From Deferribacterales bacterium (lineage in GTDB: Bacteria > Chrysiogenota > Deferribacteres > Deferribacterales > Geovibrionaceae): a DNA stretch of 31,810 nucleotides. Below are positions 1 to 31,810 of this stretch, one piece after another (the first letter of the stretch is position 1; every line of letters starts with the position of its first letter). A program made the position numbers and the translations under genes. Under the pieces are notes generated by a model. The model did not search any database. It saw only the letters and a program-made list of their open reading frames with translations, and was not told where the DNA came from. Location: assembly GCA_050253335.1 (NCBI GenBank), contig JBFWJG010000030.1, positions 1 to 31,810 of the forward strand, written 5' to 3'.

Positions 1-993
1 TCGGGTATATCCCTCGCGCAGGTGAGCGAGTTTTCATTCATCCTCGGCGCCGCGGGTGCCGCAGCGGGACTAATCGATGCCGATACATACACTTTCCATA
101 TAGCTGTCACGGTTATATCAATGGCGACAACGCCTTTTCTTATAATAGCCGCTCCTAAGGTTGCGGATATCCTTTCGGTTGTACCCCTGCCGTCAAAGCT
201 CCGTTTCGGCTATCTCCATGAAAAGAAGGAGAACGACCACAAAGAGCTCATTGACCACATAATAATCGCCGGATTCGGGCTTAACGGCAGAAACACCGCC
301 AGAGCCGCCAAGGAGACAGGCATAAGCTATGTGGTCATAGAGATGAACCCCGAAACGGTTAAGAAAGAGAAGGAGCTGGGAACTCCGATATTTTACGGTG
401 ATGCCTCCCAGTCCGCTGTTCTGGAACACGGCAGTCTCCACAGCGCCCGAATTGTTGTTGTGACCCTTCCGGATCCCGTTGCGGTGCGCAAGGTTGTGGA
501 AACGGCCAGACGTGAAAACCCCACTGTCTATATCCTTGCCAGAACAAGGTATATAACCGAGATCAAGCCGCTGAAGGAGCTTGGGGCGGATGAGATAATT
601 GTAGAGGAATACGAAACCGCGATTGAAACTTTCTCCCGTGTGCTGAGGAAGTATCAGATCACTGCGGAGGAGATAGAGAGAATAGCCTCCGGCATACGCT
701 ATGAGGTTCACGGCGGCGCAAACGGAACAGAGTCCAGAGCGGCTTATAACGAAGGTGTGTGCCTCACGGGGATGAACATAAAGAATGTCACGGTTCCCGT
801 GGGTTCACCGGCAGCGGGCAAAACTCTCAGGGATCTTGATCTCAGGTTCCGCTACAGTGTCTCTCTTCTGGCTGTGCGCAGGGGGCAGCAGGTTATGGCC
901 AATCCCGGCAGCGGCTTTGTTCTGGATGAGCGGGATGAGCTTGTTCTCATGGGGGATGACGATGCCGTGCTTAATTTTACTAAGAGTCTCTGA
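1..993 (+). CDS. Kef-type cation:proton antiporter with TrkA-N/TrkA-C (RCK) domains, 5'-truncated by window edge
   Basis: Frame is open from base 1 (SGISLAQVSEFSF, the CPA2 'LAQxGEF' motif). Later HIIIAGFGLNG Rossmann motif and YGDASQ (TrkA-N); C-terminal GKTLRDLDLR..SLLAVRR (TrkA-C). Confidence 0.9.
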   Translation, partial: SGISLAQVSEFSFILGAAGAAAGLIDADTYTFHIAVTVISMATTPFLIIAAPKVADILSVVPLPSKLRFGYLHEKKENDHKELIDHIIIAGFGLNGRNTARAAKETGISYVVIEMNPETVKKEKELGTPIFYGDASQSAVLEHGSLHSARIVVVTLPDPVAVRKVVETARRENPTVYILARTRYITEIKPLKELGADEIIVEEYETAIETFSRVLRKYQITAEEIERIASGIRYEVHGGANGTESRAAYNEGVCLTGMNIKNVTVPVGSPAAGKTLRDLDLRFRYSVSLLAVRRGQQVMANPGSGFVLDERDELVLMGDDDAVLNFTKSL

Positions 994-1259
994 TGAATGT
1001 TGACAATATACTGATTTTTCTCAGCGGATTTATGATAGGCGGGTTCATATGCACCCGGGCGGAGGCTTTTCTTATCGAAAGGCGCTTCCCCGGGGACAGA
1101 ACCCCTGAGCAGGTCGGGGAATATATGAAAAAGCTCGGTTTTATCGGGGTATTTTTCTCCGTGCTTGCGGGTGTTGTTTCGTTCAGCCTGTTCCCGCATC
1201 CTTTTATCTACGGTCTCTGCGGAGGGTATGCGCTCTTTGCATCCAAAATAGGGATTTAA
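993..1259 (+). CDS. Small hypothetical membrane protein (88 aa, about 3 TM segments)
   Basis: TGATG stop/start overlap with the upstream antiporter; hydrophobic segments. Confidence 0.75.
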   Translation: MNVDNILIFLSGFMIGGFICTRAEAFLIERRFPGDRTPEQVGEYMKKLGFIGVFFSVLAGVVSFSLFPHPFIYGLCGGYALFASKIGI

Positions 1260-1397
1260 CGCCCGAATGTCAGAATTTTATTATTATTCACTTCACATCT
1301 GTTTTTCAGCCTGACTGCCTGATTTTATCTGGTAATATTAATTACGGGCATGGTCTTATCCTGTGCCATTTTCCGGAATATTTCTCAGGAGAAAATC

Positions 1398-4300
1398 ATG
1401 AATTGTGTGCGTAAATCATATTTTTATATTATTTTTCTTTCCGTTTTCCTCATTCTCTCTGCGGTTTCCTGCGGTGACGGAGTGCAGGACGGCGGCGGTG
1501 AGCAGAAAGTCACTGTCCGTCTGAAGATGGACGGTCTCTTTGAAGAAGAGAGCAGAAACAAAAGAACCTCCATAGGAGGGCAGGAAGCCTCAACACTCTA
1601 TCTTGATATTTCCGCCTCCGGCTGGTCGGGGCTGAGGCTTAATCTCTCTGATATGCTTGAAAAAAGCGAAAGAGAAGTGGACGTGGAGATCACGGCCGGA
1701 AAGATATACACATTCACAGTTAGCGCATATACTTCGGGCGGTGTTCTTCTTTGCAGCGGCTCTGAGAGCGCTATGATTCAGGCGGCTGCCGAGGTTAAGA
1801 TAAATCTGGTCTGCGCTTTGCAGATAAGCGTGGATCTCTCCCCCGCAAAGGTTGAAGGGGTGATGAACCTCCTTGAATACCAGAGCCTGCCTTCCGTGCA
1901 GACCGCAATGAGCAGTCTTTCAGACGCAGTCGCGGACGGAGTGAACCTCGGCGAGGTTCAGGACGCGGTTGAGGAAGCGGAGCTTGCCGCGGGTTCAGCA
2001 TCAAAAAGCAAGAATTCCCAGAGCTACAGAATGCTTGTGGAAGCTCTCAGAAACCTGAAACTCAGCTCGCCTTCGGCTTTTAACGCATTTAAGAACATGG
2101 TGAACGCCCTTGACAACACGGCGGAGCTGAAGGAGGCCGCTGAACTTCTGGAAAGCGTTCTGGAGGAAGGGCTTAAACCTGAGATATCCGTGAATCCATC
2201 TTCGGTTTCTTTCGGCAATGTAGAGACGGGCACTCTTTCTGATCATGAGATTGTGATGATTACCAACTCCGGCAATTTCAGGCTTGGTGTTGAGAGCATA
2301 ACTCTCTCGGATAACTATAATTTTATCTTGCATCAGGCAGGCTCCTCCCCCTGCGCCTCCGCACCCTTTGTGCTTCTGCCCGGGGAGAGCTGCACCGTGT
2401 CCGTTGCTGCTTCCCCTTATTCAGTCGGAGCTCTCAGCAGTCTTCTGACAGTTTCATCCGACAACTCCTCAGTTGATGACGGCGAGGCCGCCCTCAGCGT
2501 AAACGGCATTGCCCCGCCCGTGACCGATGTGTCTATATCGCCGACATCTGCCGATTTCGGCAGTGTTGAGATAGGCGAAAGCGAAACAGTCACTCTCACT
2601 GTCAACAATACCGGAACAAATGATCTTAAAATCGAATATGTTTCCGTCAATCCGCCTCAGGGCGTATATACAACTGACGCTTCTTCATGCGCAAATCCAG
2701 TTCCTGCGGGAAGCAGCTGCGGGATAACGGTCACGTTTGAGCCTCTGGCCGCAATGTCATACACGGCTTCGGTATCAATTGAAGGAAACTTTCCTCTCAG
2801 CCCGAAAGTTATATCCGCCTCCGGCATCGGTGTTCCCGCCGGTTCTCCGGTTATCACGCCGGACAGGACAAAGCTGGACTTCGGAGCGGTTCTGAACCCG
2901 GGGCTTGTCACAAAAACTATCGTTCTCACCAACACAGGCTCTGCCGAAGCCTCAGGCATCAGTGCCGTTATAACAGGCGCTGCGGACTTCACCGAGTCGG
3001 AAAACTGCTCAACACTGGCACCCGGGGACAACTGCACGGTGACAGTGACATTTGAACCGGACATGCCGACAGGGGAAAGGAGCGCAATGCTTGAAGTCAG
3101 CTCGAACGCTCCTTCAGTTTCCATCGGACTGAAGGGCTATTCCGTTGAGGAAGGCACCAGAGCGAAGACTGTTCTTTTTGAGGACACAACCCTTGCGGCT
3201 CTTTCTGAAAGAAACGTTGCGATGTGCGGCGGGGGAAGGGCTCACGCCGCTTTTACCAACGGAAGCAAAGTAGCTTACGCATTTTTTGACGGCGGGGAAT
3301 GGTATCTCAGCGATATCGGCGTTCAGCACGATGCCTCCATCGGAGGTGTTGCGATCGCGGCGGATTCGGACTGTATGCCTCATATAGCCTACACTATGGA
3401 CAACGGAACAGGCTTTGAGCTGTATTATGCACAGAGCAGGGTTTCCGGATTCTGGGAGCATAAAAAGGTCAGCGGGACGGATGCCTCGTCAATGAGCGAG
3501 ACTGTTTCCATAGCGGCTGACGGAGCAGACATATACATATCAAGCATAATCGAAGGAACCTACGACGCGGTTGTGGACAAAACATCGGACTTCGGCGCGG
3601 CCTTCACCCGAAAAAACATAGCCACCGGCCTAGCGGGGCCTGAAAGCACTCTCCTGAAAATTGATCAGACCGGAACGGTACACATGGTTTTCAGGGATTC
3701 GGACGGCATCCACTATGCCAACAATACATCTGATCCTTGGCCTGTGGATGAGGAAATAGCGAACGGATATTTTCCCTCCATCGCCTTTTACGGAACAGAA
3801 GTGCATGTGATATATCATGACGGCGGACTTTACGAAACTGTTAACTCCGGCGGCGGATGGTCATCCACTCCCGCGGCTATAGACGGCGCGGTAAACGGCT
3901 CGCTCGCTGCCGTAACCCGTACGGGTGAGATCAGGGTATTTTACAAATATAACGATTCCGCAACGCCTAAGATTATGACAAGCACATACACCGGAACATG
4001 GTCCGCCCCCGCGGAGTTTTATGACAACAGCATAGCCTTTTTCACCGGAAGCTCAATGCTCGCCGCCGCCTCCGGCCCGTCGGACAGCCTTATGGTTGTT
4101 TATGACGAGGGAGCGGTGCTTGTCTCAAAAAGCTATGCCGGAGCTCTCTGGAGCGCTTCCTCCGAAATCTCGCCTATAGTGGGGGTTAATGAAAATATCT
4201 CATTCGACATGGAGTTTGACTCCTCCGGAAATCAGCTTGTCGGCGCAGTTGCGGATCTGGTTTATGAACAAAGCGGCGGTCTGTATATTTTTAATTCCTC

Positions 4301-5501
4301 AAACGGCAGTTTCACTGTTGAGGCTCTGGACACTCCGGAGAAGTATACTGTCAAAGGTCTGGATCTGTTCCTGTCCGAACCGGACATAAGCATATGCTAT
4401 ATATACTCCACAGACGGTATTACGGACAAAATCGGCTATCTGGACAGGCTGACCTACGGTTCACACAACATGCTTGACACATCCACATCTCCTGTCTGCT
4501 CTGTTGCGGCGGACGGAAACGGCGATATATTCATAGCCTACGGAGACAGCACCGGAAAACCGACCCTCAGGGAGATCGGAGGCGGAATAACAGGCGGACT
4601 CACCAGCCAGATCACGGAATCTTCCATATCCATGAAATATCTGCCCTCTGAGAACAAGCTTTATCTATCCTACTATGACAACACAACCGCAAACGAGCAT
4701 TACGGACTAAACTTCTTCAGCAATGCCGCGGACAAAGCTGTTGAAACCGCGGCTCATGTGAACGGCTTTACCGATCTCGCCGTGTCAGCCTCAGGAAGCC
4801 TGATTTATCTTCTGGGCGGAACTGACAGCGCTTACGATTCGATTGTGGCTGTTGCCGAGTGTGATCCGGATCTCAGCTCGTGCCTCTCTCAGGAACCTTT
4901 TTATCCTGCAGCAGGAAACAACATCAGCGGTGTTTCCCTTGCCGTGGATTCTTCGGATCATGTTTATGCGGCGGTAATAGAAGAGGGAAGGGGGATTATC
5001 CTTGCGGACGGCATCCTGAACGACACATACGATGAAACGATTCTTGACAACGCATCGGCTTATTCGACCTCATACAACGGAATAAAAACTTTGATCAATC
5101 CCGCTACCCAGCTTGTTTCTGTGTTTTACCGCAGCGGCGGCAGGCTTGTTCATGAGACCGAAAGCCTGATACCTGTTCCCGCTGTTTCCCACATTTACAA
5201 GAACTTCGGCAAAGTCAGCATAGGCAGCTTTTCCTCCGAGCTTGTGATAACGGTGGCAAACACGGGAACGCAGGTTATGAATGTCGGCAGTATAGCCCTT
5301 CAGCACGGCGATGACTTTGTCCTTGAGAAAGATTACGGCGCGGGTTCCTGCCAGCAGAATTCGTTTTTGCTGTATCCTTCGGAATCATGCACAGTGAAGG
5401 TCAGGTTTAATCCTTCCGCAGGCGGAGCCCTGAGTGACAGAATGATTCTGGAAACCGACGGGGGCAAAAAGACAACGAATGTATTCGGCGTAGGAATTTA
5501 A
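1398..5501 (+). CDS. Large predicted surface lipoprotein with four choice-of-anchor D/ASH-type Ig-like domains and a central beta-propeller-like region
   Basis: AGGAG RBS at 1387-1391 before ATG 1398; signal peptide ending AVS-C; repeated 'P..I.V.P...DFG.V.......T..N.G...L.....C....L.PG.SC...V.F.P' domains at about 2178, 2526, 2847 and 5172. Confidence 0.8.
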   Translation: MNCVRKSYFYIIFLSVFLILSAVSCGDGVQDGGGEQKVTVRLKMDGLFEEESRNKRTSIGGQEASTLYLDISASGWSGLRLNLSDMLEKSEREVDVEITAGKIYTFTVSAYTSGGVLLCSGSESAMIQAAAEVKINLVCALQISVDLSPAKVEGVMNLLEYQSLPSVQTAMSSLSDAVADGVNLGEVQDAVEEAELAAGSASKSKNSQSYRMLVEALRNLKLSSPSAFNAFKNMVNALDNTAELKEAAELLESVLEEGLKPEISVNPSSVSFGNVETGTLSDHEIVMITNSGNFRLGVESITLSDNYNFILHQAGSSPCASAPFVLLPGESCTVSVAASPYSVGALSSLLTVSSDNSSVDDGEAALSVNGIAPPVTDVSISPTSADFGSVEIGESETVTLTVNNTGTNDLKIEYVSVNPPQGVYTTDASSCANPVPAGSSCGITVTFEPLAAMSYTASVSIEGNFPLSPKVISASGIGVPAGSPVITPDRTKLDFGAVLNPGLVTKTIVLTNTGSAEASGISAVITGAADFTESENCSTLAPGDNCTVTVTFEPDMPTGERSAMLEVSSNAPSVSIGLKGYSVEEGTRAKTVLFEDTTLAALSERNVAMCGGGRAHAAFTNGSKVAYAFFDGGEWYLSDIGVQHDASIGGVAIAADSDCMPHIAYTMDNGTGFELYYAQSRVSGFWEHKKVSGTDASSMSETVSIAADGADIYISSIIEGTYDAVVDKTSDFGAAFTRKNIATGLAGPESTLLKIDQTGTVHMVFRDSDGIHYANNTSDPWPVDEEIANGYFPSIAFYGTEVHVIYHDGGLYETVNSGGGWSSTPAAIDGAVNGSLAAVTRTGEIRVFYKYNDSATPKIMTSTYTGTWSAPAEFYDNSIAFFTGSSMLAAASGPSDSLMVVYDEGAVLVSKSYAGALWSASSEISPIVGVNENISFDMEFDSSGNQLVGAVADLVYEQSGGLYIFNSSNGSFTVEALDTPEKYTVKGLDLFLSEPDISICYIYSTDGITDKIGYLDRLTYGSHNMLDTSTSPVCSVAADGNGDIFIAYGDSTGKPTLREIGGGITGGLTSQITESSISMKYLPSENKLYLSYYDNTTANEHYGLNFFSNAADKAVETAAHVNGFTDLAVSASGSLIYLLGGTDSAYDSIVAVAECDPDLSSCLSQEPFYPAAGNNISGVSLAVDSSDHVYAAVIEEGRGIILADGILNDTYDETILDNASAYSTSYNGIKTLINPATQLVSVFYRSGGRLVHETESLIPVPAVSHIYKNFGKVSIGSFSSELVITVANTGTQVMNVGSIALQHGDDFVLEKDYGAGSCQQNSFLLYPSESCTVKVRFNPSAGGALSDRMILETDGGKKTTNVFGVGI

Positions 5502-5515
5502 AATCTAAATAACCG

Positions 5516-5544
5516 GAGGCTCCCTCTTCAGGGAGCCTCTTTTT
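5516..5544 (+). terminator. Rho-independent terminator between convergent lipoprotein gene and nifV
   Basis: GAGGCTCCCT-cttc-AGGGAGCCTC stem followed by TTTTT. Confidence 0.8.
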
Positions 5545-6662
5545 CAGACTGCGATACTTTTGTAAAGCTCTATTACTTCATTATTCTCCAGATACCGCTT
5601 GCCGCTGCCGCTGATTTTTTTAGCCGCGTCAAGGAGTGTTTTAACTGTTTCCGGTGTGTATTCCAGACCGTGGGACTGAAGAATATACTCCAGAATCCCC
5701 CTGCCTGAATGCTTGCCCACCACCAGCTTTCTCTCCATGCCCAGTTCTGCGGGGTCAAAGGCTTCGTAGTTATTGGGGTTTTTCAATATCCCGTCCGTGT
5801 GTATGCCGGATTCATGGGTAAACATCAGCTCCCCGATGACAGGTCTGTAAGGCTCTATGGCTCTGCCGGAGGCTGTGGAAACATATTCGCTCAGGCTTTT
5901 AATGCGGGAATGTTCAAACCCGTCCTCAACTCCGTAAACATGACGGGAAGCCATAACTATCTCTTCCAGAGGCGCATTCCCCGCCCTTTCCCCCAGACCT
6001 ATAACAGTGGTGTTGACGTGCGCCGCACCTGCTCTGATTGCCGCAAGGGAGTTTGCCGTGGCCAGTCCGAAGTCGTTGTGTGCGTGTATCTCCACATCAA
6101 TGTCCGCTTCGGTTATAATCCGCCTGACTGTTTCATAGGTTGAGAAAGGGTCGAGTATCCCCACGGTATCGCAGTAGCGCAGACGCGCGCCTCCGTATTC
6201 CTTAACAAGTTTTGCGTATTCTATCACAAAGTCAGTGTCCGCCCTTGAGGCGTCCTCTCCGCCGACCGAGACATAAAGTCCTTTTGCCGCGCAGAAGTCC
6301 ATCACCCTCCGAATCTGATCCTTGATCCATGCTCTGTCTTTGTTCAATTTGGTTTTTATCTGTATGTCCGAAAGGGGGAGGGAGATTTCCACGGAATCCG
6401 CCCCTGCGTTTACCGAAGCCTGAACATCGCTCACAACGGCTCTGTTCCATGCGATAATACGTGCGTTCAGCCCCAGATCAATTATGCTTGAGAAAACTCT
6501 GCTCTCTTCCCTGCCCATGACAGGGATCCCCGCCTCAATCTCCTGAACGCCGATTTCGTCCAGTCTTCGGGCTATTTCCAGCTTTTCGGCAGGGGTGAAG
6601 CTAACCCCGGGGGTCTGCTCTCCGTCACGGAGGGTGGTGTCGTCTATTATAAAGTTTTTCAT
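5544..6662 (-). CDS. nifV: Homocitrate synthase
   Basis: DDTTLRDGEQTPG, IHAHNDFGLATAN, GLGERAGNAPLEE and FTHESGIH motifs; no LeuA regulatory domain; divergent from nifB; GAGGAGG RBS. Confidence 0.93.
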   Translation of the reverse strand: MKNFIIDDTTLRDGEQTPGVSFTPAEKLEIARRLDEIGVQEIEAGIPVMGREESRVFSSIIDLGLNARIIAWNRAVVSDVQASVNAGADSVEISLPLSDIQIKTKLNKDRAWIKDQIRRVMDFCAAKGLYVSVGGEDASRADTDFVIEYAKLVKEYGGARLRYCDTVGILDPFSTYETVRRIITEADIDVEIHAHNDFGLATANSLAAIRAGAAHVNTTVIGLGERAGNAPLEEIVMASRHVYGVEDGFEHSRIKSLSEYVSTASGRAIEPYRPVIGELMFTHESGIHTDGILKNPNNYEAFDPAELGMERKLVVGKHSGRGILEYILQSHGLEYTPETVKTLLDAAKKISGSGKRYLENNEVIELYKSIAV

Positions 6663-6701
6663 TTATGCCTCCTCAAAACGGATTTCATTTATCACTCCAT
6701 T

Positions 6702-6718
6702 CGCAAAAGCCGTGCCAA
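6702..6718 (-). promoter_or_regulatory. Sigma-54 (-24/-12) promoter of nifV
   Basis: Minus strand reads TTGGCACG-GCTT-TTGCG, matching TGGCACG-N4-TTGC. Confidence 0.85.
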
Positions 6719-6773
6719 GGGCTGTTTTATGTTTGATTCTTTGTTTATGAATGAGTTATGCGCTCATGGTCAT

Positions 6774-6789
6774 TGTATCAACTATTACA
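6774..6789. promoter_or_regulatory. NifA-type upstream activator sequence 1 (TGT-N10-ACA)
   Basis: TGT-atcaactatt-ACA between the two divergent sigma-54 promoters. Confidence 0.75.
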
Positions 6790-6802
6790 AAGTAACAATG
6801 AT

Positions 6803-6818
6803 TGTAAGGTTCCGGACA
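6803..6818. promoter_or_regulatory. NifA-type upstream activator sequence 2 (TGT-N10-ACA)
   Basis: TGT-aaggttccgg-ACA, 29 bp from UAS1. Confidence 0.75.
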
Positions 6819-6861
6819 AACTTACAATTTTATAAATTATTGAAATATAAGGGAATTGAGT

Positions 6862-6878
6862 TTGGCAGACTTCTTGCA
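6862..6878 (+). promoter_or_regulatory. Sigma-54 (-24/-12) promoter of nifB
   Basis: TTGGCAGACTTCTTGCA with correct GG-N10-GC spacing, about 28 bp upstream of the ATG; AAGGAG RBS follows. Confidence 0.82.
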
Positions 6879-6905
6879 TAAGGTGAAGCATAAGGAGAAT
6901 GCGCT

Positions 6906-8246
6906 ATGGACAGAGAAACAATCAGACAAAAGGTGGAAAAGCACCCCTGCTACTGTGCCGGGGCGCATATGAAATATTCCCGCATACATCTTCCCGTGGC
7001 TCCCGCCTGTAACATTCAGTGCAACTACTGCAACCGAAAGTTTGATTGCAGCAATGAATCACGCCCGGGAGTGACAAGCGATGTGCTCACTCCGGAACAG
7101 GCGCTTGAGAAAACCATCTCCGCTTATCACGCTGTTGAGAACCTCAGCGTGGCGGGGATAGCAGGCCCGGGCGACGCTCTGGCCAATCCGGAGGAAACTT
7201 TCGGCACTTTCAGGCTGATAAAGGAGTTCAACCCCGATATCAAGCTCTGTCTCAGCACAAACGGACTGGCTCTTCCAAAATATGTAGACCAGATAGCGGA
7301 ACTCGGCATAGAGCATGTGACAGTGACGATGAACGCGGTTGACCCTGAAATCGCTGTTAAGATATACGACAATGTGGGCGGTGAAAGAGGGATCGAAGCC
7401 GTGAAAAAGCTCATAGGCAACCAGATTCTCGGAATACGGATGCTTGTGGCGGAGAATGTTATTGTGAAGGTTAATTCCGTTCTCATTCCCGGGATAAATG
7501 ATGAACACATAGCGGAAGTGGCGGAAACCATAAAAGAACTGGGTGCTTACATTCACAATGTAATCCCGCTTATGTCCAAAAAGGAATACGGAACAAAATT
7601 TTCCGAGATGGAGATTCCCGAACCGGACTGCGCGATGCTCGCCAAGGTCAGAAACGACTGCGAGGACGCCATGGGCAGTTCGGAGAATATCATGAGCCAC
7701 TGCCGTCAGTGCAGGGCGGATGCTGTGGGGAAACTGGGAAGCGTTTCGAAAATAGGTGACCTTTCCCTTGATGAGCATTCCAGAACACACAGCGGGGCTG
7801 TTTTCGGCAGGCTGAATGAACTCGCCGTGGCGGATGTGCGGGCAGGAATAGCCGACATGAAGGATTTTCTCCGCGGGCGCACAGTGAGGGTCGCCGTTGC
7901 TTCGTCAACAGGGCGCTGTCTTGACTCCAACTTCGGCAAGGCGGGAAGATTTGAAATTTACGCCTTCACAGAAGAAGGCTTTGAGCATGAGGGAACATTC
8001 GACCTTGCCTCCGCCGTTGCCTCCTCTCCTGAAACAAGGCTGGATGCGAGGACAAACGCGATAATAAACGGCCTCGGCACATGCCATGCGGCGGTATTCC
8101 GCAAAATAGGCAACAGCGCTGCGGAGGAAATGAGAAATCTGGGCATAGTTCCGTTTGCGGGAACTGCTTACAGCGTGTGTCTTAAAGAGGCATGGAAAGC
8201 GGCGGAAAAAATAATCGCGCCCGAAAACGCGGAGGTGAAAAAATGA
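6906..8246 (+). CDS. nifB: FeMo-cofactor biosynthesis radical SAM protein NifB with C-terminal NifX-like domain
   Basis: HPC, CNIQCNYC, ESRPG, AGPGDAL, TVTMN and CRQCRADA fingerprint motifs; C-terminal VRVAVASS..FG..RFEIY NifX-like fold. Confidence 0.96.
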   Translation: MDRETIRQKVEKHPCYCAGAHMKYSRIHLPVAPACNIQCNYCNRKFDCSNESRPGVTSDVLTPEQALEKTISAYHAVENLSVAGIAGPGDALANPEETFGTFRLIKEFNPDIKLCLSTNGLALPKYVDQIAELGIEHVTVTMNAVDPEIAVKIYDNVGGERGIEAVKKLIGNQILGIRMLVAENVIVKVNSVLIPGINDEHIAEVAETIKELGAYIHNVIPLMSKKEYGTKFSEMEIPEPDCAMLAKVRNDCEDAMGSSENIMSHCRQCRADAVGKLGSVSKIGDLSLDEHSRTHSGAVFGRLNELAVADVRAGIADMKDFLRGRTVRVAVASSTGRCLDSNFGKAGRFEIYAFTEEGFEHEGTFDLASAVASSPETRLDARTNAIINGLGTCHAAVFRKIGNSAAEEMRNLGIVPFAGTAYSVCLKEAWKAAEKIIAPENAEVKK

Positions 8247-8536
8247 TCGCATCCCCGAAACTCACCCACAGGGATTTTAACGGACAGCTTATCAAAGGAA
8301 CGGTTCTGGAGGTGGATGCAGGGCTCATTAACGCTTCCGTGATAATTCAGTCCGGCAGGCGCACCATAAGCATAGTTATGCCCGCGGCAGAGCTTGTTAA
8401 GGCGGGTATAGCTGTTAACAGCACGGTTTTCTGCCTTATGAGCGGCAAGGACATAACAATAATAACGGACATAAAGGAATACATGACAAGGCTTCAGAAA
8501 AAGAACCCCAATCTGGAGACTTATCTTGTGAAATAA
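8243..8536 (+). CDS. TOBE/molbindin-like small protein (97 aa)
   Basis: ATGA overlap with the nifB stop, GGAGG RBS; KGTVLEVDAGLINASVII...ISIVM...AGIAVNSTVFCLMSGKDITI follows the TOBE pattern. Confidence 0.7.
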   Translation: MIASPKLTHRDFNGQLIKGTVLEVDAGLINASVIIQSGRRTISIVMPAAELVKAGIAVNSTVFCLMSGKDITIITDIKEYMTRLQKKNPNLETYLVK

Positions 8537-8567
8537 TAGGGCTGTCTGCCTCGTGAGCGTGCAAGGC

Positions 8568-8591
8568 TCCCTCCTTTGAAGAAAGGAGGGA
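8568..8591. terminator. GC-rich palindrome between convergent genes (terminator or REP-like)
   Basis: TCCCTCCTTT-gaag-AAAGGAGGGA; no clear adjacent U-tract. Confidence 0.5.
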
Positions 8592-8603
8592 TGGGCATTT
8601 TAA

Positions 8604-9620
8604 CTACCGCACTGTATAAGTTTTACCGAACTCCGGCACTATGAACCCGGATTCAGGCAGTCCGGCCGCTTCCCTTGCCTTTATCAGCCTTTCCGCCGGT
8701 TCGTCTATCCCTTCATCAGTTAGCTGGACGGTTCCGAAGTGGCTCCCTATGCTGAATTTTGAATTGATCTCCTGATGTATCTGAACGGCTTCCTCAGGAT
8801 TAACGTGCGAGTATTTCATGAACCATCTGGGTTCATATGCACCGATGGGGATTACAGCCAGCTCAAACTCTCCGAATCTGTCCGCCAGCATTTTATCATG
8901 ACTGCCCTTTGCTGTGTCCCCCGCGAAATAGATGTTTCCCGAACCTCCGGTAAGCACAAAACCGCCCCAAAGGGTCATGTTCCTGTCCCACGGCGTTCGG
9001 GCGGAAAAGTGCCTTGCGGGAACAAATGTGATTTTCAGCCCCTTAAAGTCTGTCTCTTCCCACCAGTCCATTTCGGTCACGTTTTTGAACCCTGTTTCCA
9101 TAATATCGGGCACATTGCCCAGCCCTGTGTAAACGGCGGCATCGGGAAAGAGTCTGTGCAGTTTTTCAAGGGCGGGTTTGTCCATATGTTCGTAGTGATT
9201 GTGGCTGATAAGGATAATATCCACAGGCGGCAGATCCTCCATCCTCACGCCCGCATCACGCACACGCCTGGGCCCCGCCCACGAAACAGGGCTTGCCCTG
9301 TATGAGTAAAACGGATCCGTGAGAATGTTCAGTCCGTCTGTCTGTATAAGAAATGTGCTGTGATTGATGAAGGTAACAGAAAGCCCTTCCGCGCGTTCAT
9401 GCGGAATTTTTTCAGGAGTGCTTTCAATCCATTCCGGCCATTCGGTTTTATCTGAACTGAACTTCCATTTCAGCAGATCCATGGCGGAGCGCTCAGAGCG
9501 GGAGTCATAGTTATAAAACCTTTTGCCGTCAAACGGCGCATTTATATGTGCTCTTTCAACTTTTGCTGATGCTGAACATCCCGCCAGAATCAGGGTAAGA
9601 ATAATAACTCTCAGACTCAT
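8604..9620 (-). CDS. MBL-fold metallo-hydrolase (NAPE-PLD/RomA-like), predicted lipoprotein
   Basis: LAG-C lipobox; NILTDP, SHNHYEHMD, PARHFSAR, YFAGDT, PIGAYEPRWFM and HFGT motifs. Confidence 0.88.
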   Translation of the reverse strand: MSLRVIILTLILAGCSASAKVERAHINAPFDGKRFYNYDSRSERSAMDLLKWKFSSDKTEWPEWIESTPEKIPHERAEGLSVTFINHSTFLIQTDGLNILTDPFYSYRASPVSWAGPRRVRDAGVRMEDLPPVDIILISHNHYEHMDKPALEKLHRLFPDAAVYTGLGNVPDIMETGFKNVTEMDWWEETDFKGLKITFVPARHFSARTPWDRNMTLWGGFVLTGGSGNIYFAGDTAKGSHDKMLADRFGEFELAVIPIGAYEPRWFMKYSHVNPEEAVQIHQEINSKFSIGSHFGTVQLTDEGIDEPAERLIKAREAAGLPESGFIVPEFGKTYTVR

Positions 9621-9804
9621 AAAATCCCCCTGATCTTTTTAATAATTTATTAACTGTTGACCATTTCAGGCATTAAAAGTTTTCTTTTATCCGGTACATC
9701 ATATTAATAAAAATACTGGACAATAACTACGGTTAATTGTTATTGTTAGCTTTGTTTTGGTAATACCTCTTTCCCATATACAATGTTCTGCGGGGGGTTG
9801 GGCT

Positions 9805-11517
9805 GTGTTTTACGATGTCTACAAATGGCTTGAACGAAATTTCTTTAATTCTCTTTCCAGAAAGATAGCAGGCAATCTTATTTTTTTAACCGGTGTTTCT
9901 TTTGCGGCTCTGATTTATCTCCTTTCGGAAACTGAAAGTGACGGATTTGTTTATTTTGTTTTGTGTGTATTGTTTTTCTCTTCTGTTTTCACATTTTTCT
10001 TCATGAGAAGTCTGATTGTCAGACCAATTACGGATGTTATTCACACTCTTGAGGAAATGAACAACGGCTCCAAGGATCTTTCCAGACAGATAAAGTGCAG
10101 TTCCATAGATGAAATAGCCGAAATGGTGGACAAATTTAACCTCTACCAGAGGAATATTGCCGCAACTGTGGACGACATAAGACGTCTTGGGCTCAAGATT
10201 GCAGAAGAAACTGCAAAAACCTCAAAAAATATCAATGATTCGGCGGATGATGCCAAAAATCAGGGCGAGCTGGCGGGAATTATATTTAACGCCAGCAGTG
10301 AAGCCACATCGGCGCTGACGGATATTTCCGTGAGCACATCAGAAATTACCGGCTCGACTTCCGAAAATCTGGAATCTGTCCGCAGGAGCTACTCGGACAT
10401 GGTTAACATTACCGAAGAGATCAATATCATTAAATCCGAGATAGATTCCTTTCAGCGCACCGTTTCCGATCTCAGTAAAAATTCGGAAAACATCAGGCTG
10501 ATCGTCTCCCTCATAAACGATATCTCCGATCAGACAAACCTTCTGGCTCTGAACGCCGCCATAGAAGCCGCCAGAGCAGGGGAGGCGGGAAGAGGATTCG
10601 CGGTGGTGGCGGATGAGGTGCGGAAGCTAGCGGAACGCACCCAGAGCGCAACAAACGACATAAGCAACAACATAAGCGGCATGACGGAACTTGTTAAAAA
10701 CACAGACAGCGGAGCAAAGCAGATTGAATCCTACGCCGCGAACATTCAGTCTGTGGTCACAAACGCAACGGAACAGTTCCAGAGCATGATGGATGATCTG
10801 GAGAAAAACAATTCAAACCTTCTGAGAATCGCCTCCGCCATTGAGGAGCTTTCTGTTACCAACAGCCAGATACACGACAATGTCGATTCCATAAACACGC
10901 TCAGCATTAATGTCGCAGGGCACATGAAGCTTTCGGAGGACGCCTCCCGCAGGCTGGGCGGATTCACGGAGGATCTGCTTGATAATGTAGCCTCTTTTAA
11001 AACAGGCAATTCCTCGGTGGAAAAGCTTATTGTCAGAGCAGGCGAGATGCGTGACCTTTTTCAGAAGGAGCTTGATGCCCTCTCCTCAAAATGCGATGTA
11101 TTTGACCGGAATTACAAACCTGTTAAAAATACTGACCCGCAGAAGTATGAAACCTCATATAACAGACAGTTTGAATCGTCCATGCAGAAAATGTTTGATA
11201 AGTTCCGTGATGAACTGGGAGCGATATATTCCCTCGGCGTTGATGTGAACGGTTATCTGCCCACCCACCACAGCCAGTTTTCCCGCCCGATGACGGGAAA
11301 TCCAAAGGAAGACCTCGTCAACAGCCGCCATATGAGGATATACAGCGCCAATCAGGTTGAGAAAAGAAGAGCGAAAAACACCAAGCCTTTCCTGCTTCAG
11401 ACCTATGCCCGCGACACAGGGGAGCTGCTTAATGATCTTTCCCTCCCTGTGTATGTGAAAGGGAAGCACTGGGGCAATTTCATACTGGGGCTGAAGCCCG
11501 AGAAAGTGCAGAGCTGA
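9805..11517 (+). CDS. Methyl-accepting chemotaxis protein (2 TM, HAMP, signalling domain, extra C-terminal domain)
   Basis: [40 protein letters not shown]; probable GTG start at 9805 after a G-rich RBS (ORF track starts at 9757). Confidence 0.92.
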
Positions 11518-11596
11518 AATATTTCCGGCTTAACGGCTTGATTTTGTCCCCTTCGGCGGTATACAATCAGTCATAAGTTTTCAGAGCGAGGCTTGC

Positions 11597-12412
11597 ATGG
11601 TTGAAATGTTTACAGGGTTGAGTCCGGTTTATCAGGCGCTTATAGCCACTTTCTTCACATGGGGGATGACTGCCCTCGGCGGTTCTCTTGTGTTCTTTTT
11701 TGTTAAAATCAACCGTAAGCTTATGGACGGAATGCTCGGCTTTGCAGCCGGAGTGATGATAGCCGCAAGCTACTGGTCTCTCCTTGCCCCTGCCATTGAA
11801 ATGGCAGAGAACAGCGGAGACACTCCCGCGTGGATACCTGCGGTTGTGGGTTTTCTTGCCGGAGGTGCTTTTCTCTGGGCCATAGACAAGGTTCTGCCTC
11901 ACCTGCATCTTGGCTTTCCGAAATCTGAGGCAGAGGGGATTAAGACAGGCTGGCAGCGCAGTGTTCTTCTTGTTCTCGCAATCACTCTTCATAACATACC
12001 CGAAGGGCTGGCGGTCGGCGTGGCTTTCGGTGCGGTGGCATATGGCCTTCCCTCTGCGGATCTTGCCGGAGCTGTCGCCCTTGCCATAGGCATCGGGATA
12101 CAGAACTTCCCTGAAGGCACGGCGGTTTCCGTTCCTCTCCGCAGGGAGGGGCTGAGTAAGTTTAAATGTTTCTGGTACGGGCAGCTTTCAGGCATAGTGG
12201 AGCCCATTGCCGCCGTGATAGGTGTTCTTGCTGTTCTTGCCATGCGCCCCATACTCCCCTATGCCCTTGCTTTTGCCGCCGGAGCTATGATTTATGTTGT
12301 GGTGGAGGAGCTGATTCCTGAATCCCAGCTTGAAAAAAATACAGACATAGCCACAATCGGCACGATGCTGGGCTTTGCTGTGATGATGACTCTGGATGTG
12401 GCCTTGGGGTAA
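11597..12412 (+). CDS. ZIP family metal transporter (GufA/ZupT-like)
   Basis: [31 protein letters not shown] and [18 protein letters not shown] motifs. Confidence 0.93.
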
Positions 12413-12526
12413 AATCTTCACGCTTGTTTTATTTTAAATAAATTTATTCATTAATCGTTATTTCTATTGAAAAACCGTCCTCTTGTACTTATTTTTGACA
12501 TATACATTACACAAGGACGGCTTATT

Positions 12527-12889
12527 ATGATTGGAATAGGATTCGACAGGCTCGATGAGCTCAATGAGGGTGTGTTTTATCTCGATGAGAAAAGACGCAT
12601 TATCTACTGGAACAAAGGCGCGGAGGAGATCTCAGGCTATCTCAAGTCTGAATGCGCCGGAAAATTCTGCTACGACAACATTCTCTGCCACGAGGACGAA
12701 TGCGGCAAAAAGCTTTGCAGCACTTCCTGTCCCGTTGCGAAAACTCTCAAGGACGGAAAACCGAGAAATCTGGAAGCCTCATTCATTCACAAGGACGGTG
12801 AAAAGGTTGGGGCGGATATCGAAGTGAAGCCTCTGTATGATTCCACAGGGGTGATAAGGGGAGCCGTTCAGAGTTTCCGCAGGAAATAA
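12527..12889 (+). CDS. Stand-alone Cys-rich PAS domain protein (120 aa)
   Basis: AAGGA RBS; IIYWNKGAEEISGY...GKFCYDNILCHEDECGKKLCSTSCP...HKDG...GAVQSFR. Confidence 0.8.
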   Translation: MIGIGFDRLDELNEGVFYLDEKRRIIYWNKGAEEISGYLKSECAGKFCYDNILCHEDECGKKLCSTSCPVAKTLKDGKPRNLEASFIHKDGEKVGADIEVKPLYDSTGVIRGAVQSFRRK

Positions 12890-12953
12890 CACGGCGGAAC
12901 ATCAACACATTTAAAAACAGCTATGATTCTCCGAAACTTACGGAGGATTAACC

Positions 12954-13205
12954 ATGCTCGAAACCGTTGCCGTGATTCTGGGGATTGTTCATACTGTTAC
13001 AATGCTGATCTTCGTTCCTGTCTGGAACGTTCTTGCGAAGCTGAATAAAAGCATAGGCGGAGTCAGGGAGGCGCTTCAGGATCTCAGGCTCCATATATCT
13101 GAAAAATATTCCACAAAAGATGACTTCTACCGTCTTGAAAGACAGTGCGAAGAGGCTGTTCAGCGTGCTCACGAACGCATTGACGCGCTCAGCGGAAAAT
13201 GGTGA
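12954..13205 (+). CDS. Small membrane-anchored coiled-coil protein (83 aa), phage-like
   Basis: GGAGG RBS; N-terminal TM segment then amphipathic helix ending AHERIDAL. Confidence 0.65.
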   Translation: MLETVAVILGIVHTVTMLIFVPVWNVLAKLNKSIGGVREALQDLRLHISEKYSTKDDFYRLERQCEEAVQRAHERIDALSGKW

Positions 13206-13208
13206 GGC

Positions 13209-14471
13209 TCAGTCCTCACCGTTGTAGAACCGCCATTTTTTCTCAAGGATCAGTCTTGAACCCCTGCGGAAGGTAAGGTAAGACCATGCCCACTGGGAAA
13301 CAACGAGGAAGCGGTTCTTGAACCCTGCCAGATAATAGATGTGAACCAGAAGCCATGCGACCCATGCGGGAAATCCGGTTAGGCGCATTATTCCGAATTC
13401 GGTTATTGCTTTGCTGCGGCCTATGGTGGCCATCTGGCCTTTGTCTTTGTATCTGAAAGGTGTTCTTTCTCTGTCCCTGATTTCTTTTTCTATCAGATCC
13501 GCAAGGTAATTTCCCTGCTGCATGGCGACCGGCGCTATGCCGGGCAGGGGTCTTCCCTCTCCGTCAGGGAAACAGGCGCAGTCTCCCGCGGCGAAAATAT
13601 CAGGATGACCGGAAAGGCTGAGATCCGCCGTGACCGTCATTCTGTTCATCTTGTCCTTCCCTGGGGTGAAATCAGAGTCGATGGAGTTTGCCCTGACTCC
13701 CGCCGCCCAGAGAACGGCTGTTGTTTCTATCCTTTCGTTGCCTACGTTGAGGCCGTTTTCATCGATATTTGTCACAATGCTGTTTGTCCAGACCTGAACG
13801 CCTAGCTGTTCCAGAGCTCTTGTCGCCCACGCTGAAAGCTTTTTGCTGAAGGAAGGCAGGATGCGGTTTCCGCCTTCGATAAGGATGACTCTGGTGAGCT
13901 TTGCGTCTATGTTTTTAAAATCTCTGGCAAGGGTGTATCTGCTCATTTCTCCGATTGCCCCTGCCAGTTCCACTCCGGTGGGTCCGCCGCCGACAACCGC
14001 AAATGTGAGGTATTTTTTCTGAAGGCTCCGGTCGGATGTTTTTTCGGCGTTTTCGAAGGCGGAAAGAACGCGTCTGCGTATCTCTGTGGCCTGTTCGAGG
14101 GTTTTCAGACCCGGAGCGTGCTGTTCCCAGTGTTCATTGCCGAAGTAGGTGTGTTTTGCTCCGCAGGCCAGTATAAGATAGTCATAGGGCAGTTCGCCGA
14201 AATCAGTGACGACCTTTTTCTCTGCCGAGTTTATGAAAAGCGCTTTCCCCTGAACAACCTTGATATTGCTGTATTTCGCCAGAAGGCTCCTTACCGGAAC
14301 TGCTATGTCCGCAGGGTTGAGGCCGGCCATCGCCACCTGATAAAGCAGGGGCTGGAAAAGATGATGGTTTGCCCTGTCGATAAGGATTACCTCCGCATCT
14401 TTGCAGCCGCCTAATCCTTTTGCGGCGTTGAGCCCTGCGAACCCTCCGCCGATTATTACTACCCGCTTCAT
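13209..14471 (-). CDS. ndh: Type II NADH:quinone oxidoreductase
   Basis: VVIIGGGFAGL, FQPLLYQVA, VVGGGPTGVELAG, AAGD, A.VAMQQG and GQMATIGR motifs; GGAGG RBS supports start at 14471. Confidence 0.92.
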   Translation of the reverse strand: MKRVVIIGGGFAGLNAAKGLGGCKDAEVILIDRANHHLFQPLLYQVAMAGLNPADIAVPVRSLLAKYSNIKVVQGKALFINSAEKKVVTDFGELPYDYLILACGAKHTYFGNEHWEQHAPGLKTLEQATEIRRRVLSAFENAEKTSDRSLQKKYLTFAVVGGGPTGVELAGAIGEMSRYTLARDFKNIDAKLTRVILIEGGNRILPSFSKKLSAWATRALEQLGVQVWTNSIVTNIDENGLNVGNERIETTAVLWAAGVRANSIDSDFTPGKDKMNRMTVTADLSLSGHPDIFAAGDCACFPDGEGRPLPGIAPVAMQQGNYLADLIEKEIRDRERTPFRYKDKGQMATIGRSKAITEFGIMRLTGFPAWVAWLLVHIYYLAGFKNRFLVVSQWAWSYLTFRRGSRLILEKKWRFYNGED

Positions 14472-14616
14472 ACAACCTCCGCATAAAGAAGACAAAACCT
14501 GTGTGTTTTATGATGATCAGGCATTTGAGCCTACAGGTCAAGAGTTTGTTTTTGATTTTTCCGCAGGGGGTATGATATAATTGTATTACGATGTTCTATA
14601 AACGAAGGGGATTCGG

Positions 14617-15276
14617 ATGAATGTTTATGAACAGATACTCGGAACAGCAGAGGCCTCCGAGAAGAGCATATGCTCAGATGCTTGTTTCTCAAGGCTTGTT
14701 GCGGATGTATTGGCATGTTCTGAAGCATATCTCTCAGAGAATGTTGATAAAACAGATTTTGATTTTATTGACTGTAAGAAAGGATGCGCCCACTGCTGTG
14801 TGGTTTACATCACAGTGCTTATGCCGGAGGCGGTCAATATTGCTGATTTTCTCCGCAGAGAGGGGAGGGCGGAAGGGCTTATCCCTCTGCTTGAGGAGCG
14901 CGTGAAAGAGACCAGATGGACGGATGAGCAGGACTGGAGCCTTCTCGGTAAGAAGTGTATTTTTCTGGATCAGGACGGAGCCTGCTCCATATACCCCGTC
15001 AGGCCGCTTCTGTGCAGGGCTGTTACCTCGGTTTCGGCGGAGGACTGCCACGAGGCGCTGGCGGCGAGGATTATGGGGGAGGAGACGCCCGTGCTCATGA
15101 ACATCGCCGTGAAAAAGACCTATGAGCAGGGCTTCAGAGCCATGGCCGATTTGCTTAAAGCGCACGGGATGGACAACGCAGGGCTTGAGCTCACCCGTGC
15201 TGTGCTGTGCGCGCTTAAAAACAGCGGTCTTGCGGAAAGGCTGAAAAAAGGGGAGAAGATACGCCCTTTCTGCTAA
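14617..15276 (+). CDS. YkgJ-family cysteine-cluster (CxxCxxCC-type) protein
   Basis: CKKGCAHCC ... CIFL...GACSIYPVRPLLCR. Confidence 0.85.
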   Translation: MNVYEQILGTAEASEKSICSDACFSRLVADVLACSEAYLSENVDKTDFDFIDCKKGCAHCCVVYITVLMPEAVNIADFLRREGRAEGLIPLLEERVKETRWTDEQDWSLLGKKCIFLDQDGACSIYPVRPLLCRAVTSVSAEDCHEALAARIMGEETPVLMNIAVKKTYEQGFRAMADLLKAHGMDNAGLELTRAVLCALKNSGLAERLKKGEKIRPFC

Positions 15277-16532
15277 GCTGCAATGTAAAGCGCAAGTCCG
15301 CCCGCTGCAAGTGCGGTTATGAACACGCCCATAACTCTTATGCCTATCTGCCTGTTTGAAATCAGCAGAACAAGAAGCCCTTTCAGGATGGTGTTTGTGG
15401 CTGCCGCGGTCATAATTGCCGTTGCCGCCGTGGTGTGGCTGAGTTCTCCGTGGGCGAGCCTCGCCATGGATATGGTTATCGCGTCCACGTCTGTCAAGCC
15501 TGAAAAGAATGCCAGAACAATTATTCCGGTGTCGCCGTAGTATTCTTTGATGAACTGCGAAAAAAGCAGGATCATCGATATCAGACCCGCGAATTTAAGA
15601 GCGGGCAGTATCTGAAAAGGGTTGCTGAGCGGCGGAACATCAGCTTTTGCCTCTTTGTCCCTTGCCCTTGTAAACCAGAAAAAAGCCATGCCGAGATATA
15701 CGGAAGCGCCGCTGACGATAAGGGGAACCGCCACAAGCTTCAGAAGCTCCTTGTTGACCACGGAAACCTCTATGAGCATCCTCGGGAACATGGTTCCGCA
15801 GGCTACGAGTATTCCGGCGGAGAAAACCCTTTTAAGCTGTGAGTGCTTGCCCAGTCTGGAGAAGGAGAGGGTGAGCGCGGTTGAGGAGACAAGCCCGCCG
15901 AGAATGCCTGTTATCATTATTCCTTTGCCTGCTCCTGCTATGCGTATGGCGAAATAACCCGCGAAGGACATTCCGGTTATCAGAACCACAAACCACCAAA
16001 CCTCATAAGGATTGAGGGCGGAGTATGGGCCGTATCCCTTGTCCGGCAGAACCGGAAGAAGAACCACAGAGATAAGGAGAAGCTTCAGTGTGGCGTGAAT
16101 TTCCTTGGCTTCAAGTTTACGCACCCATTGATAGACAAAGGGTTTCATGCTGAGGATCACCGCTGTTACCACTGCGATTGACGATGCCATGCTCATAAAC
16201 CCCATGGAGGAGAGGATGCCCAGACAGAAGGTTATATCCGCGGCGACAACGGTTGTGATCCCCACTCCGTGAGGCCTTCCGCAGTCGCTCACATGAACTG
16301 CTGTGAGAAGAACCGTGACCGCCGCAAAGGCTATCCCCGCTATGAGCAGGTTGCTGTATGTATTGCTGATGAAACCGATTATCCCGCCGAGAAGCCCTAT
16401 CAGGCCGAAGGTGCGCAGACCGAAAAAGGGCGAGGACTCGCCGTCTATGACCTCCCGCCAGCCCCTTTCCAGACCAATGAGAAGCCCCAGAGCCAAAGAC
16501 AGGAACAGAGGAATAAAATCGTTCATCCGCAC
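15273..16532 (-). CDS. MgtC/SapB-family membrane protein with DUF4010 domain
   Basis: LGLLIGLER, GLRTF, GITT, GGLVSSTA and SGLTDVDAIT motifs. Confidence 0.88.
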   Translation of the reverse strand: MRMNDFIPLFLSLALGLLIGLERGWREVIDGESSPFFGLRTFGLIGLLGGIIGFISNTYSNLLIAGIAFAAVTVLLTAVHVSDCGRPHGVGITTVVAADITFCLGILSSMGFMSMASSIAVVTAVILSMKPFVYQWVRKLEAKEIHATLKLLLISVVLLPVLPDKGYGPYSALNPYEVWWFVVLITGMSFAGYFAIRIAGAGKGIMITGILGGLVSSTALTLSFSRLGKHSQLKRVFSAGILVACGTMFPRMLIEVSVVNKELLKLVAVPLIVSGASVYLGMAFFWFTRARDKEAKADVPPLSNPFQILPALKFAGLISMILLFSQFIKEYYGDTGIIVLAFFSGLTDVDAITISMARLAHGELSHTTAATAIMTAAATNTILKGLLVLLISNRQIGIRVMGVFITALAAGGLALYIAA

Positions 16533-16611
16533 ACCTTCATTAATATAGTTAATAACAGCTTAGCCTATTTAATTCAGGATAACAAACTAAGAAATGAACA
16601 GGCGGGCAGAC

Positions 16612-19581
16612 TCAGCTCATTATTTTCAGGCTGACTTTGTTCCTTCCTGCGTCTTTTGATTTGTAAAGCTCTTCATCTGCGGTTTTATAAATGGTGTCCA
16701 TATCTGTTTTCGGATATTTAGAAAGGTCTATGCATATGCCCCCGAAAGAAGCGGTGACATATTTCGAGGCAGTGTTTCCCGAATGCTCGATCATGAGGTT
16801 TTCGACGGCGCATCTTATCTTTTCCAGAAAGACTGCGCTTTTCTCGCAGTCCTGCCCGCTGAAAAGAAGGCCGAATTCCTCGCCGCCCAGACGGAAGCTG
16901 TAGTCGGAGCTTCTCAGCATGAAGCTTTTTATGCAGTGAGCAACGCTTTTCAGCACCATGTCGCCCTGAGTGTGCCCGTATGTGTCGTTATATTCCTTGA
17001 ACTTATCCACATCCAGAAGCACAAAGGTCATATATTTGCTTTCCCTGCGCACTCTTTTAAGCTCAGCGCTCATCACGGAGGTGAAAAAGCGTCTGTTGTT
17101 CAGCCCCGTCAGATCGTCAGTGAGGGAAAGTTCCTCCACTCTTTTTCTGTCGGTTATGTCTTGGCGGACGGAAAGCATTCCGATAACCCTGCCGTCGCTG
17201 TCGAACTTGGGTGAAACGGTGGCTTTAACCCAGTACAGTTCGCCGTTTTTGCGCCTGTTTCTCACTTCTCCGATCCACTTCTCGCCGGAGAGCACCATAA
17301 AGCGGATGTCGTCCGCTGTGGGCGGGTCGTTTCTGTCATATTTGAGATCGCTGTACTTTTTGCCTATCAATTCCTCTCTGCTGTATCCCGACACACGACA
17401 GAAAGCCTCGCTCACGGATGTTATAAAGCCTTTCCTGTCTGTTTCGGAAACAATGACATTCTCGTCAATGATTTCCACATACTCATTCAGCTTGGCGTAT
17501 GCCTGTTTAAGTTCCTGCTGGGCTTTGCGCATGGCGGTTATGTCCTGCACGGTTCCGGTTATCACCTTGTCGCCGTTTTTCAGAACGGAGGTGACAGCCT
17601 TTGCGAAAACCCATTTATCGTGCCCGCCTGCTGCCGTGACCTTGTATTCCGTTTCAAAGGAAATATTTTTTCTCGCCAGATCCTGAAGATGCTTCCTCAG
17701 CCTGTTGCGGTCATTTTCATGCACTTTTTCCAGAAATGTGTCCAGATCAAGCTCATCTCCTTCCTTTATGCCGTGGATTGTGTAGAACATTTTGGAGAGC
17801 CAGAGCCTTCCTGTGTCCGGATTCCACTCCCAGTTGCCGATGTTTGATATCGTCTGGGCGTTTTCAAGGCTTGCTCTGGTTTTTATAAGCTGATCGTTCA
17901 GTTCCTTACGTGTTGTTATATCACTGAAAGTGGCTACGGTTTTGTCCACCTTGTCAGCATTCGGGGTGAAAAGGGGCATTACGTTCACAATAAACCAGCT
18001 TGCGCTTCCGTCAGGGTTTTTAAGGCCTATCACACTGTCCACGGAGGGTTTGCCGCTTGTTCTGCATTCCGCTATGGGCGGACAGAAGCTTCCCGTAATC
18101 GTATCGTTTTCATCAATGAATTTCAGTCCGACAGATTCCAGAGTCCTGCCTGTTATCCCTGTGCTGTTTCCGATTCCGAACATTGCCCTCAGGCTGGCGT
18201 TTATGCCTATGATGCGCCCCTGACCGTCCTGAAGGAGCACTCCTTCGCGCATCACGGAGATCACGGTTTTAAACCGCTTTTCGGTTTCCTGCTTTTCCTC
18301 TGTTTCTTTCAGAAGGGCGAGATGCTTCTCTTCCAGACGGTTTTCAAACTCAATCCTTTCATCGATCATGCGGTTTGCGTATTCGGCGAGGATTCTGAAT
18401 TCGGTGAAAAAAAGCTCGTCCGGCTCGATTTTCACATTTTCATCCCTTCCTCGTTCAAAGAAAAGCATGAAGGAGCCGAAGCTTCTCTTTATGCGCTCGG
18501 ATATTCTCCGTGCTATCAGAGATATGATTATGAGGATTATAAAAAGCACGCCGACTGTCTGAAAGATGCTGTTTTTTGTCCTTTCGGTCATTACAGCTTT
18601 TTCCGCCATATATTCCGATTCAATATCATCGATATAGAGCCCTGTTCCGTACACGGCGTTAAGTTCCCTGTCCGAAACAAAGTAAGATATTTTGTTTAGC
18701 GGTTTGCCCCCTTTGTGCTTGGGGTAGAGATAGGAGTAGAAGGTGCTGTCCTGTTTTTTCAGGATTTCCTTTATTTCCATATACGGATAATTGCCCGCCG
18801 AATCCTGAAATTTTTCAAAATATACCGGAGGGTCATAGAATGTGCCGAAATTTGCGTGAAGATACCCGTCAAAGTCGGCTATGATCAGGTAGCCGTCCTG
18901 ACTGAGTGGCATGTAGGCCAGAGAACGGAATATTTTTTTCCTCATCTGGCGGATGAAGATGTCTCTGTTTGCCTGAACGCCGATTATGAGTCCGCTTTGC
19001 TTCTCCAGAGCGGCGGAGACGCTTATCTCCTGAAGCCCGCTTCCGTCTCTCGGCTGGTGTTTAAAGCGGGTTGCGGCTCTGAAGCCTGTGAGGGCGTTTT
19101 TAAAGACTGTCTCGAACGGAACAGCCCCTTCTGCATCTCTGTAGGCGGATACTGCTGTTCCTTTCAGTTCGGGCATGGAGGAGTGGGCAAGGAGTATTCC
19201 GTTTTTGTCTATCACAAAAATATCCGTGCGGATGTTAATTGCCAGAGATACTATTGTGTTTATTAGCTTGTCGGGGGATTCATAAGCGGCTATCTTTTCC
19301 GCTGTTGAGTTGATTGCTGTGAGGTTTGAGGAAATGAGCCTGCTTATTTCATCTTCAGTGCGGCTTTTTTCAAAGTCTATAAATGTCCTGACTTCATCAA
19401 TCTGCGCGCGGAGAAGCTCTTTCCTGTTGTTTATCCGGGCTGATTTCAGCTCCGCTGATTCTTCGCCGAAGCGGGTATTTATCTCTTTCACCCAGAGAAA
19501 ACCGACAGTAAGGACGGTGATCACCGCAGCCGTGAACGCTGATAAAAAAATCTGTTCCGATAGATTCCTGAATTTAAGCAT
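16612..19581 (-). CDS. Membrane-bound diguanylate cyclase (periplasmic Cache-like domains, three PAS/PAC domains, GGDEF)
   Basis: Two TM segments flanking a Cache-like region (GTGLYIDDI); PAS motifs; TDDLTGLNNRR, DVDKFKEYNDTYGH, RSSD I-site and GGEEF. Confidence 0.92.
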   Translation of the reverse strand: MLKFRNLSEQIFLSAFTAAVITVLTVGFLWVKEINTRFGEESAELKSARINNRKELLRAQIDEVRTFIDFEKSRTEDEISRLISSNLTAINSTAEKIAAYESPDKLINTIVSLAINIRTDIFVIDKNGILLAHSSMPELKGTAVSAYRDAEGAVPFETVFKNALTGFRAATRFKHQPRDGSGLQEISVSAALEKQSGLIIGVQANRDIFIRQMRKKIFRSLAYMPLSQDGYLIIADFDGYLHANFGTFYDPPVYFEKFQDSAGNYPYMEIKEILKKQDSTFYSYLYPKHKGGKPLNKISYFVSDRELNAVYGTGLYIDDIESEYMAEKAVMTERTKNSIFQTVGVLFIILIIISLIARRISERIKRSFGSFMLFFERGRDENVKIEPDELFFTEFRILAEYANRMIDERIEFENRLEEKHLALLKETEEKQETEKRFKTVISVMREGVLLQDGQGRIIGINASLRAMFGIGNSTGITGRTLESVGLKFIDENDTITGSFCPPIAECRTSGKPSVDSVIGLKNPDGSASWFIVNVMPLFTPNADKVDKTVATFSDITTRKELNDQLIKTRASLENAQTISNIGNWEWNPDTGRLWLSKMFYTIHGIKEGDELDLDTFLEKVHENDRNRLRKHLQDLARKNISFETEYKVTAAGGHDKWVFAKAVTSVLKNGDKVITGTVQDITAMRKAQQELKQAYAKLNEYVEIIDENVIVSETDRKGFITSVSEAFCRVSGYSREELIGKKYSDLKYDRNDPPTADDIRFMVLSGEKWIGEVRNRRKNGELYWVKATVSPKFDSDGRVIGMLSVRQDITDRKRVEELSLTDDLTGLNNRRFFTSVMSAELKRVRRESKYMTFVLLDVDKFKEYNDTYGHTQGDMVLKSVAHCIKSFMLRSSDYSFRLGGEEFGLLFSGQDCEKSAVFLEKIRCAVENLMIEHSGNTASKYVTASFGGICIDLSKYPKTDMDTIYKTADEELYKSKDAGRNKVSLKIMS

Positions 19582-19604
19582 CGGCCTGCCTTGATTATTC
19601 AGCG

Positions 19605-19940
19605 TTACCCGTAGCTTTTAAGTGCGGACTCCGTAGTTTCGAACACCTTGAGCACTTTATGCAGACTGGTGATTTTAAGTATGTCCCTGATTCCGTGGCT
19701 GACTTCGGACAGAATGAGGTTCCCTCCGGTGCTTCTCAGATCTGCCGCGGCCTTCACAAGGGTTCCGAGCCCGCTTGAGTCAATATATATAGCTCCGTTC
19801 ATATTTATGACTGCGAACACGCTTCCTGCTTCCGTAATCTCCTTGATGAGTCTGCGGAAGTCTTCCAGATTATCATAATTTATTGATTTCGGTGCGGTTA
19901 TGACAACCGTGGTTTCATTTTCTTTTTTGTATTTCCACAT
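19605..19940 (-). CDS. STAS-domain anti-sigma-factor antagonist
   Basis: YIDSSGLGTL phosphorylatable motif; 111 aa. Confidence 0.88.
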   Translation of the reverse strand: MWKYKKENETTVVITAPKSINYDNLEDFRRLIKEITEAGSVFAVINMNGAIYIDSSGLGTLVKAAADLRSTGGNLILSEVSHGIRDILKITSLHKVLKVFETTESALKSYG

Positions 19941-20009
19941 AATTCTACCGTTTTATTGTGAATTATATGTTCTTTAATCTGCTTTGTAAACTCAATGTAA
20001 GTTCCCCGC

Positions 20010-20987
20010 TTATGAAGCGAAGTACACATAAGCCATGTAAACTGCGTAAAGAGCGGCGATACACCATGAAACAATGGAGATTCTTCTGTGCTTTTTCGCG
20101 CTTTTGTCAAGCTCGATGCCCAGAAGGACAAGGGCGACAACCATGGATGTTATGAGCACGGCCACTGTGTTAACCCTGCTTACAGAGGAGTACACATCCC
20201 CTTTGAGATAAAACAGGTCGCACACGCCGATTATGGTCACGTTGAAAATGTTTGAGCCGATGAGGTTGCCCACCGCCATATTCACCGAGCCTATTTTCAC
20301 GGCGGCTATGCACACTGCGAGCTCAGGAAGAGAAGTTACGAACGCGAGGAGAAAGTTGCCCACGAAGGAACCGCCCAGCCCCGTGTCAGTGGCTATGAAA
20401 TCTGCGGATTTGCTGAGGGCAAGGCCCGCGGCAACTATAATCGCCGCTGAAACCGCAAAGGACGTGAAAGCGGAGGCGAGGGTTGTTCCGTTAACATTGG
20501 TTTCCTCCAGATCCGCCTGCAGCTCGTCTTTGTGGATGAACGCTGTGTACATTGAAATGAGATAAACCGCAAATATAGCCACACTGGTGAGGTTCAGCCA
20601 GCCTATGGAAGGCACGGGCACGAAAAGCCCCACGCCGCTTATCATTGTGAGGATAATGACATAAAGCCCGGTGGTGACGTTTGACTTGCTGGCGTGCGCC
20701 AGTATGCTCCCCTTGCGGTACATGGCGTCCATTATGAATATGACCAGCATGTTGAACATGTTTGAGCCGTAAACATTGCCGAAGGCCAGATCCGGGTTGT
20801 CGACTATTGTCACGGCGCCGACGGATGAAATTACCTCGGGAAGGCTTGTGGATGCCGCAATCAGCGTAAGACCGATGAAACTGTGGCCGAGTCCGGTTTT
20901 TTCGGCGATAATATCTCCGCTGACCGACATTTTTTTACCGGCAAAAATTACCGCCGCGGCGGACGCGAGAAAAAGAATATAATACAT
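20010..20987 (-). CDS. Sodium:calcium antiporter (YrbG family)
   Basis: Two alpha repeats, TSLPE...GNVYGSN and TSLPE...GNLIGSN. Confidence 0.92.
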   Translation of the reverse strand: MYYILFLASAAAVIFAGKKMSVSGDIIAEKTGLGHSFIGLTLIAASTSLPEVISSVGAVTIVDNPDLAFGNVYGSNMFNMLVIFIMDAMYRKGSILAHASKSNVTTGLYVIILTMISGVGLFVPVPSIGWLNLTSVAIFAVYLISMYTAFIHKDELQADLEETNVNGTTLASAFTSFAVSAAIIVAAGLALSKSADFIATDTGLGGSFVGNFLLAFVTSLPELAVCIAAVKIGSVNMAVGNLIGSNIFNVTIIGVCDLFYLKGDVYSSVSRVNTVAVLITSMVVALVLLGIELDKSAKKHRRISIVSWCIAALYAVYMAYVYFAS

Positions 20988-21031
20988 ATTTAAAACACCT
21001 TAAATTGCAGATTTGTTTGAAGCACGGGAAG

Positions 21032-21679
21032 TTAAGAGTCAAGCTCTTTCAGAAAGGTTATCTTTCTTCCTTCGTAAGATATAACCTCTTCTTCGGCAAG
21101 CTTTTTTAAAAGTCTTGAGAAGGTCTCGGGCGTTGTCCCGAGCAGAAGAGCCAGCTCGCCCTTGGGAACAGGGAGAGTGACTGTGTTTTTCCCTTTGTGC
21201 TGAAGGGTTTCCAGATAATGCAGAAACCTGCCCCGAACATCCTTCAGGGTGAGGTTTTCTATCATATTGACGAAATATTTTATGCGCCTTGCAAGCAGAC
21301 CTATTATGGCCATAGCCACCTTAGGTGTTTTCTCAATCTGCCTGAAAAGCTCCGCCGCGTCCATTTCAAGGAGAATGCAGTTTTCCATTGCCTCCGAGGT
21401 CACAGGATAGCAGCATTCAAGCTGAAGTATTATTTCAGCGAACATTTCATTCTGCACCACAAAGTGGACTATGGCTTCCTTGCCTTCGTTGTTTGTTTTG
21501 TAGAGCTTGATTTTTCCTTCCAGCAGAAAATATATGTATCTGCCGCTCTCCCCTTCCATGAAGAGTATTCCGCCCTTGTCCAGGGTCTTCACCCTTGAGA
21601 TCCTGTCGATAACATCGTGTACGCTGTCATCACCGAAAAAAGCCGTTAAAAATTTCTTTACTGCAGTTTTTTTATCCAT
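21032..21679 (-). CDS. Crp/Fnr-family transcriptional regulator (HcpR/Dnr-like)
   Basis: cNMP-binding fold (LFMEGE...EGKIKLYK...GKE) and [15 protein letters not shown]; divergent from hcp. Confidence 0.9.
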
Positions 21680-21681
21680 TC

Positions 21682-21695
21682 TTGATCCATATCAA
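21682..21695. promoter_or_regulatory. FNR/Dnr/HcpR-type binding box
   Basis: Perfect TTGAT-ccat-ATCAA. A TATCAT -10 at 21717-21722 would place it near -41 relative to hcp. Confidence 0.85.
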
Positions 21696-21758
21696 ATCAT
21701 TTACCTGTTATTCTTATATCATAACTCCAACAGAAAAAAAAAGCAGGAGGACAAATTA

Positions 21759-23381
21759 ATGAGCATGTTTTGTATGCAGTGCCAGGAAGCAGCGAAAAAC
21801 ACAGGCTGTACAGTTAAGGGAGTTTGCGGAAAGCAGGCGGATACCGCTCAGCTTCAGGATCTTCTTCTCTACACTCTTAAAGGTATAGCTTTCGCGGGCG
21901 AGCACGCTCCCGCCGGAGTTTATGAGAAAGAGGCAGGATTTTTCACCATCAAGGCGCTTTTTGCCACAATCACAAACGCCAACTTCGACAACGTTAAGCT
22001 GACATCTCTTGTGAAAGAGGCTTTGAATATAAGAGAGTCCGTCAAGACTAAAGCGGCTCTGCCCGCACAGACACCGGACTGTGTTACATGGAAGCCCGCG
22101 AATGATGCGGATCTTGAAGCGAAGGCCGCCTCTGTGGGCGTTCTTCTTGAAACAAACGAAGACCTGCGCTCACTTAAAGAGCTTATCACTTACGGTCTCA
22201 AAGGCATCGCCGCTTATGCGGAGCACGCCGCTGTTCTCGGCTACGAAGATGACGCTATCTACTCATTTGCCAAGGAAGCTCTCGCAGCCACAGTGAAAAA
22301 CCTCAGCATGGAGCAGCTTATCGCTCTCGTTATGAAAACGGGCGAAATCGCCGTTACCACAATGGCGCTTCTTGATAAGGCAAACACCACAACTTACGGC
22401 AGCCCCGAACCCACAGAGGTTAATATCGGTGTCCGCAAAAACCCCGGTATTCTCATCTCCGGCCACGACCTTAAAGACCTTCAGGAACTCCTTGAGCAGA
22501 CCGAAGGCACAGGAGTGGACGTTTACACACACAGCGAAATGCTTCCCGGGCATTACTATCCCGCTTTCAAAAAATACAGCCATTTCGCAGGCAACTACGG
22601 CGGCTCATGGTGGCATCAGGATAAGGAGTTCGAAACTTTCAACGGACCTATCCTTATGACAACAAACTGCATTGTGCCGGTTAAGGATTCCTACAAAGAC
22701 AGAATCTTCACCACTGGCATGGCGGGTTACCCCGGTGTTAAGCACATAGCCGACAGAGCAAAAGGCGGCAAAAAGGATTTCTCTGAAATCATCGCCCTTG
22801 CTAAAAAGTGCGCTGCGCCCGTTGAGCTTGAGACAGGCAAAATCATAGGCGGTTTCGCCCACGGAACGGTTCTTTCCATAGCCGATAAGGTTATCGAAGC
22901 TGTTAAATCCGGCGCTGTAAAAGGCTTTGTTGTTATGGCAGGCTGCGACGGCAGACACAAAACCCGCTCACACTACACAGAAGTAGCGGAAAAACTGCCC
23001 GAAGGCTACATCATACTCACTGCAGGATGCGCTAAATACCGCTACAACAAGCTGAACCTCGGCACAATCGGCGGAATACCCAGAGTGCTTGACGCCGGTC
23101 AGTGCAACGACTCATACTCGCTCGCAGTCATCGCCCTTAAACTGAAAGAGGCTTTCGGACTTGACGATGTTAACAAGCTCCCCATCTACTATGATGTGGC
23201 ATGGTATGAGCAGAAGGCGGTTACTGTTCTTCTCGCCCTTCTCTACCTCGGCGTGAAAAACATCCACCTCGGACCCTCACTGCCCGCTTTCCTTTCTCCG
23301 GCAGTGGCAAACTTCATAGTTGAGCAGTTCAAACTCAGCCCCGTTAAAGAAGCGGACGAGTTTGTGGCAATGCTTGCTTAA
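21759..23381 (+). CDS. hcp: Hybrid cluster protein (hydroxylamine/NO reductase)
   Basis: [17 protein letters not shown]...[35 protein letters not shown] and WYEQKA motifs. Confidence 0.97.
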
Positions 23382-23397
23382 TTCAGAAAACTTTACA

Positions 23398-23430
23398 GCC
23401 GGAAGGGTGCACGCCCTTCCGGTTTTTTTT
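23398..23430 (+). terminator. Rho-independent terminator of hcp
   Basis: GCCGGAAGGG-tgcacg-CCCTTCCGGT followed by a T-tract. Confidence 0.88.
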
Positions 23431-23435
23431 ATCTC

Positions 23436-23464
23436 TTGACTATCATTCCCGTACACAATATCCT
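23436..23464 (+). promoter_or_regulatory. Putative sigma-70 promoter for the receiver-domain gene
   Basis: TTGACT-N17-TATCCT directly after the hcp terminator. Confidence 0.45.
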
Positions 23465-23509
23465 CTAGAAAACAGTATATTATTGATAACAGCTTTCACG
23501 GGGTGAGGT

Positions 23510-23899
23510 GTGGCTTCATTGGACTTGAGCAAGCTCAGGGTACTTTGCGTTGAGGATGACGAAATAGCCAGACTCTCCATCGTCAACATAATACGCAGAA
23601 GGGCGGCGGAAGTTTACATGGCTTCCAACGGTCAGGAAGGTTTGGACCTTTTCATGGAAAAGCGTCCGGATCTTGTTGTTGCGGATCTCGCCATGCCTGT
23701 TATGGACGGTGCGGAAATGATCGCTTCCATCAGGGAGCACGACACCGATGTCCCCATAGTTATAGTGACCGCATTCCCCGATCAGGGCAAAAACCTTGAC
23801 GGTGCGGACTATATTATGGTCAAGCCCGTGCACAAGGATCTCCTTCTTGAGCTTCTCCATGCCTGCGTAAGGAAAATCAACGAAAAAAGGAAAGCCTGA
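23510..23899 (+). CDS. Single-domain response regulator receiver
   Basis: VLCVEDD, DLAMPVMDG, IVTA and KP motifs; GTG start. Confidence 0.9.
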   Translation: MASLDLSKLRVLCVEDDEIARLSIVNIIRRRAAEVYMASNGQEGLDLFMEKRPDLVVADLAMPVMDGAEMIASIREHDTDVPIVIVTAFPDQGKNLDGADYIMVKPVHKDLLLELLHACVRKINEKRKA

Positions 23900-24116
23900 T
23901 TTTTTTCACCTATTATCTTCTTTTTTATATTAGTTAAAAAAGCTTCTTTAAAATCTTTTTCATTCCAAGTGAACAGATGCTAAATTTTATTTTAAAAAAT
24001 GTTAAGAAGATCAAAATTTTGTATTGTTGTTTTAAGGTGAATTTGATATTCTTCGAAATATAAGCATATGACTGTCCGCAGCTTAATCCTTTCAATAAAA
24101 ACCACGGAGACTGTCT

Positions 24117-24338
24117 ATGAACTGGGGAAGCAGCATTTACCGTTTCGGCCTTTATGCAACATGGGGCATAGTGTTTATCATTGCTTATATCTACTGTGTA
24201 AAAACTTACGGATTTGCCCTTGGCGGCGGGGTGGGCTGGTTGCCTTCCGCTATCGCCGCTTATGTCGCAGGGCTTATCTGGCCTGCGGTTGTTCCTTTTC
24301 TCGTTTTTATGTTTTTCAGCGGCAGGTTCGTGGTTTAG
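24117..24338 (+). CDS. Small hypothetical membrane protein (73 aa)
   Basis: GGAG RBS; hydrophobic throughout; YGF.LG.G.GWLPS.I.A...G..WP pattern. Confidence 0.6.
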   Translation: MNWGSSIYRFGLYATWGIVFIIAYIYCVKTYGFALGGGVGWLPSAIAAYVAGLIWPAVVPFLVFMFFSGRFVV

Positions 24339-24344
24339 TTCCCT

Positions 24345-24533
24345 AGGCAATTTGTACATTCCGTCAAATTGCCTCACACGCTCGCGGACTGCAAAAGCAG
24401 TCCTTCGCTTCGCACGGCGCAGCATCTTGCCCTCATGCCCAAAATTTACCCTCCATGGAAATTTTGGATACACGCTCGCGGGCGGGTAAACCGCCCTTCG
24501 CTTCGCACGGCGCAGTTCCATCCATGGAACTGT
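24345..24533. repeat. Two tandem copies of a multi-hairpin intergenic element
   Basis: Shared linkers ACACGCTCGC and TTCGCTTCGCACGGCGCAG (24376-24422 and 24470-24515) between hairpins whose stems differ. Confidence 0.85.
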
Positions 24534-24569
24534 TTATGTGTCGGAACTTCATGTTAAGCTCATCCCCTT

Positions 24570-24768
24570 CCCGTCATGCTGAACGAAGTGAAGCATCTCC
24601 ATTCTGAGACTCTTCGCATTCGCTCAGAGTGACCGTGAATAAGAGACTTAAATCGTTATGCATTCTCTGCTCGGAGAAGATCTTTGTTGCCGGAACGGGA
24701 GGACAGGTCAGTTCTCGCCCGTCATGCTGAACGAAGTGAAGCATCTCCATTCTGAGACTCTTCGTGAC
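24570..24768. repeat. CGTCAT-type REP-like palindromes; 47-bp direct repeat (24570-24616, 24718-24764)
   Basis: CCCGTCATGCTGAACGAAGTGAAGCATCTCCATTCTGAGACTCTTCG occurs twice. Copy 1 continues into an inverted partner (to GTGAC at 24633); copy 2 has a 13-bp internal deletion. Confidence 0.85.
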
Positions 24769-24770
24769 TG

Positions 24771-25175
24771 TTATTTCTTTTTCCCGAAGTCGTGCCGGAT
24801 TATTTTGCCTTCAGCCTGGGTCCCGCTTTCGTCTTTGGGCTGTTCGGTTTTTGTTTCAGGAATACGGAAATTGACTATGAATTCAGGAGACACGGGATCA
24901 TTGAATATTGCGGCCACAGACTCAAAAGGGATGAAAACTTCCTCCCATCTGCCGGAGAATTTCATTGTGACTGATATAAACGAGTCCTCAATTCTGAAAT
25001 CCCTGTATGACTGGGGACCGAAAACAAGGACAATCCCCCTTGTTTTTTCCTCGTCCACCAGACCTCGCCTGCCGATCACTACGCCGGGATGAGGCGATAT
25101 GTGCATGAAAAATTTAAGATAATTGGCAGTAACGTTTTTGATGAGCTCTTTTTTGAAGAGTATTAGTGAGTCCAT
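24771..25175 (-). CDS. SspB-like ClpXP specificity factor
   Basis: GIVLVFG...DFRIEDSFISVTMKFSGRWEEVFIPFESVAAIF core with a flexible tail ending KIIRHDFGKKK. Confidence 0.7.
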   Translation of the reverse strand: MDSLILFKKELIKNVTANYLKFFMHISPHPGVVIGRRGLVDEEKTRGIVLVFGPQSYRDFRIEDSFISVTMKFSGRWEEVFIPFESVAAIFNDPVSPEFIVNFRIPETKTEQPKDESGTQAEGKIIRHDFGKKK

Positions 25176-25230
25176 ACTGATTTTATATCAGGAAAATAAG
25201 TTTTTACAAACCTGATTTTCCCTGCACGGC

Positions 25231-25917
25231 CTATGTCAGCAGGCTTTTCTGACAGTCCACAAGCTCGCGGATTGTGCTGTAGTGTTCATTTGCCTGAAAA
25301 ATCATCTTTGTGAAAACTTCCGCGGTGGCCAGCGCATCCCCGAGGGCTGTGTGTCTGCCGTTGCACTTCACGTTATATACATCAAAAAGATGATCGAGGG
25401 AGAGGTGATCCTCCTTTTTGATGATAGCGCGGGAATAAATAAGCATTGTGTCCAGCCACTGGTTGTGAATCTGACAGCCGAAACAGCTGCTGAGTTCCTT
25501 ATTGATCATTTTTATATCAAAGTTTATGTGGTGACCGACAATTACCGAAGTTCCGACGAATTTCAGGAAGTCGGGCAGGATTTCCTCAACCCTCGGCTTG
25601 TCCCGAACCATCTCGTCCGTGATGTTGTGCCACTTTATGGACTCGGGCGGAATTATCATTTCGGGGTTTATGAATGTGTTGTAAAAGTCGATTATTTTGA
25701 AATTCTGCACCTTCACGGCGGCAATGTTGATCACCCTTGCCTTAGTTAAGTCAAGTCCGGTGGTTTCCGTATCCACAACGGAGAACACCGCGTCCTCAAT
25801 CTTTTCGCCCATAGCCTGATGGTTTTTTGCGGCTTCGCACATTTTATTAACATAAATCGCGACAGGGTCTTTCGGCTTATTCTCAACATGTTTTCTGCCG
25901 AACAGCTTAGCAATCAT
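25231..25917 (-). CDS. DEDDh 3'-5' exonuclease (DNA polymerase III epsilon-like)
   Basis: VVDTETTGL, VGHHINFD and HTALGDA motifs. Confidence 0.9.
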   Translation of the reverse strand: MIAKLFGRKHVENKPKDPVAIYVNKMCEAAKNHQAMGEKIEDAVFSVVDTETTGLDLTKARVINIAAVKVQNFKIIDFYNTFINPEMIIPPESIKWHNITDEMVRDKPRVEEILPDFLKFVGTSVIVGHHINFDIKMINKELSSCFGCQIHNQWLDTMLIYSRAIIKKEDHLSLDHLFDVYNVKCNGRHTALGDALATAEVFTKMIFQANEHYSTIRELVDCQKSLLT

Positions 25918-26070
25918 CTTTCACCGGAGGAGTTTTCTGATTTATGAACATTTGTAATTTATAACACAATTTCATTTCGATGCTATTCTAAATATTTTTT
26001 TTCCCTTTTTCAAGCTTCTGTTTTTGGTTTATACTGTTTTTTACAATTGTTTACAGAAAAAAGGTGCTTT

Positions 26071-27396
26071 TTGTCGGATTCCTCTTTCGGTAAAAGGATA
26101 TGGACGGTTCTTAAAATATCCTTTCCCGCCGCTATGTATAACCTTCTCGGAATGGTTCAGTCCATGGTTGACATGCTTTTTGTCGGGCGCATCTCTGCCC
26201 TGAGTGTCGCCGCTGTGGGTGTCAGTATGCAGTATGTGGGTATGCTGTATGCGTTTATGTCGCTTTTTTATGTTGGGACAAACGCCCTTGTCTCAAGATT
26301 TTTCGGCGCGAATGATCCGGAGAAGGCAGGGCTTGTAAGTTATAACATGTTTGTTCTGGCGCTGATTTTCTCTGTGCCTCTTTTTATCATAGGCTATTTC
26401 AAGTCCCATCTGCTTTTTAATATTCTCGGAATGAGCGGGGAGATAGAGGCGATCGGCTCTGTTTATATGAAGATCTACTGCTTCTCGATTCCTGTGCTGT
26501 TCGCTCAGGGGGTGCTTTACAGCAGTCTGAACGCATACGGCAAAACGAAGATTCCGTTTTACATAGGTATTTTCGGCAACATAGTAAACTTTCTGCTGGA
26601 CTATGCCCTTATATTCGGCGCATGGGGCTTTCCTGCCCTTGGTGTTGCGGGGGTTGCGTATGCGACTGTCATCGCAAGGCTGCTTGAATTTTTTATATAT
26701 GCTTATCTGTGTTTTATCAGAAAGGAGATTCATTTTGTCATGCGCTTTTCGGACGATCTGCTCCGCAGGGCGCTTAAAGTCGGCTTCCCCACATGGATGG
26801 AGCGGATGATGACCTTTCCCACATATATTGTACTTTCCGCACTGGTTGCCAGATACGGAACAGAGGCACTCGCGGGCTATCAGATAGGTCTGCGGATCGA
26901 GGGGATAGCGTTCATGCCCGGCGTGGGGTTCATTGTGGCGACAATGGCGCTCACCGGCAGGCACTTGGGCGCCGGAAATCCCGAAGAAGCGGAGAAGGAC
27001 GCAATGGCCGCCACTGTGGCCGCATGTGCGTTTATGGGGTCGGTGGGGCTTTTGATGTTTCTCTTCCCTGCGCCTCTTGCGAGAATGTTCACTACGGACG
27101 CCGCCACTGTGGCATCCGCCGCGGAATATCTGCGGATCATGGGTCTGAGCCAGATTCCTCTGGGGGTGTTTTTCGTGATGAGCGGAGCTTTGAGAGGAGC
27201 GGGAGACACAAGGACGACATTTATCGTGAATACCGCCTGCATATGGCTTCTGCGTGTTCTGCCTGCCGCTGTCATGGTCTGGGCGGGGATTGCGCTTTTC
27301 TGGGTTTATCTCGTTGCGGCGCTGGAAAGCGCAGTGAGGGCAGGGCTGTTGGTCAGGGTATTCATTCGGGGCAGGTGGAAAAGCATCGCTGTTTAG
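26071..27396 (+). CDS. MATE family efflux transporter
   Basis: DMLFVGR..ALSVAAVG, G.TKIP, LGVAGVAYATVIAR and GALRGAGDT motifs; start uncertain (TTG 26071 after AAGGTG, ORF open from 26047). Confidence 0.9.
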   Translation: MSDSSFGKRIWTVLKISFPAAMYNLLGMVQSMVDMLFVGRISALSVAAVGVSMQYVGMLYAFMSLFYVGTNALVSRFFGANDPEKAGLVSYNMFVLALIFSVPLFIIGYFKSHLLFNILGMSGEIEAIGSVYMKIYCFSIPVLFAQGVLYSSLNAYGKTKIPFYIGIFGNIVNFLLDYALIFGAWGFPALGVAGVAYATVIARLLEFFIYAYLCFIRKEIHFVMRFSDDLLRRALKVGFPTWMERMMTFPTYIVLSALVARYGTEALAGYQIGLRIEGIAFMPGVGFIVATMALTGRHLGAGNPEEAEKDAMAATVAACAFMGSVGLLMFLFPAPLARMFTTDAATVASAAEYLRIMGLSQIPLGVFFVMSGALRGAGDTRTTFIVNTACIWLLRVLPAAVMVWAGIALFWVYLVAALESAVRAGLLVRVFIRGRWKSIAV

Positions 27397-27493
27397 GATT
27401 CAATTTATTTATGGCGTGCCTTTTTGTGAATTTGATTTGCAAAAATAAGATATTAAGCTATGATTGATAATAAACAATCAGGAGAGAATTTCC

Positions 27494-28993
27494 ATGGCCA
27501 ATATAACTATTAATATTCACAATATAAAAGGTATCTCATCAGCCAATCTTGAATTACCATTGGAAAATGGTGTGTATGCTCTTGTTGGGGGAAATGGAAC
27601 TGGTAAAAGTACTATTTTGCAATGCATAGCTCAATTAATTCGTCCACAAAATGCTTTACTTGCTTTAAAGCCAAATGATTACAAATCAGATTCATCTGTT
27701 GAGTTTTTTCATAAATCTGATTCAGATAAATGGTTTTATTCAAAAAAAGGATGGAGAAACCAGATTTATCAATCAAACAGACGAAAAGATGCAAAAAACA
27801 ACATACCAATCAATGGTATGTACGAAGGAAGCCTGTTTGTTGGTACACGATTTATGGATTCAAAGCAGGTTGATTATTTGGTTGCAAATCAGGAGCTTAC
27901 ATCATCTGATTTAGTACCTGCAGACGATTATGTAATAAAGAAACTGAGCTATATATTGCATGGCGATTTGACACATTATGCAAGTTTAAAGCGATTAAAA
28001 AATAGAGAATTAAAAGAAAAAAATAAATTGAAGAATCTGCCTTATTTTGTTGAAAGCTCTTTTGGGGGGCTTATCAGTCAATATCGTATGAGTTCAGGTG
28101 AATGCCTATTAGTATCTCTTTTACATTTCATTTATAATGCAATCATACGTTCATCTCTTCCTATTAATCTACCAATAATAATGCTGTTAGATGAGATTGA
28201 GCTTGCGCTTCACCCTGTTGCTGTTTCTAGATTTCTTGATTTGATTGAAGAGATAACTAAAAAATATCTAAATGTTGTTGCAATTTTGACTACTCATGCT
28301 CCTGAAGTTATTAGGCGTATTGAACCATCAAATATCTATAAATTGGAAAATGATAATGGAGATATTAGTGTAATAAACCCATGTTACCCAAGTTATGCAA
28401 TTAGAGAGCTCTACACACACGATAAGTATGATTATCTTGTGCTGTGTGAGGATGCTTTAGCAAAAAAATTAATTAATAGTATAATAGCAAAAAATAATGC
28501 TTGCACAAGCAAACTTGTTTGTGTACTTCCAGTTGGTGGATGGGAAAATGTCCTCAAATTACAATTAGAACTTGTGAAAAATAAAATACTTGGAGTTGGG
28601 ACACAAGTTATCAGTGTCCTGGATGGTGATATACAACATGAGTGCAAAAAGAAAACAGATTATGATTCGTTAAAAAAATTATTTTTGCCTATCGCAAGTA
28701 TTGAGAAATTTTTATTTTCAATTATATATGAAGGGAAAGATAAGGTACTTAGAAAGATTATTGGCGACAAATATTTCCAACTTCAATCTCTTGAAGAATT
28801 AATATCACAGTTTAATAAGAATAATGAAAATATGCCCAAACAACCAAATAAGTCGTTCTATAAAATGCTGAAAGACAATCTGTCTGAGCGTAAAATTAGT
28901 GAAGATGTTTTTATCGATTCATTGTGTGATGATATCAAAGACAATCGTGATTTATCAAAATTTACCGCCCAACTAATTGAACAAATAAAATAA
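27494..28993 (+). CDS. AT-rich ABC-type ATPase fused to a TOPRIM-like domain (OLD-like ATP-dependent nuclease, candidate defence protein)
   Basis: Walker A GGNGTGKST, signature MSSGE, Walker B MLLDEIE-LALHP, TTH switch; C-terminal LVLCED...VGG...VLDGD; AGGAG RBS before ATG 27494. Confidence 0.8.
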   Translation: MANITINIHNIKGISSANLELPLENGVYALVGGNGTGKSTILQCIAQLIRPQNALLALKPNDYKSDSSVEFFHKSDSDKWFYSKKGWRNQIYQSNRRKDAKNNIPINGMYEGSLFVGTRFMDSKQVDYLVANQELTSSDLVPADDYVIKKLSYILHGDLTHYASLKRLKNRELKEKNKLKNLPYFVESSFGGLISQYRMSSGECLLVSLLHFIYNAIIRSSLPINLPIIMLLDEIELALHPVAVSRFLDLIEEITKKYLNVVAILTTHAPEVIRRIEPSNIYKLENDNGDISVINPCYPSYAIRELYTHDKYDYLVLCEDALAKKLINSIIAKNNACTSKLVCVLPVGGWENVLKLQLELVKNKILGVGTQVISVLDGDIQHECKKKTDYDSLKKLFLPIASIEKFLFSIIYEGKDKVLRKIIGDKYFQLQSLEELISQFNKNNENMPKQPNKSFYKMLKDNLSERKISEDVFIDSLCDDIKDNRDLSKFTAQLIEQIK

Positions 28994-29051
28994 TTTTTTA
29001 TTTAAAATTAATGTTTGTATTGAATTTTTTCTTAACGTTATATTTGATTTC

Positions 29052-29999
29052 CTACAGCGGGTTATGGCAGGCGAAGGGGCGGTCTTCCGTCAGCTTGGGC
29101 TTTTCTATGAGGCATTTATCAATTTTGTTAAAGCAGCGTTTGTGAAAAACGCATGAGCTGTCATATTCTTCCGTGTTTTTGTCAATCACTCCGGGTATGG
29201 AGTAGAGCGTTTCTTTTCTTTCGTCCAGAGTAGGCAGGCACTTTTTCAGGCTGAAGGTGTATGGATGGCGGATCTTGTTTTCCCGCAGGTCCTTGGAGTC
29301 TGTCTTTTCCATTATTTCGCCTGCGTAGAGGATAACGCATCTGTGGGAAATTGCCTGCATAAGCGAGAGATCATGTGTGATAAATATAATGGAGAGGTTT
29401 TTCTCTCTGTTCAGCTTTAGGAGCAGTTCGATAATCTGCTTCTGTATGGTGACGTCCAGCGCTGTTGTGGGCTCATCTGCAATCAGCAGTTCGGGGTCGC
29501 TGGCAAGAGCGAGTGCTATCATCACCCTCTGGTTCATGCCGCCTGAAAGCTGGTGGGGGTAGCTTTCCAGCCTTTCAGCCGGATAATCTATCTCCACTTC
29601 CCTTAGAAGCTGTTCGGCTTTTTTGCGGGCTTCCGTTTTGCTGATTGCTTTATCCGCAGCGCGTATAGCCTCGGTTATCTGAGTGCCGATCTTCATGACC
29701 GGGTTGAGGGAGGCGGTGGGGTTCTGGAAAATCATGGATATATTTCTGCCGCGGACGGAGCGGAAGTCTTTTTCTGTTTCGAGAGATTTTCCCTCAAAAA
29801 TAATTTCACCGGAAAGTTTTTCGACCGGACGGCTGAGGATTCCCAGAACGGTTTTGGCGAGAATGGTTTTGCCTGAACCGGATTCGCCGCCGATTCCCAG
29901 AATTTCCCCTTTTCGGACATTAAGAGAAATATCACGTAAAATATGTATTATTTTTCCGGAATTTTTTATTCCGATATTGAGACCGTTTATAAAAAGCAT
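29052..29999 (-). CDS. Peptide ABC transporter ATP-binding subunit (DppD/OppD family)
   Basis: GESGSGKT, MIFQNP, YPHQLSGGMNQR, ADEPTTALDV, HPYT and C-terminal C-C-C-C tail. Confidence 0.93.
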   Translation of the reverse strand: MLFINGLNIGIKNSGKIIHILRDISLNVRKGEILGIGGESGSGKTILAKTVLGILSRPVEKLSGEIIFEGKSLETEKDFRSVRGRNISMIFQNPTASLNPVMKIGTQITEAIRAADKAISKTEARKKAEQLLREVEIDYPAERLESYPHQLSGGMNQRVMIALALASDPELLIADEPTTALDVTIQKQIIELLLKLNREKNLSIIFITHDLSLMQAISHRCVILYAGEIMEKTDSKDLRENKIRHPYTFSLKKCLPTLDERKETLYSIPGVIDKNTEEYDSSCVFHKRCFNKIDKCLIEKPKLTEDRPFACHNPL

Positions 30000-30160
30000 G
30001 TTAAAATATATTTGAAATAGGATCCTTTGTCTATATTATATAAAGTATGAAGATATTCATTCATCTGCCGATAATTACTTCTTCCTGCTTTTCCAGATTC
30101 GTTTGAAATGATGAGGTTCATTTTGTATTCGTATTTTTGCGAAGTGTCGGCTGTTTGTAT

Positions 30161-30477
30161 GGATGTACGGATTTAAGTTATTAAAATGAGAGATTCTTCA
30201 CTGCGTTCAGAATGACGTTAAACGCTTGACAGTTCCATGGAAGGAACTGCGCCGTTCGCAGCGAAGCCGAACTTGTTTCGGCGCGAGCGTGTACTTAAAT
30301 CCGACAGGATGTACGGATTTAAGTTATTAAAATGAGAGATTCTTCACTGCGTTCAGAATGACGTTAAACGCTTGACAGTTCCATGGAAGGAACTGCGCCG
30401 TGCGCAGCGAAGCCGAACTTGTTTCGGCGCGAGCGTGTACTTAAATCCGACAGGATGTACGGATTTAAGTTATTAAA
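30161..30477. repeat. Tandem repeat, 146-bp period (2 full copies plus 25 bp), containing a three-hairpin element and a CGTCAT-type palindrome
   Basis: GGATGTACGGATTTAAGTTATTAAA starts at 30161, 30307 and 30453; the two full units differ at one position I could find (T30256 vs G30402). Confidence 0.92.
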
Positions 30478-30496
30478 TAAGAGGTATGCTCTATAT

Positions 30497-31810
30497 ATGA
30501 AAATTCCCGATACAGTCGTCGAAGAGGTTCTGAGTTCAGCGGACATTGTCGATATTGTCGGTGAGGCTGTTCAGCTTAAAAAAGCGGGAAACAGCTTTAA
30601 AGGTCTCTGCCCCTTTCACGGGGAGAAGACCCCTTCGTTCAACGTTAATCCTGAGAAAAACCTGTTTTACTGCTTCGGATGCGGAGCAGGGGGAAACGCC
30701 ATAACCTTTGTTTCCCGCTTTCACAGTTTAAGCTTCACAGATGCCGTGATGTTTCTTGCCGAGCGTTACGGAATAAGTGTTACACTCGGTAAAGAGGATT
30801 CCAAACGCAGCGGGATCATAGGCCTGCATGAGGACATTCTGCTGGAAACAAAGCGCAGGCTGCTCTCCCCCGAAGGCAAAGAGGCAAGGGAATACATAGC
30901 TTCCCGAAAGTTTACGGATGAGGTTGTTGAGGAGTTCGGCCTCGGCTATTTTCCTCTCCGGCTTGAGACGGAGCCTTATCTCAAAAAATACGGCAAGGAT
31001 GTTCTTCTGGCTTCCGGCTTGTTTGTGGAAGGGCAGTACGGCGTGCGTATGCGCTTTTTCAACAGGCTTTCCTTCCCCATCAGAAGCATAACAGGGAAGG
31101 TAGTGGGTTTCTCAGGCAGATCCATGGACGGTTCCATGCCGAAATATATGAACTCGCCGGAGACTGAGGCTTTCAGAAAGAGAGAGATTCTATACAACTT
31201 TGATAAAGCGAAAGACAAGATAAAGAAAACCGAAACCTGCATAATCACCGAAGGCTACTTTGATGTTATGCGCATGGTGGAGAAAGGCTACGGAAACTCA
31301 GTGGCCACAATGGGAACATCCCTCACCAAGGAGCATGTGGATCAGCTTAAACGCTATGCTCAGGAGGTTGTTCTCCTGTTTGACGGCGACGAGGCAGGGT
31401 TCAAGGCCGCTCTCAAGGCTCTGGATGTTTTCCTTGAGTCCAATTTCTTCCCTTACGCCGTCTTTCTTCCCAAGGGAGAGGATCCGGACACTTTTCTTCT
31501 TCAGAAAGGGAAGGATGAGTTCGCAAGGCTTCTGGACGCGAAAAAGGATCTTTTTCTTTACACTGTCGATCTTCTGAGGGCTAAGTCCTCGGACTTCAAC
31601 AGAAAGCTTGTGAATTTAGGCAGAATAAAAGAGAAGCTCATGCGCATAAAGGATCCCTACAGAAAAGCGCATTACCTTGAAGCTGTTGCGAAGCGCTTTG
31701 ATGTTGATCCAGACATTATGAAAAAAGACGTTGATCTTTCTCTTGCCAAAACTAACTTAAAGAAGACCAATTCAGCAGGACTGAATTATATATGCGAGAG
31801 GCATTTCCTC
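30497..31810 (+). CDS. dnaG: DNA primase, 3'-truncated by window edge (absent from ORF track)
   Basis: Manual translation: MKIPDTVVEEVLSSADIVDIVG...GLCPFHGEKTPSF...FYCFGCGAGG, then KYMNSPET, EGYFD, LLFDGDEAG and GEDPD. Confidence 0.96.
   Translation, partial: MKIPDTVVEEVLSSADIVDIVGEAVQLKKAGNSFKGLCPFHGEKTPSFNVNPEKNLFYCFGCGAGGNAITFVSRFHSLSFTDAVMFLAERYGISVTLGKEDSKRSGIIGLHEDILLETKRRLLSPEGKEAREYIASRKFTDEVVEEFGLGYFPLRLETEPYLKKYGKDVLLASGLFVEGQYGVRMRFFNRLSFPIRSITGKVVGFSGRSMDGSMPKYMNSPETEAFRKREILYNFDKAKDKIKKTETCIITEGYFDVMRMVEKGYGNSVATMGTSLTKEHVDQLKRYAQEVVLLFDGDEAGFKAALKALDVFLESNFFPYAVFLPKGEDPDTFLLQKGKDEFARLLDAKKDLFLYTVDLLRAKSSDFNRKLVNLGRIKEKLMRIKDPYRKAHYLEAVAKRFDVDPDIMKKDVDLSLAKTNLKKTNSAGLNYICERHFL

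Follow-up and report, generated by a model that had tools for sequence, protein, structure and literature searches.

The window (the whole stretch of 31,810 nt analysed here, from a Deferribacterales genome) carries four copies of a mobile repeat of ~ 110 nt, in which two end hairpins with A(N)GGAN loops on one strand, hereafter the GGA strand, surround a core. The element is mobile, and the mobilisation that the original prediction had offered as one explanation was borne out by empty sites and long target duplications. New features are a fixed TC junction with long duplications, empty sites and the exchange of hairpins in place, in a family absent from Rfam. With slightly better than even confidence, we regard it as a non-autonomous element which would move by target priming through its GGA strand, whose copies would be kept intact and whose loops are probably read by a protein.

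Architecture of the repeat and its copies in the window

A three-hairpin layout had been described at two places in the window, and all of the stems and linkers quoted for it were present where they had been placed, including the hairpin 2 stems (GGACTGC/GCAGTCC, GGGCGG/CCGCCC and GCCGAA/TTCGGC), linker 2 (TTCGCT(T/G)CG(C/A)ACGGCG) and hairpin 3 (CAGTTCC/GGAACTG). A covariance model built from 46 non-redundant training copies, one of them from the window, recovered four window copies and none besides (E values of 1e-12 to 5e-22, filters off). This agrees with the predicted number, although just three versions are independent, copies 3 and 4 (30229-30471) being tandem duplicates with 99% identity. 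Other details needed amending: the element begins at ~ 24330, about 15 nt further left than the proposed start at 24345; hairpin 3 of copy 1, taken to be degenerate, breaks off after CAGCA and runs straight on into the copy 2 leader; and conservation of the loops of hairpins 1 and 3 had been overlooked. In the genome of the window (G000), a TCC loop was present in hairpin 1 of 134 of 143 copies and in hairpin 3 of 114.

The core consists of linker 1, hairpin 2, which lacks GGA, and linker 2; 26 nt of it are invariant and the linkers are only 10 and 16 nt long. Each window copy folded better than 200/200 shuffles (DNA z-scores of -4.1 to -6.9). The fixed end lies mostly 40–45 nt before linker 1, and 46 nt before it in copy 1. 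The dimer spacing of 88–96 nt seen between copies 1 and 2 recurred in 15 of 55 within-cluster spacings of G000. All features are listed in Table 1, where gene positions are those of our own gene caller.

Table 1 Features of the repeat and its surroundings in the window
Position	Strand	Feature	Basis
24117..24338	+	73-codon membrane-like ORF; last three codons and stop lie within the copy 1 leader	own gene call
24330..24344	-	copy 1 leader (fixed end), joined to host behind GGTTC on the + strand	empty site in G001
24345..24374	-	copy 1 hairpin 1; - strand loop ACGGAA	sequence, folding, covariance model
24376..24419	-	copy 1 core: linker 1, hairpin 2 (24386-24403), linker 2 with - strand GCGNAGC	
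24420..24438	-	copy 1 truncated hairpin 3 (CAGCA) fused to copy 2 leader	sequence
24439..24533	-	copy 2, complete: hairpin 1 loop ATGGAG, core, hairpin 3 loop ATGGAT	covariance model, 95.6 bits
24568..24640; half copy 24718-24764		unrelated palindromic repeat starting CGTCAT	CGTC-type label after the available part of PMC3733652, by description only
30161..30185	+	partial extra copy: half hairpin 1 and leader, broken in loop	
30229..30335	+ (GGA strand)	copy 3 with leader	covariance model, 105.5 bits
30329..30374		spacer of 146-bp tandem unit, with half CGTC-type repeat (again at 30183-30228)	
30375..30481	+	copy 4 with leader, ending just before dnaG ribosome-binding site	covariance model, 108.8 bits
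30497..31810	+	dnaG (primase), directly downstream of copy 4 on the GGA strand	Pfam; own gene call for start

Palindromic repeats of the CGTC type adjoin the window copies (24568-24640, 24718-24764, 30183-30215 and 30329-30361). The short pattern of this type had 51 matches in the genome, and a half unit ending in AATCTC was a recurrent landing site of the element.

Distribution, covariation and the informative strand

A search of the whole G000 assembly (142 contigs, none shorter than 2.6 kb) for further copies produced 143 in 88 clusters, compared with 0 in the reversed genome. Hairpins with a TCC loop numbered 267, against 9–79 for five control loop words, and together these two comparisons argue that the element is not a product of chance. 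All multi-copy clusters (44/44) were arranged head-to-tail, and hairpin 2 was represented by 68 distinct sequences. The exact pattern matched 74–241 times in each of four genus members, the single-contig member G003 having the highest number, and 2–4 times in two genomes of a second genus, with no match in the other 35 of 41 genomes. Of 68 genomes from the phylum, 23 yielded looser relatives with the covariance model, all within two families (f1 and f7), and most of the 19 loci inspected by eye retained GGA hairpins at one or both ends. Among the matches listed in a scan of named genomes (80 loci), only those from Deferribacterales had the structure; the remainder, in which hairpin 2 and the loops did not occur together, were rejected as chance, as was one viral match. 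All 34 metagenome loci came from one assembly, and no plasmid or phage match of the element was found in the searches.

Loci in other genera (L222-L237) combined different linkers with a conserved pair of GGA hairpins and with GC-G(N)NA-GC units that overlap; many of them end at a ribosome-binding site, and L225, L230 and L237 are one locus. At L004 (G006:C1:598025) a copy stands directly before what looks like a phage-like amidase gene. A longer sister family of ~ 135 nt was also observed in G000, whose members share the end hairpins and have two TTCGC units as well as a third GGA loop (C21:34699, C21:30038(-), C23:34132(-), C32:21691(-), C121:2991-3265(-) and others). It had 12 strict-pattern matches, one of them a fragment, and more were seen by eye; on C32 the longer type interrupts a short-type copy whose counterpart in a further genus member, G002, is intact.

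Across 46 distinct rows, 93.7% of cells paired, and the covariation score was 0.597 compared with 0.161 for shuffled data; none of 500 shuffles scored as high, which is not to be read as a probability given that the rows are related, and slid partners scored 0.07–0.13. RNAalifold recovered all three hairpins as well as a helix that pairs one linker with the other, this helix being almost invariant and without covariation support, and placed the GGA hairpins at the two ends, outside this core helix. Strong covariation in a repeat family can arise through the exchange of whole hairpins instead of stepwise compensatory mutation. The selection on an RNA or ssDNA structure originally proposed is supported by covariation and by constraint at orthologous sites, but the informative strand is opposite to the one that had been read.

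This opposite strand is likely the working one. On it both end loops read A(N)GGAN, in five- and six-base forms with the N positions free, the commonest being ATGGAT/ATGGAA and AGGAT, and linker 2 contains GCGNAGC, where N was any of the four bases (T 49, C 28, A 24 and G 42 in 143 copies). Non-canonical pairs were G-T on the GGA strand in 41 cases versus 19 on the other (unique stems, three genomes). Taken by hairpin, the bias was significant for hairpin 2 alone (14 vs 3) and missing from hairpin 3 (6 vs 7), and it could stem from strand-biased mutation.

Empty sites, target duplications and hairpin exchange

Both window sites varied in occupancy between genus members. The first measured 84 bp in G001, where it is empty, versus 515 bp in G000; G002 held one copy and G003 a remnant in which hairpin 1 is joined to hairpin 3 through the loops. 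The membrane-like gene running into this site ends differently at the empty site of G001. The second site held a remnant, one, two and three copies across the four genomes. The element also amplifies in tandem. Of 25 placeable G002 sites, 17 were also present in G000 and eight lacked the short type there, some of these eight holding remnants or the longer sister type.

Direct repeats flanked 39 of 155 clusters, compared with 4 of 600 mismatched flank pairs. In a larger set they were detected at 48 of 190 clusters and not at the other 142, and in 39 of the 48 the left end fell 36–48 nt before linker 1; these represent 31 distinct sites, whose repeats measure 18–76 bp (median 40, 96% identical). 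Of the 23 sites that could be scored, 19 had TC at the expected junction (background 0.20); eight of the 31 sites were unscored, and the 42-nt scoring window was our own choice. At one locus (L018) a single copy of the 35-bp target is present in the empty ortholog. A hairpin 3 remnant opens several of the left repeats, so some of the apparent duplications may be collapsed tandem arrays. Breaks at the loop TC are frequent among array junctions and truncations, and truncations affect both ends of the element. The duplicated segments were no more hairpin-like than their neighbours (p = 0.35, n = 16); landing beside terminators was rejected for the GGA-hairpin element.

A few sites deserve separate mention. 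At three distinct sites in G000 (C10:45783, C26 and C79) the target reads GA|TC and the left junction GA|GC. At C23:19766-19864 (orthologs L011 and L103) a gene's first 44 nt, which we take to be a fliM-like start, occur twice as a result of the insertion; in the more distant genome both 44-nt copies bear synonymous changes peculiar to that genome, as if the two had been homogenised. In run X2, a single contig of depth 3.2, which differs from the window at 3 of 352 flanking bases, carries 15 unrelated letters instead of 30186-30491 and thus lacks both copies before dnaG, but assembly collapse is possible.

Long and variable duplications would also be expected of a MITE moved by a DDE transposase that makes such repeats and was later lost from these genomes. 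According to the available part of PMC2229807, the YPAL/RU-2 repeats of Yersinia are, like the element, gene-less and free of terminal inverted repeats, with variable duplications, and are co-expressed with upstream genes, as the element would be; they also lack TA ends, and YPAL is the nearest precedent for such duplications without terminal repeats. They differ in that the YPAL duplications span 3–26 bp and target dyads, while no GGA loops are described in that part of the paper. We nevertheless consider a lost DDE transposase very unlikely: inspection of the ends of our element showed them to be strongly unequal, with neither the terminal inverted repeats nor the short fixed duplication of classical bacterial MITEs, DDE_Tnp_1 was found in none of five genomes, and the exchange of cassettes would be left unexplained.

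This exchange was seen most clearly at the 17 sites common to G000 and G002. Hairpin 1 was kept in 17/17 (0–4 differences in 32 nt, with one single-deletion shift), whereas in the G002 copies hairpin 2 was a different common allele, wholly replaced, at six sites and hairpin 3 at at least two. At 2/2 sites compared with G003, hairpin 3 differed by 5–6 bases and hairpin 2 was the same. Within G000 the combinations of modules were only weakly linked. Stems that are fully replaced yet still paired, as originally described, do therefore occur; at least part of their replacement is the exchange of whole cassettes between copies and not the regeneration of palindromes. An origin of stems from the target sequence was unsupported, the alleles of hairpins 2 and 3 recurring at unrelated sites. 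In more distant genomes hairpin 1 too differed at many shared sites, which may reflect exchange or independent insertion, and the polarity holds at close range only.

Comparison of aligned copies suggests that the resident ones are likely under constraint. At 19 shared sites, which were detected via intact linkers, free positions differed at 18/85 and constrained ones at 28/1301. Hairpin 1 stems differed at 11/374 positions, compared with 31.6% of four-fold codon sites and 9.5% of other aligned intergenic DNA, the last figure being biased low by the alignment. These stems are largely locus-specific (60 distinct arms in 90), and conversion could not easily maintain them for that reason. However, the free positions of hairpin 1 differed at only 3/38, so that the contrast between free and fixed positions may partly reflect conversion and not selection. 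One-sided stem changes outnumbered compensatory ones by 15 to 4.

Genomic placement, possible mechanisms and related systems

The GGA strand was the sense strand in 36 of 44 co-directional gaps of G000, and the upstream gene read into it at 64 of 78 clusters. By replication, 40 clusters versus 18 in G000 had it on the skew-inferred leading strand, a figure confounded with gene direction; a strict orientation by replication strand was rejected, G003 having 111 forward and 130 reverse matches (the first 100 listed). The leader lay in the start region at 14 of 44 clusters, ending -12 to 28 nt from the start codon. Contigs from one RNA run cover both window clusters, although such contigs carry no strand or level and the repeats map to many places; no promoter of the element's own rose above chance at either cluster.

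In 20 of 64 cases a stop codon was no more than 8 nt from hairpin 3, and one terminator-like site was present in the window (24512-24533), as might be expected of simple terminators or RNA-stability hairpins spread by local duplication. Still, such an origin is barely credible, since the count of one equals the shuffled mean (1.3), the second cluster has no such site, terminators need neither invariant loops nor a 26-nt invariant core, and only 20 of 88 clusters lie between convergent genes. The proximity to stop and start codons could be explained by short gaps (median 15 nt), selection or later trimming.

In the target-primed mechanism that we favour, a host 3' end ending in TC would pair with the GA that closes the folded strand (RNA or ssDNA) on its 3' side and would be extended across the element, with synthesis rejoining ~ 40 nt back and thereby generating the duplication. 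If the reaction began in a resident copy after hairpin 1, with another copy as template, hairpins 2 and 3 would be overwritten and hairpin 1 spared. Most copies would be co-transcribed on the GGA strand in untranslated regions and kept intact there, and a protein would probably read the loops, with CsrA the best candidate. The loops and the sense bias point to an RNA template, while GCGNAGC and the missing reverse transcriptase point to DNA. The element shares with target-primed retroelements one fixed end, a variable long duplication and truncated copies, but not a host reverse transcriptase: RVT_1 (PF00078) was detected in one of four genus members and was absent from G000 and G003, and no element copy stood beside the reverse transcriptase of G001. 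A lost or unrecognised reverse transcriptase is possible.

The RAYT or GIY-YIG partner suggested at the outset was not found either. Y1_Tnp (PF01797) was absent from all four genus members, so that the genus has no RAYT; in G000, G001 and G003 the only GIY-YIG proteins were UvrC-sized, with no small one in G000 or G003. Across 41 genomes the presence of RVT_1, Y1_Tnp and GIY-YIG did not track the element, and the fetched flanks of 55 such loci (RT, Y1 or GIY-YIG) from relatives held no copy of it. Self-BLAST of our own G000 gene calls returned no multi-copy transposase-like protein in this fragmented assembly. DDE_Tnp_1 and IS110 were absent from all five genomes searched for them, and none of the families covered (RVT_1, Y1_Tnp, GIY-YIG, DDE_Tnp_1 and IS110) yielded a mobilising enzyme.

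It is rather doubtful, in our estimation, that the element is instead a selfish ssDNA element cut behind TC by an HUH-type or similar nuclease, with the GGA loops as recognition sites and their likeness to CsrA sites incidental. GCGNAGC, invariant except for the four bases at N, forms a DNA mini-hairpin that is more stable than the RNA analogue tested (PMC13037366, available part). The breaks at the loop TC would fit such cutting, as would the three of four genus members without a reverse transcriptase. Against it stand the missing Y1 transposases, a Y2_Tnp search of five genomes that returned no match although its control was silent too, and an orientation that follows genes (36:8) more clearly than the skew-inferred replication strand (40:18). 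The long duplications do not fit either; known HUH elements make none or short ones.

Binding of the loops by the host's CsrA is, in our estimation, about evenly balanced between true and false, and a selected regulatory role is graded lower. That the element is a domesticated, dispersed CsrA-binding RNA, with operators or a distributed sponge in mRNAs and mobility in the past, we regard as rather doubtful as well. The loops match the consensus in both five- and six-base forms with N free, given as ANGGAN and CAGGA(U/A/C)G for CsrA/RsmE in the available part of PMC7652899, and the same idea is in print for TwoAYGGAY (available parts of PMC4333381 and of the Li preprint cited below). The sense bias, the leaders near start codons, the related elements in other genera that often abut the ribosome-binding site and the constraint on resident copies fit as well. 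On the other side, copy number ranges from 0 to 241 within one family that has csrA throughout, sites are gained and lost, and the neighbouring genes have no common function. The host csrA lies beside a gene identified by look as fliW-like, and joint control by FliW and sRNAs is left unsettled in the available part of PMC7652899, which also reports that SELEX suggested very stable stems may disfavour binding. Among 41 relatives 36 have csrA, most of them without the element, so the presence of csrA does not predict it.

An extension of the target-primed mechanism, which we hold to be unlikely, is a SINE-like element without an enzyme of its own, which the host would copy from a TC 3' end and which would overwrite cassettes, drop pairs of CsrA operators and so rewire the CsrA regulon. 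If true, such operators would have been set next to ribosome-binding sites and stop codons, in a phylum where FliW is thought to be the sole control on CsrA.

Comparison with Rfam, proposed with the original prediction, gave no gathering match in the window, and only chance matches (E up to 10) were seen around the finding and in eight loci from G000 and relatives. The closest likeness is to TwoAYGGAY (RF01731; PMC2864571; Li et al., preprint 10.64898/2026.09.22.753630), whose model had no match in the window and reached at best 22.4 bits in the genome (cut-off 43), on a lone hairpin and not on a full copy. As described in the available parts of these sources, TwoAYGGAY has two hairpins with AYGGAY-type loops, those of our element being looser with any base at Y, and both families are dispersed, with variable copy number, flanking repeats, proposed CsrA sites and mobile-like spread by no known enzyme. 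The TwoAYGGAY hairpins, however, are adjacent on a basal stem, whereas ours stand at the ends of the core with a third, GGA-less hairpin; and Pseudomonas doublets of TwoAYGGAY are divergent in 68%, whereas our clusters are uniformly head-to-tail. The element thus works like TwoAYGGAY but is not a member, being below the cut-off, with another layout and no divergent doublets, and its loops and mobile-like behaviour make it less unprecedented than first implied. The available part of the 2026 preprint describes both the spread of TwoAYGGAY and its binding by CsrA as still to be settled. Our element offers handles on such spread: one end is fixed, the junction is TC, the duplications can be measured, orthologous sites occur both empty and filled, and the cassette exchange is apparently directional. 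Should CsrA bind, RNA ligands would here compete for a CsrA of the FliW type; otherwise the loops would point to an unknown mobilising factor.

Other known families are more distant. For the Bacillaceae-1 RNA motif (RF01690) the published strand is the TCC one, and its reverse strand has two CsrA-type loops (PMC4333381, available part); our element has no Rfam match, a different core and three hairpins. CsrB/RsmZ-type sRNAs share the loops CAGGA(U/A/C)G and ANGGAN (PMC7652899, available part), and a relative in G007 scored 23.8 bits on PrrB_RsmZ (cut-off 44), but the element has two loops per unit and over 100 dispersed units, probably inside other transcripts, with no promoter of its own above chance, and in contrast to CsrB/RsmZ systems its host has a FliW-type arrangement. 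REP/REPIN repeats with RAYT and CGTC repeats are likewise extragenic hairpin repeats in clusters (PMC3733652, available part); our element has no GTAG/CGTC tag, inverted doublets or RAYT and is four times longer. A link between CGTC repeats and GIY-YIG nucleases had 0 occurrences in the available text of that paper. No published account of this element family was found, with subscription journals outside the scope of the search; preprint supplements show TwoAYGGAY variants, possibly including this layout.

Elsewhere in the window, an AAA-ATPase gene (27464-28993) is skipped by a contig of run X2, which indicates a strain-specific insertion of ~ 1.65 kb (27397-29051). The segment 1350-8246 encodes a 1383-aa protein with Ig-like repeats, together with a homocitrate-synthase-like gene and a radical-SAM/FeMo-co gene that are nifV- and nifB-like by domain content.
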